Below, in pieces: positions 1 through 64,000 of a DNA stretch of 64,000 nucleotides. The notes below the pieces were generated by a model, which did not search any database, was not told the origin of the DNA, and saw nothing but the letters and a program-made list of their open reading frames with translations. Source of the stretch: an uncultured Candidatus Saccharibacteria bacterium (lineage in GTDB: Bacteria > Patescibacteriota > Minisyncoccia > Minisyncoccales > CAYZYK01); contig CAZDPT010000003.1 of the NCBI GenBank assembly GCA_964507665.1, forward strand, positions 3,210 through 67,209. Reading direction: 5' to 3'. The position numbers were made by a program, and so were the translations under genes. Numbering within the stretch: the stretch's first letter is position 1; every line of letters starts with the position of its first letter.

Positions 1-1
1 G

Positions 2-1072
2 GAAATCCGTATAGTAACAAAAGGGATAAAAAGACAATCTAAAATAGCATTTGCCCATTCTGATATTACTGATCTTGAAAATATTAGAAACCCGCTCAGT
101 TACCAATATTACTTCTCTACTGATTCTTACGAAAAAGATCAAATAAGAGCTTCTAGAAAAGAACACGAATTAGGGTTACCTCTTGATCTTTCAATAGATC
201 CCAGGGCTTGGGAAGACTGGGAACAGTTATCTCAAGAAGAACAAGAATCATTTTTGCGAGATTACAAGAGAAGAAAAAGTGAACTTAAAAAAGCAAAAAG
301 AAATTTACCTACAGTTGCCCACAATAGAGTATTACTTTTCAGAATAGGAGATCAAGTAGCTGCGATTAAACCAGTAAGGATAATACTAAATGAAAAACAA
401 CCCTGGCAAAAAACAAAAATATATGCAGATAAAGAAGGAGAGAAAGTAATTGGTACAAGGTGGTGGCCAAATATTGAATATCTTATTTACGAATGGAAAT
501 ATTGGAATAATCCTCCCCAAGAAAATGAAGAGTTGCTTCCTAGAAAAAAAGAGAGGAGCGTTCCTGACCAAATCAGAAAATCTCCTCTTTCTTCCAGAAG
601 AACTTTTACCGCTTTCTTAGAAAAACCATTCTATATTGGTAGGATTAGAATTTCTTGGAATCTCTGTAATCAAAATAGTGTATATATTAGACCAGCAGAG
701 AATTCCCAATTAGAATTTGCTCTAACTAAAAGAAAAAAAAGAGTCGAGGAAGGAAAAATATATTCAATGGAAGAACTTAAAAGAATAAAAGAAGGAAAAA
801 GTTTCGAAGAAATGATTGAAGAAAAGAAGCTCGAAGAAATAGAAAATCCTTCAAGGTATAGATTTAGGAGGCTTCCTCCGTCCGGTGTAAAAGTATCATT
901 AGGAGAAATAATAATACTGAGAAGATCTAACGAGTTTGCTGCAATCAGACCTTTGAAATTAGTAGGCGAAAAGAAAAAATCTTTCAAATGCTATAATGAT
1001 GCTGGAGAATACATTAAAACCAAACAGGATACCGTTTGGGCGGGACTAGTTTACAGAGCAAGATACTGGTAA
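2..1072 (+). CDS. hypothetical protein, 5' end cut by the window edge; contains two copies of a ~60-aa repeat
   Basis: Frame 2 is open from nt 2 with no stop, so the TTG at 254 in the ORF track is probably internal. The stop at 1070-1072 is followed by a terminator hairpin. No family recognised. Confidence 0.6.
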   Translation, partial: EIRIVTKGIKRQSKIAFAHSDITDLENIRNPLSYQYYFSTDSYEKDQIRASRKEHELGLPLDLSIDPRAWEDWEQLSQEEQESFLRDYKRRKSELKKAKRNLPTVAHNRVLLFRIGDQVAAIKPVRIILNEKQPWQKTKIYADKEGEKVIGTRWWPNIEYLIYEWKYWNNPPQENEELLPRKKERSVPDQIRKSPLSSRRTFTAFLEKPFYIGRIRISWNLCNQNSVYIRPAENSQLEFALTKRKKRVEEGKIYSMEELKRIKEGKSFEEMIEEKKLEEIENPSRYRFRRLPPSGVKVSLGEIIILRRSNEFAAIRPLKLVGEKKKSFKCYNDAGEYIKTKQDTVWAGLVYRARYW

Positions 1073-1118
1073 AGTAAAAGTTGGATTTACTATAAAGCCT
1101 CTATCACAAATTATAGAA

Positions 1119-1147
1119 CCCTGTCGGATTACTCGACGGGGTTTTTT
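1119..1147 (+). terminator. rho-independent terminator
   Basis: 8-bp stem 1119-1126/1134-1141 (one G-U) with a 7-nt loop, followed by TTTTTT at 1142-1147, 47 nt after the stop codon. Confidence 0.7.
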
Positions 1148-1162
1148 AATTCAAGAAAAATT

Positions 1163-1191
1163 TTGACAAAAGAAAATATTTTTCTTAAGAT
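1163..1191 (+). promoter_or_regulatory. sigma70-like promoter for the small 1283-1726 module
   Basis: TTGACA at 1163-1168, 17-nt spacer, TAAGAT at 1186-1191. Confidence 0.45.
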
Positions 1192-1282
1192 TATAAAATT
1201 AGTTTCTTCAAGAAATTGTTCCTTAAAAAAAAGAAAGGAGGTGCTCCCTAAAGATTATTTTCGGAAGATCTGGATCCTTTAA

Positions 1283-1450
1283 ATGAAAGGAGATGAATGT
1301 CAGAAAAAAGAGAGACGGTGGTTGATTCTCTGTCTAAGATGTCACAAATTCTTCAGAATAAAGGAGCAGACCAGCTGTTGTTCTTACTGTAAAGCACCGT
1401 TGACACCAACAACGAAAGCAAGAAGAACAAAGACGGAAGGAAAGCTTTAA
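1283..1450 (+). CDS. small zinc-ribbon protein (55 aa), hypothetical
   Basis: Hand-translated ORF below the ORF-track cutoff: MKGDECQKKERRWLILCLRCHKFFRIKEQTSCCSYCKAPLTPTTKARRTKTEGKL. It has a CxxC-x12-CxxC pattern and a basic tail, with an in-frame stop immediately upstream (1280-1282). Confidence 0.4.
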   Translation: MKGDECQKKERRWLILCLRCHKFFRIKEQTSCCSYCKAPLTPTTKARRTKTEGKL

Positions 1451-1465
1451 AGAAGCGAGGTAGAA

Positions 1466-1726
1466 ATGAACGAAGGAAGAAGTCAGATTACCACAGAAGG
1501 CAAGAGAGTTGATCCCTCCATGGTTCCAGCATCGGAAAGATTTGTGACTTTTACAGGCTCTTTGATAAAAAACGCCCAAAGACACCCAGGCAAGAATGTA
1601 GTAGTTCTTGTCCCCCGCTCTCTCAGTGCTACAGAGCTGGAAAATACAAAGAGAATCATGGCTGCCGCTAATATTCAAGTGGAAGAAAACGGAGGAGCAA
1701 GCTGGTTTCTCTCTTTTCCTCCCTAG
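1466..1726 (+). CDS. hypothetical protein (86 aa)
   Basis: ATG preceded by GCGAGGT 7 nt upstream and followed by a strong terminator. G+C is atypical for the window. No family recognised. Confidence 0.4.
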   Translation: MNEGRSQITTEGKRVDPSMVPASERFVTFTGSLIKNAQRHPGKNVVVLVPRSLSATELENTKRIMAAANIQVEENGGASWFLSFPP

Positions 1727-1750
1727 TGTTCCTTGAAAACCAAATAAATA

Positions 1751-1773
1751 AGCCCCTTTTGGGGGCTTTTTTT
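1751..1773 (+). terminator. rho-independent terminator
   Basis: AGCCCC/GGGGCT 6-bp stem (1751-1756/1762-1767) with a 5-nt loop, then a T-run. Confidence 0.75.
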
Positions 1774-1862
1774 ATTTAAAAACTCCGAAGACTTAAATTT
1801 TATTCTATTATTTTCTTAAGAAAGAAGGAGTTTCTTTATAAAAATCTCAATATCCTAATTTA

Positions 1863-2885
1863 CTATTGAGAATTATCAATTAAATAGGGCTGGGAATATT
1901 TAGATATTTTTATTCTTCTCAATTTCACTTCTTTTATTTTTTTATTTTGAATTGTCACTTCCAACAATCCCCCAATTTCTGCTTCAGGAGTGTGCATATC
2001 AAATACGAAATTGCCCAGACTATAAACAATCCAACCATTCTTATATCTTTCAATCGGTTGAATAACATGAGGGTGATGCCCTACAATCAAATCTACTCCG
2101 CTATCTATAAGTTCTTTACCAAAAAAAACTTGATAAGGATTAGGTTCAAAAGAAAAGGGAGGATTTCCCCAATGAAAAGAAACAACCAGAATATCTACTT
2201 GTTTTCTTGCTCTTTTAATATCTTCTCTAATCTTATTAATCTCTTTTTTTTCCACTACAGCAACTCCCGATTTATCTCTACTTGGTTTCCAAGAAACATA
2301 GGCTCTATCATACTTTGGATAAGTATAAGCTAAGAATCCAATCTTTGTATCTTTTACTTTCTTAATCTTTAGGAAAAAAGCCTCTGTGTCATTAAAACCA
2401 GCTCCTACATACTCAATACCAGCTACTTCTAATCTTTTGAGGCAATCTTCCATTGCCTCTCTTCCATAATCTAGAATGTGATTATTAGCAACTGAAAGAA
2501 TATCAAATCCCGCATACTTTAAACCTTCTATGGATTGGGGTTCTGCTTTTAAATATTCTCTAATAGGACCTGTCTTTTCAATCTTTCTTCCTTCTTTATC
2601 AGAAATTACATTTTCCAAATTACCAAATAAAATATCGGCTTTTTTCAAGTGATCTATAATTCTTAAAAAAGGAAACTTGTAATCTCCTCCTGCAATATTT
2701 TTTACCCTTAATTTCACTCCTCTGTCTAGTATGATATCTCCTACTGCCAAAAAAGTGATAGTAGAATTCTCTAGTTCTTTTTTAAAAAAAAGAGTTTCCT
2801 CTCCTAAAAAAACATCAGCTAGAAAGATAAAAACTACCACCCCCAATAAAAAAATAATTAAAAATGAAATTAAATAATTTTTCAT
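1863..2885 (-). CDS. CapA/PgsA-family metallophosphatase-like protein (poly-gamma-glutamate capsule synthesis family), membrane anchored
   Basis: Motifs LAVGDIILDR, SVANNHILDYG, SFHWG and GHHPHV. N-terminal TM helix. The start overlaps the stop of the upstream gene (ATGA). Confidence 0.8.
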   Translation of the reverse strand: MKNYLISFLIIFLLGVVVFIFLADVFLGEETLFFKKELENSTITFLAVGDIILDRGVKLRVKNIAGGDYKFPFLRIIDHLKKADILFGNLENVISDKEGRKIEKTGPIREYLKAEPQSIEGLKYAGFDILSVANNHILDYGREAMEDCLKRLEVAGIEYVGAGFNDTEAFFLKIKKVKDTKIGFLAYTYPKYDRAYVSWKPSRDKSGVAVVEKKEINKIREDIKRARKQVDILVVSFHWGNPPFSFEPNPYQVFFGKELIDSGVDLIVGHHPHVIQPIERYKNGWIVYSLGNFVFDMHTPEAEIGGLLEVTIQNKKIKEVKLRRIKISKYSQPYLIDNSQ

Positions 2886-4576
2886 TTCTTCTTTTCAAAT
2901 TCATTAAAAATTTCTTGTAATGGTTTCTCTGAAATTGAAAAAGAGAAATCATCTTCTATTTCATTTATTATTCCCAGATAACCATTTACAGCATGAGCCA
3001 CAGTCGCTGTTCTAACAAATTTATTCTTATCGTTCCAAAATGCACCTCCAATTGCTCTTTTTGGGTTTGGAAGAAAAAAAGAATTTTCTTCTGAATAAGT
3101 GTTTTGGATAATCCACCTACTAGCCTTTATTACAGCATTTTTATATTTCTTACAATTATCTTTATTTTCTTCTTTGCAAAAATTATATATCTCTGACATT
3201 ACCTCACTTATCCATCCATTACCACTAGTTGTATATGCGTTTTGCCAACGACCATGATAGAAGATATCGTTTGGATTACTTATTTGCCTCCTTACAAGTT
3301 CGTTGCTACATTTAAATACAAGTTCTTTGTAGTCTTCTTTTTTACTTATTTTATAAAAATCTAGTAATGACATTACTACCCACGAACTTGAAATAGGATT
3401 TCTCATCCGATAATCATCTCCAAGATAACAACCACTTTTTTCAACTTCTTGAATGAAGTTCTCTGCAATCTTTTCAGCAGCGTTATAATATGATTCTTTG
3501 GGAATAATTTCATAAATTCTAGAAAGCGCAGAAAGAACCTGTCCGTTATAAAGAAGAGAGTATTTTGTAGAATGTACCCATTTCTTGCCTGTATATCTTT
3601 TATAAGAAATCATCTCTCCGTCTTCTTCCTGCATGGTCAATAGCCAATCAGCTCCTAATTCAGCTGCTTTTAAATACTTTAAGTTATTACTTAATTTATA
3701 TAATTCCAACAAGGTAAAGATAGTCTTTGATGTTGTTCCTACCGGAAATTTCTTTTCTTTCTCGTTATTACCTAAATAATAAGAATAGTAGAATCCCCCA
3801 TATGTTTTGCTTCCTTCCTTCTTATTTTGCATTAAAAGAATAAATTCGCTGGAATCATATATTTGATTCAAAAGCTCTTCGTCTTTATCTAGACGATAAA
3901 TTTTAAGAAGAGTATAAAGAAGAGAAGATGTATATATTGTGTGTAATCTATTCTCGAAAGAATCAGTTAAAGTATAATAATATTTATGAGCTCCTTTTTT
4001 TTCTGAATCTATCATTCTGAGCAAGTATTCTTTTCCTTGTTCAATTTTCTCGCGGATTAATTTTTTATCTAAACCACGAACTACAACTAAATCACCAATA
4101 AGTTCTTTGCCTTCTTTATTATATTCAATAAAAGAAAAGGGTTGCTTGTTAGGAGAATAAAATGAAACTAAGAATCTTGCTTCTTTAATGTTTTCTTTAT
4201 CTAGGTTTTTATTTTTTTTAATCGCATTCAGTGTTGCCTCTTCCAATGCTAAAGGTAAGGTTTCTCTCTTTCCTTCTCCTCTTCCTTTTATCTCTCCTTG
4301 ATGATATATATTTATAAAGAGATGCCAATTCCCTTCTATCTTCAATTCTTGGGGAATTTCAAAGGGTTGATTATTAAAATAATTTCCAGTAATTTCTCTT
4401 ATAAATCTCAAAGTTGAATTTCTAAAAATATCATTAGTTAATTTCGAAGTTAAATTTTTAGAAATAGAAATATCTTTCTCAAATAAAAATATTCTAAAAC
4501 CAAACCAAGAAACTATTGCAATTGTTAATACAGTAATTATTAAGATTACAAAAGCTATTTTTCTATTTTTCTTCAT
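2882..4576 (-). CDS. membrane-anchored hypothetical protein, possible alpha/alpha-toroid domain
   Basis: N-terminal TM helix. The C-terminal ~350 aa have regularly spaced aromatic-rich helices (GGFYYSYY, ADWLLTMQEEDGEM, YNGQVLSALSRIY, SSSWVVMSLLDFY, GNGWISEVMSEIY). Family not recognised. Confidence 0.5.
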   Translation of the reverse strand: MKKNRKIAFVILIITVLTIAIVSWFGFRIFLFEKDISISKNLTSKLTNDIFRNSTLRFIREITGNYFNNQPFEIPQELKIEGNWHLFINIYHQGEIKGRGEGKRETLPLALEEATLNAIKKNKNLDKENIKEARFLVSFYSPNKQPFSFIEYNKEGKELIGDLVVVRGLDKKLIREKIEQGKEYLLRMIDSEKKGAHKYYYTLTDSFENRLHTIYTSSLLYTLLKIYRLDKDEELLNQIYDSSEFILLMQNKKEGSKTYGGFYYSYYLGNNEKEKKFPVGTTSKTIFTLLELYKLSNNLKYLKAAELGADWLLTMQEEDGEMISYKRYTGKKWVHSTKYSLLYNGQVLSALSRIYEIIPKESYYNAAEKIAENFIQEVEKSGCYLGDDYRMRNPISSSWVVMSLLDFYKISKKEDYKELVFKCSNELVRRQISNPNDIFYHGRWQNAYTTSGNGWISEVMSEIYNFCKEENKDNCKKYKNAVIKASRWIIQNTYSEENSFFLPNPKRAIGGAFWNDKNKFVRTATVAHAVNGYLGIINEIEDDFSFSISEKPLQEIFNEFEKKK

Positions 4577-4645
4577 AAAATGAAATATATCATTTCTTAA
4601 AAAATTTTAAAAGTTATTCAAAGAAAGATCAATAAATAATAAGCT

Positions 4646-5272
4646 TTATATTAATTTAAAAGATTTCCTATGAATAAAACAAGTGTTGTATTTTTTTATC
4701 ATCTTCCGGTGTAATTTCGTTCCATAACCTTTGTGTTTGTTAAAATTATATTCAGGGTGTTTTTTATGATAACGAATCATCGTTTTGTCCCTTTCTACTT
4801 TAGCTACAATTCCCGCTACCACACAAGAGAAAATTTTCTCATCACCTCTAATAATCAACTTATGATTATTTTGTTTAAGCTTTTTATTTCCTAAAAATTT
4901 ACCGTCTATTAATAAAAAAATAGGGTTACTTTTATTAAATTTTCTTAGAGCTCTCAACATTGCTAATTCTGCTGCCGCTTTTATATTAATTTTATCAATT
5001 GTATTTTGAAAAACTTTAGCAATCTTATACTCCACTCCAGGATTCTCTTTTATTTTTCTATAAATCTGTTTTCTTTTTTTTGAAGTAATCTTTTTAGAGT
5101 CTCTCAAAACCAAATTAAGTTTTTTAAGTTGAACTCTTTCATTTTGTTTTAAAAAAACAGCTGCAGCAACTACCGGTCCTGCCAGAGAACCTCTCCCTGA
5201 TTCGTCCAATCCAAAAACTTTAGAGTATCCCTTTTTCCATAATTTTTTTTCTTGTTCTAAATTAATTCGCAT
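4646..5272 (-). CDS. rnhB: ribonuclease HII
   Basis: DESGRGSLAGPVVAAAV catalytic motif; 208 aa. Confidence 0.9.
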   Translation of the reverse strand: MRINLEQEKKLWKKGYSKVFGLDESGRGSLAGPVVAAAVFLKQNERVQLKKLNLVLRDSKKITSKKRKQIYRKIKENPGVEYKIAKVFQNTIDKINIKAAAELAMLRALRKFNKSNPIFLLIDGKFLGNKKLKQNNHKLIIRGDEKIFSCVVAGIVAKVERDKTMIRYHKKHPEYNFNKHKGYGTKLHRKMIKKYNTCFIHRKSFKLI

Positions 5273-5473
5273 TAAACTATCTTATCAGAAAAAATATCTT
5301 ATAGAAAATAGGGTTTTATAAGGAATTAGATACTTTATTTTTTTAGATTTTTATTTTATACTATTATAATAATTTGTCAATTTTATCATAATAAATCAGT
5401 TATTCCTTTAATTTAAAACAGGCCAGTTCTAACAAACCTCAGTCAGTTTTAAAAACTGTGTTTCTAAAATAAA

Positions 5474-8400
5474 ATGAAATTTACTCATTTACATGCTCAC
5501 AGCCACTACTCTCTTTTAGATGGCTTATCAAAAATTGATGAGCTTTTAGATTATGTGAAAGAAAAAGGTATGGATTCTGTTGCTTTAACTGACCATGGAG
5601 TTTTGTATGGGGTTGTAGAATTTTATAAAAAAGCAAAAAAAAGAGGTATAAAACCAATTATAGGTTCAGAGCTCTATCAGGCTTTTGAAAGAATGCATCT
5701 TAAAAGACCAAATATTGACAACAAAAGATATCACTTAGTAGTGCTTGCAAAAAATGAAAAAGGTTACAAAAACTTAGTTCATCTTGTAAGTCAATCTCAC
5801 CTTAAAGGATTCTATTACAAACCAAGAATTGATGAAAAACTTCTAAAAAAACACGCAGAAGGCCTTATTGGTCTTTCTGCTTGTCTGGAAGGAAAAATTC
5901 CCCAGTTAATTTTAGCTGGGAAAACAAAAGAGGCAAAAACTCAGGCTAAAAAATATCAGGAAATTTTTGGTAAAGGAAATTTTTATCTCGAAATCCAAGA
6001 TCATCCTAATATCAAAGAACAAAAAAAGATAAATAAAGCGCTAATTAAATTTTCTAAAAAACTAGATATTCCATTAGTTGCCACAAATGATTCCCATTAT
6101 CTTAAACCGGAAGATGCTAAAATACAGGATATTTTAATGTTAATAAATACAGGTGCGGATCCTAATGATCCAGAGAGATTAACAATGCAAGCGGATGATT
6201 TCTCTCTTCGAACCCCAGAGCAGATGAAAAAATCTTTCAAAAATGTTCCTGAAGCTCTCCAAAATACTCAAAAAATAGCAGAAAAATGTAATTTTAGCTT
6301 TAAATTGGGAGAAGTTAAATTACCTCATTTTGAGGTTCCGAATAATAAAAGTTCAAACCAATATTTAGAAGAGCTTTGTAAAGAAGGATTAAAAAAACGC
6401 TATGGTGAAAACCCAAAAAAAGAAGTTAAGGAAAGATTAAAATATGAACTTTCTGCAATAAAAGATCTTGGTTTTTCTTCCTATTTTTTAATTGTTCAAG
6501 ATTTTGTAAATTGGGCTAAAGAAAACCATATCGTGGTGGGTCCTGGCAGAGGTTCTGCAGCAGGTTCTCTAGTATCTTATCTGTTGAATATAACCGATGT
6601 CGATCCTATAAAATATAATCTCTTATTTGAGAGGTTTTTAAATCCTGGAAGAAAAGGTTCTCTGCCAGATATTGATCTTGATTTCACTGATAGAAGAAGG
6701 GATGAGGTTATTGAATATGTCTCCCAGAAGTACGGCAAAGACAAAGTAGCTCAAATTATAACTTTCGGAACCATGAAAGCACGCGCTGTAATACGGGATG
6801 CAGGTAGAGCTATGAGCTATTCATATAATTATTGTGATAAAATTGCCAAAATGATACCTTTTGGCTTTGATTTGGAAAAAGCACTAAAGAAAGTACCCGA
6901 ATTTAAGCAAATTTATGATACAGACCAGAAGGCAGAAAGATTAATCGAAATTGCTAAAAAATTAGAGGGAAGAGTCCGTCATGCTTCAACTCATGCCTGT
7001 GGAGTTGTTATCTCAAAAGAACCTTTACAGAATTCAGTCCCCCTACAACACCCCCCACAATCAGATAAAGAGATTGTAACCCAATATGAAATGCATGCCA
7101 TCGAAGATTTAGGACTTTTAAAAATGGATCTTTTAGGTCTTAAAAATTTAACTATAATTGAAGATTGTCTAGCCCGAATCTATGAAGTCCAAGGAAAATC
7201 AATTGATATTGGAGATATTCCTTTAGATGACAAAAAAGCTTTCGGTCTTTTACAAAGAGGTGAAACAACAGGAGTTTTTCAAATGGAATCAGGAGGCTTC
7301 AGAAGATACCTTAAACAATTAAAACCCACCTGTTTTGAAGATATCACAGCTATGGTAGCTTTGTACCGTCCAGGCCCCATCTCTCTTATTCCAGACTATA
7401 TCAAGAGAAAAAACAAAAAGAAGAAAGTAAAGTATTTACATCCCAAACTGAAACCAATCTTAGAATCAACTTATGGAATAATGGTCTATCAGGAACAATT
7501 AATGGAAATTGCCCAGAAACTAGCAGGTTTTTCTTTGTCTGAAGCAGACATTCTAAGAAAAGCAGTTGGAAAGAAAATCAAAAGTTTACTTATTTCCCAA
7601 AAAGAAAAATTTATTAACGGAATGATTGAAAATAAATTTAAAAGGCAGACTGCTGAAAAAATCTGGGAATGGATTTTGCCTTTTGCTCAATACGGATTTA
7701 ATAAAAGTCATAGTACCTCCTATGGAATGATAGCTTACCAAACAGCTTACCTTAAAGCCCATTTTCCTATTGAATTTATGGCAGCTCTTTTAACATCAGA
7801 AAAATCAGATATTGATAGAATATCAATTTTGATAAAAGAGTGTGAAAAAATGGAAATTGAAGTTTTACCACCAGATATTAATGAAAGTTTTAGAAATTTC
7901 TCAGTAGTTCCCAAAGAGAAAAAAATTAGATTCGGGCTTTTGGCTATAAAAAATGTCGGTAAAAACACCGTAGAGACAATAATATCAAAAAGAAAAAAGG
8001 GGGGGGATTTTAAATCTATCTACAACTTTATCTCTCGAATTAATTCCCAAAGCTTAAACAAAAGATCTTTGGAAAGTTTAATTAAAACAGGAGCATTTGA
8101 TAAGTTAGAGGAAAGAAATAAATTATTATTTAATCTGGAAACAATTTTAGAAGCAAACAGAGAAATTAGGAAAAATAAAAATAATGGTCAGGTGAGTCTT
8201 TTTAAAAAGTCTTCTAGTTTCCAGCCTTCCTTAAAATTAAAAAATCCTCCTAAACCAGCTTCAGAATCAGAAAAGACAAAATGGGAAAAACAACTACTAG
8301 GACTCTATATTTCTTCTCATCCTCTTGAAAACTACGAAAAGATATTAAATAAAAAATCTTTATCTTTAAAAGAAATTAACAAAAACTTGGTCGGAAAGAA

Positions 8401-8650
8401 TGTAAAGATAGGAGGAATTATTTCAAATACCAAAAGAATTCTAACCAAAAAAGGAAACCCAATGCTATTCTTAACTTTAGAGGATCTTACAGATAGAATT
8501 GAAGTTATAGTTTTTCCTTCTGCTCTACAAAAAAACGCTGATCTTTTTCAAGAAGAAAATATTGTATTGATTAAAGGAAAAGTTAATAATAGAGATGGCT
8601 CTCCTAAAATAATCTGTAATGAAATTCAAAAAATAGTTGAGGAAAGTTAA
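5474..8650 (+). CDS. dnaE: DNA polymerase III alpha subunit
   Basis: PHP motif HLHAHSHYSLLDG, polymerase core (GRGSAAGSLVSYLLNITDVDP, PDIDLDF), OB-fold C-terminus; 1058 aa. Confidence 0.95.
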   Translation: MKFTHLHAHSHYSLLDGLSKIDELLDYVKEKGMDSVALTDHGVLYGVVEFYKKAKKRGIKPIIGSELYQAFERMHLKRPNIDNKRYHLVVLAKNEKGYKNLVHLVSQSHLKGFYYKPRIDEKLLKKHAEGLIGLSACLEGKIPQLILAGKTKEAKTQAKKYQEIFGKGNFYLEIQDHPNIKEQKKINKALIKFSKKLDIPLVATNDSHYLKPEDAKIQDILMLINTGADPNDPERLTMQADDFSLRTPEQMKKSFKNVPEALQNTQKIAEKCNFSFKLGEVKLPHFEVPNNKSSNQYLEELCKEGLKKRYGENPKKEVKERLKYELSAIKDLGFSSYFLIVQDFVNWAKENHIVVGPGRGSAAGSLVSYLLNITDVDPIKYNLLFERFLNPGRKGSLPDIDLDFTDRRRDEVIEYVSQKYGKDKVAQIITFGTMKARAVIRDAGRAMSYSYNYCDKIAKMIPFGFDLEKALKKVPEFKQIYDTDQKAERLIEIAKKLEGRVRHASTHACGVVISKEPLQNSVPLQHPPQSDKEIVTQYEMHAIEDLGLLKMDLLGLKNLTIIEDCLARIYEVQGKSIDIGDIPLDDKKAFGLLQRGETTGVFQMESGGFRRYLKQLKPTCFEDITAMVALYRPGPISLIPDYIKRKNKKKKVKYLHPKLKPILESTYGIMVYQEQLMEIAQKLAGFSLSEADILRKAVGKKIKSLLISQKEKFINGMIENKFKRQTAEKIWEWILPFAQYGFNKSHSTSYGMIAYQTAYLKAHFPIEFMAALLTSEKSDIDRISILIKECEKMEIEVLPPDINESFRNFSVVPKEKKIRFGLLAIKNVGKNTVETIISKRKKGGDFKSIYNFISRINSQSLNKRSLESLIKTGAFDKLEERNKLLFNLETILEANREIRKNKNNGQVSLFKKSSSFQPSLKLKNPPKPASESEKTKWEKQLLGLYISSHPLENYEKILNKKSLSLKEINKNLVGKNVKIGGIISNTKRILTKKGNPMLFLTLEDLTDRIEVIVFPSALQKNADLFQEENIVLIKGKVNNRDGSPKIICNEIQKIVEES

Positions 8651-8671
8651 AATAAGTAATAGAACAAAACT

Positions 8672-10399
8672 ATGAAAATAGAAACAATAAGGCATTCTCT
8701 ATCTCATATACTAGCTTCAGCAGTTCAAAAACTTTATCCTAAAGTAAAATTTGGGATAGGTCCTGCTATTGAAAACGGCTTCTATTATGATTTTGACTTA
8801 AATCAGAAGATAACACCAGAAGACTTACCAAAAATAGAAAAAGAAATGAAAAAAATAATTGAAAAAGGAACTAGTTTTAAAAAGAAAGAAATTTCCGAAA
8901 AAGAAGCAAATAAAATATTTAAAGAACAACCTTACAAATTAGATTTAATTAAAGAAATAAAAGCAAAAAAGATTACAATTTACAGAAGTGGTAATTTTAT
9001 TGATTTATGTGAAGGACCTCATCTAAGATCTACCAAACAAGTTCCTAAAAATGCTTTTTCTCTAACTAAAATTGCTGGAGCCTATTGGAAAGGTAATGAA
9101 AAAAACCCCATGCTAACTCGTATTTACGGAGTTGCTTTCAAATCAAAAAAAGAATTGAATAAATATTTTAAAAAACAAAAAGAGGCTAAAAAAAGAGACC
9201 ATCGCAAATTAGGTAAAAAATTAGACTTATTTTTGTTTGACCAAGAAATAGGAGCAGGATTACCTTTATGGACCCCGAAAGGAACTGTTATAAGAAAAAA
9301 TATCGAAGATTACTTAAGAGAAGAATTAAAGTCTCAGGAATACAAATGGGTCACTACTCCCCACCTGGGAAAACTTAAATTATGGAAAACATCAGGACAC
9401 TGGGATCTATACCGAGAAAATATGTATTCCCCCATTGACATTGAGGGTCAAAAATATGAAATAAAACCCATGAACTGCCCTTTTCATGTTAAAATTTACA
9501 AATCTAAAATCAGGAGTTATAAGGATTTACCTCTAAAATATGCAGAGTTCGGAACCGTTTACAGATATGAAAAATCAGGAGTGTTACATGGATTAACAAG
9601 AGTTCGAGGATTTACCCAAGATGATGCCCATATCTGGTGTACTCCAGCTCAACTGAGTCAGGAATTAACAAAACTTCTAAGACATGGTCTTAAGATTCTT
9701 AAAACTTTTGGATTTCAAGACTTTTCTATCTTTCTTTCCACTCGACCTGAAAAATATGCAGGTTCTATAAAAAAATGGAAAAAAGCTACCAGAACTTTAA
9801 AATATGTTCTTGAAGAATTAAATTTAGATTACAAAATTGATCCAGGAGAAGGAGTTTTCTATGGACCCAAAATAGATATTAAAATTAAAGATTCCTTAGG
9901 AAGAGATTGGCAATGCACTACTATCCAGGTTGATTTTAACCTTCCCCAACGCTTTGAAATAAACTATGTTAACAAAAACGGTAATAAAAAAGAGCCCTAT
10001 ATGATTCACCGAGCCTTGGTTGGCTCTCTGGAAAGATTCATCGGGGTTTTATTGGAACATTACAAAGGATCTCTTCCTTTATGGCTCTCCCCCACTCAGA
10101 TTTGGATAATTCCAGTTGGTGCAAAGCATAGAAAATATGCCAAAAGAATCACCAAACAACTTCAAGAAAAAGATTTAAGGGTAAAAAGCAAAACTGAATC
10201 AGAAACAGTAAGTAAGAAAATTAGAGAAGGTGAAATTCAAAAAATACCTTACTTACTAGTAGTTGGTGATAAAGAAATAAAATCAGATTCAGTAAGAGTA
10301 AGAGATAGATTTAAAGGAGATCTTGGAAAAATGAAAACCGATAACTTTATTAAAAAGGTAAAAAAGGAAATCAAACAAAAAAAGAACCCTGAAATATGA
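8672..10399 (+). CDS. thrS: threonyl-tRNA synthetase lacking the N-terminal TGS domain
   Basis: Starts at the editing-domain His motif (RHSLSHILASA). Class II core (RVRGFTQDDAHIW, FYGPKID) and anticodon-binding C-terminus; 575 aa. Confidence 0.93.
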   Translation: MKIETIRHSLSHILASAVQKLYPKVKFGIGPAIENGFYYDFDLNQKITPEDLPKIEKEMKKIIEKGTSFKKKEISEKEANKIFKEQPYKLDLIKEIKAKKITIYRSGNFIDLCEGPHLRSTKQVPKNAFSLTKIAGAYWKGNEKNPMLTRIYGVAFKSKKELNKYFKKQKEAKKRDHRKLGKKLDLFLFDQEIGAGLPLWTPKGTVIRKNIEDYLREELKSQEYKWVTTPHLGKLKLWKTSGHWDLYRENMYSPIDIEGQKYEIKPMNCPFHVKIYKSKIRSYKDLPLKYAEFGTVYRYEKSGVLHGLTRVRGFTQDDAHIWCTPAQLSQELTKLLRHGLKILKTFGFQDFSIFLSTRPEKYAGSIKKWKKATRTLKYVLEELNLDYKIDPGEGVFYGPKIDIKIKDSLGRDWQCTTIQVDFNLPQRFEINYVNKNGNKKEPYMIHRALVGSLERFIGVLLEHYKGSLPLWLSPTQIWIIPVGAKHRKYAKRITKQLQEKDLRVKSKTESETVSKKIREGEIQKIPYLLVVGDKEIKSDSVRVRDRFKGDLGKMKTDNFIKKVKKEIKQKKNPEI

Positions 10400-11994
10400 A
10401 AAAATTATCCCAACCAACAACAAAATTAATCTCTGATTATAAAAAATGGGCTCGAGGTCAAAAAAAAGAAGGTGAAATATCTACCTTGCATGTTGATGAA
10501 GTAGCCTCCAAAGTAGCTTCTATCTACGAAAAATTAAGAGAAATAATTGATTGGCGTGAAGAACATCTTTTGAGAAAAACAGCAATTGAAAGAATGCTAA
10601 AAAGAAATCTATTCTTAAAAAAGAAAGGAGGAGATATAGCCCGTAATTTAATTTATGAATTAATTAGAGCCGGCCATTTCCCCAACGATACCATTGAAGA
10701 ATCAAAAGTTGATGAGGTTCAAGGGTTAATAGATAAATATTTATTTATTCTCGAAAACTCCCCTTCCGAAAAGAATCAAAAAATACAACTTTACAATTGG
10801 CTGTCTGCAGTTGCTGCTTGTGAAGTAGAAGATCTTCTTTCTCCAAGAATAAGAGAAAAAGCATTAATTACTTTTATGTATAAATTAATGAAAGAAAGAG
10901 TAACCTTAGAAGAGAAAGCAATTACAATTAGAGGATTAAAAGAAAAAGAAAAAAACATCCAAGTTTTTATTGCTGTCCAACGAGCTCTTTTCAAACTCGA
11001 TGAATCTTTAATAACATATCATCTTCTTAAAAAAAGATATCCCAATTGGAATAATTTGGATCAAGAAAAACTTAAAAATATTTCTCAAAATATATACTCT
11101 ATCTGGGAAAAAATTGAAGAAGATTTATCCCACCCTTTGGGAGATAAGTTCTACGGAGTTTGTGAAAAATATGATACTCCTTACCTTCTGCTAGGTGATA
11201 TCCTCTCAGAAAATGCAATGAATGCTGAAAAAAGAATCTCAAATCCTGAAAATTTAGAAAGTTTAACAAAAAAACATTACAACAAAAGACTCTCCACACT
11301 TAAAAAAAGACTAGGTAGAGCTGCTTTCTATTCAACCCTATCTATCTTTTTGAGTAATGTAGCTGTTCTCCTAGCAATTGAAATACCATTAGTTCATTAT
11401 GTAACAGGACAATTTAACTTTATCTCAATTGGAGTTGATATTCTAGGACCGACTCTCTTAATGGCTTTTTTGGTTTTAACCATCAGGCCTCCTAAAAAAG
11501 GCAATCTTAAAAAGGTAATAATGGAAATGATGAAAATAGTTTATAAGACAGAAAGAAAAGATACCTATAATATAAAAACCTACCCAAAGAGAGGCTTTAT
11601 AATAAATACAGTAATAAATTTCTTTTATCTTATTTCTTTTTGTGCCTCTTATGGCTTGGTATTCTATGGACTTTATAAAATAAAGTTTCCTCCTTTATCT
11701 TATTTAATCTTCCTTGTTTTCATCTCATTAATTGCATTCGCTGGAATTAAAATCAGAGAAAGAGCAAAAGAACTACAAGTAACCGAAAAGAAAAGAAGTA
11801 TTCTAGGATTCTTCATAACTTTAATCTCATTACCAGTTCTTCGTATAGGAAAATGGCTCTCAATAAAATGGCGAAAATACAATGTATTAGCTGTTTTGTT
11901 TAGTTCTTTAATAGATATGCCATTTATGGCTTTTGTAAGGTTTCTGGAACAGTGGAGTTACTTTCTTAAAGAAAAAAGAGAAGAAATCCATTGA
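10396..11994 (+). CDS. hypothetical membrane protein (helical N-terminal half, ~6 TM C-terminal half)
   Basis: ATGA start/stop overlap with thrS. Hydrophobic segments from about residue 310. No family recognised. Confidence 0.6.
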   Translation: MKKLSQPTTKLISDYKKWARGQKKEGEISTLHVDEVASKVASIYEKLREIIDWREEHLLRKTAIERMLKRNLFLKKKGGDIARNLIYELIRAGHFPNDTIEESKVDEVQGLIDKYLFILENSPSEKNQKIQLYNWLSAVAACEVEDLLSPRIREKALITFMYKLMKERVTLEEKAITIRGLKEKEKNIQVFIAVQRALFKLDESLITYHLLKKRYPNWNNLDQEKLKNISQNIYSIWEKIEEDLSHPLGDKFYGVCEKYDTPYLLLGDILSENAMNAEKRISNPENLESLTKKHYNKRLSTLKKRLGRAAFYSTLSIFLSNVAVLLAIEIPLVHYVTGQFNFISIGVDILGPTLLMAFLVLTIRPPKKGNLKKVIMEMMKIVYKTERKDTYNIKTYPKRGFIINTVINFFYLISFCASYGLVFYGLYKIKFPPLSYLIFLVFISLIAFAGIKIRERAKELQVTEKKRSILGFFITLISLPVLRIGKWLSIKWRKYNVLAVLFSSLIDMPFMAFVRFLEQWSYFLKEKREEIH

Positions 11995-12026
11995 AGATTT
12001 AAAGCATAAAATAAGAATTACAATCA

Positions 12027-12046
12027 AGCCCCAAATGGGGTTCTTT
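12027..12046 (+). terminator. possible terminator after the 532-aa gene
   Basis: CCCC/GGGG-centred hairpin (12029-12032/12037-12040, extendable by G-U and A-T) with a weak T tract. Confidence 0.35.
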
Positions 12047-12093
12047 ACCTTGCTAGAATTAATTTCCAGAGAAAAATTATCTTATTTTAAATA

Positions 12094-13392
12094 ATGAAAT
12101 ATTTCATTAAAACCTTTGGTTGTCAAATGAATCAATCAGATTCAGAAAGAATAGCCAATGTCCTAGAAAATATAAATTACAAACCAGCCTCAAATATAAA
12201 AGAGGCTGATTTGATAGTGGTTAATATGTGTTCTGTTCGTCAATCTGCAGTAGACAGGGTTTATGGAATTTTATCAAAACTTAAAAAACAAAAGAGGGGA
12301 AATAAAACTTTACTTACCGGGTGTATTTTAAAAAGAGATAAAATAAAATTCAAAAAACATTTTGATTATGTCTTATCAATTAAAAGTTTAAATCTTTGGT
12401 CAGAATTCTTAAAACAACCAGGATATTACTATTCTCCTGATCCAAGAAGTAATGCTTTCAATGAAAAATTTGGTGCTGGCTATCTTAAATTCAAACCAAA
12501 ATATCAAAATGATTTTACTGGTTTTGTGCCCATCTCTACTGGTTGTAATAATTTTTGCGCTTATTGTGTTGTTCCTTTAGTTCGGGGTCCTGAAATCTGC
12601 AGGTCACCTTCTGAAATCTTAAAAGAAGTTAAAGATTTAGTAATTAAAAAATATAAAGAAATTTGGCTCTTAGGACAAAATGTTAATTCTTACCATTATT
12701 CTGGAAATAAAGGAACTGTAAATTTTCCTAATCTTCTTAAAAAAATAAATGATATTTCTGGTAATTTTTGGGTTCGATTCACCTCCCCACATCCCAAAGA
12801 TTTCTCAGATGAATTAATTAAAGTTATCTCAAACTCCCGGAAAGTTACAGAATATCTAAATTTACCAGTTCAATCAGGGAATGATAAAATTTTAAAGAAA
12901 ATGAAAAGAAACTATACTTCAAAACATTACAGGAACTTAGTTAAAAAAATAAGAAAAAAAATTCCAAATATTTCTCTTTCTACAGATGTAATAGTTGGTT
13001 TTCCAGGGGAAACAAAAAAACAATTCCAAGATACAGCTAAACTTTTCCAAGATATAGGATTTGATATGGCATACATTGCCAAATATTCTCCAAGACCAGG
13101 AACTGAAGCAGTCCAAATGAAAGATACAGTCTCCCAAAAAGAGAAAAATAGAAGAGAAAAAGTGTTAACTGATATCTTAAAAAAGACAGCTCTTCAAAAT
13201 AATAAGAAGTATATTAATAAAGAAGCAAAACTACTAGTAAACAAAAGGAAATCCTCTGAAATATGGTTAGGAAAAACTAGAACCCACAAGAATGTTCAAT
13301 TTAAATCGAAAAGTAATCTCAAAGGTCAGTTTATTAAAATTAAAATAACAAATGTCTCATCATGGGGTCTGAAAGGAAAACAAATAAATTAA
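12094..13392 (+). CDS. miaB: tRNA methylthiotransferase MiaB (radical SAM)
   Basis: MTTase N-domain (FGCQMNQSDSE), radical-SAM CNNFCAYC, TRAM-like C-terminus. Confidence 0.9.
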   Translation: MKYFIKTFGCQMNQSDSERIANVLENINYKPASNIKEADLIVVNMCSVRQSAVDRVYGILSKLKKQKRGNKTLLTGCILKRDKIKFKKHFDYVLSIKSLNLWSEFLKQPGYYYSPDPRSNAFNEKFGAGYLKFKPKYQNDFTGFVPISTGCNNFCAYCVVPLVRGPEICRSPSEILKEVKDLVIKKYKEIWLLGQNVNSYHYSGNKGTVNFPNLLKKINDISGNFWVRFTSPHPKDFSDELIKVISNSRKVTEYLNLPVQSGNDKILKKMKRNYTSKHYRNLVKKIRKKIPNISLSTDVIVGFPGETKKQFQDTAKLFQDIGFDMAYIAKYSPRPGTEAVQMKDTVSQKEKNRREKVLTDILKKTALQNNKKYINKEAKLLVNKRKSSEIWLGKTRTHKNVQFKSKSNLKGQFIKIKITNVSSWGLKGKQIN

Positions 13393-14306
13393 TCGCTATT
13401 GTTGGTCAGACAGCCACTGGCAAAACTGATCTTTCAATTAAGTTGGGGCTTTGGTTAAATTTAAGAAAATCTCAAAAGAAATTTGATATAAGGGGAGCTG
13501 AAATTATATCAGCTGATTCCCGCCAAGTTTACAAAGAGATGGATATTGGAACGGGCAAAATTACAGAAAAAGAAAAGAAAGGTATCCCTCATCATCTGTT
13601 AGATGTTGTTTCTCCAAAAGAAAGATTCACTGTAGCTAAATACAAGAAACTTGTTTCGGAGATAATAAATAAAATTTTCAAAAAAAAGAAAATTACTCTC
13701 TTAGTAGGAGGAACTCCTTTTTATATCAAAACAGTAATTGATGGTCTTACTATTCCAAAAGTTAAACCAGATTGGAAATTAAGAAAAAAACTTCAGAAAA
13801 AAACAGCTAAACAACTTTTCCAAAGATTAAAAAAGAAAGATCCCAGAAGAGCAAAAACAATTGATAAACATAATAAAAGAAGATTAATCAGAGCTTTGGA
13901 AATTATAGAAAAAACGAATAAACCTGTTCCCCCACTCCAAAAAAAAGAACCTGATTTTAATATTCTAATGTTAGGAATTAAAAAACCTAAAAAGAAACTC
14001 AAGAAACTAATTGCAAAAAGGCTTAAAAAACGTTTAAAAAAAGGAATGATTGAAGAGGTTAAAAAATTAAAAAAATCAGGGCTTTCTTGGTCCCGATTGG
14101 AAGAATTTGGCCTAGAATACCGTTATATAGCAAAATATCTACAAAATAAGTTGAAGTATGAGGAGATGGTACAAAAACTACAAAAAGAGATAGAACACTT
14201 CGCTAAACGTCAAATGACATGGTTTAAACGTGATAAAAGAATTCATTGGATTAAAACCTATCAAGAAGCAAAAAGACTCACAAAAGCTTTTCTAACAAAA
14301 GATTGA
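13362..14306 (+). CDS. miaA: tRNA dimethylallyltransferase
   Basis: P-loop GQTATGKT, ISADSRQVY, LVGGTPFY. 31-nt overlap with miaB. Confidence 0.9.
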   Translation: MGSERKTNKLIAIVGQTATGKTDLSIKLGLWLNLRKSQKKFDIRGAEIISADSRQVYKEMDIGTGKITEKEKKGIPHHLLDVVSPKERFTVAKYKKLVSEIINKIFKKKKITLLVGGTPFYIKTVIDGLTIPKVKPDWKLRKKLQKKTAKQLFQRLKKKDPRRAKTIDKHNKRRLIRALEIIEKTNKPVPPLQKKEPDFNILMLGIKKPKKKLKKLIAKRLKKRLKKGMIEEVKKLKKSGLSWSRLEEFGLEYRYIAKYLQNKLKYEEMVQKLQKEIEHFAKRQMTWFKRDKRIHWIKTYQEAKRLTKAFLTKD

Positions 14307-15759
14307 CTTTTTGAGGATCAGCCTTTCCTTTTGTCTCTTTCATAACTTTCCCTACTAAATATTGAAGGGCTTCTTTTTTTCCCTCTTTGTAATCTTTTAC
14401 TGGCCCTAAATTTTCTGAAATTACTTTTTTAACTATTCTTTTTAATCTCTTCTCATCAGTTATTTGAGTTAATCCTTTGTCTTTTATAATCTGGGAAGGA
14501 TCTCCTCCCGTTGAAAACATTTCAGAGAGAACTTTTTTTGCAATTTTACTTGAAATTTCTCCTGTGTAAATTAAAGTGCACAATTCTGCAAAATTTTCCG
14601 GGGTAATTAAAAAATCTTCACCAACAACTGAAGCTCTTTTCAGAAGGCCCTGAAGATCAGTTAGGATATAATTTTTGGCAAGTTGAACTAATTTTAGAAA
14701 TTCTTTTTGCTCCACTTTTTCTTTCCTCTTTTTCTCTTTTATCCAATTCCTCAATTCTGAAACTACTTTTTCAAAATATTCACCTAAATCTTTATTTAAA
14801 ACAAAAACTTCTATTTCTTTATCTTCAAGTTCGAATTCTTTTCTAAACCTTTTCCTTTTTTGTTGAGGTAACTCTGGAATTTCTGATTTAATCTCATTTA
14901 GAATCTTGGGGACTCCAAAATGTAATCGAGGTAAATCTGGTTCAGGAAAGTATCTGTAGTCATGAGCTTCTTCTTTTTCTCTTTGTGGTATAGTTTTTTT
15001 CTTGTTTTCATCCCAACCTCTTGTTTCTTGAATAATCTTTTCACCATTCTCTAATAACTCTTTTTGTCTCTCTATCTCATAATTAAGAGCTCTCTCAACT
15101 GCCCGAAATGAATTTAAATTCTTGACTTCAACTTTTGTACCAGATTTCTTACTCTCACCCAAACTTACATTTGCTTCAATTCTCATCTGGCCCTTTTCCA
15201 TATCAGCTGATGAAACATCAAGATATCTCAAAATAAGTCTTAACTCTTCAGCAAACTCTCTGGCTTCTTTAGCAGAATCCAAATCTGGTTCTGTAACAAG
15301 TTCCATTAAAGGAATTCCTGCTCTATTAAAATCAATCAAAGAATATTTTTTTTCTTCTGGATGAACTAATCTCCCAGTATCTTCTTCTAAATGAATTCTA
15401 GTAATTTTTATCTTCCTGTTCTTAATTTTCAAAAAACCACCTTGGCAAAGTGGCATATCATATTGGGAAATCTGATAATTTTTCGGTAAATCAGGATAAA
15501 AATAATTTTTTCTGTCGAATTTTGAATACTCTTGAATCTCGCAATTTAAAGCAAGTCCCATCTTAATTGTTTTCTTTACAGCAATTTTATTAATTACAGG
15601 TAGAGTTCCAGGATGACCCATACAGATAGGACATATATTAAGATTAGGGTGGCTTTCATCCGGGCCATTAATACAGGAACAGAACATTTTACTCTTAGTT
15701 TTTAACTCAACATGAATTTCAAGTCCAATTGTGGGAATAAGTTTTGTTTTTGAGATCAT
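14278..15759 (-). CDS. gatB: Asp/Glu-tRNA amidotransferase subunit B
   Basis: IGLEIHVEL and CPICMGHPGTLP motifs, GatB/YqeY-type C-terminus; 493 aa. Confidence 0.95.
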   Translation of the reverse strand: MISKTKLIPTIGLEIHVELKTKSKMFCSCINGPDESHPNLNICPICMGHPGTLPVINKIAVKKTIKMGLALNCEIQEYSKFDRKNYFYPDLPKNYQISQYDMPLCQGGFLKIKNRKIKITRIHLEEDTGRLVHPEEKKYSLIDFNRAGIPLMELVTEPDLDSAKEAREFAEELRLILRYLDVSSADMEKGQMRIEANVSLGESKKSGTKVEVKNLNSFRAVERALNYEIERQKELLENGEKIIQETRGWDENKKKTIPQREKEEAHDYRYFPEPDLPRLHFGVPKILNEIKSEIPELPQQKRKRFRKEFELEDKEIEVFVLNKDLGEYFEKVVSELRNWIKEKKRKEKVEQKEFLKLVQLAKNYILTDLQGLLKRASVVGEDFLITPENFAELCTLIYTGEISSKIAKKVLSEMFSTGGDPSQIIKDKGLTQITDEKRLKRIVKKVISENLGPVKDYKEGKKEALQYLVGKVMKETKGKADPQKVNLLLEKLL

Positions 15760-15776
15760 ATTTTAAAAAGTAAATC

Positions 15777-16448
15777 TTACTTTTTTCCTTTCACTATCTG
15801 AACACCACTACTTGTTCCTATAATATCTGCTCCTGCTTCAACCATCATTTTAGCATCTTTAAAGGTTCTAATCTTACCTGCTGCTTTAACTAAAAAGTCA
15901 TCCCCAACAGTCTCTCGCATTATCCTAACATGTTTTGCTTTCTCATCAAGTTCTAACCTATCTAAAGGATCTTTTTCGGTAGCTGTTTTAACACATATTG
16001 CTCCTGATTTTTTTACTAATTCTGATGCCTTTTTAACTTCCTTGTCTGTTAAATAGCCCGAGCCAATAATCACCTTTGTGGGTACTATTTCAGAAATTTC
16101 ACTTAGATCTTCTAAAACCTCATTATATCTTTCATATTTCAAATCAATAATATTCATTACAATATCAACTTCATCTACTCCATTTTTTTTTGCTCTTTTT
16201 ACAGTATTCAGTCTTTCTTGGTGCGAAGAAATACCCATCGGAGGATCAATTAAAACAACAGTTTTAACCTTTGTTCCTTTTAACTCTCTGGCAACTAAAT
16301 TTGCCCACTCTGGATTAACATCAACTCCCCGAAATCCATATTTCTTTGCTTCCTGACAAGTTTTTTTAATATCCTTCTCGGTAGCTTCTTTATCAATGTT
16401 AGTGTGATCAATTGTTTTGGCTATATTTTTTTTATTTATATTTTTCAT
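15777..16448 (-). CDS. deoC: deoxyribose-phosphate aldolase family protein
   Basis: IDHTNI...ATEKDI N-terminus and the VCVKTAT lysine context typical of the DeoC class I aldolase; 223 aa. Confidence 0.75.
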   Translation of the reverse strand: MKNINKKNIAKTIDHTNIDKEATEKDIKKTCQEAKKYGFRGVDVNPEWANLVARELKGTKVKTVVLIDPPMGISSHQERLNTVKRAKKNGVDEVDIVMNIIDLKYERYNEVLEDLSEISEIVPTKVIIGSGYLTDKEVKKASELVKKSGAICVKTATEKDPLDRLELDEKAKHVRIMRETVGDDFLVKAAGKIRTFKDAKMMVEAGADIIGTSSGVQIVKGKK

Positions 16449-16451
16449 ATT

Positions 16452-17066
16452 TTAAAAATTAGAATTATTTTTTAATATTTTCTTAATTTGCCCAAATACT
16501 TCATTAATTGGCAATTCACCGTTTACGGTTTTAATAATAGAAAATTTCTTAACAATTTTTTGAAAATTTTGATAAACTTTTTCTAACTTCTTTTTTTCTT
16601 CAAATAAGGTTCTTTTATCTCCTCTTTTTTCAATTCGTTCAAGGCAAATTTCAGGTTTAACATCCAAAAAGAAAGTTAAATCTGGCATCAAAAAATTATT
16701 ATTTATTTTAATCAACCAATTCATATCAACATCGACTCCCCCAAAAGCAAAAGAGGAAAAGAAATATCTGTCGGAAATAACAGTTGTTCCTTTCTTGAGG
16801 TTAGGAATTATAAGGTTATTCAAATGTTCTTTTCTATCTTCAGCGTAAAGTTTCTGGAGTTGTCTAGGAGAAATTTCTTTCTTCTTATCTAAAACTTCTC
16901 TAATCTTTTTTCCTGGTTCTGATTCTGAAGTCGGCTCTTTTGTTTTAACTACCTTCTCTCCTCTTCCTTTTAAATATTCTTTTAGAAGTTCTGTTTGAGT
17001 TGATTGCCCTGAACCATCCAATTCTTTAAAGACAATAAATTTTCCTGGAAATTTATTTTTAATCAT
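16452..17066 (-). CDS. tmk: thymidylate kinase
   Basis: P-loop-like ELDGSGQSTQ, DRY motif (ISDRYFFSS) and a lid region; 204 aa. Confidence 0.85.
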   Translation of the reverse strand: MIKNKFPGKFIVFKELDGSGQSTQTELLKEYLKGRGEKVVKTKEPTSESEPGKKIREVLDKKKEISPRQLQKLYAEDRKEHLNNLIIPNLKKGTTVISDRYFFSSFAFGGVDVDMNWLIKINNNFLMPDLTFFLDVKPEICLERIEKRGDKRTLFEEKKKLEKVYQNFQKIVKKFSIIKTVNGELPINEVFGQIKKILKNNSNF

Positions 17067-17172
17067 TTATTTTGATTAAAGATAATCTCTTAAGGCAGAA
17101 AAATAAATCTTAGATTATTCTTCAATAATTAAATTAGAGAAAAAATAATAATTCTCTTCGATCCCAAGAAAA

Positions 17173-17949
17173 TCAATTCAGATTAAACTTCTTCTTTGCC
17201 TCCTTATACATATCTTTATAGATATGCATACTAACTGAAAAGTGAGTGTAAGTTCCAGTTTCTACTCCAATTCCATCGGCAATATATTTCTGTAAGGAGG
17301 TTAAAGCATAAGCATTTTCTGGCCAAGCATTATATAAATCATTAGTTTTCATAACAACGAACATATGCAGTTTTCCATCTACTAATTGAGGGTAAACTAA
17401 AACTACACAGGGTGAGGAGGTATCTTCCCTTTTTGGGCCAAATTTCATAAGGTCCCTGTAAGGAATCCAGGTGTGCATAACGACCGTCCTTCGGGTGGGA
17501 TCTTTTTTTAATATCTTAATTGCTTTCTTTACCTGATCAATTCTTCGAACTACACATTTTTTTCCAGGAGATATTTTCTCTACCTCTCCCATTAATTCTT
17601 CCTCAGAATCAGTAATACTTGGTAAAAAAGCTCTTACTTTACAATCTGGATAATGGCGGAGTCTAGAGTAATAAGTGTAATCAAAACTATTTTCATTTTC
17701 TTTTCCCGAACCATTTATAAACTTATCAGCATAATCATCTGCCTGTTCTCGGGTAGTATTTGATTTTTCAGATAATCTAGGTTTAGAAAAGGGCTCTTCT
17801 ACTTTAATCATTAAAGGGAGATCTTTTGTCTCAACCTTATATTCAGGAGCTTGGACATACCTGTCATGCCCTTCTTTCATTATTAAACGACAGGCTTTCT
17901 CCCATCCTTCCCCTAAGGTTTTTGATTCAATTATTTTTGTTCTATACAT
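17173..17949 (-). CDS. thyA: thymidylate synthase family protein, short archaeal-like form
   Basis: SSPCVVLVYPQLVDGKLHMFVVMKTNDLYNAWPENAYALTSL aligns by eye to E. coli [42 protein letters not shown]. Catalytic Cys, DGKL and the dUMP-specifying Asn are kept. QRSxD is replaced by MKTND. Confidence 0.7.
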   Translation of the reverse strand: MYRTKIIESKTLGEGWEKACRLIMKEGHDRYVQAPEYKVETKDLPLMIKVEEPFSKPRLSEKSNTTREQADDYADKFINGSGKENENSFDYTYYSRLRHYPDCKVRAFLPSITDSEEELMGEVEKISPGKKCVVRRIDQVKKAIKILKKDPTRRTVVMHTWIPYRDLMKFGPKREDTSSPCVVLVYPQLVDGKLHMFVVMKTNDLYNAWPENAYALTSLQKYIADGIGVETGTYTHFSVSMHIYKDMYKEAKKKFNLN

Positions 17950-18001
17950 ATTAATTTTATCAACAGTAAAAAAATACTGTTATTTTTAAAAATTAAATTA
18001 A

Positions 18002-18889
18002 TTAATCATAAAAATCATATTCATCTCGACCTTTTTCTCCCTCTGGTTTTTCTTCTCCAATTTTCAAAGGAGAATCTTGGACATATTCCAAATTATTATG
18101 AAGAGCTATTTCTGCTTTTTGGAGTTCTTCTCCTAAATACATTGCATGCTCTTGGGTTTGTTCAAAATCTCCAATTAATTCAAGGTTGGCAATTGTTTTT
18201 AAAATCTTTTCAGCTTTATCTCCTACAATCTTGTTTTTTAGCTCTTTTTCTCTACTATAATGTTCAACAACTATTTTATTTCCTTTTTTGTTAATTGAAA
18301 TAAGAAAATATCCATTAGGATCAGGAATCCATTCAGGACAAGGATTAGCAGTTATTTCCTCTACTTTTTTAATTTTTATTTCCTCTGCTTTAAATTCCTC
18401 TGGTTTCATTTTTAGAAGTTTATTAATAACTTTTCCTATCTTCTCACTGTCAGTCTCTCCAACAATATTCACTGGAGTTACTTGTTTTCTAAATCTCCCG
18501 ACTATTTTTTTATTCAAGTTTCTAAGAAAGGGCATATTTCCTTTAGCGCCTATAATCTTTTTTTTCTCATCTATTCCTTTTTTAATTAAAGATTCTATGG
18601 CTTGGGAAACAAAATGACCTTTAGAAACTCTCCCACAAAGAACTAAATATCTGAGATTAAGATTTGAAACTACATTTTGAATTATTTTTTCAATTCCAAT
18701 ATTCTCTGTAACACATTTCCCCCAAATAGCTACTTTTTGAGGATCAATTTCTATTTCATCAATACTATAATTAGTACAGACCGCAACTCTTGATTTCTTG
18801 TTTCCTACCTCATATCTTCCTTCAACTGGAGGCCAATCTTTAAGATTTTCCTCGGAGTTCTGGTTTCTATCTTGATTATTTTTCCTCAT
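18002..18889 (-). CDS. MtrA-like (corrinoid-binding-domain-like) protein with DUF4346-like C-terminal half
   Basis: The N-terminal half recalls methyltransferase subunit MtrA (WPPVEGRYEVG, VAVCT, CVTENIGIEKII, LRYLVLCG, KGH, RFRKQV). The C-terminal ~110 aa (PNGYFLISI...EHAMYLGEELQKAE) recall DUF4346. 14-nt overlap with dcd. Assignment is from memory of the family, not a search. Confidence 0.55.
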   Translation of the reverse strand: MRKNNQDRNQNSEENLKDWPPVEGRYEVGNKKSRVAVCTNYSIDEIEIDPQKVAIWGKCVTENIGIEKIIQNVVSNLNLRYLVLCGRVSKGHFVSQAIESLIKKGIDEKKKIIGAKGNMPFLRNLNKKIVGRFRKQVTPVNIVGETDSEKIGKVINKLLKMKPEEFKAEEIKIKKVEEITANPCPEWIPDPNGYFLISINKKGNKIVVEHYSREKELKNKIVGDKAEKILKTIANLELIGDFEQTQEHAMYLGEELQKAEIALHNNLEYVQDSPLKIGEEKPEGEKGRDEYDFYD

Positions 18890-19454
18890 ATTCTTTGTGT
18901 ACTTTGCTTTCGCCAGGATGCTTATTCTTTAAATATTTAGCGTTTTTCCTTTTGTAATAAGGTTTTTTGCTAGGGGAAGATAATTTTTGGAAAACAAGTT
19001 GACAGATTCTCATATGAGGATAAAGCAAAATAGGAAGATTGCCAATATTTGACATTTCAAGAGTAATTTTTCCCTGAAAACCAGGATCAATATGACCTGC
19101 TGTTGAATGAATAACAATTCCCAATCTGCCCAAACTACTTTTTCCATCAATTCTTGCACTTATGTCATCTGGTAGAGAAACCTCCTCAAGTGTCACAGCT
19201 AGAATAAACTGATTTGGTTGGAAAATAACTGGTTCTGAATTTTTTATTTTAATTAAACGAGTAATATTTTTAAAGGTTTTTCTTTCCCGAACATCAATAA
19301 AAGGACACTTAGTGTCCTCAAAAAGTCGAAATTCTTTACCTAGCCTTAAATCTAAAGATGCTGAAGAGAGTTGTTTTTTTAGATTAGGCTTTGGATTAAT
19401 TTTTACTTTTCCCTGTTTAATGTATCTTTTTATATCTTGGTCAGAAAGAATCAT
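18876..19454 (-). CDS. dcd: dCTP deaminase
   Basis: MILSDQDIK N-terminus plus GKSSLGRLG and ITLEMSN motifs of the dCTP deaminase/dUTPase fold; 192 aa. Confidence 0.88.
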   Translation of the reverse strand: MILSDQDIKRYIKQGKVKINPKPNLKKQLSSASLDLRLGKEFRLFEDTKCPFIDVRERKTFKNITRLIKIKNSEPVIFQPNQFILAVTLEEVSLPDDISARIDGKSSLGRLGIVIHSTAGHIDPGFQGKITLEMSNIGNLPILLYPHMRICQLVFQKLSSPSKKPYYKRKNAKYLKNKHPGESKVHKEYEEK

Positions 19455-19492
19455 ATTGTTTGAGTATTATTAAAATTAATAAAAATAAGAAA

Positions 19493-19912
19493 TTATTCAA
19501 TAGTAATTCCCATATTTTGAGCTGTTCCCTCAACTATTTTTATTGCTTGTTTAATATCTTCGGTATTAAGATCTTTAAGTTTCTGTTGAGCGATTTCTTT
19601 CAATTGAGATCGGCTTATCTTCCCTACTTTCTCCTTCTGGGGTTCTCCTGAACCTTTCTCTATACCAGCTGCTTTCTTCAAAAGTTCTGAGGTTAGAGGA
19701 GTTTTCACATTAAATTTATAAGTTCTATCTTCAAAAATAGTGATTTTAACTGGAATAGTAAAACCTGCTTTATCTTTAGTAGCATCATTAAATTTTTGAC
19801 AAAAATCTGAAATATTTATCCCATGCTGAGCTAAAGCAGGACCCACTGGAGGAGCTGGAGTTGCTTTTCCCGCTGGAATTTGAAGTTTAACTTTAGCTTT
19901 TACTTTTTTCAT
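19493..19912 (-). CDS. rplK: 50S ribosomal protein L11
   Basis: [26 protein letters not shown] motif. Confidence 0.95.
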
Positions 19913-19928
19913 AATTTGAAGATAAACT

Positions 19929-20474
19929 TTATAATTTTTTTATTTGAAGAGAATCTAGTTCAACTGGTGTATCTCGTCCAAACATATTAACTAAAACTTT
20001 TATCTTTCCTTTTTCCTCGTCAACTTCTGCTACCTTACCTTCAAAATCTTTAAAAGGACCATCAATAATCTTTACGTGATCGCCTTTTTTAACTTCTATC
20101 TTGTATTGAGGCTCCTCAACACTCATTCTCTCCTTTAAATTTTCCACTTCCTCTCTGGAAATAGGAATTGGAGTAGTCCCTGCTCCAATAAATCCAGTAA
20201 CTCTAGGGGTGTTTCTTACCACATACCAGGAATCATCATCTACTATCATTTCAACTAATACATAACCGGGATAAATTTTTTCCTCAACTGTTTTCCTTTT
20301 TCCTTTTTTAATCTTAATTTTCTTTTCTTTGGGCACTAGAACATTAAAAATTTTATCTTCCATACCTAAACTTTCGATACGTTTTTTTAAGTTCTTAGCT
20401 ACCGCATCCTCATAACCAGAATAGGTATGAATAACATACCAGTTTTTATCTTGTTTTATTCTTTGTTTGGGCAT
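19929..20474 (-). CDS. nusG: transcription antitermination factor NusG
   Basis: [17 protein letters not shown] domain and a KOW C-terminus. Confidence 0.93.
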
Positions 20475-20511
20475 ACTTTACTTTTAAAAATGATTTATTA
20501 GAAATAAAACT

Positions 20512-20709
20512 TTATAATATAAATTCTTTTATCAAAGTAGCAAAAATGAAATCTAACCCTCCCAGGAAGGCAGCCACTGATACTGCAACTCCAATTACAA
20601 TCATAGTATATTTAAAAACCTCTTGGCGAGAGAGCCAATTTATTTTTTTTATTTGTAACCAAACTTCCTTAAAAAAATTAATTATTTTTCTTAAAAAATT
20701 CTGTTTCAT
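20512..20709 (-). CDS. secE: preprotein translocase subunit SecE
   Basis: 65 aa, single TM helix, conserved position upstream of nusG, VWLQIKKINWLSRQEV motif. Confidence 0.85.
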   Translation of the reverse strand: MKQNFLRKIINFFKEVWLQIKKINWLSRQEVFKYTMIVIGVAVSVAAFLGGLDFIFATLIKEFIL

Positions 20710-20817
20710 TTACTTTTTTTATTACTATTTTTCCAGAGATTTTCTTTGATTTTTCTTTAAAATACTCCATTAATTTTACAAAAAAAATCTTTAAGTGTCA
20801 ATTTTCTTTATCTTCTT

Positions 20818-23800
20818 TTATACATCTAAGTTCTTTACTGTTTTAGCATGAGTTTGGATAAACTTTTTTCGGGGTAACACTTCTTTTCCCATTAAAATAT
20901 CAAAGATTTTATCTGCTTCTTCTGCATCATCAATAGTAACTTTCAATAATGTTCTATTTTCAGGATTCATTGTAGTTTTCCATAACTGGGAAGGGTTCAT
21001 TTCCCCCAACCCCTTATATCTTTGAATAGAAGGTTTAGCTTTTTTACTTAACGATTTTAATATCTTTTTCTTCTCTTTTTCAGCATAGGCATATTTTATC
21101 TTCTTGCCTACCTTAATTTGATAAAGAGGAGGTTGAGCTATATAGAGATAGCCTTTTTCAATAACCGGGCGGAAATAACGGAAAAACAAAGTCAGAAGTA
21201 AAGTTCGAATATGAGCTCCATCAGTATTTTTCAATAAAATTCCTCCGGGCCCAGCTATAAAATTCTGATCTTTCCAAACAGAGAAATCATAAACAAACTT
21301 ATCTTCTGTCTTTACTTTTTGGTTTTTTTTAACCTTTAACAATACAAAGTCTTCTGAAAAGGGTTTAATATATTTCCCAATGACTTTTTTGTAATTTACT
21401 TTTTTAAGATATTGATTAAGTTTCCAGGCATCTTTGTGTTTTTGCCAAATTGATCTAGTTTTCAATAAGTATTCTACTGTAGAAATTGATAAATCATACG
21501 ATTTAAAATTAGAACGGATAATTTTTCCATCTTTTCTGGGATGATCTTTAGTTTTGGAAACAGTATAGGCTGGAAATATTTCCTGTTGTCTAAAAATAGT
21601 AAGAATTCCTTGAATAAGTTTTTTAGAACTCAATCTCCAGCCATAAATAGCTTTACTGGCTTTTTCTGGTTTTGGCCAAACAGTAATAAAACCATCACTC
21701 TGGAGTAATCCTTTCAGTAAGGCCTGCTGAATCTCTTTTTTAACATTAAAGAAAATATTAGGAATAAATTTCTCAGGAGCTCTTTTCTCTAAAAGACCAA
21801 ATTTCATCAAAAGAAGTTTAAATTCAAAACAATGAAATGTAAACAAAATGCTTGTTTTTTTTCTGTCTAAAATGGGTTTAGCTTTAAATTTTTCTTTTAT
21901 AATCCGAGAAAGTTCTTTTATATATTTATTTGACGCCTTTTTATTTAAAGAAATTAGAAATCTATTAGGGCTACCTTCTTCTGGTGAGAAACATCCGTCT
22001 CCTAAAAACATTCCAATTAGATAAGCTAAATCTTTATCTAATTTAAATTGAGTTTTTAAAACTCTGCTATGATTTTCGTAGTAGATTTGAGCATTTTTAG
22101 GAAGGGTTCTTTGCCCCCACTGATTTATTGGGATATAAACATTATAATCTAATTTTTGGTTCTTAACTCTAATTTGATTTAAATAATCTTTAAATTGATA
22201 GAATCTTGGCATTACATTATCAATTTTTTGTTCCCATTGTTGAATAATTTTGTCATATATTCTAATTCTTTTACCCATCTTGTTTCGAGAAATACCTACT
22301 AATTCTCTCTGCTGTTGAAGTTTATTCCAAGAAGAAAGATTTAATTGACACCAAGCCATTGCTGGAATTTGCTTTATTCGGTCTTTAGAAACTTTAATAG
22401 AAATGTTTGAAAAATTAGAATTCAGAATCACATTTTTCAAATCAACAGTATATTCCTTATCTTGGCTTGGAAAAGATTTGGGAAAGGCAAGATAATCACC
22501 TTCTTTAACTTTACTTCCCTTTTTTACTATAAGTTTTCCATCTTGATAGACATAAACACTATGACAAGAAGTAACCTTTACTGAGTAGCCACAATAAGTT
22601 CTTATTTCATAAATAGGGGTTCTACGAGGATGTCTTATGGTTTGATAAATTTCCTTTAATTCTCTTTTTTTATTTTTTGAATTATAAGTTAAAACTTGAT
22701 ACCTAGTGGTATCATCACAATTTTCTATAAATTCTCCAACTTCGGTTAAGAAGAATTTTTGTTTCGCTTTGTCATAGATAAAAATAGGAGTATCTCCTGT
22801 TATAGAGTCCGCATCAGCCATAATCACTACCCGATGATATCTTAGTTTATCCAAATTAAAATCTTCAGCAATTGCTGTTCCTAAGGCAATAATCAATGAT
22901 TTGAGTTCTTTGTTACTTAAAATTTTATCTAATCTTGCTCTCTCAACATTTAAAACTTTTCCTCTCAAGGGTAAAATTGCCTGGAAGTGACGGTCTCTTC
23001 CTTGACGACTACTTCCTCCTGCTGAATCACCCTCAACAATGTAAAGTTCTGATTCTTCAGGTTTCTTAGAAATACAATCAGCTAATTTTCCGGGTAAAGT
23101 CAGCCCTTTTAGAACTCCTTTTCTTAAGACAGTGTCTCGGGCAGCTCGAGCTGCTTTTCTAGCTTTAGCAGCCAAAATACAATTCTTAATAATTGCTTTA
23201 GCATCTCTTGGTTTTCTTTCTAAGAAATCTTTTAATTTTTGTGAAACAACTGTTTCAACAGCACTTTTTGCCTCAGGATTGCCTAATTTAGCTTTGGTTT
23301 GACCTTCAAACTGGGGGTCTTTTAATTTTACTGAAACTATTGCAGTCAATCCTTCCCTTATATCAGATCCTGTTAAATTATTATCGCTCTCTTTAAGAAT
23401 TTTTTCCCTTCTGGCATAGTCATTTATAGTTCTTGTAAGGGCGGTTCTGAATCCAGTAAGATGACTTCCTCCATCCTCTGTTAAAACATTATTAGCAAAA
23501 GTTTCTTCTAGGCGCTCTGTCTCTTCGGTATATTGAAAAGCAACCTCCACCATTACATTATCTTTCTTATCAGAAGTATAAAAAACATTCTGGTGCCTGG
23601 GTGTATTTCCACGAATTAAATACTTGATATAGGAACGAAGTCCTCCTTCAAAATAGAAAGTATAGTTAAATTCCTGGCCTTCTTCTTTATCCTTTTTTCT
23701 TTTATCTTGAAATTTTATCTTCACTCCTTTAGTTAAATAGGCTTGTTGACGGAGATAATTTAATATCTTTTTACGACTGAAAGAAATTTTCTTGAAAATT

Positions 23801-24423
23801 TCAGGGTCAGGTTGAAAAATAATAGTGGTACCAGACTTTTTACACTTACCTGATTTTTCAAGCTTAGTTTTAGCTTTTCCTTTAGAATACTCCTGAAAGT
23901 ACTTTTTACCATCACGACAAACTTCAGCTCTCATATTCTTTGATAAAGCACAAACTGCCGAAACCCCTATCCCATGCAACCCTCCAGTTGAAGCGTAAAC
24001 CTTACCTCCAAACTTTGCTCCCGCATGTAAGGTAGTCATAACTGTTTCCAGGGCCGACTTTTTAGTTTGAGGATGTTTATCTACTGGAATTCCTCTTCCA
24101 TCATCACTTATCTTTACTTTATTATCTGGTAAAAGTTTTACTACAATTTCATCACAATATCCCATTATGGCTTCATCAATTCCATTACAAACTGCTTCCC
24201 AGATTAAATGGTGGAGTCCTTGAGAGCCGGTTGAACCAATATACATCCCAGGCCTTTTCCGGACTGGATCAAGCCCCTTTAAAACATAAATATCTTTGGC
24301 TTTGTATTCTGACTTCTTTTTGGTCTTCTCTCTCTTTTTAGTTTTCTTTTTTGAAGAAGATTTTTTGCTAGACTTCTTCTTTTTAGACTTCTTCTTTTTT
24401 TTAGACTTTTTCTTTTTAGCCAT
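20818..24423 (-). CDS. gyrB: DNA gyrase subunit B, interrupted by an in-frame intein, with a Lys-rich N-terminal extension
   Basis: GHKL ATPase (HHLIWEAVCNGIDEA, DDGRGIP, GGLHGIG), Toprim (LYIVEGDSAGGS) and C-terminal YKGLGEMNP. 1201 aa, of which 527 are intein. Confidence 0.95.
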   Translation of the reverse strand: MAKKKKSKKKKKSKKKKSSKKSSSKKKTKKREKTKKKSEYKAKDIYVLKGLDPVRKRPGMYIGSTGSQGLHHLIWEAVCNGIDEAIMGYCDEIVVKLLPDNKVKISDDGRGIPVDKHPQTKKSALETVMTTLHAGAKFGGKVYASTGGLHGIGVSAVCALSKNMRAEVCRDGKKYFQEYSKGKAKTKLEKSGKCKKSGTTIIFQPDPEIFKKISFSRKKILNYLRQQAYLTKGVKIKFQDKRKKDKEEGQEFNYTFYFEGGLRSYIKYLIRGNTPRHQNVFYTSDKKDNVMVEVAFQYTEETERLEETFANNVLTEDGGSHLTGFRTALTRTINDYARREKILKESDNNLTGSDIREGLTAIVSVKLKDPQFEGQTKAKLGNPEAKSAVETVVSQKLKDFLERKPRDAKAIIKNCILAAKARKAARAARDTVLRKGVLKGLTLPGKLADCISKKPEESELYIVEGDSAGGSSRQGRDRHFQAILPLRGKVLNVERARLDKILSNKELKSLIIALGTAIAEDFNLDKLRYHRVVIMADADSITGDTPIFIYDKAKQKFFLTEVGEFIENCDDTTRYQVLTYNSKNKKRELKEIYQTIRHPRRTPIYEIRTYCGYSVKVTSCHSVYVYQDGKLIVKKGSKVKEGDYLAFPKSFPSQDKEYTVDLKNVILNSNFSNISIKVSKDRIKQIPAMAWCQLNLSSWNKLQQQRELVGISRNKMGKRIRIYDKIIQQWEQKIDNVMPRFYQFKDYLNQIRVKNQKLDYNVYIPINQWGQRTLPKNAQIYYENHSRVLKTQFKLDKDLAYLIGMFLGDGCFSPEEGSPNRFLISLNKKASNKYIKELSRIIKEKFKAKPILDRKKTSILFTFHCFEFKLLLMKFGLLEKRAPEKFIPNIFFNVKKEIQQALLKGLLQSDGFITVWPKPEKASKAIYGWRLSSKKLIQGILTIFRQQEIFPAYTVSKTKDHPRKDGKIIRSNFKSYDLSISTVEYLLKTRSIWQKHKDAWKLNQYLKKVNYKKVIGKYIKPFSEDFVLLKVKKNQKVKTEDKFVYDFSVWKDQNFIAGPGGILLKNTDGAHIRTLLLTLFFRYFRPVIEKGYLYIAQPPLYQIKVGKKIKYAYAEKEKKKILKSLSKKAKPSIQRYKGLGEMNPSQLWKTTMNPENRTLLKVTIDDAEEADKIFDILMGKEVLPRKKFIQTHAKTVKNLDV
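21226..22806 (-). mobile_element. intein with LAGLIDADG homing-endonuclease domain inside gyrB (residues 540-1066)
   Basis: It splits the Toprim motif IMADAD / TDGAHIRTL. It starts SITGDTPIF, has the TxxH block (VTSCHSV) and two LAGLIDADG motifs (LAYLIGMFLGDGCF, LLKGLLQSDGFI), and ends GILLKN followed by Thr. Confidence 0.85.
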
Positions 24424-24445
24424 GTTTTAATAGTTAATTTATATA

Positions 24446-26530
24446 TTATTTCCTCACCTTCCACTGAGGATTTTTTTCTAATTCTCTTATTATTTTTTTA
24501 TGAATCCCATCAATTTCTTTTGAAGTTAAGGTTCTATCTTCTGCTTGGTAAATTACATGGAAAGCCAAATTCTTTCTACCCCTGGGTAGGTTTTCTCCCA
24601 CATATTCATCAAAAAGGTCAATATCTCTGACTAACTTTCCTCCGGCTGTGTTCATTAAATTAAGAACTTCAGCTACTTTAATATCAATAGGAACCAAAAC
24701 AGCCAGGTCTCTCACCGCAGAAGGATAAACTGAGATAGGTTGATATTCTTGTTCTTCTGTTGCTAAATTCTTCAGTTTTCCAAAATCTATATCAAACAAT
24801 ACAATTTTACCGGAAAGTTTCAATTTTTTACAAACACTAGGGTTAATTTCTCCCAAGAATCCAATTTCTTCATCTCCTACCTTAAGTTCAGCACATCTTT
24901 CCTTATTCCAAACAGATTTTTTGCTCTCTTCTGGTGTTGGCTCGAAGTCATCATACAAAATATTTGTTATTCCAAGTTTATTCAATAAAGAATCTATTGT
25001 CCCTTTAAGATTAAAAAAGATCTCAGATGATAATTTCGCTTCCTTGTCTGCTATAGTACCACTGAGCATATTTTTTTCAGAAAAATTATTCTTTAGAAAA
25101 ATCTTTCCTAGCTCAAACAACTTAATTCTTTTTGTATAAACTTTTTGAGAAATCCCTTTGAACTTTTGATTTTTTTCAATATTCCTCATTAAATTTGGAA
25201 TCAAACTTGATCTTAAATATTTCTGTTCCAAGCTTACTGGATTTTTAACTTGAATTAAATCTTCTTTTTTGTACCCAAAAATATCAGCTTCCTTATCACC
25301 AAAGAAAGAATAGTTATAAGTTTCAGTGAAACCGAATTCTTTCAAAATATCCTTTACCCTATTGCGCCAAAAAATATTAAAGTTTCTCTCCGGTGCTTTC
25401 ACCGACAAGACAGGAAAGATAGGTTTAATTTTCTCAAAACCTACAATTCTTCCAATCTCTTCAATTAAATCCTCGGGAATTAAGATATCCTGACGAAAAG
25501 TAGGAATTTCAACTGTTATACTTTTAGTAGTAGAAGCAACTATTTTAAATTCTAATGATTTAAAGGTTTTCTTAATTTTCTTTTTGGAAACTTTTTCACC
25601 AAGCAGTTTTTCAATATAATTAAGATCTAATTTAATTTTCTGACAAGAAACTCTTTTTTTGTATCTATCAATTATCTGAGATAATTTCGGATTTCCTCCT
25701 TCCTTTTTTAAAAGAAAAAATATTCTTTCCAAGGCCAACATAGTCAAATCAGGAGTTATACCTTGGGAGTAAATATTAGAAGCTTCTGTTTTGTGTTTAA
25801 GTTTTTTTGAGGCTTTGTATATAATTTCTCTGTCAAAGTTTGCTGCTTGTAAAATAATATTGTTAGTATTTTTATCAATTTGGCTTAATTTACCTCCCAT
25901 GATTCCTGCTAAATCGACTAATCTATCTTTCCCGTCTTCTGCTATGAGTGTTCCTTTATACAATTTTCTTTCCACCTCATCTAAGGTAATAATTTTTTCA
26001 CCTTTGTTTGATTTTCTCAGAATTAGTTTTTGTTTTTTAATCTTATCGTAATCAAAAGCATGTAGAGGTTGGTTTGTCTCCAACATTACGAAATTAGTTA
26101 AATCAACTATATTATTTATTGGTTTAATACCTACCGCTTTCAATCTTTCTTTTATCCAATTTGGAGATTGTGCTATATTAATATCTTTAATTACCAAAGC
26201 TGAATATCTAGGAACAAGAGAAGAATTTTTAATAACAATCTTAAGTTTGCTAAGATCTGTTTTCTCTGGGTCTAATTTTTCTCTCTCCAAATTATCATAA
26301 TTTACTATTTCTTTGTTCAAAATAGCACCAATCTCTCGAGCCATACCAATATGGCAGAAACAATCATAAGCTCTATCTGGTAAAATATCAATATCTAAAA
26401 TAAAGTCTTTATCTTGCTTCTTAACATCTTCAACTTCAAAACTGTGCATAGTTAAAACTTCAGCCAACTTCTTTGGCTTCGGAATTTCCCCTTTGATATA
26501 ATCTTTAAGCCAGTTGTAGGAAAATAACAT
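24446..26530 (-). CDS. pheT: phenylalanyl-tRNA synthetase beta subunit
   Basis: MLFSYNWLKDYI N-terminus; B3/4, B5 and FDX-ACB-like regions; 694 aa. Confidence 0.93.
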   Translation of the reverse strand: MLFSYNWLKDYIKGEIPKPKKLAEVLTMHSFEVEDVKKQDKDFILDIDILPDRAYDCFCHIGMAREIGAILNKEIVNYDNLEREKLDPEKTDLSKLKIVIKNSSLVPRYSALVIKDINIAQSPNWIKERLKAVGIKPINNIVDLTNFVMLETNQPLHAFDYDKIKKQKLILRKSNKGEKIITLDEVERKLYKGTLIAEDGKDRLVDLAGIMGGKLSQIDKNTNNIILQAANFDREIIYKASKKLKHKTEASNIYSQGITPDLTMLALERIFFLLKKEGGNPKLSQIIDRYKKRVSCQKIKLDLNYIEKLLGEKVSKKKIKKTFKSLEFKIVASTTKSITVEIPTFRQDILIPEDLIEEIGRIVGFEKIKPIFPVLSVKAPERNFNIFWRNRVKDILKEFGFTETYNYSFFGDKEADIFGYKKEDLIQVKNPVSLEQKYLRSSLIPNLMRNIEKNQKFKGISQKVYTKRIKLFELGKIFLKNNFSEKNMLSGTIADKEAKLSSEIFFNLKGTIDSLLNKLGITNILYDDFEPTPEESKKSVWNKERCAELKVGDEEIGFLGEINPSVCKKLKLSGKIVLFDIDFGKLKNLATEEQEYQPISVYPSAVRDLAVLVPIDIKVAEVLNLMNTAGGKLVRDIDLFDEYVGENLPRGRKNLAFHVIYQAEDRTLTSKEIDGIHKKIIRELEKNPQWKVRK

Positions 26531-26538
26531 ATTATACT

Positions 26539-27552
26539 TTAGAATTGGTTTAAAAATCTAAGATCACCCGAATAAAATAAACGAATATCTTCAATCTTAT
26601 ACTTCATCATCGCCAATCTATCCATTCCTATTCCAAAAGCAAAACCTTGCCAGTTTTTAGGATTTAAACCTCCTGCTTTTAATACATTAGGGTGAACCAT
26701 TCCAGCTCCTATCATCTCAACCCAACCGGTCTGGGAACAAACAGAACAACCTTCTCCTCCACAATTTACACAACTTACATCTATTTCAAAAGAGGGTTCG
26801 GTGAAAGGAAAAAAACTGGGTCTCATTCTAATTTTAGTTTCTTTACCAAAAAATCTTTTTAAAAACTCCCCAATTATAGCCCGAAAATTAGCTACCGAAA
26901 CTTCTTTATCTACCATCAATCCTTCGACTTGATAAAAATTGATTTCATGGGAAGCATCTGTTGCTTCATATCTAAAAATTCTTCCTGGAACAATAATTCG
27001 CAAAGGAGGGTTGTTTTTTTCCATATATCTTACCTGAACTGGAGAGGTATGAGTTCTCAAAAGTACTCCTTTCTTCTTGAGCCAAAGAGTATCCCATAAA
27101 TCTCTGGCGGGATGATTTTTAGGAATATTTAAAGCATCAAAATTATACTTCTCATTCTCAATTTCAGGACCTTCAACTACTGAAAATCCTAAATTTTGAA
27201 AGATTTTTTCAATTTTTCTCGAAACTAAAGTTAAAGGATGCAAGTGTCCTTGAGAAGGTTTTTTGCCCGGCTTTGTAATATCAATTTTTATTCTTGATTC
27301 TTGTTTCTTGCTCTGTGGCTGAATTTTTTTTGTTTTCTCTTTTATTTTCTTTTCCAAAAAATTCTTCAATTCATTTATTTTTTTCCCGGTCTTTTTTCTT
27401 TTCTGAGAAGACATTTCTTTTAAGGAACCGAAAAGTTTGGAAATTTTACCCTTTTTTCCTAAATATTCTTTAAAAATCTTGTCTAAACCTTCTAAATCTT
27501 CGGCTTTTTCAATCTTTTTTTGAATTTTATTCTTAATATTTTTTAAATCCAT
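26539..27552 (-). CDS. pheS: phenylalanyl-tRNA synthetase alpha subunit
   Basis: HPLT, FRYEATDASH and GFAFGIGMDRL class II motifs. I prefer the ATG at 27552 (MDLKNIKN) over the TTG at 27570 used by the ORF track. Confidence 0.9.
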   Translation of the reverse strand: MDLKNIKNKIQKKIEKAEDLEGLDKIFKEYLGKKGKISKLFGSLKEMSSQKRKKTGKKINELKNFLEKKIKEKTKKIQPQSKKQESRIKIDITKPGKKPSQGHLHPLTLVSRKIEKIFQNLGFSVVEGPEIENEKYNFDALNIPKNHPARDLWDTLWLKKKGVLLRTHTSPVQVRYMEKNNPPLRIIVPGRIFRYEATDASHEINFYQVEGLMVDKEVSVANFRAIIGEFLKRFFGKETKIRMRPSFFPFTEPSFEIDVSCVNCGGEGCSVCSQTGWVEMIGAGMVHPNVLKAGGLNPKNWQGFAFGIGMDRLAMMKYKIEDIRLFYSGDLRFLNQF

Positions 27553-27649
27553 AAATAAAAAATAAGGCAAAGATTTATGTTCTATTTTTATCTCTCTTTA
27601 CCTTTATTTTACCTTAAAACCCGCTTAAATTCAAGTTGTGGAAAACCCT

Positions 27650-27692
27650 AAAATAAAAGAAACCCTACCAAAGATTTGTCTTTTAGAGGGTT
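27650..27692 (-). terminator. possible terminator after the tRNA cluster
   Basis: AACCCT/AGGGTT stem (27661-27666/27687-27692) with an inner AAAGA/TCTTT helix, followed on the minus strand by a T-rich run. Confidence 0.4.
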
Positions 27693-27706
27693 ATTTTTAA
27701 AATATG

Positions 27707-27780
27707 CGGGGACGACCGGACTTGAACCGGCAACCTTCGCTGTGACAAAGCGATGATCTATCCAATTGATCTACGTCCCC
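27707..27780 (-). tRNA. tRNA-Asp (GTC)
   Basis: Canonical cloverleaf read by hand: GGGGACG acceptor, TTGTCAC anticodon loop, GCCGG-TTCAAGT-CCGGT T-arm, discriminator G. CCA is not encoded. Confidence 0.9.
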
Positions 27781-27826
27781 TTATAATTATGAATTCTTGT
27801 TATGAAAAATTATCACCCAGCCCATA

Positions 27827-27901
27827 TGCCGGTGGTGGGATTCGAACCCAACGACCTAAGCCTTATGAAGACTCCGCTCTAAACCTCTGAGCTACACCGG
27901 C
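27827..27901 (-). tRNA. tRNA-Met or tRNA-Ile2 (CAT), elongator type
   Basis: GCCGGTG/CACCGGC acceptor with G1-C72, D-arm GCTC-AGAGGTTTA-GAGC, anticodon loop TTCATAA, T-loop TTCGAAT. CCA is not encoded. Confidence 0.85.
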
Positions 27902-27944
27902 ATCAGCGAAGTAGTTTTAATCTTACCTCGCAAAATAAAATATG

Positions 27945-28015
27945 TCGCGCCGTCTGGAATTGCACCAGAGCCTCGAGCTTATGGGACTCGCGAGGTACTA
28001 CTCCTCCACGGCGCT
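27945..28015 (-). tRNA. atypical tRNA (CAT), possibly the initiator tRNA
   Basis: The cloverleaf folds but has an A1xG72 mismatch, an A11:U24 pair, anticodon loop CCCATAA (C33), T-loop TGCAATT, D-loop AGTAGTA and a 4-nt variable loop. See findings. Confidence 0.6.
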
Positions 28016-28022
28016 AAATAAA

Positions 28023-28051
28023 ATGTTATCACAAAAAAAAGGAGGAGTCAA
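28023..28051 (-). promoter_or_regulatory. sigma70-like promoter of the tRNA cluster
   Basis: Minus strand: TTGACT (28051-28046), 17-nt spacer, TAACAT (28028-28023). The tRNA 5' end at 28015 is 8 nt past the -10. Confidence 0.5.
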
Positions 28052-28057
28052 ACTCCC
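28033..28057 (-). terminator. terminator after the 180-aa gene, overlapping the tRNA promoter -35
   Basis: Minus strand: GGGAG-TTTGA-CTCCT hairpin (28057-28043), then CC and T8 (28040-28033). Confidence 0.5.
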
Positions 28058-28078
28058 AAAAACTTTTTAAATCATCTA

Positions 28079-28621
28079 TCAAAGCATTCCAAGGTCACGA
28101 AGAGCTCTTTCATACATTCCTATAATTTTTTTAGCTTTCTCCAAATCTAACTTAAAATCTGGATCATAAACAACAGAATTCCTAATTTCATGAGCTGCCC
28201 TTACCTCTTTTTTGTTAAGGGGTTGGTCTTTCCCAACTTTTTCAATCCTACTTTCAAAATCCTCTCCTTTGTAACCTTTCTTTTCTAATATTTCATTTAA
28301 AAAGTCATCTGCTTCAATTATAGCCAATTTATATTCTGATTCAGTTTCCTCTTCTATTCGGGATTTTATTTCATCCCATCTTTTCATAATTTTTATAAAA
28401 CCATAAGGTTTCCAAGAAAGAAATTCCACTATATCATACCAAAAATTCTCTTTGATGTAACTGCTTACAACAAGAAAATAAATGATAGCTACAAAAAATA
28501 CTGCTGTGAAAAATAAAAAAACTACTTTTACTGGAAAAAGTTTTTGTTGAAGTTCAGCAGAACTAATAAAAGAAATTATTTCTCTCATTTGAGGAGAATT
28601 GAAGAAAGCAAATAAAAACAT
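28079..28621 (-). CDS. hypothetical membrane protein
   Basis: N-terminal TM segments with an acidic/helical C-terminal half. No family recognised. Confidence 0.55.
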   Translation of the reverse strand: MFLFAFFNSPQMREIISFISSAELQQKLFPVKVVFLFFTAVFFVAIIYFLVVSSYIKENFWYDIVEFLSWKPYGFIKIMKRWDEIKSRIEEETESEYKLAIIEADDFLNEILEKKGYKGEDFESRIEKVGKDQPLNKKEVRAAHEIRNSVVYDPDFKLDLEKAKKIIGMYERALRDLGML

Positions 28622-28630
28622 TTTTAAATA

Positions 28631-30052
28631 TTAAATTATTTTTTCAACTAACTTTCCTGCTTGAAGCACCTTTTTATCAGAAAATTTTCTTCCAATTATT
28701 TGTAATCCAACTGGTAAATTATTAACTTCGCCTGCAGCTAAAGAAAGACCTGGAAGTTCAGCTAAATTCACAGGAACAGTAAAAATATCAGCAAGATACA
28801 TAGAAAGAGGGTCTTTGGTTTTCTCTCCGATTTTAAAAGCAACTGTTGGGGAAGTAGGTCCAAAAATTAAATCTACTTTTTTAAACGCCTTTTTAAAATC
28901 ATTTTTTATTAAACTTCTTATCTGTTGGGCTTTAAGGTAATAAGCATCATAGTAACCCGAAGATAAACTGTAAGTTCCCAACATAATTCTTCTCTTAACT
29001 TCATCCCCAAAACCCTCTCCTCTGGTTTTTAAATAAACATCTAATAAATTTTTTCCTTTCTGATTTGAATATCCATATTTTATTCCATCATATCTTGCTA
29101 AATTAGCACTTGCCTCAGAGGGGGCTATTATGTAATAAGCAGCTAAAGCGTATTTAGTATGAGGTAAACTAATTTTCTCTATTTTCGCTCCTTTTTTCTC
29201 AATTTTTCTGAGTGATTCTTTAATAACTTCCTTTACTTCAGGAACAATACCTTCTCTGAAATACTCTTCTGGAACTCCAATTTTTAACTCTTTGATTCCT
29301 TCAAAAGAAGATTCCTCTTTTCTTAATTCTTGACTGGTTGAATCAAAGGGATCTTTTCCAGAAATTACATCAAAAACTATTTCAGCATCCTCTACTGTTT
29401 TGGTAATGGGTCCTATCTGATCTAATGAGGAGCCAAAAGCAACCAAACCATACCTTGAAACAGTACCATATGTTGGTTTAAATCCAACTACTCCACAAAA
29501 ACTGGCTGGTTGGCGTATTGAGCCCCCAGTATCAGAACCTAAAGCAAAACAAGATTCTGCTGTAGCTACCGCCGCTGTTGAACCCCCCGAGGAACCACCA
29601 GGAACGCAGCTCCGGTCATGAGGATTTTTTGTTGGCCCGAAAGCAGAATTCTCAGTTGAAGAACCCATTGCAAACTCATCTAAATTTGTTTTTCCTAAGA
29701 TTATACCTTTCTCTGCTTTAATTTTTTCAATAACAGTTGCGTTATAAGGAGCCTCATAATCTCTTAAAATCTTGGAGCCAGCAGTACACTTCTCTCCTCT
29801 AACTAAAATATTATCTTTTACAGCAAAAGGTATTCCAGCCAAAGAAGGTAATTCTCTTCTTTCAAAAATCATCTCATCTACTTTTTTAGCCTGTCTCTTT
29901 GCTAATTCTTCTGTAGTAGAAAGAAAAGCAGAAATCTTTTTGTCTTTTCTTCCTATATTTTCCAAATATGCCTCAGTTAACTCTTCAGCAGAAAAATCTT
30001 TTCTTCTTAATCCTTGATTTATATCTTTTATTGTTAATTCAGCAACATCCAT
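28631..30052 (-). CDS. gatA: Glu/Asp-tRNA amidotransferase subunit A
   Basis: Amidase signature [12 protein letters not shown]; 473 aa. Confidence 0.95.
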
Positions 30053-30067
30053 AAGTAATAAAATTAA

Positions 30068-30367
30068 TTAATTCTTTTTCGGCCCAAAGATAGATTTTAC
30101 TCTAACATATCCTTTTTCTTTTTTAGGAACAGCTTGAAATAATTTGTTGATAATTTCTTTTTCCTGTTTTTCTACTTTGTCTTCTCTGGTTACATTCTCA
30201 TTTTCTTTTTTAAAACTGGTTTTTCCAGAAGAAGGCTCGGCTTCCTTTAGTAATTCAAAATAATCTAAAATTGAAGATAGCTCACTTTGCATCTTTTCTA
30301 TCTCTTTTTTCTTTAATCCTAATCGAGCTAATTTTGCAATATGTTTTACTTCTTTTTTGGAAACCAT
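30068..30367 (-). CDS. gatC: Glu/Asp-tRNA amidotransferase subunit C
   Basis: 99 aa. VKHIAKLARLGL N-terminus. Immediately upstream of gatA. Confidence 0.85.
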   Translation of the reverse strand: MVSKKEVKHIAKLARLGLKKKEIEKMQSELSSILDYFELLKEAEPSSGKTSFKKENENVTREDKVEKQEKEIINKLFQAVPKKEKGYVRVKSIFGPKKN

Positions 30368-30379
30368 AAAAGTATATAA

Positions 30380-31432
30380 TTATTTAGGAATTTCTTTATT
30401 TTCTGCCATAGAAAATACTTCAGAAAGGCTATCAAAGTTTTCCAGGGCTTTGCCTGCCCCTCGAACTACTGTAGTTAAAGGATCTTCAATAACCTGAACA
30501 GGAACTTTAGTTTCTCTTCTAACTAAAACATCAAGATTTTTTAATAAAGAACCACCTCCGGAAAGATAAATTCCGTTTGTCATCACATCGGTAATCAATT
30601 CAGGAGGAGTTTCCTCAACAGTTGTTTTTATAGTATTAATAATCTGTTTTACTGATTTCTGTAATGCCTTTTGAATATCTTTATTACTAACTACTACTTC
30701 TTCTGGTAAACCTGTAACTAGATTTCTACCTCGCATTGGCATCTCAGTTTTTTCTTTTTGGGGTATAGCTGAACCAATATTTATTTTAATTTTCTCTGCT
30801 GTTCTTTCTCCAATCAAAAGCTTATACTCTTTCTGAGCAAATTGAATAATATCTTCATTAAGTTTATCTCCCGCCACTCTCAAACTTCTGGAAGAAACAA
30901 TTCCACCAAGGGAAATCACAGCAACTTCAGTCGTTCCTCCACCAATATCCACAATGAAGTTTCCTCCCGGTTCTTGAATAGCAAGCCGAGCTCCAATAGC
31001 TGCTGCAACTGGCTCCTCAATTAAAAATACAGTTCGGGCTCCTGCATTTTTTGCAGCATCTCGAACTGCCTTTTTTTCAACTTCTGTCACTCCACAAGGA
31101 ATTCCGATTATAACTCTGGGGAGATATCTTAATAAGAATCTTTTCTTATTTGATTTATCAATAAAATATTTTAGCATTTGTTCTGTAACTTCAAAATCAG
31201 AAACAACTCCACTCACTAAGGGACGAGAAGCTGTAATGTGAGAAGGAGTCCTACCGACCATCTCTTTTGCTTCCTTTCCAATTGCTAAAATTTGACCTGT
31301 CTTTTCATTGACAGCAACAACGGAGGGTTCATTGATAACAATTCCTCTATTACGGATATAAACTAAAGAATTAGCAGTTCCCAAATCAATAGCCATATCC
31401 ACCGATAAATAAGAAAGGAGTTTATTTAACAT
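30380..31432 (-). CDS. mreB: MreB-type actin homolog (paralog 2)
   Basis: DLGTANSLVY and DIGGGTTEVAVISLGG actin-fold motifs; 350 aa. Confidence 0.9.
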   Translation of the reverse strand: MLNKLLSYLSVDMAIDLGTANSLVYIRNRGIVINEPSVVAVNEKTGQILAIGKEAKEMVGRTPSHITASRPLVSGVVSDFEVTEQMLKYFIDKSNKKRFLLRYLPRVIIGIPCGVTEVEKKAVRDAAKNAGARTVFLIEEPVAAAIGARLAIQEPGGNFIVDIGGGTTEVAVISLGGIVSSRSLRVAGDKLNEDIIQFAQKEYKLLIGERTAEKIKINIGSAIPQKEKTEMPMRGRNLVTGLPEEVVVSNKDIQKALQKSVKQIINTIKTTVEETPPELITDVMTNGIYLSGGGSLLKNLDVLVRRETKVPVQVIEDPLTTVVRGAGKALENFDSLSEVFSMAENKEIPK

Positions 31433-32687
31433 GATTCAATTCAGAATTTAAAAAATTAATTATTTCTTTGTTCTTAATAAATTTTTCTTTTTTTTGATCT
31501 CTTTTTTTAATCTCAATTGAATCTTCCTTAAGTGTTTTCTGACTTATTACTATCCTGTAAGGAATTCCTATTAAGTCAGCTTCTGCAAATTTCTCCCCAG
31601 CAGTCTTTTGGGGTCTATCATCATATAATACTTCAATTTCTTCTTTTTGTAAATCTTGATATAGTTTCTGGGCTGATTTTTTAACTATCTCACTGTTTCC
31701 AATCTGAATTAAATGGACCTCAAAAGGAGCAACCTCAATTGGCCAAATAATACCTTTTTTATCGTTACAAATCTCAACAATTGTTCCCATCAGTCTCCCT
31801 ATTCCAATTCCATAACAACCCATCACTACTGGTTGCTTTTTTCCTTTCTCGTTTTTAAAAAAGAGCCCGAGATCTTCTGAGTACTTTGTACCTAATCGAA
31901 AAGTATGACCCACTTCAATACTAGAAGCTTGTTCTAATTTTCCTTCACAAATAGGACAATCCTGACCTGGTTTTACTTCAGCTACTTCTAAATTTGTTGC
32001 CCAGTTGCAATTAGGACAAAAAATTATTTTATCTTCTCCTGTCTTTGCTAAAACTTGAAACTCATATGTTTTCTCGGAGGTAAAAACTCCACCCGATGCT
32101 TCTGTCTTTATAGCCTGTAAGCCACAACGTTTATAGATTTTCTGATAAGCTACTAAAACTTTATTAAAAAAATGATCCAATCCTTCTTTGTTTTTATTAA
32201 AACTATAAAGGTCTTTCATCATAAACTCTCGGGTTCTGAGAAGACCCCCAGTAGCCCGAACCTCATTCCTAAACTTATTTTGTATTTGATAAAGATAAAA
32301 AGGTAAATCTTTGTAGGATTGCACCCGAGAAGCAGCAAGAGAGGTAATTACTTCTTCATGAGTTGAACCCAGAGCAAATTCTCTCTGATGTTGATCTTGA
32401 AGTCGGAAAAGAGGAGGATCCATATTGTCCCAACGGTTTGTTTTTTTCCAAATTTGTTTAGGTTGAAGTGTAGGCAAAAAAACTTCCTGTCCCCCAATAT
32501 TATTCATTTCTTCTCGAATAATATTTTCTATTTTTCTATGAACTCGCAAACCCAAAGGTAAGAAACTGTAAATCCCCGATGCCAATTGAGAAATAAACCC
32601 TCCTCTTAAAAGTAACTTATGAGAAATAATTTTTGCTTCTCTGGGAGCTTTCTTTTTTGTTTTTAAAAAAAGGTTTGATTGCCTCAT
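31422..32687 (-). CDS. proS: prolyl-tRNA synthetase, short form without the INS editing domain
   Basis: Bacterial-type N-terminus (SNLFLKT...HKLLLRGGFI). Class II motifs. A CPNC...CPIC zinc ribbon sits where INS normally lies; 421 aa. Confidence 0.88.
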   Translation of the reverse strand: MRQSNLFLKTKKKAPREAKIISHKLLLRGGFISQLASGIYSFLPLGLRVHRKIENIIREEMNNIGGQEVFLPTLQPKQIWKKTNRWDNMDPPLFRLQDQHQREFALGSTHEEVITSLAASRVQSYKDLPFYLYQIQNKFRNEVRATGGLLRTREFMMKDLYSFNKNKEGLDHFFNKVLVAYQKIYKRCGLQAIKTEASGGVFTSEKTYEFQVLAKTGEDKIIFCPNCNWATNLEVAEVKPGQDCPICEGKLEQASSIEVGHTFRLGTKYSEDLGLFFKNEKGKKQPVVMGCYGIGIGRLMGTIVEICNDKKGIIWPIEVAPFEVHLIQIGNSEIVKKSAQKLYQDLQKEEIEVLYDDRPQKTAGEKFAEADLIGIPYRIVISQKTLKEDSIEIKKRDQKKEKFIKNKEIINFLNSELNHVK

Positions 32688-32690
32688 AAA

Positions 32691-33794
32691 TTAACTAATT
32701 AAATTTGTTATATCCTTTATTGTTACCCAAATCATAAGACCAACCAATAAGGTAAAGAAAATAGCATTAATATTCTGTTCTATCTTTCTGTTGATAGGAC
32801 TTCCTTTTAATTTCTCTATTCCTAAAAAAAGTAATCTTCCCCCATCCACTGCTGGAATAGGCAAAAGATTAAAAATGGCAAGGTAAATTGAAATTACAGC
32901 TATAAATTGCAAAAAGTAATTAATTCCTAAAGTAAAATGTTGGGAAACTAATTTAGTAATTCCTACCGGGCCCATAACCTGGACTCCTGTCTCTTGTCCC
33001 CGAATCAATTTAAATAAAGCAGATCCCAAACCATAAATTACACCGTAAGTTACTTGAGCTGAATTTTGTATTGCTCTAAGCGGAGCTATATACCAAGGAT
33101 AAGATAGAACCGTAGCCCTTACCAAAGCCACTCCTATCGAACCCTCCCCCGAGGGCGGAGAAACTCTGGGAGTAAGAGAAACATCAAACTCTTCATTTCC
33201 TCTCTTTATACCTAAAATAATCTTTTCTCCTTTGTGTGATCCTGTAAATACTTGAATTTGGTTCACTTTATTTATTTCAATCTTCTCGGTTCTATCTTTC
33301 GTTTGCATAAAAATAATTCTATCTCCCGGTTGTATTCCTGCTCCTTGAGCTGGAGAATCAGCACTAACTCCACTGATTAAAACCTTTGGGGGTTGAGTAG
33401 CTTTTTTCAATAAGTCACTGCTTGCCTGATCGGAAATAGCAGTTGGCACACCTATCATAAAAACAATAGAGAAAATAATAACAGCTATTATCCAAAAAGT
33501 TAAAACCCCTGCAAAAATAATAATTGCTCTCTGCCATATTGGCTTCTGGGAAAAACTCCTTGAATCTTCTATTTCTTTATCTTCTCCATAAATCTTAACA
33601 AAAGCACCAAATGGTAAAAGATTTAAAGAATAAATCGTCTCTCCAATCTTTTTTCCAAAAATCCGAGGAGGATAACCTATACCAAATTCCTCAACCTTTA
33701 TTCCAAACTTTTTAGCTGCAATAAAATGACCCAATTCATGTAAAATCACCAACCCGATTAAACTGGCAATAGCAATAAAAATAGTATAAATCAT
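32691..33794 (-). CDS. rseP: site-2 (M50) zinc metalloprotease RseP family
   Basis: HELGHF zinc site, a PDZ-like middle and NLLPIPAVDGG; 367 aa with several TM helices. Confidence 0.9.
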   Translation of the reverse strand: MIYTIFIAIASLIGLVILHELGHFIAAKKFGIKVEEFGIGYPPRIFGKKIGETIYSLNLLPFGAFVKIYGEDKEIEDSRSFSQKPIWQRAIIIFAGVLTFWIIAVIIFSIVFMIGVPTAISDQASSDLLKKATQPPKVLISGVSADSPAQGAGIQPGDRIIFMQTKDRTEKIEINKVNQIQVFTGSHKGEKIILGIKRGNEEFDVSLTPRVSPPSGEGSIGVALVRATVLSYPWYIAPLRAIQNSAQVTYGVIYGLGSALFKLIRGQETGVQVMGPVGITKLVSQHFTLGINYFLQFIAVISIYLAIFNLLPIPAVDGGRLLFLGIEKLKGSPINRKIEQNINAIFFTLLVGLMIWVTIKDITNLIS

Positions 33795-33805
33795 GTTATT
33801 AAATA

Positions 33806-34363
33806 TTACTTCTTAGAAATTTCTTCTTTTTTATTCTCTGCTATTTTTTCTATCTTCTGGTTGTACTCATCTATCAATTCTTGAAGTTTATCTTTTCCTT
33901 TGTATTTTTCATCTTCCCCCATCTTTCCTTCTTGAAAAATATCTTGAATCTCATCCCAAGCCTCTTTCCTCCAATGTCTTATGGTTTGGCGTGCTTGTTC
34001 AGTCTTTTCAGACAAAATTTTAACTAAGTTATCCCTTCGTTCTTCACTCAAAAATGGAAGTTTTAACCGAATAATTCCCCCGTTTACATTAGGAGTTAAT
34101 CCTAAGTCAGATTTAGAAATAGCTTTTTCAATAGATTCAATGTAAGATTTATCCCAAGGTTCAATAACAATTTGATTAGATTGAAGACAAGAAATTGAAC
34201 CCAATTCCTTTACAGTCATCTTTTGACCAAAACAGTCAACTTCAATATCTTCAACTAAAGAAGGAGTCGCCCTTGAAGTCCTAAGTTTAGCAACTTCACC
34301 TTTGAAATAATCAAGAGCTTTATCTAATTCTGGTTTAATTTTATCAATAATTTTTTGATACAT
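33806..34363 (-). CDS. frr: ribosome recycling factor
   Basis: 185 aa. LRTSRATPSLVEDI and NGGIIRLKLPFLSEERR motifs. Confidence 0.93.
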   Translation of the reverse strand: MYQKIIDKIKPELDKALDYFKGEVAKLRTSRATPSLVEDIEVDCFGQKMTVKELGSISCLQSNQIVIEPWDKSYIESIEKAISKSDLGLTPNVNGGIIRLKLPFLSEERRDNLVKILSEKTEQARQTIRHWRKEAWDEIQDIFQEGKMGEDEKYKGKDKLQELIDEYNQKIEKIAENKKEEISKK

Positions 34364-34401
34364 AACTGAAAGATTAAAAGTTTATAAATTAATATTTTAA
34401 A

Positions 34402-35376
34402 TTATAATTTAGCAAAAAAAACTTCAAGCCCTAATTTAGGCTTCACATTAGTATAAGAGGTTAAAAAAATCAGCTTGTTTATAAACTTAATTATCTTCTT
34501 TATTTTCGAAACAGAAAAGGACTCAATTCTCTTTGTTGGTGAAGGAAAATAATCAAACTCAGGCAACTTTATCCTTCCTATTTTTTTAAGTAAAAGACAC
34601 CTAAAATATCTTTGTGACACTTCTAAAAATTTATTCAATTCAAAATAATTATCCTGAGATATTTTTTTAGCAAGTTTGAACCTAAAGTCAAAATTTGATT
34701 CAGATATTTCTAAAATCTTATTCAAAATATTTTTTTCTTGTTTTAATTTGTCAGGATTAGAGAGAAAATCTATGGCTCTACCTGGTTTCCCCTGAGAAAC
34801 CCCCGCCAGCATTTCTGCTTTGTCTCCACTTATCTCATAGTTTGATCCAAGGTATTTCTTAATTCTATCAAATGAAACAGGAAAAAACTTTATTACCTGA
34901 CACCTGGAATATATAGTGGGTAATAACATCTCAGGATGAGATGAAATTAAAATTAATAAGGTTTTTCCTTTAGGTTCCTCTAAGGTCTTTAATAAAGAAC
35001 CTTGAGCTTCTTTATTCATTTTCTCTGCTCTGTCAACAATAACTGCTTTCTGGGAGCCAAGAGAGGGTTTGAAACTTAAAAAATGTTGAAGTTCTCTTAT
35101 CTTATTAATTTTAATCTTTTCTTTTTCTCCACTTACAACAAACAAATCAGGATGTCTTCCTTTTTTAATTAGTTTCTCTTCTCTGTTCTCTGTTTGGGTA
35201 TCTTCCTGAGTCTTCTCTTTGCCTTCTTTGAGAATAAACTTGATAAACTCCATAGCAACTTTTCTTTTTCCTAAAGAATCAGAGCCCGCAAACAACAAAG
35301 CATGGGCTAATCTGTTTTTTTTGAAACTTTTTTTTAAAAAATCTCTTTGTTTTTGATGTCCACAAATTGTTGACAT
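34402..35376 (-). CDS. holB: DNA polymerase III delta' subunit
   Basis: AHALLFAGSDSLGKRK Walker-like motif, LLKTLEEP, YSRCQVIKF. Confidence 0.85.
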   Translation of the reverse strand: MSTICGHQKQRDFLKKSFKKNRLAHALLFAGSDSLGKRKVAMEFIKFILKEGKEKTQEDTQTENREEKLIKKGRHPDLFVVSGEKEKIKINKIRELQHFLSFKPSLGSQKAVIVDRAEKMNKEAQGSLLKTLEEPKGKTLLILISSHPEMLLPTIYSRCQVIKFFPVSFDRIKKYLGSNYEISGDKAEMLAGVSQGKPGRAIDFLSNPDKLKQEKNILNKILEISESNFDFRFKLAKKISQDNYFELNKFLEVSQRYFRCLLLKKIGRIKLPEFDYFPSPTKRIESFSVSKIKKIIKFINKLIFLTSYTNVKPKLGLEVFFAKL

Positions 35377-35391
35377 AATAGGAAAATAATT

Positions 35392-36405
35392 TTATTTTAT
35401 TTTCTTTGACATTACAACTTTTTTGTAAGTATCCAAATTCTCAAGAACAGCTCCTGTACCTTTGACTACACAAAACAAAGGATCTTCTGCTACAAAACAA
35501 GGAACACCTACAGATTTTGCTATCAGACCATTAATATTAGGAAGCAAAGAACCCCCACCTGCCATTATCATTCCTTTATCCATCACATCTGCTGAAAGTT
35601 CAGGTGGAGTTTTCCTTAAAACTTGTCTTATTACTTCAGTTATAGAATTTAGGACATCTTGAATTGCCTCACAAATTTCATTGCTTGAAACCTTTATATT
35701 CCTTGGAAGACCGGCAACTAAATCTCTGCCTCTAATTTCCAATGTTTTTTCTTTCTTCTCGGGAAGAGCAGTACCAATCTTTATTTTAATCTCCTCTGCT
35801 GTTTGATCACCAATTGCTAGATTATATTCTTCCTTTATATACTCTGCTATAGCTCTATCTATCTTATCTCCCCCTGTTCTCAAAGACTGAGAAGTCACAA
35901 TTCCACCTAGAGAAATTACAGCAACTTCAGATGTTCCCCCACCAATATCAATAATCATGTGTCCTGAACAAGAGTTAATAGGAATTCCAGCTCCAATCGC
36001 AGCTAAAATAGGTTCTTTAGCAACAAAAGCTCTTTTGGCACCGGCGGTCTTTGCTGCTTCAATAACTGCCCTCTTTTCGGTACTAGTAATTCCAGCTGGA
36101 ACTGAAACCACTAATTCTGGCTTAAAAAATTTAATATGGCCTGCTGTTTTTTTAATAAAGTAACGTATCATAGCCTGAGTAACCCTGTAATCTGCTATTA
36201 CTCCATCTTGAAGCGGACGGTAAACTTGAATATCATCGGGGGTTCTACCTATCATTTCTTTTGCCTCTGCCCCCACTGCTAAAATTTTATTCTCAGAAAC
36301 AGAAATAGCAACAACTGAGGGTTCATTTAATACAACTCCCTTCCCTGGAATTAGAACTAAGGAATTACAGGTACCAAGATCAATAGCAATTTTCGATGAA
36401 AACAT
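35392..36405 (-). CDS. mreB: MreB-type actin homolog (paralog 1)
   Basis: DLGTCNSLV and DIGGGTSEVAVISLGG motifs; 337 aa. Confidence 0.9.
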   Translation of the reverse strand: MFSSKIAIDLGTCNSLVLIPGKGVVLNEPSVVAISVSENKILAVGAEAKEMIGRTPDDIQVYRPLQDGVIADYRVTQAMIRYFIKKTAGHIKFFKPELVVSVPAGITSTEKRAVIEAAKTAGAKRAFVAKEPILAAIGAGIPINSCSGHMIIDIGGGTSEVAVISLGGIVTSQSLRTGGDKIDRAIAEYIKEEYNLAIGDQTAEEIKIKIGTALPEKKEKTLEIRGRDLVAGLPRNIKVSSNEICEAIQDVLNSITEVIRQVLRKTPPELSADVMDKGMIMAGGGSLLPNINGLIAKSVGVPCFVAEDPLFCVVKGTGAVLENLDTYKKVVMSKKIK

Positions 36406-36452
36406 ATTATATCCGTGGCTCTTGCTTTAAAGTTAATATTAAGATAAATTTA

Positions 36453-37715
36453 TTAAACTTCAACCCGCTTTATGTCACCTCCTAGGTTTTGTAATCTCTC
36501 TTCAATTTTTTCATATCCTCTATCTATCTGAAAAATATTCTCAATAGTAGTTACACCTTTTGCCATCAGGCCTGCAATAACCAAACAAGCTCCTGCTCTA
36601 ATATCCCACGACTCAATATTCACCCCCTTCAATTCCGTAGGACCGAAAATAAAGGCTCGGTGAGGATCTACAATCTCAATATCTGCCCCCATTTTTCTTA
36701 ACTCTTGAGTATAATTAAATCTATTTTCATACAAGGGATCATGGATTAAGCTTTTTCCTTCAGCTTTGGTCAATAAAGGAATAATTATTGGTAACAAATC
36801 AGTTGGAAAGCCAGGATAGGGCAAAGCCTGCACCTCAACTGAATTTAAATCAGAGGAACCTTTAACAATAATAGAATCTTCATTTAATTTAAAATTTACT
36901 CCTATTTCTCTGAGTTTATTTAAAAATAGGTCCAAGTGTTCTAAATTTACATTTTTAACTTTAACTTTTCCGGGAGTTGCCCCTCCAATTACAATAAAAG
37001 TCCCAGCCTCTAAAGGATCAGGGATAATCTGATGAGAAACACCTCTTAATTGTTTTACACCTTCAATTTCGATAGTATGGGTACCTGCTCCTTTTATCTT
37101 AGCTCCCATTTTATTTAACATCTCAGCTAAATCTTGAACTTGAGGTTCTGCTGCAGCCCCCTTGATAATTGTTTTATCTTCAGCCAAAACAGCAGCTAAC
37201 ATAAGAGTCTCAGTTGCGGTTACACTAAATTCAGGGAGAACAATCTTTTTTCCTTTCAGTTTTTCAGACTCGATCTGATAAACCCCATTATCTTCTCTGG
37301 AAATTTTAACACCTAACTCTCGCAGAGAATCAAGGTGTACAGAAATAGGTCTTAATCCAATTCTATCTCCTCCAGGTGGTGGAATCTTAAAACTTCTCAC
37401 TCGAGAAAGCAAAGCCCCAAATAAAAGGACTGAAATCCTGGTTTTGGGAACTTTATTAAAATCCATTGTCTCAGGATCTAAAGAATCCGCTTTCACTTTA
37501 ACTTTCCTGCCTTTTCGCTCAACTTTCACCTTCATACTCTTTAAAACCTCAATTATATTAAAAACATCTTCAACTAAAGGAAGATTTCCAATTAAACATT
37601 CCTCTTTGGTAAGCAAGGTTGCTGTGAGAGCGGGTCCTGCTGCATTTTTGTAACCGCGTATTTCAACCTCTCCTTGGAGGGGTTTTTTTCCTTTAATTAC
37701 AAATTTTTCTGTCAT
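36453..37715 (-). CDS. murA: UDP-N-acetylglucosamine 1-carboxyvinyltransferase
   Basis: GYKNAAGPAL and an EPSP-synthase-fold repeat. The active-site loop PPGGDRIGLRP has Asp where E. coli has Cys115. Confidence 0.93.
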   Translation of the reverse strand: MTEKFVIKGKKPLQGEVEIRGYKNAAGPALTATLLTKEECLIGNLPLVEDVFNIIEVLKSMKVKVERKGRKVKVKADSLDPETMDFNKVPKTRISVLLFGALLSRVRSFKIPPPGGDRIGLRPISVHLDSLRELGVKISREDNGVYQIESEKLKGKKIVLPEFSVTATETLMLAAVLAEDKTIIKGAAAEPQVQDLAEMLNKMGAKIKGAGTHTIEIEGVKQLRGVSHQIIPDPLEAGTFIVIGGATPGKVKVKNVNLEHLDLFLNKLREIGVNFKLNEDSIIVKGSSDLNSVEVQALPYPGFPTDLLPIIIPLLTKAEGKSLIHDPLYENRFNYTQELRKMGADIEIVDPHRAFIFGPTELKGVNIESWDIRAGACLVIAGLMAKGVTTIENIFQIDRGYEKIEERLQNLGGDIKRVEV

Positions 37716-37907
37716 TTAGAACTTTATAGAGAACTTTTTAAAATATATTTTGTCTAGTTTATGATTTTATCTTAACCTAAAACAGGAAGGGTTTCAAGGT
37801 AAAGAAGAGCATTTCAGTTTGAAATTAGTGAATAACTAAAATAAAATAGAATATTATCTTTAAAAATAATTTTTAATTAATTCATATTTTGTCATATTAA
37901 AAATCTT

Positions 37908-39356
37908 ATGAAAAGAAAAACTCGTTTCTTAATAGTTAGTTTTTTTGTAATCTTTTTCCTTGTGGTTACCCCACAAATTATTCTTTATTCTTTAGGATAT
38001 AGGTTTGATTTCGACCAAAAAAAGTTCTTCAAGACAGGTGGAATTCATTTAAGAATAAAACCTAATAAGGTAAGAGTTTTTATCAATGGAAAATTTAAAA
38101 AAAGGACCAGATTATTCCTTGACTCAGTACTAATTACAAATCTTCTTCCTAAAAAACAGCAAATTTTAGTAAAAAAAGAAGGGTATCACTCTTGGCAAAA
38201 AACTCTGAAAATAGATGAAGGGAAGGTTACAAAAGCAGAACACATAATGTTATTTAAAAAAGACCCTTTAATTAACGTTTTCGGAGAAAATATTAAAACT
38301 TTTTATTTCTCTCCCAATGAAAAAAAAGTGGTATTGGAAACTATCCCAGAGAAAAGATTGGAAGTTTTAACTGTTGAGTCAGGTATTAAAAAAAATGTCA
38401 ATCTCAAACCCGATCAAGAATTACTGGATTTAAAATGGTCTCCTGGTTCTGAGAGATTTTTAATAAAAACCTCCCCAAAAAATAGCAAGACAGAGAATCT
38501 TTATCTCTCTTCTTCTCTAACAGACCCTAAACTACAAATTTCTCTTTTAAATTTGCCCGAAAAAGATTTAGGTCAAATTAATTTTAATCCTCAAAACCAA
38601 AACCAAATATTTTTCTTTCAGAGAAATAATTTATACGTTCAAGATTTAAACTCCAATAAAAAAATTCCTTTAAAAATTGCCGAAAACTTAGTTTCTTATC
38701 AAGTAACAGATAAAGATATAATCTGGCTTTCAGATTCTGGACTCCTCCATAAATTAAACCTCACAGACCTTACAGGTCTTAACATAGAAGAAAAACAAGC
38801 TCTCAATTCTGAAGTATTTCCTCTTAAAAAGGAAAGTTATTACAAGATTTTAACAAATAACCAATTAGTTTTCCTATTAGAATCTAACCAGTTATCATTC
38901 ACTTCTAACAACTCTATTTACTATAATCTTTTTTACCTTAATCCTGAAACAAAAACATTCCAAAAAATAAAAAATGATATTAAGAGATTTTCTTTTTCAC
39001 CAAACAAGGATAAAATATTTTATTCAACAGAACATGAAATTTGGTTCTCGGACTTAAACGATATCCTATCTTCTCCTCCCGATAAAGGAAAAATTAAAGA
39101 AATATTTTTAGTTAGATTTTCAGATAAAATAAAAAATTGTTTTTGGCTTAACCCCCATTATTTAATATTTACAGTTGGAAATGATATTAAAATTTCAGAA
39201 ATTGATATCCGTGATGGTCTAAATATTATAAATCTAAGCAAACTCTCCGATAGACCAACTGAAAAAACCCCAGAAATTTTCTTCAGTCAAGTCTACAAAA
39301 AAATATATATCTATAAAAAAGATTCTCTTTTTAGTTCAGAAAAACTTATACCTTAA
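37908..39356 (+). CDS. membrane-anchored hypothetical protein with a PEGA-like domain and a probable beta-propeller
   Basis: N-terminal TM helix, a PEGA-like stretch (VRVFINGKF...LLPKKQQILVKKEGYHSWQKTL), then repetitive beta-rich sequence. Confidence 0.6.
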   Translation: MKRKTRFLIVSFFVIFFLVVTPQIILYSLGYRFDFDQKKFFKTGGIHLRIKPNKVRVFINGKFKKRTRLFLDSVLITNLLPKKQQILVKKEGYHSWQKTLKIDEGKVTKAEHIMLFKKDPLINVFGENIKTFYFSPNEKKVVLETIPEKRLEVLTVESGIKKNVNLKPDQELLDLKWSPGSERFLIKTSPKNSKTENLYLSSSLTDPKLQISLLNLPEKDLGQINFNPQNQNQIFFFQRNNLYVQDLNSNKKIPLKIAENLVSYQVTDKDIIWLSDSGLLHKLNLTDLTGLNIEEKQALNSEVFPLKKESYYKILTNNQLVFLLESNQLSFTSNNSIYYNLFYLNPETKTFQKIKNDIKRFSFSPNKDKIFYSTEHEIWFSDLNDILSSPPDKGKIKEIFLVRFSDKIKNCFWLNPHYLIFTVGNDIKISEIDIRDGLNIINLSKLSDRPTEKTPEIFFSQVYKKIYIYKKDSLFSSEKLIP

Positions 39357-39927
39357 TAGTTTTTGAAACAAATTTATTCCCTTTAATATAAAATCTCCAG
39401 GGTCTTTGGGCCCATTCTTCAGCATAATCAATTCCTATTCTTTTTGCTGAGATAATCTTTGATTCTTTTATCTCCTCTCCTCTGTCTTCCAACCAGATTC
39501 TTTCACTTGCAGTTAAGTCTTCACCATCAAAAGATTTATTCAATTTCAGCCATTTTGTTAATTTACCGGGGCCCGAAGCAATTCTTGAGGCTCTAGCCTT
39601 TTCCTCAATCGGCTCCAAGGCTCTTATTAAAACACACTCGGGTTTCTCATCATCAGTAGTAATATTCAACTGCCAATGAATTCCATAACAAAGATAAATG
39701 TAAACATAACCTCCCTTTAAATATTCTGTCTTATTTCTAGCAGTAATCTTCCCACCATAAGCATGGGAGGCTTTATCCTCGGGTCCGATATAGGCTTCTG
39801 TTTCAACAATTTTACCTAAATAAGTTTTATTCCTATACTTTCTAAATAAATATTTTCCCAGAAGTTTCTTAGATACAGTCAGACTATTTTGGGTATAAAA
39901 CCCACGAAGAATTCTTCTTGGCTTCAT
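39346..39927 (-). CDS. mpg: DNA-3-methyladenine glycosylase (Mpg/AAG family)
   Basis: VETEAYIGPEDKASHAYGGKIT and VYIYLCYGIHW motifs; 193 aa. Confidence 0.88.
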   Translation of the reverse strand: MKPRRILRGFYTQNSLTVSKKLLGKYLFRKYRNKTYLGKIVETEAYIGPEDKASHAYGGKITARNKTEYLKGGYVYIYLCYGIHWQLNITTDDEKPECVLIRALEPIEEKARASRIASGPGKLTKWLKLNKSFDGEDLTASERIWLEDRGEEIKESKIISAKRIGIDYAEEWAQRPWRFYIKGNKFVSKTIKV

Positions 39928-39934
39928 AAATCAC

Positions 39935-39961
39935 AAAAAGCTCCAATAATGGAGCTTTTTT
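39935..39961. terminator. bidirectional hairpin terminator between the Cas4-like gene and mpg
   Basis: AAAAAGCTCC-AATAAT-GGAGCTTTTT: perfect 6-bp GC core flanked by A and T runs. Confidence 0.6.
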
Positions 39962-39985
39962 GGTTAAAAACAAATAAGTATTAAT

Positions 39986-40675
39986 TTATGCATTTTGTGA
40001 CTGAGATTCAATTATCTTTTTAAGATTCTTCCATTTCATTTTCCCGCCTTCGCCTAAATCACAAACCTCTCTGAAGGAACAATATTTACACTGCCAACTT
40101 TCGGGGTATCCTGGTATCCTTGAAGGAACAATATTGTTATCAATTTTTTCTTTAAGTTCCTTAAAATTACTTAAAATTAACTCAGCAATTTTTGGATTAT
40201 ATTCAACTTCAAACTCTTTCAAATTTTGTTTATCTTTACCTACATAAAGTAATATTCCTTTTTTAATTTTGAAAAAGTGAAGATATAATTGAAGTTGTCT
40301 AACATTATCTTCTTTGGGCTCTGTTATTTTGTTTAAAATCATACTATTCATACTTTTAATATCTAAAACATAGAGTTCATTATCTAAACTAACTATAGCA
40401 TCAGCTCTTCCTGAAACTATTTCTTGTTTAGGAATATTTATCTCTGCGGCCACTACTATCCCCAATCTTATCAGTATACTTACAATATTACGATGTAAAT
40501 ACTCTCCTCTTTCAAATATTCTCATAATTCGAGGGGGTTTCTCTTTGGCGGGAGCATTTTTAAATTTAAAAAAAATCTGACGAGGACACTTTCCAGCCTG
40601 GGAAACATAAAAATGATGCTGGGGTCTATTTTTCTGCTGGTCCATATAAAACTTATCAATGAGTTCCTTAAGCAT
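39986..40675 (-). CDS. PD-(D/E)XK nuclease with 4Fe-4S cysteines, Cas4-like (orphan)
   Basis: N-terminal Cys (AGKCPRQ), GRADAIV...VLDIKS (D...DxK), QLQLYLH (QxxxY), C-terminal CKYCSFREVC (Cx2Cx5C); 229 aa. Confidence 0.75.
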   Translation of the reverse strand: MLKELIDKFYMDQQKNRPQHHFYVSQAGKCPRQIFFKFKNAPAKEKPPRIMRIFERGEYLHRNIVSILIRLGIVVAAEINIPKQEIVSGRADAIVSLDNELYVLDIKSMNSMILNKITEPKEDNVRQLQLYLHFFKIKKGILLYVGKDKQNLKEFEVEYNPKIAELILSNFKELKEKIDNNIVPSRIPGYPESWQCKYCSFREVCDLGEGGKMKWKNLKKIIESQSQNA

Positions 40676-40690
40676 AATAAAAATAAAATA

Positions 40691-41233
40691 TTAACGTTTT
40701 TTCCACTGAGCTGCCCTTCTGGCTCGCTTCAGGCCATATTTTTTTCTTTCTCTCATTCTTGGATCCCGTGTTAAATACCCTGCTTTTCTGAGGCGTTTTT
40801 TAAAATCAGGATTAAATTCCACTAAAGCTCTAGCTAAACCGTGTCTTACTGCCTCTGCTTGAGCATGTAATCCTCCACCTTTCGCTATCACTGTAGTTCT
40901 GAACTTATTAGAACAATTCATTTCTTTTAGAGAAGCTACAGCTATTTCTTGCATCTCTTCTGTAGGAAAATATTCCTGGTAAGGTTTATCATTAATTAGA
41001 ATCTCTTTTTTGCCTTGAGTGAAAATCCTTACTCTGGCTGTAGCCGTTTTTCTTCTGCCAACTGCTTCGTAATATTTTTTAGAATCTTCTTCTTTCTTAG
41101 TTTTCTTTTTGCTAGTTTTTTTCTTTGTTTTTTTCTTTTTCTTTGATTCGGAAGCAGATTTTTTCTCTTTTTTTTCTTTACTTTTTTTAGTCTTCTTTTT
41201 TGTTTTTTTCTTTGTTTTTTTCTTTTTTGTCAT
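40691..41233 (-). CDS. rpsI: 30S ribosomal protein S9 with a ~55-aa Lys-rich N-terminal extension
   Basis: GRRKTATARVRI and the C-terminal ...KYGLKRARRAAQWKKR. Confidence 0.95.
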   Translation of the reverse strand: MTKKKKTKKKTKKKTKKSKEKKEKKSASESKKKKKTKKKTSKKKTKKEEDSKKYYEAVGRRKTATARVRIFTQGKKEILINDKPYQEYFPTEEMQEIAVASLKEMNCSNKFRTTVIAKGGGLHAQAEAVRHGLARALVEFNPDFKKRLRKAGYLTRDPRMRERKKYGLKRARRAAQWKKR

Positions 41234-41245
41234 ATTTTAAAACTA

Positions 41246-41656
41246 TTACTTTTTGCTAGCCTTCTTATTTTTTTCAGAAATAACACATTTTAACCTCTTA
41301 ATTTGTCTTGATCTGAGTTTGTTCTTGGGCAACATTCCATATACTGCTCTCTTTAAAACTTCAGCTGGATCTTGCTCAAAAAGTTCTTTCAGAGAAGTCT
41401 CTTTCAGCCCCCCTGGATAATCGCTGTGATGATAATACTTTTTATTATTAATTTTGTTGCCGCTAAGTTTTATTTTATCTACATTCTTAACTACAACAAA
41501 ATCTCCCATATCTTTGCGAGGATAAAAATTAACCTTGTGTTTTCCTCTTAATAAAACAGCAATCTTGGAAGCTAACCTACCCAAGATTTTAGCTGTAGCA
41601 TCAAGGGTGTGAGTTTCTCTATTTATTTTTGATTTTGTTTTAGTTTCAGCTACCAT
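41246..41656 (-). CDS. rplM: 50S ribosomal protein L13
   Basis: LGRLASKIAVLLRGKHK and GMLPKNKL motifs. Confidence 0.95.
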   Translation of the reverse strand: MVAETKTKSKINRETHTLDATAKILGRLASKIAVLLRGKHKVNFYPRKDMGDFVVVKNVDKIKLSGNKINNKKYYHHSDYPGGLKETSLKELFEQDPAEVLKRAVYGMLPKNKLRSRQIKRLKCVISEKNKKASKK

Positions 41657-41664
41657 ATTTAAAT

Positions 41665-42027
41665 TTATTTTACTAATTCAATAATGGCCATCTTAGCTCC
41701 ATCACTTTTCCTTAGTCCAAGTTTTAAAATCCGAGTATAACCCCCTTTTCTTTCTTTATACCTGGGAACTATTTCAGTAATTAGTTTTTTTGCTATTTCT
41801 TTGGGAAATTTTTTAGATATCTCTCTTCTGGCGTTAAAATCTGCCTTTTTTGCTTTAGTTATAATTTTCTCAGCAAAAGAAGATAATTCTTTAGCTTTAG
41901 CCTGAGTAGTTTTAATCCTTTCGTTTAAAATAAGGGACTCAGTCAAGGATCTTAACAATGCCTTACGTTGGTTTTTCTCTCGACCAAATTTTCGGCCTTT
42001 CTTTCTTTTACGCATAATTTCATTCAA
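41665..42027 (-). CDS. rplQ: 50S ribosomal protein L17
   Basis: RKALLRSLTESLILNERIKTT and GGYTRILKLG motifs. Confidence 0.95.
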   Translation of the reverse strand: MNEIMRKRKKGRKFGREKNQRKALLRSLTESLILNERIKTTQAKAKELSSFAEKIITKAKKADFNARREISKKFPKEIAKKLITEIVPRYKERKGGYTRILKLGLRKSDGAKMAIIELVK

Positions 42028-42952
42028 GAGTTAAATCTAGTTTATCTAACTCTCTTTTAATTTCTTTTAATCCTTTTTTTCCAAGACCTTCAAGTTCTAA
42101 AAGGGTATCTTTGTTCTTTCTCAAAAGGCCTCCAATTGTTTTAATACTGTTATCCACTAGTGCATTAATTGTTCTAGTAGATAAGTTTAAATCCTCAATT
42201 TTTATCTTAGATTTATCAGGAGTTTTTCTAACAGAAATCTTCTTCTTCCCCTTTTCTGCTTCTTTTTCACCAATTAAAGCTTCAGAGAATAAAGAAAAAT
42301 GTTTAATAAGAATTTGGCAACTTTCTTCAAATGCCTGCTCGGGAGTAATAGCACCATCGGTTTCGATATCTAACTTTAATCTATCAAAATCAGTTCTTTC
42401 CCCCACCCTCATATTTTCTACTTGAAAGTTAACTTTTTTAACAGGAGTATAAATAGCATCAAGAGGTATAGTTCCTATTTCTTGTTTTTTCTCTGTCCTT
42501 CGCTCTACTGGCTCATAACCTGTACCCTTACTAATTTTTACCTCAATTTCAAGAGTAGTTTTTTTATCAGTTAAAGTAGCAATATGACAATCGGGATTAA
42601 TAAGTTTAACTTGAGTGGGAAGATTAAAATCGGAGCCTTTTACTTCTTTCTCCCCCTTCTCTTCAAGTTCACCGGTATGAATTTCTCCCTCAAAGATTTT
42701 AAATCTTAATTTTTTCAGATTCTGTAATATTAAAATAGTATCCTCAAGAACTCCACTCATGGTTGAAAATTCATGAGAAACTCCCTTTATTTTAACTTCA
42801 GTAATAGCAGCTCCGGTAAGAGAAGAAAGTAAAACTCGACGCAGAGCATTCCCAATAGTAACTCCATAACCAGGATACAAGCCTTCTATTGTAAAAACGA
42901 CTCTATTTTTATCTTTTTTTTCTATTTTAGGTGAAGAAGGTAAAGGAATCAT
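42020..42952 (-). CDS. rpoA: DNA-directed RNA polymerase alpha subunit
   Basis: GYGVTIGNALRRVLLSSL and a C-terminal HhH domain (LNLSTRTINAL). Confidence 0.95.
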   Translation of the reverse strand: MIPLPSSPKIEKKDKNRVVFTIEGLYPGYGVTIGNALRRVLLSSLTGAAITEVKIKGVSHEFSTMSGVLEDTILILQNLKKLRFKIFEGEIHTGELEEKGEKEVKGSDFNLPTQVKLINPDCHIATLTDKKTTLEIEVKISKGTGYEPVERRTEKKQEIGTIPLDAIYTPVKKVNFQVENMRVGERTDFDRLKLDIETDGAITPEQAFEESCQILIKHFSLFSEALIGEKEAEKGKKKISVRKTPDKSKIKIEDLNLSTRTINALVDNSIKTIGGLLRKNKDTLLELEGLGKKGLKEIKRELDKLDLTLE

Positions 42953-43009
42953 ATTTTTTACTTCGGTAATTCTTACTATTTATGAAACAGCAAAAAATTC
43001 CGAAGTTAA

Positions 43010-43639
43010 TTAACGTGAGTAAAATTCAAAAATAACTGGAATATCTGCGGGAGGAGATGCCTCTTCAAGATTAGGTTCTCCCACAATCTCCAGTTCCAGT
43101 TCCTCTTTATTAACTTTAAGCCAAGAAGGAGCTTCCTTTTTCTTAAGTAAAATTTTAAGTTCTTTTAAAATATTTTTTTGTTTTTTTTGTTCTTTAACAG
43201 AAACAATATCCTCTTTTTCTACTTCAAAAGAAGGACTATCAACAGGCTTCTGATTCACCAAAAAGAAACCATGAGAAACTAATTGTCTGGCTTGTTTTCT
43301 TGATTTAGCCAGCCCTGAACGGAAAATTACATTATCTAATCTCTTTTCAAATTTTTTTATTAATTCCTCCTCAAGGTCTTCTCCTTTTTTCTTACTATCC
43401 AAAGTCTTCCTAATATATTTTTTGAACTGTTCTTCAGATAAACCATACCAATTTCTAAGTTTTTGTTTTTCTCTTAATTCCTGACCAAAACCTGAAACTC
43501 GCCTTCTTCTTCTTTTTCCTTTAGTTCCAGGAGGATAAGATTTCTTGATTAGGGCACATTTAGGAGAAAAACAACGATCACCTTTTAAAAAAAGCTTCTG
43601 GCCTACTCGTCTACAAATTTTACATACATTTTTTTTCAT
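43010..43639 (-). CDS. rpsD: 30S ribosomal protein S4 (zinc-finger type)
   Basis: CKICRR...CFSPKC N-terminus and an S4 RNA-binding domain (RLDNVIFRSGLAKSRKQARQLV). Confidence 0.95.
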   Translation of the reverse strand: MKKNVCKICRRVGQKLFLKGDRCFSPKCALIKKSYPPGTKGKRRRRRVSGFGQELREKQKLRNWYGLSEEQFKKYIRKTLDSKKKGEDLEEELIKKFEKRLDNVIFRSGLAKSRKQARQLVSHGFFLVNQKPVDSPSFEVEKEDIVSVKEQKKQKNILKELKILLKKKEAPSWLKVNKEELELEIVGEPNLEEASPPADIPVIFEFYSR

Positions 43640-43641
43640 CT

Positions 43642-44094
43642 TTAAACTCTTTTTGGTTTTTTAGGACGACAGCCGTTATGAGGAATAGGAGTTACATCTT
43701 TAATCGACTCCATTTTTAAACCGTGGGCAATTAAAGACCTCACAGCTGATTCTCTACCCGAACCTATTCCTTTAACTAAAACGTGAATTTTTTTAATTCC
43801 TAATTTCTTACAAGCATTAGCTATAGTTTCCCCAACTCTGGTTGCAGCGAAAGAAGTACCTTTCTTGGTGCCACGGAATCCAATTGACCCTGCACTCCTC
43901 CAAGCCAAAACATTCCCTGCCATGTCAGCCAAGGTAATTAAGGTATTGTTATAAGAGGAAGAGATATAAACTCTTGCTTCTTTCAACTCTTTGCTTGCTT
44001 TAGTCTTAATTTCCTTTTTGGTCTTTTTTTCTATTTCTTCTCTCTCTTTTAAAATTTCTTCTTCTGTTTTTTTAACAACGTGTTTTTTTCCCAT
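43642..44094 (-). CDS. rpsK: 30S ribosomal protein S11
   Basis: SSYNNTLITLAD, GFRGTKKGTSFAA and the C-terminal HNGCRPKK. Confidence 0.95.
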   Translation of the reverse strand: MGKKHVVKKTEEEILKEREEIEKKTKKEIKTKASKELKEARVYISSSYNNTLITLADMAGNVLAWRSAGSIGFRGTKKGTSFAATRVGETIANACKKLGIKKIHVLVKGIGSGRESAVRSLIAHGLKMESIKDVTPIPHNGCRPKKPKRV

Positions 44095-44140
44095 AATTTA
44101 CATATTTTTCAACAATTCAAACAAAATGAGAAGAAACAAT

Positions 44141-44530
44141 TTATTTTGGAGTAGAAGATTTATTTCTTCCAGAGCCCATGGTTTTTCTTACATTTCCACG
44201 AACAGTTCTTGAGTTAGTTCTTGTTCTCTGACCTCTTACCGGTAAATCTTTTTCATGACGAATTCCTTTCCAACAACTAATATCTTTTAATCGCTTTATG
44301 TTCGTCATTTCTTCTCTTCTAAGTTCTCCTTCCACTTTGTGTTTTTCTTCAATAGTCTTTCTTAACTTATTAATTTCCTTTGAAGTCAGATCCTTAGCTT
44401 CTTTTTTTAAATCAATTTTATTATCAGTTAGAAGTTTCTCACTCAAAGAGCGCCCTATTCCATAAATGTAAGTTAGGGCTATCCTAATTTGTTTATCTTC
44501 TGGTATATTTACTCCAGCAATTCTTGGCAT
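44141..44530 (-). CDS. rpsM: 30S ribosomal protein S13
   Basis: MPRIAGVNIPEDKQIRIALTYIYGIG. Confidence 0.95.
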   Translation of the reverse strand: MPRIAGVNIPEDKQIRIALTYIYGIGRSLSEKLLTDNKIDLKKEAKDLTSKEINKLRKTIEEKHKVEGELRREEMTNIKRLKDISCWKGIRHEKDLPVRGQRTRTNSRTVRGNVRKTMGSGRNKSSTPK

Positions 44531-44560
44531 AATTAAAATTAATTTTTAATAAAATATAAA

Positions 44561-44674
44561 TTAACCCTGTCTTTGTTTATGTTTAGGGTTTTCACAAATT
44601 ACATAAACCTTTCCTTTTCTTCTTACAATTTTACATTTCTTACAGATTTTTTTAACTGAGGCTCTAACTTTCAT
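44561..44674 (-). CDS. rpmJ: 50S ribosomal protein L36
   Basis: Hand-translated 37-aa ORF missed by the track: [37 protein letters not shown]. In the conserved slot between infA and rpsM. Confidence 0.92.
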
Positions 44675-44805
44675 AAATTAGAAAATATATTAAAAATAAG
44701 ACTCTGAAATTTAGATTCCAGAATTTAAAAACTATCGAGAGATGTTCCAAAAATAATAATTTTGAATTGAAGAGATTCAATCTCCAACAAAAATCTTTTC
44801 TAACT

Positions 44806-45063
44806 TCACTTCAGGCGATATACAATTCGTCCCCTTTCTTGATCATAGGGTGTCATTTCCACTTTAACTCGGTCTCCGGGCAAAACTCTTATTCGATACA
44901 TTCTTAATTTTCCAGCAAGAGAGGCTAAAATTTTCTTTCCATCATCCAATTCTACCCGAAAAAGAGCATTTGGTAAAGCCTTCAACACCTTTCCCTCTTT
45001 TACGGTTATTTTTTTACTCTTTTTTGATGTTCCTTTTTTCTCTTTTTTATTGGAAGGAGTCAT
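44806..45063 (-). CDS. infA: translation initiation factor IF-1 with a Lys-rich N-terminal extension
   Basis: S1-like core [52 protein letters not shown]. Confidence 0.93.
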
Positions 45064-45108
45064 TTTTAATACTTTTCATAATAGCAAATTTAAATAGATT
45101 GGTCAAGG

Positions 45109-46344
45109 CTACTTTATCTTAAACTTAACATTAATTCTATCTTTTCCACCAGGTGCTTTTCTGACCCAAAAAGGCCAAAAATTTACTTTAATCTCAGATA
45201 TTTCTTCTGAAAATTTATTATAAATTGACTCTTCTATCTCCTGTTGCGATTTTCCTTTAATTAATTCTACTAAATCTTTACTTTTAATGTTAGGATAAAC
45301 TTTTGTTGAAAATTTTAAATTAAGAGAGATTCTATTTTCCCTTAAATTAATTAATTCTGGGGTATACTCTATTTCTAAACTCTCCTCATAAATCTTTTTA
45401 GAGGTAGGTATCTTAGAAAAAATATATTCTTTCACAAAGCTTTCCAGCTCCTCCTTTTTAAATATTAATACTTTCCCTTTTGCTTTACCTTGAACACTAA
45501 ATTGTTCGACTAAATCTTCTGGTTTTACCATTGGAGAAATCTCTGTAATTTGTTTGGAAATAGCATCTTCCAATAGAATAAAATCAGAAGAAATTTTATT
45601 CCTTAAAGAAACATCAACATCAGTCAAAAGCTGCTGAGTTAAATCTTCTCCAGCCTTCTTTAAATCCTCTTCTATTACTTGGCTCTGTTCTTTTTCAAAT
45701 CCCCCCTTCATTGATTGAGTAGATTCCCCAGTTACAGTATGGTAATAAGAAGTTCCCGCTAATCCTGGAATAGAAAATTCAGAAGGTCCTATATTATAAT
45801 CTTCTCCTGATTTAAGAGCTACCACCTCAATCTCTGTCCAACTGGGAACAAGTTCTCCTCCCTTTCTGGTTGCAGCTGGAATATAAATACTTTTTGGTGA
45901 AACAAAATATTCTCCAGATTCTGATAAAAACTTAGTCTGAGGAACTAAACTAATAGGAGTGGGAGGACTATATTTGTTATAAACTCGAATTATCCCCTTT
46001 GCTTTACCCGCATTTTCAACAACTCCAGTTGCTGGAAATTCTTTCCAGAGTTCTTTTTCTTCTTCCAAAACCTTCCCTGAAATAGCCTTCTTTAAAATAT
46101 CAACTTCCTCAATTCTTTCATCTACGATTACTTCTTCTTCAAAACTTAAAAAGTTAGTTTTAGGAAAAATCTCAATTTCTGCTTCAGGAAGTTTAAAATA
46201 TAAGACAGAACCCAATAAAAGAATTAAAAAAACCACTCCAATTAAAATTTTGGGTAAAAGAGATTTTTTATTTTCCTTTTGGCTTAAAATTTCTTCTTTT
46301 TCAGCTGCTTGAGGTGGAATAATATCGTGAAATTTTTTTGGCAT
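45109..46344 (-). CDS. membrane-anchored hypothetical protein (tentatively baseplate-J/gp47-like, as often annotated in CPR genomes)
   Basis: N-terminal TM helix. The central stretch (LVPQTKFLSESGEYF...IEVVALKSGEDYNIGPSEF) resembles what I recall of baseplate-J-like proteins. Weak. Confidence 0.5.
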   Translation of the reverse strand: MPKKFHDIIPPQAAEKEEILSQKENKKSLLPKILIGVVFLILLLGSVLYFKLPEAEIEIFPKTNFLSFEEEVIVDERIEEVDILKKAISGKVLEEEKELWKEFPATGVVENAGKAKGIIRVYNKYSPPTPISLVPQTKFLSESGEYFVSPKSIYIPAATRKGGELVPSWTEIEVVALKSGEDYNIGPSEFSIPGLAGTSYYHTVTGESTQSMKGGFEKEQSQVIEEDLKKAGEDLTQQLLTDVDVSLRNKISSDFILLEDAISKQITEISPMVKPEDLVEQFSVQGKAKGKVLIFKKEELESFVKEYIFSKIPTSKKIYEESLEIEYTPELINLRENRISLNLKFSTKVYPNIKSKDLVELIKGKSQQEIEESIYNKFSEEISEIKVNFWPFWVRKAPGGKDRINVKFKIK

Positions 46345-46374
46345 ATTATATAAAAGATTAAATTATAATCAAAA

Positions 46375-48153
46375 TTATTTAAGAATAGCTTTTATTCTTC
46401 TTACTCCTGCTGAAGATGATTCTTCTTTTATGATCTCAAACTCTCCCAGCTTAGAGGTATTTTTTACATGAGGTCCTGCACAAACCTCTTCTGAAAAATC
46501 TCCAATAGAATAAACATTTACTTTATCAGGATAATCAGCTCCAGGAACAGTAAGAGCACCAGATTCTAAAGCTTGCTTTAAGGGTACCTCTCTTTTTCTA
46601 ACTTTCAAACTCCCTTCTATCTTCTGGTTCACCAAATCTTTAACTTTTTTAATTTCCTCATCAGTTAATTTTTGAGGATGTGAAAAATCAAATCTTAATC
46701 TTTCTGCATTAATATCAGAGCCTTTCTGTCTTACATGTTCCCCCAAAACTTCTCTCAGGCCTGCTTGTAAAAGATGGGTAGCGGTGTGAAGTTGAATTAC
46801 TTTCTTTTTCTCTTTTTCTGTTTTAGCTTGCTTTATTCCTACTCCCCCAAATTTTTTCTCAATTCCTGCTCGAGAAACTTGTTTGTGTTTCCGAAGAGCT
46901 TTTTTAAATCCTTTCTTATCAACCTTTTTGTTTTGTCTTTTAGCTAACTCTTCAATAAACTCTAATGGGACCCCATAAGTAGAATATAAATGGAAGGCCT
47001 TTTCCCCAGGCAGAATCTCATTAACATTTGAGATCTCTGAGGTAGTCTCTTTTATCCCTTGCTCCAAGGCCTGCTCAAATTTCTCTCTTTCTTTTTGAAC
47101 AACCGTTAAAATGTCAGTTTGTTTTGATTTAACTTTAGGATAAGAATCTTTGTAAATTTCAATTACTTTCTTTACCAAAGGAATTAAAAACCCCTCGGGC
47201 AATTCCAATAATTTACCAAACCTTATTGCTCTCCTTAAAACTCTTCTTAAGATATAACCTTCTTCAATGTTTGAAGGCAAAACATCATCTGAAATCAAAA
47301 AAACAGCACCTTTAACATGATCTGCAATAATTCTCTTTTTTTGGATATTTTCTCCCTCTGAAATTTCTATTTCTTTAATAATTGGTTGAAATAAATCGGT
47401 TCCAAATACTGAATCTTTTTCTTGGGAAACCATAGCTAATCTTTCCAAACCAGCCCCCGTATCTACTCCTTGCTGTTTCAGTTTTTCTAACTTACCATCC
47501 CCTCTTTTATTATATTGATTAAACACTAAATTCCAAAGTTCAATAAACCGACCACAATCACAATTGGGAATACATTTTTTACCTCTCTTACAGGGCATCT
47601 TAGTTAACTCATAATGAATCTCACAAGTGGGTCCACAGGGTCCTGTTTTTCCGGTAGGACCCCAAAAATTATCCTCCATTCCAAATTCTGAAATTCTCTC
47701 TTCGGGAAAACCTAAATTTTTAATAATCTCTTTTGATTCCAAATCTTTTGGAACCAGAGAAGGTTTTTTAACTCCTTTAAATATTGTAAACCACAATTTT
47801 TCTCTTTTAAAACCTATCTCTTCTGTTAAAAACTCAATTGCATATTCTATTGCCTCTTCCTTAAAATAATCACCAAAACTAAAATTTCCCAGCATCTCAA
47901 AAAAAGTAAGGTGAGTACTATCCCCTATCTCTTCAATGTCTGAAGTTCGGAAACATTTCTGTGAAGAAGCGACTCTATTACCATAGGGTGATTTTTTACC
48001 CAAAAAATAATCTTTGAATTGCTGCATTCCAGCGGTAGTCAACAAAACAGAAGCATCAGGGGGTAAAAGAGAACTTGAAGAGACTATAGTGTGTCCCTTT
48101 TTCTCAAAAAAATCTAAAAACTTTTGTCTTAATTCAAAACCAGTAAAACTCAT
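46375..48153 (-). CDS. alaS: alanyl-tRNA synthetase, short form ending after the editing domain (no C-Ala domain)
   Basis: N-terminus ELRQKFLDFFEKKGH, class II core, and editing-domain motifs HTATHLL and CAGPHV...GVRRIKA; 592 aa. Confidence 0.92.
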   Translation of the reverse strand: MSFTGFELRQKFLDFFEKKGHTIVSSSSLLPPDASVLLTTAGMQQFKDYFLGKKSPYGNRVASSQKCFRTSDIEEIGDSTHLTFFEMLGNFSFGDYFKEEAIEYAIEFLTEEIGFKREKLWFTIFKGVKKPSLVPKDLESKEIIKNLGFPEERISEFGMEDNFWGPTGKTGPCGPTCEIHYELTKMPCKRGKKCIPNCDCGRFIELWNLVFNQYNKRGDGKLEKLKQQGVDTGAGLERLAMVSQEKDSVFGTDLFQPIIKEIEISEGENIQKKRIIADHVKGAVFLISDDVLPSNIEEGYILRRVLRRAIRFGKLLELPEGFLIPLVKKVIEIYKDSYPKVKSKQTDILTVVQKEREKFEQALEQGIKETTSEISNVNEILPGEKAFHLYSTYGVPLEFIEELAKRQNKKVDKKGFKKALRKHKQVSRAGIEKKFGGVGIKQAKTEKEKKKVIQLHTATHLLQAGLREVLGEHVRQKGSDINAERLRFDFSHPQKLTDEEIKKVKDLVNQKIEGSLKVRKREVPLKQALESGALTVPGADYPDKVNVYSIGDFSEEVCAGPHVKNTSKLGEFEIIKEESSSAGVRRIKAILK

Positions 48154-48195
48154 ATGATTATTTTAACTTCTCTTCTTTATAAAATCAAATAAAAA

Positions 48196-48540
48196 TGAAA
48201 AGTCCCCACTTCGCGGAGCGGAGACTCGAGTCCTGCTCAGAGCAGGACAAAAAGAAGAACGAATGGACAGTGCGGTTTATCGCTGGCTCCACATGGTCGG
48301 GGTCAAATACCCCTGCTCAGCGATTAACCTTCGCCTATATCAGGTGGATTCCCTCCCCATCTACGGGCTTTCTTTTTACCCTCCGGGTTGGGCCTGATAC
48401 AGCGGCCCTCGTTTCTTTTATTTGTTGCGACCTATCCTCGTTTTTGAGAAACTCTTCTGGAACCCAATCCAGTAAGAAATTCCTCTCGCAAAGATAGGAC
48501 CGGCTCCTCGCCACTGTCCATTGGACTGATTACCTTTTCG
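48196..48540 (-). ncRNA. unclassified GC-rich structured RNA / alaS 5' leader element (strand assignment tentative)
   Basis: 176 G+C in 340 nt (48201-48540) versus 17/60 in the next 60 nt. Multiple nested helices include an 11-bp perfect long-range helix and a pseudoknot. A consensus promoter lies upstream on the minus strand. See findings. Confidence 0.6.
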
Positions 48541-48598
48541 CACCTAACTTACCTTTCTCTATTCTCTATTATCCTTCTCTTTTAAAGACAAACAATTT

Positions 48599-48608
48599 AA
48601 TGGACAGT
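48599..48608. repeat. 10-mer AATGGACAGT, second copy (first copy 48262-48271; exact reverse complement at 48513-48522)
   Basis: Exact matches read directly from the sequence. Confidence 0.9.
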
Positions 48609-48648
48609 AACAAGAATTTATTGTAAAGAACTATACTTTACACTTTCT

Positions 48649-48677
48649 ATTGTATCATATTATGTATTTCTTGTCAA
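48649..48677 (-). promoter_or_regulatory. consensus sigma70 promoter driving the structured RNA and alaS
   Basis: Minus strand: TTGACA (48677-48672), 17-nt spacer, TACAAT (48654-48649). Confidence 0.6.
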
Positions 48678-48704
48678 GGGTTCCTAAAATAGTGTCGTCT
48701 GAAA

Positions 48705-49220
48705 TTATGTAAATCTATCAGCTACCACCGAAGCAGCAAAAGCTTCGGGTTTAATTTTAGCTTCAAAACCGTTACTTTTAATCAATCCTACTACTTCTTT
48801 TATCATATCTCTCGTCTTCCCGTGTTTGCCAACATCAGCGTGAATGTGTTGAAATTGATAATCAAGGTTTAAAGTAGAATCTCTAATTTTCTTCTGAAGA
48901 GATTCCTTCAAAGACAAAGCTAACTCACAAGATAGTAACACTTCTTGTAAAACCCTCTGGTGAAAGTTAGAAAACTTCTTTTTTTGAGAAGGATATTTTA
49001 CTCTTTTAAGAAAAAACCTTCCTCCAGTTCCAACTCGTAAAACAACTACAGCCACAGGAAATGATACTTTATCTCCAGAACAAGAATCACACCCAACTAC
49101 AACATCATAAAATTTATTAGGTTTTTCTTTCATATAATTAAAAATTTCTCCAGTTACTTTACTGAATTTAAGATCTCCACGGGTAGGGTTATAAAAATGT
49201 CCGTCTTCAAACTTACTCAT
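48705..49220 (-). CDS. YkuK/DUF458-like protein (RNase H-like fold family)
   Basis: 171 aa. The pattern YDVVVGCDS...HADVGKHGKT...EAKIKPEAFAASVVADRFT matches my memory of B. subtilis YkuK-type proteins. Confidence 0.55.
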   Translation of the reverse strand: MSKFEDGHFYNPTRGDLKFSKVTGEIFNYMKEKPNKFYDVVVGCDSCSGDKVSFPVAVVVLRVGTGGRFFLKRVKYPSQKKKFSNFHQRVLQEVLLSCELALSLKESLQKKIRDSTLNLDYQFQHIHADVGKHGKTRDMIKEVVGLIKSNGFEAKIKPEAFAASVVADRFT

Positions 49221-49283
49221 AATAATTTATTTATATTATCAAACAAACCGAAGTTGTCAAATATAGATACTTTTAAGAATTTA

Positions 49284-50027
49284 TTAAACAGACTTAATAA
49301 TCTTTACAAACTCTGTTGCTTTAAGGGAAGCCCCTCCAATTAATAATCCATCAGTTCCTGCCTTTGAAATATATTGTTGGGAGTTCTTACTGGTAACACT
49401 GCCACCATACAAAATCCTTACTTTGTTGGCTTTGTTTCTATTATAAATTCCAGAAATAATTTTACGAACGAGCAAAATCGAACTTGTTGTTTCTTCAACA
49501 GAACAACTCTCCCCCGAACCAATAGCCCAGATTGGTTCATAAGCAACCCCTATATTCTTAATTTCTTTCCCGGGAATATCTTTTAGTGCTTCCTGAACTT
49601 GATTCTTTATTACCTCCGCTTTCTTACCCTCTCTCCTCTGCTTTTCTGTTTCACCAATACAGAGAATTACCTTTAATTTTGCTTTCAGGGCAAGTTTAAT
49701 CTTTTTATTAATCATCTTGTCTGTTTCTGAAAAATATCTCCGTCTTTCAGAATGTCCTAAAATTACATATTTACACCCTAAGCTTTTAAGCATAAAAGGT
49801 GAAATCTCCCCTGTAAAAGATCCTTTTTTTTCATAAAAGCAATTTTGAGCCCCCAGTTTAATTTCTGATGAATCCCGAAATTCACTTAAAAAGACAAAGG
49901 GAGGAGAAACAACAACCTCTGCTTTCTGATTCTTCTCTATTTTCTTCTCTATTGAATTAAAAAGTTTCTTTGCTTTAGAAAAACCAATAGGGTTACATTT
50001 CCAATTTGCTACGATTAAAGGTTTCAT
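49284..50027 (-). CDS. tpiA: triosephosphate isomerase
   Basis: ANWKCN, ILGHSERR, AYEPIWAIGSG and LYGGSV motifs. Confidence 0.95.
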   Translation of the reverse strand: MKPLIVANWKCNPIGFSKAKKLFNSIEKKIEKNQKAEVVVSPPFVFLSEFRDSSEIKLGAQNCFYEKKGSFTGEISPFMLKSLGCKYVILGHSERRRYFSETDKMINKKIKLALKAKLKVILCIGETEKQRREGKKAEVIKNQVQEALKDIPGKEIKNIGVAYEPIWAIGSGESCSVEETTSSILLVRKIISGIYNRNKANKVRILYGGSVTSKNSQQYISKAGTDGLLIGGASLKATEFVKIIKSV

Positions 50028-50049
50028 TTTTAAATTTTTAATTTAATTT

Positions 50050-51093
50050 TCATTGTTTACGTAAATATTGAGCTGCTTTTTCTGGCTCAATAGTAGAAAT
50101 TTCCATTTGGGTTCCTATTTCAAAACCAGCCCAAGTCGCTGTTTTAGGAAGAATTGTAAAATGCCAATGGTAATAATTATGTTCTTTTCCATCACAAGGG
50201 CTTGTATGTAAATAGAAATTATAAGGTGGATCATCAAGACCCTTATAAAGTTTACCAAAAGCTTTTTGAAAGGTTTCTGCTAATTGTTTCTTTTGTTTAT
50301 CTGTTATCTTTTCAAAATATGAAAGGTGTTTCTTGGGAGATATAATAATTTCAAAAGCTGCCTTTGAAGCGAAGGGACAAAGAGCTAAAAAACCATCATT
50401 CTGAAAAATAATCCGTTCTTTTTTTTCTTTCTCCCATTTATTCATTTCACAATAAATACACTTTTTGTTATCTTCAAAATATTCTTTAGCTGTTCGGAGA
50501 GCCCTTTTCAAATCACTGTCAATTAACGGAGTTGTTATAATCTGAGAATGAGGATGAGCAATGGAAGCACCTGCTTCAACTCCATGATTTTGAAAAATAG
50601 AGATATAATTTACAAATTCTTTATCCTTTAAATCTAAATATCTCTGTTGGTAAAGATCAATTAATTCTCGAATTCTGTTCTCTGAAAGCTGAGCTATTTG
50701 TTTTTTATGATCTCCAGTAACAACTACCTCATGAAACCCGACCGCATTCATTCTCTGAAAAAATTTTCCTTCCGAGCGTCTATTAAGTTCAGAAGAAGGA
50801 CTGAAAGCAGGATATTTATTTGGTAAAACAATTGTAGTCCAGTCTTTAGAAATTTTATCTCCTTTTTCAAAAGAAACTCTTTTGCCTTCAGAAAAAATAA
50901 GAGTAGGTTCTGCTTTTTCTGATATTTCACAAAAGGGACATTTTTCTCTAGAAATCTCTTCTTTCTGTCTTCTTTCTTTTCTAAAGGTTTCAGGTCTTTT
51001 GGACCTCCCTGTTGCTATTACCACCCAATCTCCAGAAACTAAATCATATCGTAACTCTGAGGGAAATTCTTTCTTCTTTTCTTTTTGAAACAT
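50050..51093 (-). CDS. galT: galactose-1-phosphate uridylyltransferase family protein (HIT superfamily)
   Basis: CPFC zinc motif and the active site ASIAHPHSQII; 347 aa. Confidence 0.85.
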   Translation of the reverse strand: MFQKEKKKEFPSELRYDLVSGDWVVIATGRSKRPETFRKERRQKEEISREKCPFCEISEKAEPTLIFSEGKRVSFEKGDKISKDWTTIVLPNKYPAFSPSSELNRRSEGKFFQRMNAVGFHEVVVTGDHKKQIAQLSENRIRELIDLYQQRYLDLKDKEFVNYISIFQNHGVEAGASIAHPHSQIITTPLIDSDLKRALRTAKEYFEDNKKCIYCEMNKWEKEKKERIIFQNDGFLALCPFASKAAFEIIISPKKHLSYFEKITDKQKKQLAETFQKAFGKLYKGLDDPPYNFYLHTSPCDGKEHNYYHWHFTILPKTATWAGFEIGTQMEISTIEPEKAAQYLRKQ

Positions 51094-51152
51094 TTTAAAA
51101 TAAATTTAAGTTAGAGGTTTAGTTAATAAATCATTTTATCATAAAATTCTCC

Positions 51153-51190
51153 AAAAAGAAAAAGGGAGTTCTCTTCTCAGAACACCTCCC
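51153..51190 (-). terminator. rho-independent terminator after map
   Basis: Minus strand: GGGAGGTGTTCTGAGAAGAGAACTCCC hairpin (51190-51164), followed by TTTTTCTTTTT. Confidence 0.65.
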
Positions 51191-51247
51191 CTAAAAGGCT
51201 ATTTACTTTCCATCAAAAAGATCACAAGAATCACGCTTTTATTATTT

Positions 51248-51991
51248 CTATTTTGTTAAGACCTGGGGTCCACTCTTGGTTACAGCAACTGTATGCTCGG
51301 AATGACAAGATAAAGAACCGTCAGCGGTTTTGTAACCGAAGCCATCCTCTGTTCTTTTTAAACGCCAATCCCCAACTGTTACCATAGGCTCCAAGCAAAA
51401 AACCATACCTTCTCTAATTTTTTCTCCTTCTTTTCTTTTGCCAAAATTCGGAATTTTAGGTTCTTGATGAAGTTCTTTGCCTATACCATGCCCGCAAAGT
51501 TCCTTTACTACCCCAAAACCCCTACCTTCCACATATCTTTGAATTGTATTTCCTATATCACCAAAGGTGTTTCCCTGTCTTGATTTTTTTATCCCTCTTT
51601 TCAGAGCTTTTTTGGTTACCCTTATTAACCGCCGCACCTCAGAGGAAACTTCAGCAACGGGTACAGTAACTGCCATGTCGGTGTGAAAACCTTTGTAAAA
51701 CATACCAATATCTAAAGACAAAATATCTCCTTTCTTTAAAATTCTGCCTGAGGGTGGAACATGAACAACTTGCTCATTTATTGAGGTACAAAGAGTTGAG
51801 GGAAAACCCTCATATCCTTTGAAAGAAGGTTTACCCTTAAATTTAAAAATCAGGGTTTCAGCTGCCCTGTTTAATTGTTCGGTAGTAATCCCCGGTTTTA
51901 CTTTCTTTTTTAATTTTTCTGTAATTTCTGCCAAAATTTCACCACTCTCTCTGATTATTTTAATTTCTGATTTTGTTTTAATGGGAATCAT
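51248..51991 (-). CDS. map: methionine aminopeptidase type I
   Basis: Metal-ligand contexts SLDIGMFYKGFHTD, CGHGIG, LEPMV and SEHTV; 247 aa. Confidence 0.93.
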   Translation of the reverse strand: MIPIKTKSEIKIIRESGEILAEITEKLKKKVKPGITTEQLNRAAETLIFKFKGKPSFKGYEGFPSTLCTSINEQVVHVPPSGRILKKGDILSLDIGMFYKGFHTDMAVTVPVAEVSSEVRRLIRVTKKALKRGIKKSRQGNTFGDIGNTIQRYVEGRGFGVVKELCGHGIGKELHQEPKIPNFGKRKEGEKIREGMVFCLEPMVTVGDWRLKRTEDGFGYKTADGSLSCHSEHTVAVTKSGPQVLTK

Positions 51992-52685
51992 TTTGACTAA
52001 TAACCTTTAAAACATCGCCGAAGACATCAGCGACTGATTGTTCTCCGTTAATTTCTTTTACTTCTATGCCTTCTTTTTTAAAATAATTCATTAATGGGAG
52101 GGTTCTTTCTTTGTACTCTTTTAAACGAACCTTGATAGTTTCTGGGTCATCTAACTTTTTTCTCTTTTTAAGTTTTGAACCATCCAAGGGACACATAGTA
52201 AGATTTTTTGTTTCTTTGTTATACAAAATTGGATGGCGTAAAAGAGAACAAATCCTTCGGTGAGAATTCCTGAAAATAGATTCTTCGGCACTCAATTTAA
52301 TTAAAACCACTTTTATATTCTCTTTCCCATATAATTTTTCTAGCAAGGGTATTATTTTTTTACCTTCAAATAAAGTTCGAGGAGACCCCCCTAAAACCAA
52401 ACTTTCTTTCCGACTGGATAGTTCTTTTATCTTTTTTGTCAACAAATAAGTAACAAAGGGAGGGGAGCATAGTTTTCCTGTCTCCCATAACTTTTTTTGT
52501 TCTTTAAAATAATATTTTTTCCCATCAACAACTACAAAATCTTTCTCCTTTGAGCTTTTTATAAAAGTTTCAATTATTTTGCTTGTTTCAAGATAATAAA
52601 GATTCAGTTTCTCTGATAAAAGTTCAGATTGAGTCCCCTTTCCTGCCCCAGGAGGACCAAGTATTATTATTACTGATTTCTGCAT
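51978..52685 (-). CDS. adk: adenylate kinase
   Basis: P-loop IIILGPPGAGKGTQ. In the conserved position after secY. Confidence 0.9.
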   Translation of the reverse strand: MQKSVIIILGPPGAGKGTQSELLSEKLNLYYLETSKIIETFIKSSKEKDFVVVDGKKYYFKEQKKLWETGKLCSPPFVTYLLTKKIKELSSRKESLVLGGSPRTLFEGKKIIPLLEKLYGKENIKVVLIKLSAEESIFRNSHRRICSLLRHPILYNKETKNLTMCPLDGSKLKKRKKLDDPETIKVRLKEYKERTLPLMNYFKKEGIEVKEINGEQSVADVFGDVLKVISQNDSH

Positions 52686-52721
52686 GATTTTAATATAATT
52701 TTAGCTTAAGGTTTTTAGTCT

Positions 52722-53999
52722 TCAAAACGTCTCGTACTCTCGCATCTGAAGTTGAGCATTCACTTGCTGTAAAGTATCCAAAACTACACTAACTACAATT
52801 AATAGACTGGTGCCTCCAATTAAGAAACTGAAGCCCCGAACTCCAGTTACTCCACCAATAATCGAAGGGAGAACAGCTATTGTACCCAAAAACATTGCCC
52901 CAAGAGGTAAAACCCTGTTCAAAATGTGATTTAGGCGTTCAGTAGTGGGCTGACCTGGCCTTATTCCGGGAATAAAACCTCCCATTTTTTGTAGATTTTC
53001 TGCAATTGCTTCGGGATTAAAAGTAACAGCAGTATAAAAATAGGTGAAAAGGATTACCAAAACAAAATAGGCCCCACCATAAAACCAAGGGTTTTGAAAC
53101 AGGCCCACAAAATTATTAATAATAGCCCCAAAAGTTCCTTCAACTCCTCCTAAAAAGTTAGCTACCATACCTGGAAGCAATAAGACCGAAAGAGCAAAAA
53201 TAATAGGGATAACTCCAGCTGGATTAACATTTAAGGGTAAATAAGTTGAAGCTCCACCATACATTTTATTGCCTCTGACTCTTTTAGCGTAGGATACAGG
53301 AATATTTCTTCTAGCTTCATTTATCATAACTACACCAGCCACTATTACTACAGCTACCCCAAAAAAGGCAGCATAAAAGGGAGTTTTGGAAACATCCCAA
53401 GTAATTATTGCTTGACCAATCGAAGCGGGAACCCGAGAAACAATTCCAGCAAAAATTAAAAGAGAGATTCCATTACCGATTCCTTTCTCTGAAATTAATT
53501 CTCCTAACCACATTAGAAATAAAGCTCCAGCTGTGATAGTTAAAATTGAAGTAGCAAGTAAGACTGATGGAAGAGAATCTATTACTCCTTGCCGCTGAAG
53601 CAAAGTTAACATTCCATAACTTTGCAAAACCGCCAAAGGAACCGTAAGCATTCTTCCGTACTGATTAAATTTTTGACGGCCTGCTTCCCCCTCCTCTCTA
53701 TACATCTTCTCCAACTGAGGAAAGATCATAGTTAAAAGTTGGAGGATAATAACTGAAGTAATATAAGGTCCCAAACCCAACATAACAAGAGAGAGATTAC
53801 TTAACGCTCCCCCTGTAAAAAGGTTTAAAAGGCCAAAAAATTGATTACCAGAAAAGAATTTTCTAAGACTTTCTAAATCTATTCCAGGAATAGGAATATT
53901 AGCGGCCAACCGGAAAACAGCAAAAATGAATAATATAAAAAGGATTTTATTCCTAATTTCTTTTTCTTTAAAAAGACGAATTAACTTGCGATACCACAT
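52722..53999 (-). CDS. secY: preprotein translocase subunit SecY
   Basis: 10-TM profile with LGLGPYITSVIILQLL and GISLLIFAGI motifs. Confidence 0.95.
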   Translation of the reverse strand: MWYRKLIRLFKEKEIRNKILFILFIFAVFRLAANIPIPGIDLESLRKFFSGNQFFGLLNLFTGGALSNLSLVMLGLGPYITSVIILQLLTMIFPQLEKMYREEGEAGRQKFNQYGRMLTVPLAVLQSYGMLTLLQRQGVIDSLPSVLLATSILTITAGALFLMWLGELISEKGIGNGISLLIFAGIVSRVPASIGQAIITWDVSKTPFYAAFFGVAVVIVAGVVMINEARRNIPVSYAKRVRGNKMYGGASTYLPLNVNPAGVIPIIFALSVLLLPGMVANFLGGVEGTFGAIINNFVGLFQNPWFYGGAYFVLVILFTYFYTAVTFNPEAIAENLQKMGGFIPGIRPGQPTTERLNHILNRVLPLGAMFLGTIAVLPSIIGGVTGVRGFSFLIGGTSLLIVVSVVLDTLQQVNAQLQMREYETF

Positions 54000-54027
54000 A
54001 TTAATTCAAATTAAGTTATAATTTATT

Positions 54028-54525
54028 TCAATTCTTTTGGGATTTTTCTTTATTTTTCTTCTTTTTCTCTGTTTTCGGGTCCTCAGAAATTTCTTTCTTA
54101 ATTTCCCCTCCTGTTGCTTTAATCTTCTCTTCTGCTCCTTTTGATGTTTTGCAACCTTTAATAATTAACTTTTTTTTAATTTCTCCTTTACCTAAAATTT
54201 TAACTTCAGGGATTCTACCCTTTATTCTACCAATAATTCCTTTCTTAACCAAAACTTCAGGAGTGATAATCTCACCCTCTTTTGTTTTGTTTTGGAGTTC
54301 TCCGACATTAACTGTAACAATTTTACTCTCTCTTGTTTTTTGTTTGTATCCTCTCAACTTTGGATATTTCTTAATTAATTCCCGAATAAGAGGTCTGGAT
54401 GTTCTTCCTGCTCTTGCTTTTTGTCCTTTTACTCCTCTTCCTGAATAAGTTCCTCTCTTACCTCCTCTTCCAACCCTTTTTTTCTTTTTTCTTTTATGTT
54501 TTGGTTTAAGTTGATGTAATTGCAT
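54028..54525 (-). CDS. rplO: 50S ribosomal protein L15 with a Lys-rich C-terminal tail
   Basis: RVGRGGKRGTYSGRGVKGQKAR. Confidence 0.95.
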   Translation of the reverse strand: MQLHQLKPKHKRKKKKRVGRGGKRGTYSGRGVKGQKARAGRTSRPLIRELIKKYPKLRGYKQKTRESKIVTVNVGELQNKTKEGEIITPEVLVKKGIIGRIKGRIPEVKILGKGEIKKKLIIKGCKTSKGAEEKIKATGGEIKKEISEDPKTEKKKKNKEKSQKN

Positions 54526-54532
54526 AATTCAA

Positions 54533-55096
54533 TTAATTTTGTTTATTTTCTTCTTGCTTTTTCTTTTTTTCAGTGGTTTCAGTCTTCTTTTCTTTCTCCT
54601 CGGAATTCTCTTCTCTCTTTTTAAGCTTGTTTTTCAATAACTTAAATGCTTCAATTGTTGCTTTAGCGTTGTTCAATTTATTTTTTGATCTTGAAATAAT
54701 CTTAGAAGAAATATCTCTAATTCCAGCTAAATCACAAATTGTTCTGACTACACTTCCTGCCACCAAACCTCTTCCTTTAGTTTGAGGTTTAAGTAAAATT
54801 TCAGCTGGACCATACTTTGTTTTTACCGAAAATGGAATAGAACCCTCCATAACAGGAACAGAAATCATATTCTTTTTGGCCACCCTCTTTGCTTTCTCAA
54901 TGGCCTGAGCAACATCAGAGCCTTTATCTACCCCTATACCAACTTTTCCTTTTTTATCTCCAATAGCAACCGTAGCTCGAAAGCTCAGTCTCCTCCCCCC
55001 AGCAGTAACTCTTGTTACTCTGGCAATATCTAAGACTTCGGAAGCAAATTCCTTCTCTTTTCTTTTATTCTTTTTTCTTTTATTTTTTTTAGGCAT
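54533..55096 (-). CDS. rpsE: 30S ribosomal protein S5 with Lys/Glu-rich extensions at both ends
   Basis: VTRVTAGGRRLSFRATVAIGD and GRGLVAGSVVRTICDLAGI. Confidence 0.95.
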   Translation of the reverse strand: MPKKNKRKKNKRKEKEFASEVLDIARVTRVTAGGRRLSFRATVAIGDKKGKVGIGVDKGSDVAQAIEKAKRVAKKNMISVPVMEGSIPFSVKTKYGPAEILLKPQTKGRGLVAGSVVRTICDLAGIRDISSKIISRSKNKLNNAKATIEAFKLLKNKLKKREENSEEKEKKTETTEKKKKQEENKQN

Positions 55097-55121
55097 AATA
55101 ATTTTTCAAATTTTAATAATC

Positions 55122-55511
55122 TTAAAATTCTAATCCTCCCTCTCTGGCCCCCTCAGCTAAAGCCCTTACTCTTCCATGATAAGCATAAGGACCTCTATCA
55201 AAAACTACTTTCTTAATTTTTTCTTTTTTCGCTTTCTCAGAAATAAGTTTTCCAACTCCGAAAGCTTCTCTTACTTTTCTGGTTAACTCTTTTTTTGATT
55301 TTTTATTAATTTTGTTTTTGTTTTTGTTTTTCAATTCTAAATCATTAGCTGAAATCAAAGTTTTTCCTTTCTCATCATCAATTAGTTGAGCATAAATATG
55401 CTTTGAAGAACGAAAAACTGAAAGGCGAGGTCTTTGGGATGTTCCCCTTGTTTTAGCCCTAGTTCTTCTTTTTCTTCTTTGAGATTTTTCTTTTTTTGAA
55501 TTAATCTTCAT
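55122..55511 (-). CDS. rplR: 50S ribosomal protein L18
   Basis: [20 protein letters not shown] and [19 protein letters not shown]. Confidence 0.95.
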
Positions 55512-55523
55512 TTTTAGATCAGT

Positions 55524-56081
55524 TTATTGTTCTAAGGTTACAGCTTTCTTACCTTCTTTTCTCCTAATTTTCTCACCCACATACTTTATCCCTTTTGCCT
55601 TGTAAGGATCAGCCTTCCTAACTCCCCTTATTTCGGCAGCAATTCTTCCTACTTTTTCTTTATTTATCCCCGAAACAGTAATAACATTTCTCTTAACTGA
55701 AAATTCTATTCCTTCCGAAGATTTTATTTCCACTGGATGAGAAAAACCAAGATTCAAAATCAAATCATCACCCTTAACTTCAGCTTTATAACCCACGCCC
55801 TTAATTTCTAATTTTTTCTCAAAACCTTCAGTAACTCCAATCAGAGCATTCTTAATTAAAGTTCTGTATAATCCCCAAAGCGCCTTTATTTTCTTTGGAG
55901 CTTCAGTAAAATCCCTTTTAAGAGATACAAAAATCTGCCCATCCTTTATCTCTGTTTTAATCTCTGGATGAATTTCTCTTATTATTTCACCTTTAGGACC
56001 TGAAATTACCAAATTACCGTTCTTTTTTTTAACGGTTACCTCTTTTGAAATTTCAATTGGTTGTTTGCCTATTCTTGACAT
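55524..56081 (-). CDS. rplF: 50S ribosomal protein L6
   Basis: Canonical N-terminus MSRIGKQPI at the ATG at 56081. The ORF track starts 5 codons earlier at a GTG. Confidence 0.93.
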   Translation of the reverse strand: MSRIGKQPIEISKEVTVKKKNGNLVISGPKGEIIREIHPEIKTEIKDGQIFVSLKRDFTEAPKKIKALWGLYRTLIKNALIGVTEGFEKKLEIKGVGYKAEVKGDDLILNLGFSHPVEIKSSEGIEFSVKRNVITVSGINKEKVGRIAAEIRGVRKADPYKAKGIKYVGEKIRRKEGKKAVTLEQ

Positions 56082-56099
56082 AAATTTATTAATCACTTT

Positions 56100-56492
56100 T
56101 TACCAAATTTTAACTAAAAGTTCACCCCCTAAGTTTTTCTTTCTTGCTTCTTTACCTGTCATTACACCCTCTGGAGTTGAAATTATAGAAATTCCATAAC
56201 CTCTTTTAACAGAAGGAATATCAGAACTTTTTCTATAAATTCTCTGACCCGGTTTTGAAATTCTTTTTGCTTTAAAAATAGCAGGAATCTCTTCAGAAGT
56301 GTATTTTAAAGTTAATTCTATCTTTTTCTTTTTTCTTTTTTTTCTTTTCCTAACCTTCTTCACAAAATTTTCTTTTTTCAAAATTTTTGCTATCTCAAGT
56401 TTTAAATTTGAAAAAGGAATATATACTTTCTTCTTAGAAACAGCTTGGGCATTCCTTATTCTATTAAACATATCAGTTATTGGATCTGTCAT
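56100..56492 (-). CDS. rpsH: 30S ribosomal protein S8
   Basis: TDPITDMFNRIRNA and GGELLVKIW. Confidence 0.95.
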   Translation of the reverse strand: MTDPITDMFNRIRNAQAVSKKKVYIPFSNLKLEIAKILKKENFVKKVRKRKKRKKKKIELTLKYTSEEIPAIFKAKRISKPGQRIYRKSSDIPSVKRGYGISIISTPEGVMTGKEARKKNLGGELLVKIW

Positions 56493-56510
56493 AATTTAAG
56501 ATTAAATTTA

Positions 56511-56696
56511 TTACCAAGAGGATTTTTTAACTCCAGGAATTTTACCTTCATTAGCCAATTCCCGAAAACATATTCGACACAGACCAAATTTTCTCATATA
56601 GCCCCGAGCTCTTCCACATCTAAAACAGCGTCGAACCTTTCTGGTCGAATATTTTGGTTTCTTTTTTGATTTTGCAATTTTTGATTTCCTGGCCAT
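56511..56696 (-). CDS. rpsN: 30S ribosomal protein S14, zinc-binding type Z
   Basis: 61 aa with [20 protein letters not shown]. Confidence 0.95.
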
Positions 56697-56704
56697 AATG
56701 TAGT

Positions 56705-57262
56705 TTAAGTTTTTATAGGAAAACCTAATAATTTAAATAATTCCAGGCCTTCCTCTTTGCTGTCAGCATCAGTCACAATTGTAACTTCAAAACCTAAAAT
56801 AGTTTTCTCTTTTTCTGTAAATATTTCTGGAAATGATATATGTTCTTTAATTCCAATAGTTAAATTTCCTTTTTGATCTATTGATTTCTGGGGTATACCT
56901 TTGAAATCTCGAGAACGAGGAAGAGCTAAATAAATTAATTTTTCTAAAAAACCGTACATTTTTTTACCTCTTAGAGTAACTTTAGCTGCAATTTCTGCTC
57001 CTTCCCTTAGAGAAAACCCAGAAATTGACTTCCTAGCTTTTACTAATTTCGGTTTCTGAGCTGTTATGCTTGCTAAATCTTTTAAAACAATCTTTTTAAT
57101 TTTATCTTTTTCTTTCTGTGTTTTATCTGAAACTAATTTTCCAAAACAAGAATTAACTATTACCTTTTTTATCTTAGGTACTGCCAGTGAATTTTTATAA
57201 TCAAATTCCTTCTTCATAGCAGAAACCACCTCTTTTTTATATTTTTCTTTTAATCTTAGCAT
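56705..57262 (-). CDS. rplE: 50S ribosomal protein L5
   Basis: LKEKYKKEV...PKIKKVIVN and [15 protein letters not shown]. Confidence 0.95.
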
Positions 57263-57280
57263 AATCTAAAAAGATTCAAT

Positions 57281-57586
57281 TTAAATTTCTTGTCCACATT
57301 TTTTACAAACTCTATATTTTTTACCCTTCTCTTGTTTATAACCTATCTTAGTTGTTTTTTTACATTTAGGACAAATAATCTTCACATTAGAAACATCAAC
57401 TGGAGCTGGTTTTTTAACAATCTGGCCCTTCTCTCTTGCCTTCTTGGGTCGGATATGCTTTTTAACCAAATTAAGCCCTTCAACCAAAATACTTTTTTGT
57501 TTTGGTAAGACTTTTAAAACCTTACCTGTCCTACCTCTATCTTTACCTTTAGTTATTAAAACTGTATCGTTTCTTTTTATCTTCAT
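57281..57586 (-). CDS. rplX: 50S ribosomal protein L24 with cysteine (zinc-ribbon) C-terminus
   Basis: KOW motif ITKGKDRGRTGKVLKV and the C-terminal CPKC...CKKC. Confidence 0.93.
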   Translation of the reverse strand: MKIKRNDTVLITKGKDRGRTGKVLKVLPKQKSILVEGLNLVKKHIRPKKAREKGQIVKKPAPVDVSNVKIICPKCKKTTKIGYKQEKGKKYRVCKKCGQEI

Positions 57587-57606
57587 AAAAATAGAATAAA
57601 TTAAAA

Positions 57607-57975
57607 TTAAATCATATCTGAGGCCAAGCCCGCTATATTCTCAAATCCTTTCTCTTTTACCTCCAAAGCTACAGGACCAAAAATCCTACTACCCTTTGAT
57701 TGTTCCCCTTCTCCTAAAACCACAACAGCATTATCATCGAATCGGATATAAGAGCCATCCTTCCTTTTATAATTTTTCTTCTGTCTCACCACTACTGCTC
57801 TCACTATCTCGTGTTTTTTAACTGCTTTTCGAGGCTCTGCTTTCACTACAGATCCCACAATAACATCTCCTAATTGAGCATATCTCCTACTACTTCCTCC
57901 AATTACCTGGATACAACGAATAATTTTTGCACCACTATTATCAGCTACTTTTAAAAGGGTTTCTTTTTGAATCAT
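57607..57975 (-). CDS. rplN: 50S ribosomal protein L14
   Basis: MIQKETLLKVADNSGAK. Confidence 0.96.
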   Translation of the reverse strand: MIQKETLLKVADNSGAKIIRCIQVIGGSSRRYAQLGDVIVGSVVKAEPRKAVKKHEIVRAVVVRQKKNYKRKDGSYIRFDDNAVVVLGEGEQSKGSRIFGPVALEVKEKGFENIAGLASDMI

Positions 57976-58000
57976 AATATTTCCAAGAATGAAATAACTT

Positions 58001-58246
58001 TTATTTTTTATCTTTTATTTTCTTCAGAACTTTCCATCTTTTTCCTTTACTTCTTGGTCTTTCTTCTTCAATAACTACTTTATCTCCTATCTTATAATTA
58101 TTTTCAGGATCATGAACCTTAAACTTTTTGGATACTTCATATCGCTTTTTATACCTGGGGTGCTTCTTTATTCTCTCCACCTCAATTACTATTGTTTTCT
58201 GCATTTTATCGGAAACTACAGTTCCTTTTAATCTACGTTTTGACAT
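58001..58246 (-). CDS. rpsQ: 30S ribosomal protein S17
   Basis: LKGTVVSDKMQKTIVIEVER...HPRYKK. Confidence 0.95.
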   Translation of the reverse strand: MSKRRLKGTVVSDKMQKTIVIEVERIKKHPRYKKRYEVSKKFKVHDPENNYKIGDKVVIEEERPRSKGKRWKVLKKIKDKK

Positions 58247-58248
58247 AA

Positions 58249-58443
58249 TTATTTCTTATTTCTCTTTTGATTTAAAATGGTTAATATTCTTGCAATTTCT
58301 TTTTTAGTTCTTTTAATCTGCTGAACATTTTTCAGTTTATTAGCATTAACTCTAAATCTCAAATCTCTCAATTTTTCTCTTGATTCTTGGAGGATTTTTT
58401 GTAATTCGGACTCACTTTTTTTTCTAACTTCTGTTGCTTTCAT
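58249..58443 (-). CDS. rpmC: 50S ribosomal protein L29
   Basis: MKATEVRKKSESELQKILQESREKLRDLRF. I use the internal ATG at 58443. The longer ORF (to 58536) would overlap rplL16 coding sequence. Confidence 0.9.
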   Translation of the reverse strand: MKATEVRKKSESELQKILQESREKLRDLRFRVNANKLKNVQQIKRTKKEIARILTILNQKRNKK

Positions 58444-58450
58444 CTTAATT

Positions 58451-58861
58451 TTATCTTTTAATAAATTTTGTCTTAACTGGCAATTTATGTGATGCTTTAC
58501 GAAAAGCATCTCTTGCTTCTTCCTCTGGAATTCCATCTAACTCAAAAATAATTCTTCCGGGCTTTATTGGATAAACAAAATGATCAACACTTCCTTTACC
58601 CCCGCCCATAGGAACTTCTACCCCCTTATTGGTTACGGGTTTGTTTGGGAAAATTCTAATCCAAAGTTTTCCTCCTTTTTTAAGATAGCGAATTATAGTT
58701 CTTCTTGCTGCTTCTATCTGGCGGGAGGTAATCCATTTTTTACCTAATGATTTCAAACCATAACTGCCAAAGGCAAGTTCGTAACCTCTAGAAGCAGAAC
58801 CTTTTGAGGTTCCTTTCTGTTTCTTCCTGTGTTTCACTTTTTTGGGCATTAAAATTGCCAT
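58451..58861 (-). CDS. rplP: 50S ribosomal protein L16
   Basis: [14 protein letters not shown] and [10 protein letters not shown]. The ATG at 58861 is preferred over the TTG at 58885. Confidence 0.92.
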
Positions 58862-58893
58862 AGGATTATAAACAGTTTTACTCAATAATTAAT

Positions 58894-59553
58894 TTATTCT
58901 CTCTCCCCTTTATAAATCCAGACCTTAATTCCAATTGCTCCATAACTACAATAAGCTTCATCAAAAGCATAATCAATATCAGCTCTTATGGTCTGACGTG
59001 GAAGTCGACCTTTCTTTAGCCATTCTGTCCTAGCAATCTCCGCCCCATTTAATCTTCCCGAAACCTGTACTCGAGCTCCTTTTATTTCTTTATTAGACAT
59101 AATTTTATTGAGGCTTCTTTTTAATACTCTGCGGTAAGGAGTTCTTTTCTCAATTTGTTCTGCCATCCATCGAGCAACAAGAGAAGCTGAAGTCCATGGA
59201 TTTCTTACTTCTTTAATCTCAATTTTTAATTTAGATAAAGAATCAGAATTACTATTTTTTCTTTTTTGAAATAGTTTTTTCTGTAATAAGTTTCTCAAAG
59301 TCTCCACTCCTTTACCTCCTCTACCAATAACAAGTCCAGGTCTTGAACTTTTAATAATAATTTTTATTTCATTTTTTGAACGTTCAATTTCAATATTTTC
59401 TATCCCTGCCTTTTTTAGTTTATTCTCAATAAAATTTCTAATTACAAGATCTTCCTCAAGATATTGAGGCATATCTTTACCATAAAAACCACGAGTATCC
59501 CAATCCTCGGTTTTCTTAATTCTATATATTTTTGGATTAACGTTATGTGACAT
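58894..59553 (-). CDS. rpsC: 30S ribosomal protein S3
   Basis: KH domain (IEIERSKNEIKIIIKSSRPGLVIGRGG) and C-terminal GRLNGAEIARTEW. Confidence 0.95.
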   Translation of the reverse strand: MSHNVNPKIYRIKKTEDWDTRGFYGKDMPQYLEEDLVIRNFIENKLKKAGIENIEIERSKNEIKIIIKSSRPGLVIGRGGKGVETLRNLLQKKLFQKRKNSNSDSLSKLKIEIKEVRNPWTSASLVARWMAEQIEKRTPYRRVLKRSLNKIMSNKEIKGARVQVSGRLNGAEIARTEWLKKGRLPRQTIRADIDYAFDEAYCSYGAIGIKVWIYKGERE

Positions 59554-59617
59554 TTTTCTTTTTTTTCTAAAAATTTAAACAATTAATCTTATATTATTTT
59601 TAGAACTTTATCAATAG

Positions 59618-60130
59618 TTAAAATGATTTTCTCCTAAATATTTTCTTTGGACCTGGTTTTGGTCTCGGTTTCTGAGTTTTCTTCTTGAGTTTTGGCCTTT
59701 TCTTTCTTTTTTCTCTAGGTTTCTTTGTTTTCTTCTTTGTTTTCTTTTCCTTTGTTTTCTCTTTGTCGGGTTTAGACTTTTTAACTTTCTTCTTTTTCTT
59801 AATTTCTTCAAGAGTAATTGTAACATGGGAACCTCTTTTCAAAATCTGAGCTGGTTGGCCCCGAGATTCCTCTCTCCATCTTTTCAATTTTGGAGCCTCA
59901 TCAACTGTTATTTTAGAGATATAAAGGTTTGATTTCTCTTGCTGAAAATTTTTTTGAGCAGAATCAACACCTGATTTTAAAAGTTTCTGAAGGGGTTGGG
60001 CTGCCTTTTTTAAAACAAAATCTAACATTGCCTCAGCTTGAGAAACCTTCTTTTCCCTTATTAAATCAGCAACTTGTCTTACTTTTCGGGGAGCAATTCT
60101 TAAATGTTTTAACTTTACTGTAACTTCCAT
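59618..60130 (-). CDS. rplV: 50S ribosomal protein L22 with a ~60-aa Lys-rich C-terminal tail
   Basis: LKHLRIAPRKVRQVADLIR core, then KKKKKVKKSKPDKEKTKEKKTKKKTKKPREKRKKRPKLKKK. Confidence 0.95.
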   Translation of the reverse strand: MEVTVKLKHLRIAPRKVRQVADLIREKKVSQAEAMLDFVLKKAAQPLQKLLKSGVDSAQKNFQQEKSNLYISKITVDEAPKLKRWREESRGQPAQILKRGSHVTITLEEIKKKKKVKKSKPDKEKTKEKKTKKKTKKPREKRKKRPKLKKKTQKPRPKPGPKKIFRRKSF

Positions 60131-60144
60131 TTTATAACTTAAAA

Positions 60145-60471
60145 TTATTCTTTTTCTTGAGATTTAAGTCTCCGTCTTTCTTTCTCAGCTGCTTCAGCCT
60201 CAAGCTCTCTTTGTACCCTCCCGCCATGTCGAGTAAACTTAGTGGTTGGTGCAAATTCACCTAATTTGTGACCCACCATTTTTTCTGTAATATGAACAGG
60301 AACATGTTCCCGACCATTATGAACTCCAAAAGTGAATCCTACCATCTCAGGGGTAATAGTACAAGCCCGAGCCCATGTTTTAATTATTTTCTTGTCCCCT
60401 TTTTTTACCTTTTTCATCTTTTTCAAGATGTTGGAATCGATATAAGGACCTTTTTTTAAACTTCTTGACAT
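60145..60471 (-). CDS. rpsS: 30S ribosomal protein S19
   Basis: [11 protein letters not shown] and [13 protein letters not shown]. Confidence 0.95.
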
Positions 60472-60486
60472 ATTCTTATATTAATT

Positions 60487-61311
60487 TTATTTTTTTCTTC
60501 TTTTAATAATAAGTTTATCTGTCCATTTCTTTTTCTTGCGGGTTTTCACTCCTCTGGCAGGCTTCCCTGAGGGTGTCTTTGGATGTTTTAATCCAATTGG
60601 AGCTCTACCTTCTCCACCTCCATGAGGATGATCGTGAGGAGTCATAGCACTTCCTCTAACTGTAGGTCTTTTTCCTTTCCAACGACTCCTGCCTGCTTTT
60701 CCTATTTTAACAAAGCGATGTTCTGAATTAGAAACTAATCCTATTGAGGCAAAACATCTATTATCGATCTTCCTTACTTCCGTTGAAGGCATTTTAAGAT
60801 GGGTATATTTATTTTTTTGAGCTAAAATTTGAGCTCCTGTACCAGCTGCTCTTACAGTTTTTCCTCCTCTTTCTGGCTCTAATTCAATATTATAAACCAT
60901 GGTTCCAACTGGAATGTTTTTCAACCTTGCTCTATTTCCTATCTTGACGGGAGTCTCATCTGAACATATTATATCATTGCCTTTTTTTAATCCATTAGGG
61001 GCTAAAATATATCTTTTATCTCCATCCTCATATTCTACAAGAGCCAGAAAGGATGTTCTATTCGGATCATATTCTAGGGCTATTACTTTTCCGGGAATAT
61101 CCATTTTCTCTTCTCCAAAATCAACAATTCTGTAACGCCTTTTAGAACCCCCTCCTTTATGGCGGACAGTTACTTTCCCACTACTTCCCCTACCTCCTTT
61201 TTTGGAAAGGGGCTTTAAAAGTTTTTTCTCAGGAGGTTTTTTATCAAGGCTCGAAAAATCTTCCTTTGTCATACCTCTTCTTCCTGGTGTAATTGGTTTT
61301 TCTTTTTTCAT
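60487..61311 (-). CDS. rplB: 50S ribosomal protein L2
   Basis: VRGSAMTPHDHPHGGGEG. Confidence 0.96.
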   Translation of the reverse strand: MKKEKPITPGRRGMTKEDFSSLDKKPPEKKLLKPLSKKGGRGSSGKVTVRHKGGGSKRRYRIVDFGEEKMDIPGKVIALEYDPNRTSFLALVEYEDGDKRYILAPNGLKKGNDIICSDETPVKIGNRARLKNIPVGTMVYNIELEPERGGKTVRAAGTGAQILAQKNKYTHLKMPSTEVRKIDNRCFASIGLVSNSEHRFVKIGKAGRSRWKGKRPTVRGSAMTPHDHPHGGGEGRAPIGLKHPKTPSGKPARGVKTRKKKKWTDKLIIKRRKK

Positions 61312-61330
61312 AATTTAAAAATAATAGTTT

Positions 61331-61747
61331 TTACAATATTTCAATATTTTGACCTTCTTTTATCTTAACTACTGCTTTTTTAAATCCTTTCTTTGAACCT
61401 TCAATTCTACCTTTGTTTCTTGGTTTGGGAGGGATTTTTATCAGATTAACTTTTATAACATCAACCCCATAAACATCTTCAATTACTCTTTTTATTTCTG
61501 GTTTATTAGCATCAGGAAATACCTCAAAAACATATTGATTGTTTTCTGCTAATTCAGTTGCTTTCTCTGAAATATGAGGCCTTCTCAATACTCTATAGGC
61601 TGGAGAGCCCTGCTTTGTCTTTTTTACCTTCTTTTTCTTCTTGGGAGTTGGTTTCTCATCTTTTCTTTTCTTCTTCTGAGGTTTTTCTTTCTCTTTTTCT
61701 TTTTTTCTCTTTTTTTTCTTTCTCTTTAAAAAATCTAGTAATGGCAT
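61331..61747 (-). CDS. rplW: 50S ribosomal protein L23 with a ~50-aa Lys-rich N-terminal extension
   Basis: Core VLRRPHISEKATELAENNQYVFEV...KKAVVKIKEGQ. Confidence 0.93.
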   Translation of the reverse strand: MPLLDFLKRKKKKRKKEKEKEKPQKKKRKDEKPTPKKKKKVKKTKQGSPAYRVLRRPHISEKATELAENNQYVFEVFPDANKPEIKRVIEDVYGVDVIKVNLIKIPPKPRNKGRIEGSKKGFKKAVVKIKEGQNIEIL

Positions 61748-61749
61748 AG

Positions 61750-62397
61750 TTAAGTTTTATTTTTTTGTTTTAAAAATGTTTCCTTAATTTTATTAATCGC
61801 CTCTTTTGGTAACACTAGATACTTAAAACTGAGTAAATCCAAAGCATTCAAATTTCTAGCTTCAATCACTTCTACCCCCGGAAGGTTTCTTGAAGATAAT
61901 ACAATATTCTTGTTGTGTTCGGGTAAAGCGATTAAGCAATTTTCTTTATCTAAAGGTAACTTTTCTAAAATTTCTGCTATTCTCTTTGTTTTAATTTTAT
62001 CTGCTTCTAATTTGTCTAAGATAATAAGGAGTTTATCCTTAGCTTTAGCAGAAAGAACTATAAACAAGGCCTTTCTTTTCATTTTTTTAGGAATCTTCTC
62101 TTTAAAAACTCTTTCTTTTCTGGGACCAAAAGTAACTCCACCCCCTTTCCAAATAGGTGAACGAATGGAGCCGTGTCTGGCTCTGCCCGTTCCTTTCTGA
62201 CGCCAGGGTTTTCTACCCCCACCTCTTTTTTCACTTCTGTCTTTTGAGTGAGCAATATTTCTTCTTCTATTTGCTCTTTGGGAAACAACAACTTGATAAA
62301 CCAAATCAGAATTTAGATCCACACCAAAAATATCTTTGGGTAATCTTGTTTTTTTCTTTTTCTTTTCTCCTTCTTGATTATAAATATCAACAAGCAT
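61750..62397 (-). CDS. rplD: 50S ribosomal protein L4
   Basis: GGGRKPWRQKGTGRARHGSIRSPIWKGGG. Confidence 0.95.
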   Translation of the reverse strand: MLVDIYNQEGEKKKKKTRLPKDIFGVDLNSDLVYQVVVSQRANRRRNIAHSKDRSEKRGGGRKPWRQKGTGRARHGSIRSPIWKGGGVTFGPRKERVFKEKIPKKMKRKALFIVLSAKAKDKLLIILDKLEADKIKTKRIAEILEKLPLDKENCLIALPEHNKNIVLSSRNLPGVEVIEARNLNALDLLSFKYLVLPKEAINKIKETFLKQKNKT

Positions 62398-62419
62398 AAT
62401 AAATAATAATTAATTGGTC

Positions 62420-63028
62420 TTATCCTTTGATTTCAAGTAATGTTCCTCTGTGCCCGGGAACAGCTCCCTTTACTGCCAATATATTACTTTTTTTATCTAC
62501 TTTTATTACTTCTAAATTTTTAATTGTTTTTCTTTCAGCACCTGTTCTTCCTGGCATTTTTTTTCCTTTAACAACTCTCTGTGGAAAAGCAGAACCAATA
62601 GAACCCAAGGTTCTGTGTTCATGCTTTACGCCATGAGTAGCTCCTCTTCCCGAAAAACCCCATCTTTTAACTGCTCCCTGAAACCCTTTTCCTTTGGATA
62701 TTCCTGAAACATCAACCTTATCTCCTTTTTTAAAAACAGAAACATCAATTTTATCACCAGTTTTTAATTTTTCAAAATCTTCTTTATTCTCAATTCTCTC
62801 TTCTTTTATATATTTATACTCTTTACCTTTCATTGTTTTTTTAATTTTCTTTTTCTTTCTAATCTTTTTAAATCCTAATTGTACAGCTCTGTAATTATCT
62901 TTATCTTTTGTTTTTTTTTGTAAGACAAAACAAGGTCCTGCGGTAATTAAAGTTACAGGAATTAAATTTCCTTCTTCATCAAAAATTTGAGACATCTCAA
63001 CTTTTTTTCCAAGGATAAATTTAGACAT
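62420..63028 (-). CDS. rplC: 50S ribosomal protein L3
   Basis: KGKGFQGAVKRWGF and GSIGSAFPQRVVKGKKMPG. Confidence 0.95.
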   Translation of the reverse strand: MSKFILGKKVEMSQIFDEEGNLIPVTLITAGPCFVLQKKTKDKDNYRAVQLGFKKIRKKKKIKKTMKGKEYKYIKEERIENKEDFEKLKTGDKIDVSVFKKGDKVDVSGISKGKGFQGAVKRWGFSGRGATHGVKHEHRTLGSIGSAFPQRVVKGKKMPGRTGAERKTIKNLEVIKVDKKSNILAVKGAVPGHRGTLLEIKG

Positions 63029-63062
63029 TTTTAATACTTAATTGTGATTTCTACTTTTAATC

Positions 63063-63084
63063 AAAAAACCGGGCATAGCCCGGC
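63063..63084 (-). terminator. strong hairpin plus T6 between rpsJ and rplC (terminator or attenuator)
   Basis: Minus strand: CCGGGC-TAT-GCCCGG (63083-63069), followed by TTTTTT (63068-63063). Confidence 0.6.
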
Positions 63085-63189
63085 TTTTGCCTTAACTATG
63101 CTCTAAAATAATTATTTTAATAAATTAATTTCAACATTTTAAATGTTTGAAAATATTATAAGTTAGGTTCTGAAAACAATTCTTGTTAG

Positions 63190-63597
63190 TTAAGTTACTA
63201 TCTGAATATCCACCCCAGAAGGTAAAGTTAAGTCCTTCAAGGCATCAAGAATTTCAGTTGAAGGACTTAAAATATCAATCAATCTTTTATGAATTCTCAT
63301 TTCATATTGCTCCCTTGAATCTTCATGAATAAAAGTAGATCTGTTTACTGTAAACTTATGTATTTCTGTAGGTAAAGGAACAGGACCCACCACTTCAGCA
63401 CCATATCTCAAAGCGATATCAATAATCTCTCTAGCGCTTTTATCTATAATTTTATGATCGTAAGCACGAAGTTTTATACGGAGACTTGGTTTCTCTTCCT
63501 TTTTTTTCTTTTTTTTCTTGCTTCCGCTCTTTTTAGATTTCTTTGTCTTACGGGAAGCTGCCTTTTTTTTAGTAGCAGTTGATTTTTTAGGTGTCAT
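63190..63597 (-). CDS. rpsJ: 30S ribosomal protein S10 with a ~36-aa Lys-rich N-terminal extension
   Basis: Core LRIKLRAYDHKIIDKSAREIID...GPVPLPTE. Confidence 0.95.
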   Translation of the reverse strand: MTPKKSTATKKKAASRKTKKSKKSGSKKKKKKKEEKPSLRIKLRAYDHKIIDKSAREIIDIALRYGAEVVGPVPLPTEIHKFTVNRSTFIHEDSREQYEMRIHKRLIDILSPSTEILDALKDLTLPSGVDIQIVT

Positions 63598-63708
63598 CTT
63601 AAAACACTATCTTCTCCAATTAAATTTTTAATTGAAACATTTAGAATGAAAATATTTTATAGATTTTTAAGCTATCTTCTTTAACTTCTACAAAATTTAA
63701 ATCTCTCC

Positions 63709-64000
63709 TTACTTTGTTATTTCAGTAACAACTCCTGTTCCTACAGTCTTACCACCTTCTCTGATAGCAAATCTTTGTTTTTCCTCCAAAGCAATAGAAC
63801 CAATCAATTTCACCTTTATATTAGTAGTATCACCTGGCATAACCATCTCAGTTCCTTCAGGAAGCGTAACTTCTCCTGTAATATCAGTAGTTCTGATATA
63901 AAATTGGGGTTTGTAACCAGAAAAGAAAGGAGTGTGGCGACCACCTTCCTCTTTAGTTAAAACATAAATTTCTGCCCCAAATTCAGAATGGGGAGTAATT
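63709..64000 (-). CDS. tuf: elongation factor Tu, C-terminal fragment (continues beyond the window)
   Basis: Hand translation of the minus strand ends ...[14 protein letters not shown] then a stop at 63709-63711. Domain-3-like sequence lies upstream. Confidence 0.85.

Follow-up and report, generated by a model that had tools for sequence, protein, structure and literature searches.

We read the GC-rich, strongly folded stretch on the upstream side of alaS in the window (the whole 64-kb stretch of DNA analyzed here) as a stand-alone, clade-restricted structured RNA gene, the body of which is predicted to close only once one strand of a long 5' hairpin has been removed or bypassed; we put the probability of this reading at roughly 0.5. 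The gene would be an insertion, in one lineage of Paceibacteria-type CPR bacteria, between alaS and a DUF458 (YkuK-like) gene. Its primary transcript, of ~450 nt and read from the minus strand, would start near 48642 behind a consensus promoter and stop near 48190 at an intrinsic terminator, with alaS read from a promoter of its own just downstream of the RNA. Selection on the RNA is supported by its full-length homology in a sister species, by its maintained GC content and by a hairpin conserved in three species, nine pairs of which have changed on both sides.

The RNA falls into no described family, yet it is of a familiar general kind, that of the orphan structured noncoding RNA (ncRNA) of a GC-rich intergenic region. 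With its consensus promoter, its high GC content and strong folding in an AT-rich genome, and its two mutually exclusive long pairings, it is a candidate for a new RNA family and suggests a concrete, testable case of processing-gated RNA folding. The CPR (Patescibacteria) have tiny genomes, and to our knowledge, hardly any of their ncRNAs have been studied experimentally. The generality of the case is limited by the narrow distribution of the RNA (three metagenome-derived genomes) and by the poor conservation of its body.

Locus and transcription unit

The neighboring genes run in the order secY-adk-map-galT-like-tpiA-DUF458 (PF04308), followed by the RNA, alaS, and a gene for a 411-aa protein, beyond which there is a gap (the position of infA in relatives) and then rpsM-rpsK-rpsD. 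The succession of DUF458, promoter, and RNA is confirmed by an independent Logan contig (L177). The RNA locus forms the longest and highest GC spike of the window, reaching 0.50 to 0.56 in 100-nt windows versus a window mean of 0.32, and ~50% GC is maintained in the RNA in both the window and the sister species, whose genomes have 32 to 34% GC. A recount returned exactly the values from which the sequence-only reading had started (176 G+C of 340 nt at 48201-48540 and 17 of 60 in the next 60 nt). Elsewhere in the window, a second GC-rich stretch (1468-1756) was judged by eye to be probably part of an 86-codon open reading frame (ORF) rather than an RNA.

That this is a genuine structured RNA, as had been proposed, is borne out by folding well beyond that of shuffled sequences in both the window and the sister species: the minus strand of 48645-48190 has a folding energy of -163.8 kcal/mol, with z = -6.7 relative to dinucleotide shuffles, and z is -8.1 for the homologous stretch in the sister species. 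For 48190-48550, z is -4.7 on the minus strand and -3.35 on the plus strand. The sequence-only reading had weakly favored the minus strand on account of its G-U pairs, and the fold z-scores, the covariance model described below and the changes in the 3' hairpins of the sister species all agree with it. These changes (U-G to U-A and G-U to A-U in the terminator, and a terminal G-C to G-U in the 8-bp hairpin that precedes it, the loop of which also differs) are neutral only on the minus strand, the G-U pair of the 8-bp hairpin corresponding to A-C on the plus strand, and they thus assign the RNA to the minus strand. An antisense ORF of 100 aa (48195-48497, plus strand) has no Pfam match, the antisense ORFs of the window and of the sister species' contig (L082) are unrelated outside the 3' hairpins, and no small ORF in the RNA region is conserved between the two species; by these comparisons, the RNA is non-coding.

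At the level of motifs, the locus has the parts of a stand-alone bacterial sRNA gene, namely, its own promoter, an intrinsic terminator, and no conserved ORF. From 5' to 3', the minus strand carries the promoter, a 5'-terminal hairpin, the long hairpin, the GC-rich body, segment C, an 8-bp hairpin, and the terminator (Table 1). The consensus promoter noted in the sequence-only reading is real. That reading had also stated that no terminator precedes alaS, which is wrong: an 11-bp GC-rich hairpin (48227-48200) is followed on the minus strand by UUCAUUUUUAUUU as a U-tract. The terminator is almost sequence-identical in the sister species and, together with the stretch down to alaS, is the best-conserved part of the region between the two species. 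The alaS promoter is likewise conserved, its hexamers, its spacer, and its distance from the ATG (6 to 7 nt across loci) recurring in L082, L015, L069, and L094; three of the five loci that share it (L015, L069, and L094) are without the RNA. There is no Shine-Dalgarno sequence between this promoter and the ATG, and the alaS mRNA probably starts from its own promoter and is leaderless or nearly so, which makes the RNA, with its resemblance to the leader of an aminoacyl-tRNA synthetase gene, a trap for annotation.

With a terminator and a separate, conserved alaS promoter downstream, the RNA looks like a stand-alone unit of ~450 nt (48642 to ~48190) and not like a leader, and the motifs make a separate gene the more likely of the two. 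The ~490-nt alaS leader proposed earlier is thus interrupted by the terminator and followed by a conserved promoter 6 to 7 nt from the ATG; an ancestral leader would, moreover, be expected in relatives, yet nearly all syntenic loci are without the RNA. The alternative length of ~345 nt was too short, as it omits the conserved AT-rich 5' part (the 5'-terminal hairpin and the 33-position hairpin), which competes with the 11-bp helix.

Table 1. Features of the RNA gene and of the adjoining alaS promoter, in 5'-to-3' order along the minus strand (window coordinates)
Feature	Position	Strand	Sequence or extent	Remarks
Sigma-70-type promoter	48649..48677	minus	TTGACA-17-TACAAT, TG before -10	11/12 matches; inferred start near 48642
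5'-terminal hairpin	48622..48642	minus	UGUAAAG-UAUAGUU-CUUUACA	Minimum-energy fold; 15-nt core AAAGUAUAGUUCUUU identical in sister species
Long 5' hairpin	48505..48616	minus	33 positions per strand	5' strand 48616-48584, 3' strand 48537-48505
Segment A	48599..48608	minus	ACUGUCCAUU	In 5' strand of long hairpin; sequence same as segment C
Segment B	48512..48522	minus	AAUGGACAGUG	In 3' strand of long hairpin; complements A and C
GC-rich body	48273..48504	minus		Constrained fold, predicted
Segment C	48262..48272	minus	CACUGUCCAUU	3' strand of the 11-bp helix of the sequence-only reading
8-bp hairpin	48230..48248	minus	GUCCUGCU-CUG-AGCAGGAC	Precedes terminator; conserved in sister species
Intrinsic terminator	48186..48227	minus	11-bp hairpin GAGUCUCCGCU...AGUGGGGACUU, then UUCAUUUUUAUUUG	Kept in sister species
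alaS promoter	48160..48188	minus	TTGATT-17-TAAAAT	Putative; 9/12 matches; 6 nt upstream of alaS ATG (48153)

The long 5' hairpin and two exclusive pairings

By sequence comparison, the long 5' hairpin, which the sequence-only reading had missed, is the best-supported element of the RNA. In an alignment of three species (A3, for which the 46-nt loop of the window was trimmed and the structure was derived from the same three sequences), 92.9% of cells are paired and 9 of the 33 pairs have changed on both sides, versus 31 to 57% pairing in slid controls. A covariance model of the hairpin (R1) gives 73.9 bits for the minus strand of the window and 32.5 bits for its plus strand (74 to 91 versus 32 to 42 bits overall; the E values of these models are rough). 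The sequence of the apex, UUGUCUUU / AA(A/G)G(A/G)UA, is conserved. The loop of the window (48583-48538) contains degenerate AAAGGUAA repeats, with three degenerate copies of the motif of the hairpin's 3' strand. Elsewhere in 1.3 Mb of relatives, R1 finds two weaker long hairpins only (E of ~0.01 to 0.03), in L009 and L104, both just downstream of DUF458 and, hence, in the same syntenic spot; these matches suggest that the hairpin may be an older element, independent of the RNA body, a possibility that counts against the stand-alone reading.

Segment B serves both as the 5' strand of the 11-bp helix of the sequence-only reading and as part of the long hairpin's 3' strand, so A:B and B:C exclude each other. 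The A:B pairing extends to 18 bp and is predicted to dominate in the full transcript, with a probability of 0.98 in the window and 1.0 in the sister species, whereas that of B:C is 0 in both and forcing B:C is predicted to cost +10 and +8 kcal/mol, respectively. With the 5' strand of the hairpin removed, the predicted probability of B:C becomes 0.95 in the window and 1.0 in the sister species; the 11-bp helix is thus predicted only with the first ~85 nt missing. The sister species has a perfect 10-bp B:C pairing of its own (GGUAGACAGG / CCUGUCUACC), which is shifted by 7 nt along the hairpin strand, and the offset implies that the complementarity was re-established and not kept by strict covariation; an interpretation of B:C as three compensatory changes was dropped when the covariance-model alignment placed the registers of the two species 7 nt apart. 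No strong B:C pairing occurs in the third species (L088). Covariation in relatives had been named in the sequence-only reading as one check on its structure; double-sided changes are seen in the long hairpin across three species, and B:C does not show strict covariation.

The body is less constrained. Its predicted layout consists of a long hairpin (48502-48428), an A-rich linker, a domain with a 12-bp stem (48404-48332), and a hairpin domain (48329-48274) that adjoins segment C. Its alignment to the sister species has low posterior probability, and its individual helices lack one-to-one counterparts there; when B:C is imposed, the bodies of the two species adopt different sets of helices, in which only the C-adjoining hairpin domain and the A-rich linker correspond. 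That its helices are not kept individually implies that the structure of the body may matter only loosely.

All of the fully paired helices drawn by hand in the sequence-only reading are perfectly complementary, i.e., the 11-bp helix (48262-48272 with 48512-48522), a 7-bp hairpin (48230-48236 with 48242-48248), a 7-bp helix (48279-48285 with 48318-48324) enclosing a GGGGT/ACCCC hairpin (48299-48303 with 48309-48313), a GGGCC/GGCCC hairpin (48390-48394 with 48404-48408), and a 6-bp helix (48431-48436 with 48493-48498). Two further elements of that drawing were not accepted. The outer closing helix does have two segments (48523-48526 and 48534-48539) complementary to 48197-48205, but it conflicts with better-supported pairings, 48197-48205 being the 3' arm of the terminator plus its U-tract, and the sister species does not retain it. 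The proposed pseudoknot (48215-48221 with 48500-48507) is complementary in the window, but it uses the 5' arm of the terminator, clashes with conserved hairpins, and has no counterpart in the sister species.

We propose that these pairings reflect a maturation-gated refolding of a stable RNA. In the full transcript (state 1), the 33-position 5' hairpin would sequester B, and the GC-rich body would remain open; after loss of the hairpin's 5' strand (state 2), B would pair with C and close the ~260-nt body into a compact domain, to be followed by the two 3' hairpins. The strand could be lost through endonucleolytic processing of the long duplex (e.g., by RNase III), a trigger that we infer, or through an internal transcription start. 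A more pointed version of the model, in which the 5' hairpin of this CPR-clade-specific RNA controls access to the active fold and the hairpin duplex has to be cleaved or bypassed before B:C can form, we regard as unlikely. If true, it would make the RNA a maturation-controlled riboregulator or ribonucleoprotein scaffold of a new kind; one variant has the element act as a Nus/boxA-type antitermination leader, with the expression of alaS and the ribosomal-protein genes coupled to the RNA switch.

Distribution among relatives

AlaRS-anchored scans of genome and metagenome contigs, in which 160 loci were fetched, were combined with 12 exact-protein look-ups. Among 5.8 billion protein clusters, a single AlaRS (P0002, 74%) is closer than 65% identity to that of the window, and its Logan contig, L082, which represents the sister species, holds the whole homologous RNA: the two RNAs match end to end (nhmmer E = 4.6e-25), with AlaRS proteins that are 74% identical. 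Beyond the window, the only carriers among the fetched loci are L082/L001 and L088, such that, over 43 DUF458-alaS loci plus the window and the sister species, the RNA is present in three genomes only. The third carrier, L088, is a JGI contig with an AlaRS 64% identical to that of the window; apart from the window and the sister species, it alone has a comparable non-coding spacer, of 562 nt. Its likeness is confined to the 5' hairpin and the general layout, with no significant nhmmer similarity. Among the hits listed, the AlaRS of L088 has that of the window as its nearest relative, so the three carriers plausibly form one clade, and the RNA was plausibly inserted in a common ancestor of the three. 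When metagenomes were scanned for the conserved 3'-hairpin pattern, there were 0 matches. The restriction to three genomes, the little that L088 shares, the loosely conserved body, and the difference in B:C registers speak against the stand-alone reading.

The order of DUF458 and alaS is kept in the 43 fetched loci, in most of which the two genes abut or lie <125 nt apart, and several of the larger gaps are filled by protein genes. At the same site, other relatives have mnmA, small ORFs, or a duplicated 5' fragment of alaS. The sister species contains an extra unit of ~450 nt between DUF458 and the RNA, which has a TTGACA-17-TATAAT promoter of its own and a fold z score of -7.3 and which has no Rfam match. 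Several independent assemblies break at the RNA locus.

Known RNA families and alternative readings

Large orphan ncRNAs, such as raiA, OLE, ROOL, and GOLLD, have emerged from GC-rich intergenic regions of AT-rich genomes in the Breaker and Weinberg surveys, and the present RNA shares with them a long GC-rich intergenic signature, its own promoter and terminator, and a strong predicted structure. It differs from them in having no Rfam 15 match to any of them, in its occurrence in three genomes, in its poorly conserved body, and in the competition of its 5' hairpin with the closing helix. The expectation of the sequence-only reading that no known family would fit was upheld: at the gathering score, Rfam 15 detects only three tRNAs in the whole window, all of them elsewhere, and with relaxed filters at an E value of ≤10, it gives nothing relevant in three sub-regions and two relatives, including 48100-48750, 48240-48545, and positions 1-500 of L082. 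The loci of 13 relatives with GC-rich stretches contain tRNAs and one group I intron as their only Rfam matches. Nor is there an enrichment of GGA motifs of the CsrB/RsmZ type (12 versus 11.0 ± 2.4 in shuffles for the window and 9 versus 7.6 ± 1.9 for L082). The conserved regions of RNase P RNA (including P4), SRP domain IV, tmRNA, and T-box features were also fitted by hand, and the partial likenesses obtained were either not conserved between the two species or partnerless.

Diverged RNase P RNAs deserve a closer comparison. Lui et al. (PMC8172020) reported in 2021 CPR RNase P RNAs that fall below Rfam thresholds, yet are recovered by RF00010 at lowered thresholds; like the present RNA, they come from CPR hosts, are ~300 to 400 nt long, and are missed at default settings, but they keep conserved features and low RF00010 scores. 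In contrast, neither RF00010 nor RF00011 matches the orphan RNA at an E value of ≤10 (stretches of 306 to 651 nt, relaxed filters), and a P4 helix from CR-I (GGAAAGUCC) and CR-V (ACAGAA...) could not be drawn by inspection. The only CR-I-like string, GAAAAGTCC (plus strand, 48197-48205), was rejected, as it corresponds to the terminator's 3' arm plus U-tract in reverse complement and has no partner on either strand. ARAGORN detects no tmRNA either at default or at 70% thresholds, and Rfam detects none.

T-box leaders (RF00230) resemble the element in lying upstream of an aminoacyl-tRNA synthetase gene, in measuring a few hundred nucleotides, in ending in an intrinsic terminator, and in having alternative pairings. 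However, the T-box model has no match at an E value of ≤10 in either interval of the window or in L082 (positions 1-500), and inspection of the window disclosed neither a UGGN T-box bulge nor an antiterminator overlapping the terminator's 5' arm. Where L082 has CUGGUAACCGC, the window has GCGAUAAACCGC, and in both species, this strand is predicted to pair in the body beside segment C and not with the terminator arm. The separate alaS promoter and the absence of the element from nearly all syntenic relatives are further differences from T-box leaders. A last comparison is to rRNA leader-trailer helices and boxA leaders (PMC10250234; PMC5725501), to which the element is similar in its strong promoter, in a leader that pairs with sequence flanking a GC-rich structured RNA, in a long duplex suited to RNase III, and in a boxA-like motif, UGUCUUUAA. 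However, the RNA enclosed here, having no Rfam match, is not an rRNA, the duplex is a local hairpin instead of a leader-trailer helix, and the boxA match is imperfect; the fetched CPR loci contain no rRNA genes.

Several of these likenesses lead to the view that the element is a cis-acting regulator of alaS and of the downstream infA, rpsM, rpsK, and rpsD, in which the A:B or B:C state would set termination or read-through, possibly in response to tRNA-Ala, AlaRS, or Nus factors acting at the boxA-like apex. We consider this unlikely, though with an appreciable chance of being right. The element adjoins the synthetase gene on its upstream side and ends in a terminator, a location that resembles that of a cis-regulator and counts against the stand-alone reading; mutually exclusive pairings are a hallmark of attenuators, and conservation is highest in the terminator and from there to alaS. 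Its apex motif, UUGUCUUUAA, is conserved in three species and resembles the boxA consensus GYUCUUUAANA (PMC5725501), but the likeness requires a 1-nt deletion in the window (UUGUCUUUAAAA), in L082 (UUGUCUUUAACAA), and in L088 (UUGUCUUUUAUAA), with the caveat that this consensus may not be the clade's own, and the window shows no enrichment of the 9-mer. Also against regulation in cis, inspection and a duplex scan of segment B disclosed no pairing at homologous positions of the two species that would disrupt the terminator, and nearly all syntenic relatives are without the element. Finally, because the alaS ATG has no Shine-Dalgarno sequence and has its own conserved promoter at 6 to 7 nt, read-through transcripts would probably be poorly translated, and the T-box model, as described above, finds nothing.

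The remaining alternatives dispense with a new RNA gene. It is improbable, in our estimation, that the locus is a non-functional or selfish insertion, that is, fast-evolving intergenic DNA with chance promoters and hairpins, such as the remnant of a mobile element or a duplication-prone site. The variability of the site among relatives, the additional structured unit of the sister species with a separate consensus promoter, the degenerate motif copies in the hairpin loop of the window, the fast turnover of the body sequence, and the breaks in independent assemblies would fit such an origin, but both lineages maintain a high GC content and very low folding energies on an AT-rich background, the 33-position hairpin shows compensatory changes in three species, B-C complementarity has been re-established in both species, the window holds no second copy of the element, and a scan of six neighboring proteins revealed no transposase or recombinase. 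An extremely diverged universal RNA (RNase P RNA, tmRNA, SRP RNA, or 6S RNA) is largely refuted and now barely tenable: the size, strong promoter, and terminator would suit a housekeeping RNA, and CPR RNase P RNAs provide a precedent for escape from Rfam, but the searches of both species at an E value of ≤10 gave no match, neither P4 nor tmRNA was recovered, and at AlaRS identities of 64 to 74%, a universal RNA is not expected to diverge beyond nhmmer detection or to differ in its helix layout. Very improbable, too, is a role at the level of the DNA, as an invertible segment or a site of recombination bounded by the perfect 11-bp inverted repeat that B and C form (48512-48522 and 48262-48272, 239 bp apart). 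The segment has the size typical of invertible promoter segments, assemblies break in the region, and in both species, B and C pair by Watson-Crick pairs only; the extended A:B pairing, however, has many G-U pairs, which are mismatches in DNA, and no recombinase was among the six proteins. The opposite orientation was not seen in any contig or species at the contig level: nhmmer matches between species are on the same strand only, and where L083 and L177 overlap the window, they agree with it.

The putative alaS promoter and a possibly leaderless mRNA

From its sequence, alaS appears to have a promoter of its own, TTGATT-17-TAAAAT, conserved in five loci: the motif is retained upstream of the gene in the window, in the sister species (L082), and in three loci that lack the predicted noncoding RNA (L015, L069, and L094). 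In all five, the motif ends 6 to 7 nt from the alaS ATG and no Shine-Dalgarno sequence lies between the two, an arrangement which suggests that the alaS mRNA is leaderless in this clade.

Features of the window and of related loci
Feature	Locus	Positions	Strand	Remark
Putative alaS promoter and ATG	Window	48151-48188	Minus	Motif
Loop of long hairpin	Window	48538-48583	Minus	Three degenerate tandem copies of 3'-strand motif
Second unit, ~450 nt	L169 (also L170), sister species	3560-4045 (L169)		Downstream of DUF458, between DUF458 and RNA
Duplicated piece of alaS 5' coding region	L085	2340-2500		Within DUF458-alaS spacer
Long near-perfect hairpin, ~17 bp	L009	4636-4734		Directly downstream of DUF458
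Lys/Arg-rich ORF, 48 codons	L009	4759-4905
Long near-perfect hairpin, ~17 bp	L104	1329-1406		Directly downstream of DUF458
Stretch without long ORF, 790 nt	Window	1160-1780	Plus
Clustered tRNAs, one Asp(GTC) and two Met(CAT)	Window	27706-28015	Minus
Group I intron RF00028, 52.3 bits	L049	3219-3449		Inside tRNA cluster near alaS

The RNA locus and its counterparts in relatives

The motif copies in the loop of the window's long hairpin (within the conserved 5' part of the RNA) read, in order, AAGGAUAAUAGAG, AAAGGUAAGUUAGG, and AAAGGUAAUCAGUCC; because of these degenerate copies, nhmmer placed the sister species' strand on the wrong one. In the relatives L009 and L104, the body of the RNA is absent and a long hairpin follows DUF458, scoring weakly with the hairpin covariance model (E of ~0.01 to 0.03). 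The spacer of L085 holds a duplicated alaS piece (translation roughly ...ELREKFLGFFEKRGHKIVP...) with a terminator-like hairpin 3' of it.

The second unit of the sister species has a TG-extended consensus promoter (TTGACA-17-TATAAT), a fold with z = -7.3, and no match in Rfam, and the window contains no counterpart of it. Close to the 3' end of this unit, a stretch of some 60 nt (CCCTCTATTCCAGAGAAATTCTAGAG...) resembles positions 1958-2019 of L088, the third RNA carrier.

In several independent assemblies, contigs end inside the RNA locus or at its edge (L083, L084, L176, and L177 from the window species; L001/L081, L082, L169, and L170 from the sister species), and L083 and L084 start identically, exactly at the -35 box of the RNA's promoter (48678). 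Strain heterogeneity or low coverage may account for these breaks.

Other features

The window's plus-strand stretch without a long ORF is flanked by terminators, has a TTGACA-type promoter near 1164, and gave only chance-level Rfam matches; its GC-rich part (1468-1756) can be read as an ORF of ~86 codons with an ATG at 1467. The group I intron belongs to a more distant relative.

Follow-up and report, generated by a model that had tools for sequence, protein, structure and literature searches.

Leader RNAs and competing helices

In three-segment attenuators and riboswitch platforms, of which the trp leader is an example, the middle segment pairs either with the segment that precedes it (1:2 pairing) or with the one that follows it (2:3 pairing). 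Leader pairings are also a feature of stable-RNA precursors, such as the rRNA processing stalks, which are cut by RNase III, and the 5′ leaders of tmRNA, RNase P RNA and 4.5S RNA. With respect to alaS, this gene is under the control of T-box leaders in Firmicutes, e.g., in Clostridium acetobutylicum (PMC4695836).

The RNA described here is encoded upstream of alaS in a stretch of 64,000 nucleotides (the window), which belongs to a 0.73-Mb Patescibacteria assembly that is 96.5% complete and has a GC content of ~33% (G000). Like the alaS T-box of Firmicutes (RF00230), it is a structured RNA of a few hundred nucleotides found upstream of alaS and on the same strand, with an intrinsic terminator and mutually exclusive helices. 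However, the window RNA presents no covariance match, T-box sequence, UGGN bulge or identified specifier loop, its competing helices leave the terminator out, the strong promoter of the RNA is distinct from that of alaS, and the RNA is absent from related genomes. As in trp-type attenuators, the middle segment can pair up- or downstream and the order of transcription favors the upstream partner, but the 2:3 helix closes a large domain instead of forming a terminator or an antiterminator, and neither a conserved leader peptide nor an aptamer match accompanies it. The likeness to stable-RNA precursors lies in a 5′ leader engaged in a long helix with the mature part, in a mature fold that is predicted to follow processing and in the presence of an RNase III gene in the genome; in contrast to such precursors, the partner of the window leader is the 5′ strand of the closing helix and not a 3′ trailer, and the RNA belongs to no known family.

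Organization of the transcription unit

The RNA unit of ~450 nt is located on the minus strand between a ykuK-like gene (DUF458, RNase H-like fold; 48705–49220), which is the usual direct upstream neighbor of alaS, and alaS itself (46375–48153), whose 592-aa product is devoid of the C-Ala domain. It comprises a promoter, a 120-nt AU/purine-rich leader, a 261-nt core, a hairpin and an intrinsic terminator, all of them read from the minus strand. The sigma-70 promoter (48649–48677), composed of TTGACA, a 17-nt spacer and TACAAT with a TG ahead, agrees with the consensus at 11 of 12 positions, and transcription would start near 48642. The transcript begins with a 6-bp hairpin in the MFE folds (48623–48641), and its 5′ sequence UAGUUCUU..AAUAA is common to another species of the same genus (G001). 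The leader then presents the strand UUCUUGUU + ACUGUCCAUU (48599–48616), in which a 10-mer occupies positions 48599–48608, followed by a purine-rich spacer (48523–48598) that constitutes the loop of the leader helix. Next comes the middle strand, AAUGGACAGU + GGCGAGGA (48505–48522), which is shared by two alternative helices, its partner being either the leader (18 bp) or the 3′ copy of the 10-mer (helix P1); it overlaps the motif GCGAGGNGCCRG (48500–48511), conserved in G001.

The structured core closed by P1 (48262–48522) has a GC content of 50–56%, against ~33% for the genome, and folds at −107 kcal/mol, with a z-score of −5.4 relative to shuffled sequence. It carries the conserved core motif GGARGGARYCCACC (48343–48356) and the 3′ junction motif GAUAAACCGC (48272–48281), both common to G001, and ends with the 3′ copy of the 10-mer, ACUGUCCAUU, which is the 3′ strand of P1 (48262–48271). 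Downstream of the core there are a conserved 8-bp hairpin, GUCCUGCU-CUG-AGCAGGAC (48230–48248), an intrinsic terminator with an 11-bp stem followed by a U-rich tract (48190–48227), and the promoter-like element of alaS, TTGATT-17-TAAAAT (48160–48188), which ends 6 nt ahead of the ATG at 48153. No conserved ORF was found in the RNA region, where tblastx revealed no coding conservation. An AUG inside the middle 10-mer (48521) opens a 29-aa ORF (30 codons with the stop; minus strand, 48432–48521). This ORF reaches as far as the first core hairpin and contains no codon for alanine, and in G001 AAAUGGAC is followed by a 15-codon ORF unrelated to that of the window.

Two mutually exclusive helices

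Both helices are built on the 10-mer AATGGACAGT, for which exact matches were found at 48262–48271 and 48599–48608 on the plus strand and at 48513–48522 on the minus strand, in agreement with a previous sequence-only reading that had listed two direct copies and one reverse complement. Considering that ~0.08 copies of this word are expected per window, that three copies occurred in none of 100 shuffles, and that the 734-kb genome holds no further copy, the word is specific to this locus. The same reading had correctly placed 76 nt between the leader and middle copies (48598–48523) and a tandem CTCTATT pair at 48557–48570, which corresponds to two AAUAGAG heptamers in the minus-strand RNA, whereas the interval between the middle and 3′ copies, given as 240 nt, measures 241 nt. 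The flanks of the two direct copies have no common similarity, since 271 of 1000 shuffles scored equally well. A second repeated word, CUGAGCAGG, is found in the core (48312–48320) and in the loop and 3′ arm of the conserved hairpin (48232–48240), and its core copy could compete over 7 bp for the 5′ arm of that hairpin; a 9-mer repeat in a stretch of 560 nt is close to what chance would give, and G001 does not keep its position.

Two further propositions of the sequence-only reading were sustained, one on the middle segment, which is able to pair with the copy on either side, and one on the long-range pairing, by which a strongly structured domain is closed. P1 is formed by 11 perfect base pairs (48512–48522 with 48262–48272), a bulged G and two more pairs, which amount to 13 bp, and it closes the core whose fold is described above; a pairing of the core ends is predicted for G001 as well. 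In the leader helix, the 10-mer is extended by eight pairs between UUCUUGUU and GGCGAGGA, four of them Watson–Crick and four G-U, giving 18 bp. However, the two helices are far from the equal strength that had been attributed to them, with duplex energies of −24.9 kcal/mol for the 18-bp leader helix versus −17.9 kcal/mol for the 13-bp P1. The whole transcript folds at −163.1 kcal/mol with the leader helix (MFE) versus −153.0 kcal/mol when P1 is forced, and in the full-transcript ensemble the probability of the leader helix is 0.98 against 3e-7 for P1, all of these values being thermodynamic predictions from a model that ignores proteins and folding kinetics. The leader helix is present in the MFE structure of every transcript prefix of at least 130 nt, and deletion of the leader raises the predicted probability of P1 to 0.4–0.76. 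While the leader helix is formed, the 3′ copy is mostly unpaired and its flank is paired with an A-rich linker (48405–48419).

The duplex between the leader and P1 was stronger than those obtained with 300 of 300 shuffled leaders. In addition, only 0.15% of all 8-mers in the genome are able to pair fully with GGCGAGGA (chance ~0.0015), and because an extension of eight pairs is so rare, the third copy is more than a duplicated word. Given that shuffled leaders were surpassed, that the extension is rare and that the flanks of the direct copies are unrelated, the leader helix, as predicted, looks selected rather than a duplication scar. This helix covers part of the conserved GCGAGG motif, and the sequestered motif, GCGAGGNGCC, is one of the three that are conserved in G001.

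Comparison with a second species and distribution

The alaS gene of G001 is 75% identical to that of G000. In G001, a TTGACA-17-TATAAT promoter is found in the same place after the ykuK-like gene and is followed by at least 455 nt of well-folded RNA (z −5.8) up to the contig end, while the contig holding alaS starts 304 nt upstream of this gene and includes a GC-rich core (z −4.2). The RNA region is GC-rich in both species despite their ~33% GC genomes. The two species have 88% identity over the last 94 nt, which encompass the hairpin, the terminator and the alaS promoter-like element, and two G-U pairs of the terminator are replaced by Watson–Crick pairs in G001. Within the core, only three motifs are common to both, GCGAGGNGCCRG, GGARGGARYCCACC and GRUAA(A)CCGC, and the remainder could not be aligned by BLAST or nhmmer, even though the RNase P RNAs of the two genomes are 70% identical; therefore, either the constraint on most of the core is weak or the core was rearranged. 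The ends of the G001 core are predicted to pair as GGGUAG/CUACCC, a closure like that of P1 with a different sequence. With two sequences compared, these data are suggestive of an RNA whose ends and junctions are constrained and whose interior varies, and the predicted pairings are likewise suggestive of a core closed by its ends in both species. No strong competitor for the G001 P1 was found in the 455 nt of the G001 leader, after which the contig ends in a repeat. The G001 core also carries a tandem duplication of the hairpin with the conserved GGAAGGAGCCCA motif (L123:106–129 and 140–163; copies of 24 nt, 79% identical and 34 nt apart), for which the window has a single copy.

Concerning the distribution of this RNA, BLAST searches in 40 relatives returned nothing above one chance-level match of 55 nt, and in nhmmer searches of ~190 alaS neighborhoods only the 3′ block of G001 was matched. 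A motif scan upstream of alaS gave matches only in G000 and G001, and the pattern formed by the core motif and the 3′ junction motif was restricted to these two among 401 genomes of the order. Within the genomes searched, the RNA is therefore carried by two species of one genus.

The repeat at the contig break

The last 53–58 nt of the upstream G001 contig, from TGTCCAGG onwards, match the ends of two G000 contigs with 100% identity. The copies start with TGTCCAGGTTCAGATACATATGATAC and are located at G000:C5:46447–46501, G000:C2:99204–99256 and L203:2488–2545 (the end of G001:C6). Three other genera have related copies of this repeat, placed between genes or at the ends of contigs, and its interior is absent from the bins. 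Such a stretch would represent the terminal part of a mobile or multicopy element that was shared recently or, alternatively, an upstream element that is conserved. Since the G001 contig is broken in this repeat, the leader and the core of G001 are found on separate contigs, and no contig bridging the gap was found in the bin. The occurrence of ACUGUCCA in the G001 leader was considered as a conserved leader copy and discarded as evidence, because it straddles the boundary of the repeat; this word is not enriched in G000 (9 copies versus 13.6 expected). As a separate observation on this assembly, the ends of contigs C3 (left), C10 (left), C12 (right) and C25 (left) of G000 consist of GAA/GAG-rich (or CTT/CTC-rich) low-complexity repeats, and the contig holding the window is among those ending in repeats of this type, which are the probable coding sequences of Glu/Lys-rich protein tails and the probable cause of the assembly breaks.

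Identity of the RNA

No Rfam family was matched, whether 3 kb were searched with a threshold of E ≤ 1 or the 551-nt region with one of E ≤ 10, and the pieces of the G001 RNA gave only chance-level matches. The T-box riboswitch (RF00230) was rejected by its covariance model at these same thresholds, and also because the UGGU bulge is absent from the transcript, while the three tRNA-Ala genes all have A73, and no specifier-loop architecture was identified. In addition, neither in the window nor in G001 does an antiterminator helix compete for the 5′ arm of the terminator, as a T-box or another attenuator would present. A leader-peptide attenuator was discarded in view of the 29-aa ORF without alanine, its unrelated G001 counterpart and the lack of coding conservation in tblastx. 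Protein-coding capacity more generally was rejected as well, considering that the sense 59-aa and antisense 100-aa ORFs have neither Pfam matches nor conservation.

Among known non-coding RNAs, RNase P RNA and tmRNA were both located elsewhere in the genome, and 6S RNA had no model match anywhere in it. A CsrB/RsmZ-type sponge was excluded by the GGA, AGGA and ANGGA counts, which equal those of dinucleotide shuffles in both species. The idea of a divergent SRP RNA (RF00169, RF01854) was dropped because the genome holds neither an Ffh M domain nor an SRP54-type GTPase (Ffh, FtsY), in addition to the absence of model matches in the genome. The SRP pathway as such was not found in G000, considering Ffh, FtsY, the Ffh M domain and SRP RNA; RF00169 was matched in none of 41 genomes of the order, and PF00448 gave only two weak P-loop-like matches in 31 genomes, with controls positive in 12–14 of 14 genomes.

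With regard to repetitive or mobile origins, TIGR-like and other tandem arrays were rejected, since only the heptamer pair and the 24-nt G001 duplication were found. The inverted 10-mers could recall a MITE or IS remnant, but such an origin is at odds with the lack of a flanking target-site duplication, with the presence of the RNA as a single copy and with the unrelated flanks of the direct copies. An origin of the leader as a duplicated alaS promoter region was not supported by a significant similarity, and no similarity to phage or plasmid records was found. As in stand-alone bacterial ncRNA genes, the unit has its own promoter and terminator, no conserved ORF, a fold beyond chance and the same place in a relative.

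Relationship with alaS

In the neighborhood of alaS, the gap that separates it from the ykuK-like gene is of at most 33 nt in 26 of 36 related loci, and the space upstream of alaS in relatives has a median of ~10 nt. Because these two genes are usually adjacent in relatives, the RNA block represents a lineage-specific insertion rather than an ancestral alaS leader. The direct ykuK-like–alaS arrangement (48705–49220 and 46375–48153 in the window; loci L015–L042 and L206–L233) looks like a conserved operon, and this proximity hints at a functional link between the ykuK-like protein and AlaRS or tRNA-Ala.

The promoter-like element of alaS is kept in G001, with a gap to the ATG of 6 nt in the window and 7 nt in G001. 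As this element ends 6 nt before the start codon, the sequence suggests that the alaS mRNA is leaderless, and alaS is most likely expressed separately, from the element abutting its start codon. The designation of the RNA as an alaS leader in the sequence-only reading is therefore doubtful, given that the RNA has its own promoter and terminator, that alaS has a conserved promoter-like element and that relatives have no leader. A second claim was that the fold, and perhaps alaS expression, is switchable. However, the hairpin and the terminator are formed in both conformations, with pair probabilities of 0.8 to 1.0, and neither the window nor G001 has an upstream partner of the terminator 5′ arm that outperformed shuffled sequence. 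Since the terminator forms either way and neither an antiterminator, a UGGU nor a conserved leader peptide was found, no expression platform through which the 10-mers could act on alaS was seen, and the coupling to alaS expression found no support. The logic of riboswitches and attenuators invoked for the competing helices found no counterpart either in any riboswitch or T-box model.

Alternative explanations

A riboswitch- or attenuator-like leader, in which a ligand, tRNA or protein selects the conformation and thereby sets alaS expression, is consequently regarded as very unlikely. It would account for the position of the RNA upstream of alaS on the same strand with a terminator at its end, for the three-segment 1:2/2:3 pairing logic and for the fact that the best-conserved part is the 94 nt with the hairpin, the terminator and the alaS 5′ region (88% identical), and T-box leaders do control alaS in Firmicutes (PMC4695836). 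These points are outweighed by the absence of Rfam riboswitch or T-box matches even at E 10, of a UGGU for the A73-CCA end of tRNA-Ala and of an antiterminator in either species, the terminator being present in both conformations. The helices are also ~7 kcal/mol apart and the whole folds ~10 kcal/mol, relatives are devoid of any leader, and the short ORF starting in the 10-mer lacks both Ala codons and conservation. The leader helix might instead be the final functional structure, P1 never forming in the cell, with the middle strand held by the leader and the 3′ copy ACUGUCCAUU and its U-rich flank either free or paired with the A-rich linker (48405–48419); a free copy could then be a single-stranded seed for a trans target or a protein site. 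The dominance of the leader helix in the ensemble and in every transcript prefix, together with a 3′ copy that is largely unpaired and a flank paired with the A-rich linker, agrees with such an arrangement. We nevertheless hold it to be unlikely, since P1 has a perfect 11-bp helix and two further pairs, the predicted pairing of the G001 core ends through another sequence argues that closure matters, the genome offers no other 10-mer copy as a target, and the alternative pairing between A-rich and U-rich segments is not conserved in G001.

An origin without regulatory meaning was also considered, in which the way the block arose or was rearranged, through an insertion, a partial duplication or a mobile-element scar, left behind both the third copy and the alternative pairing as an evolutionary by-product. 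The history of the locus is compatible with it, considering that the block was inserted into a conserved gene pair, that the RNA is confined to one genus and has a fast-evolving core, and that the G001 locus abuts a repeat 100% identical between species, which indicates a recent rearrangement there. Nevertheless, the flanks of the direct copies have no common similarity (271 of 1000 shuffles scored as well), no target-site duplication was seen, only one copy of the RNA exists, and ACTGTCCA occurs without enrichment in the genome. The eight pairs beyond the repeated word (chance ~0.0015) are also left unexplained by duplication, and both species have retained the promoter, the terminator, the GC-rich composition and the ability to fold, so that a by-product of this kind appears improbable.

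A proposed built-in lock in the leader

The explanation tentatively preferred here is that this is an independent, genus-restricted ncRNA in which the leader would keep the closing helix and the conserved junction motif under a built-in lock, opened when the leader is removed or unwound. Such a reading, which is possible and no more firmly held than that, starts from the observed anatomy and energetics of the unit, its restricted distribution and its insertion into a conserved gene pair. In the proposed mechanism, an RNA gene was inserted between the normally adjacent ykuK-like gene and alaS; its 261-nt core would be closed by P1, and the 18-bp leader helix would sequester both the 5′ strand of P1 and the conserved junction motif GGCGAGGA. 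Because the leader strand precedes the others in transcription and forms the helix that is stronger by ~7 kcal/mol, the core is predicted to be open in the primary transcript, which would be born in that state. P1 and the compact core would then form only once the leader is cleaved off or unwound, e.g., by 5′ processing. From this arrangement, we infer the use of the lock, its release and a role for the mature RNA. The RNase III encoded in the genome could be thought of as the releasing enzyme, but this route of release is not straightforward, since cleavage within the 18-bp helix would sever the 5′ strand of P1 as well.

A more specific and rather doubtful version of the lock reading would make it a large Patescibacteria-specific ncRNA produced as a self-inhibited precursor, in which the leader acts as an intramolecular antisense and activity is gated by processing and not by a ligand. 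In a weaker variant of this idea, the gate would respond to AlaRS or tRNA-Ala and feed back on alaS.

Biological meaning

The practical weight of these observations is limited, as no function has been assigned to the RNA and the two species known to carry it are uncultured. If the reading of an independent ncRNA with a locking leader is true, it would add one more unclassified structured RNA to the very small ncRNA set of ultra-small CPR bacteria, and would provide a clean natural case in which an RNA has its closing helix out-competed by its own leader. For the annotation of such genomes, the locus illustrates that a folded RNA found upstream of an aminoacyl-tRNA synthetase gene need not regulate that gene.
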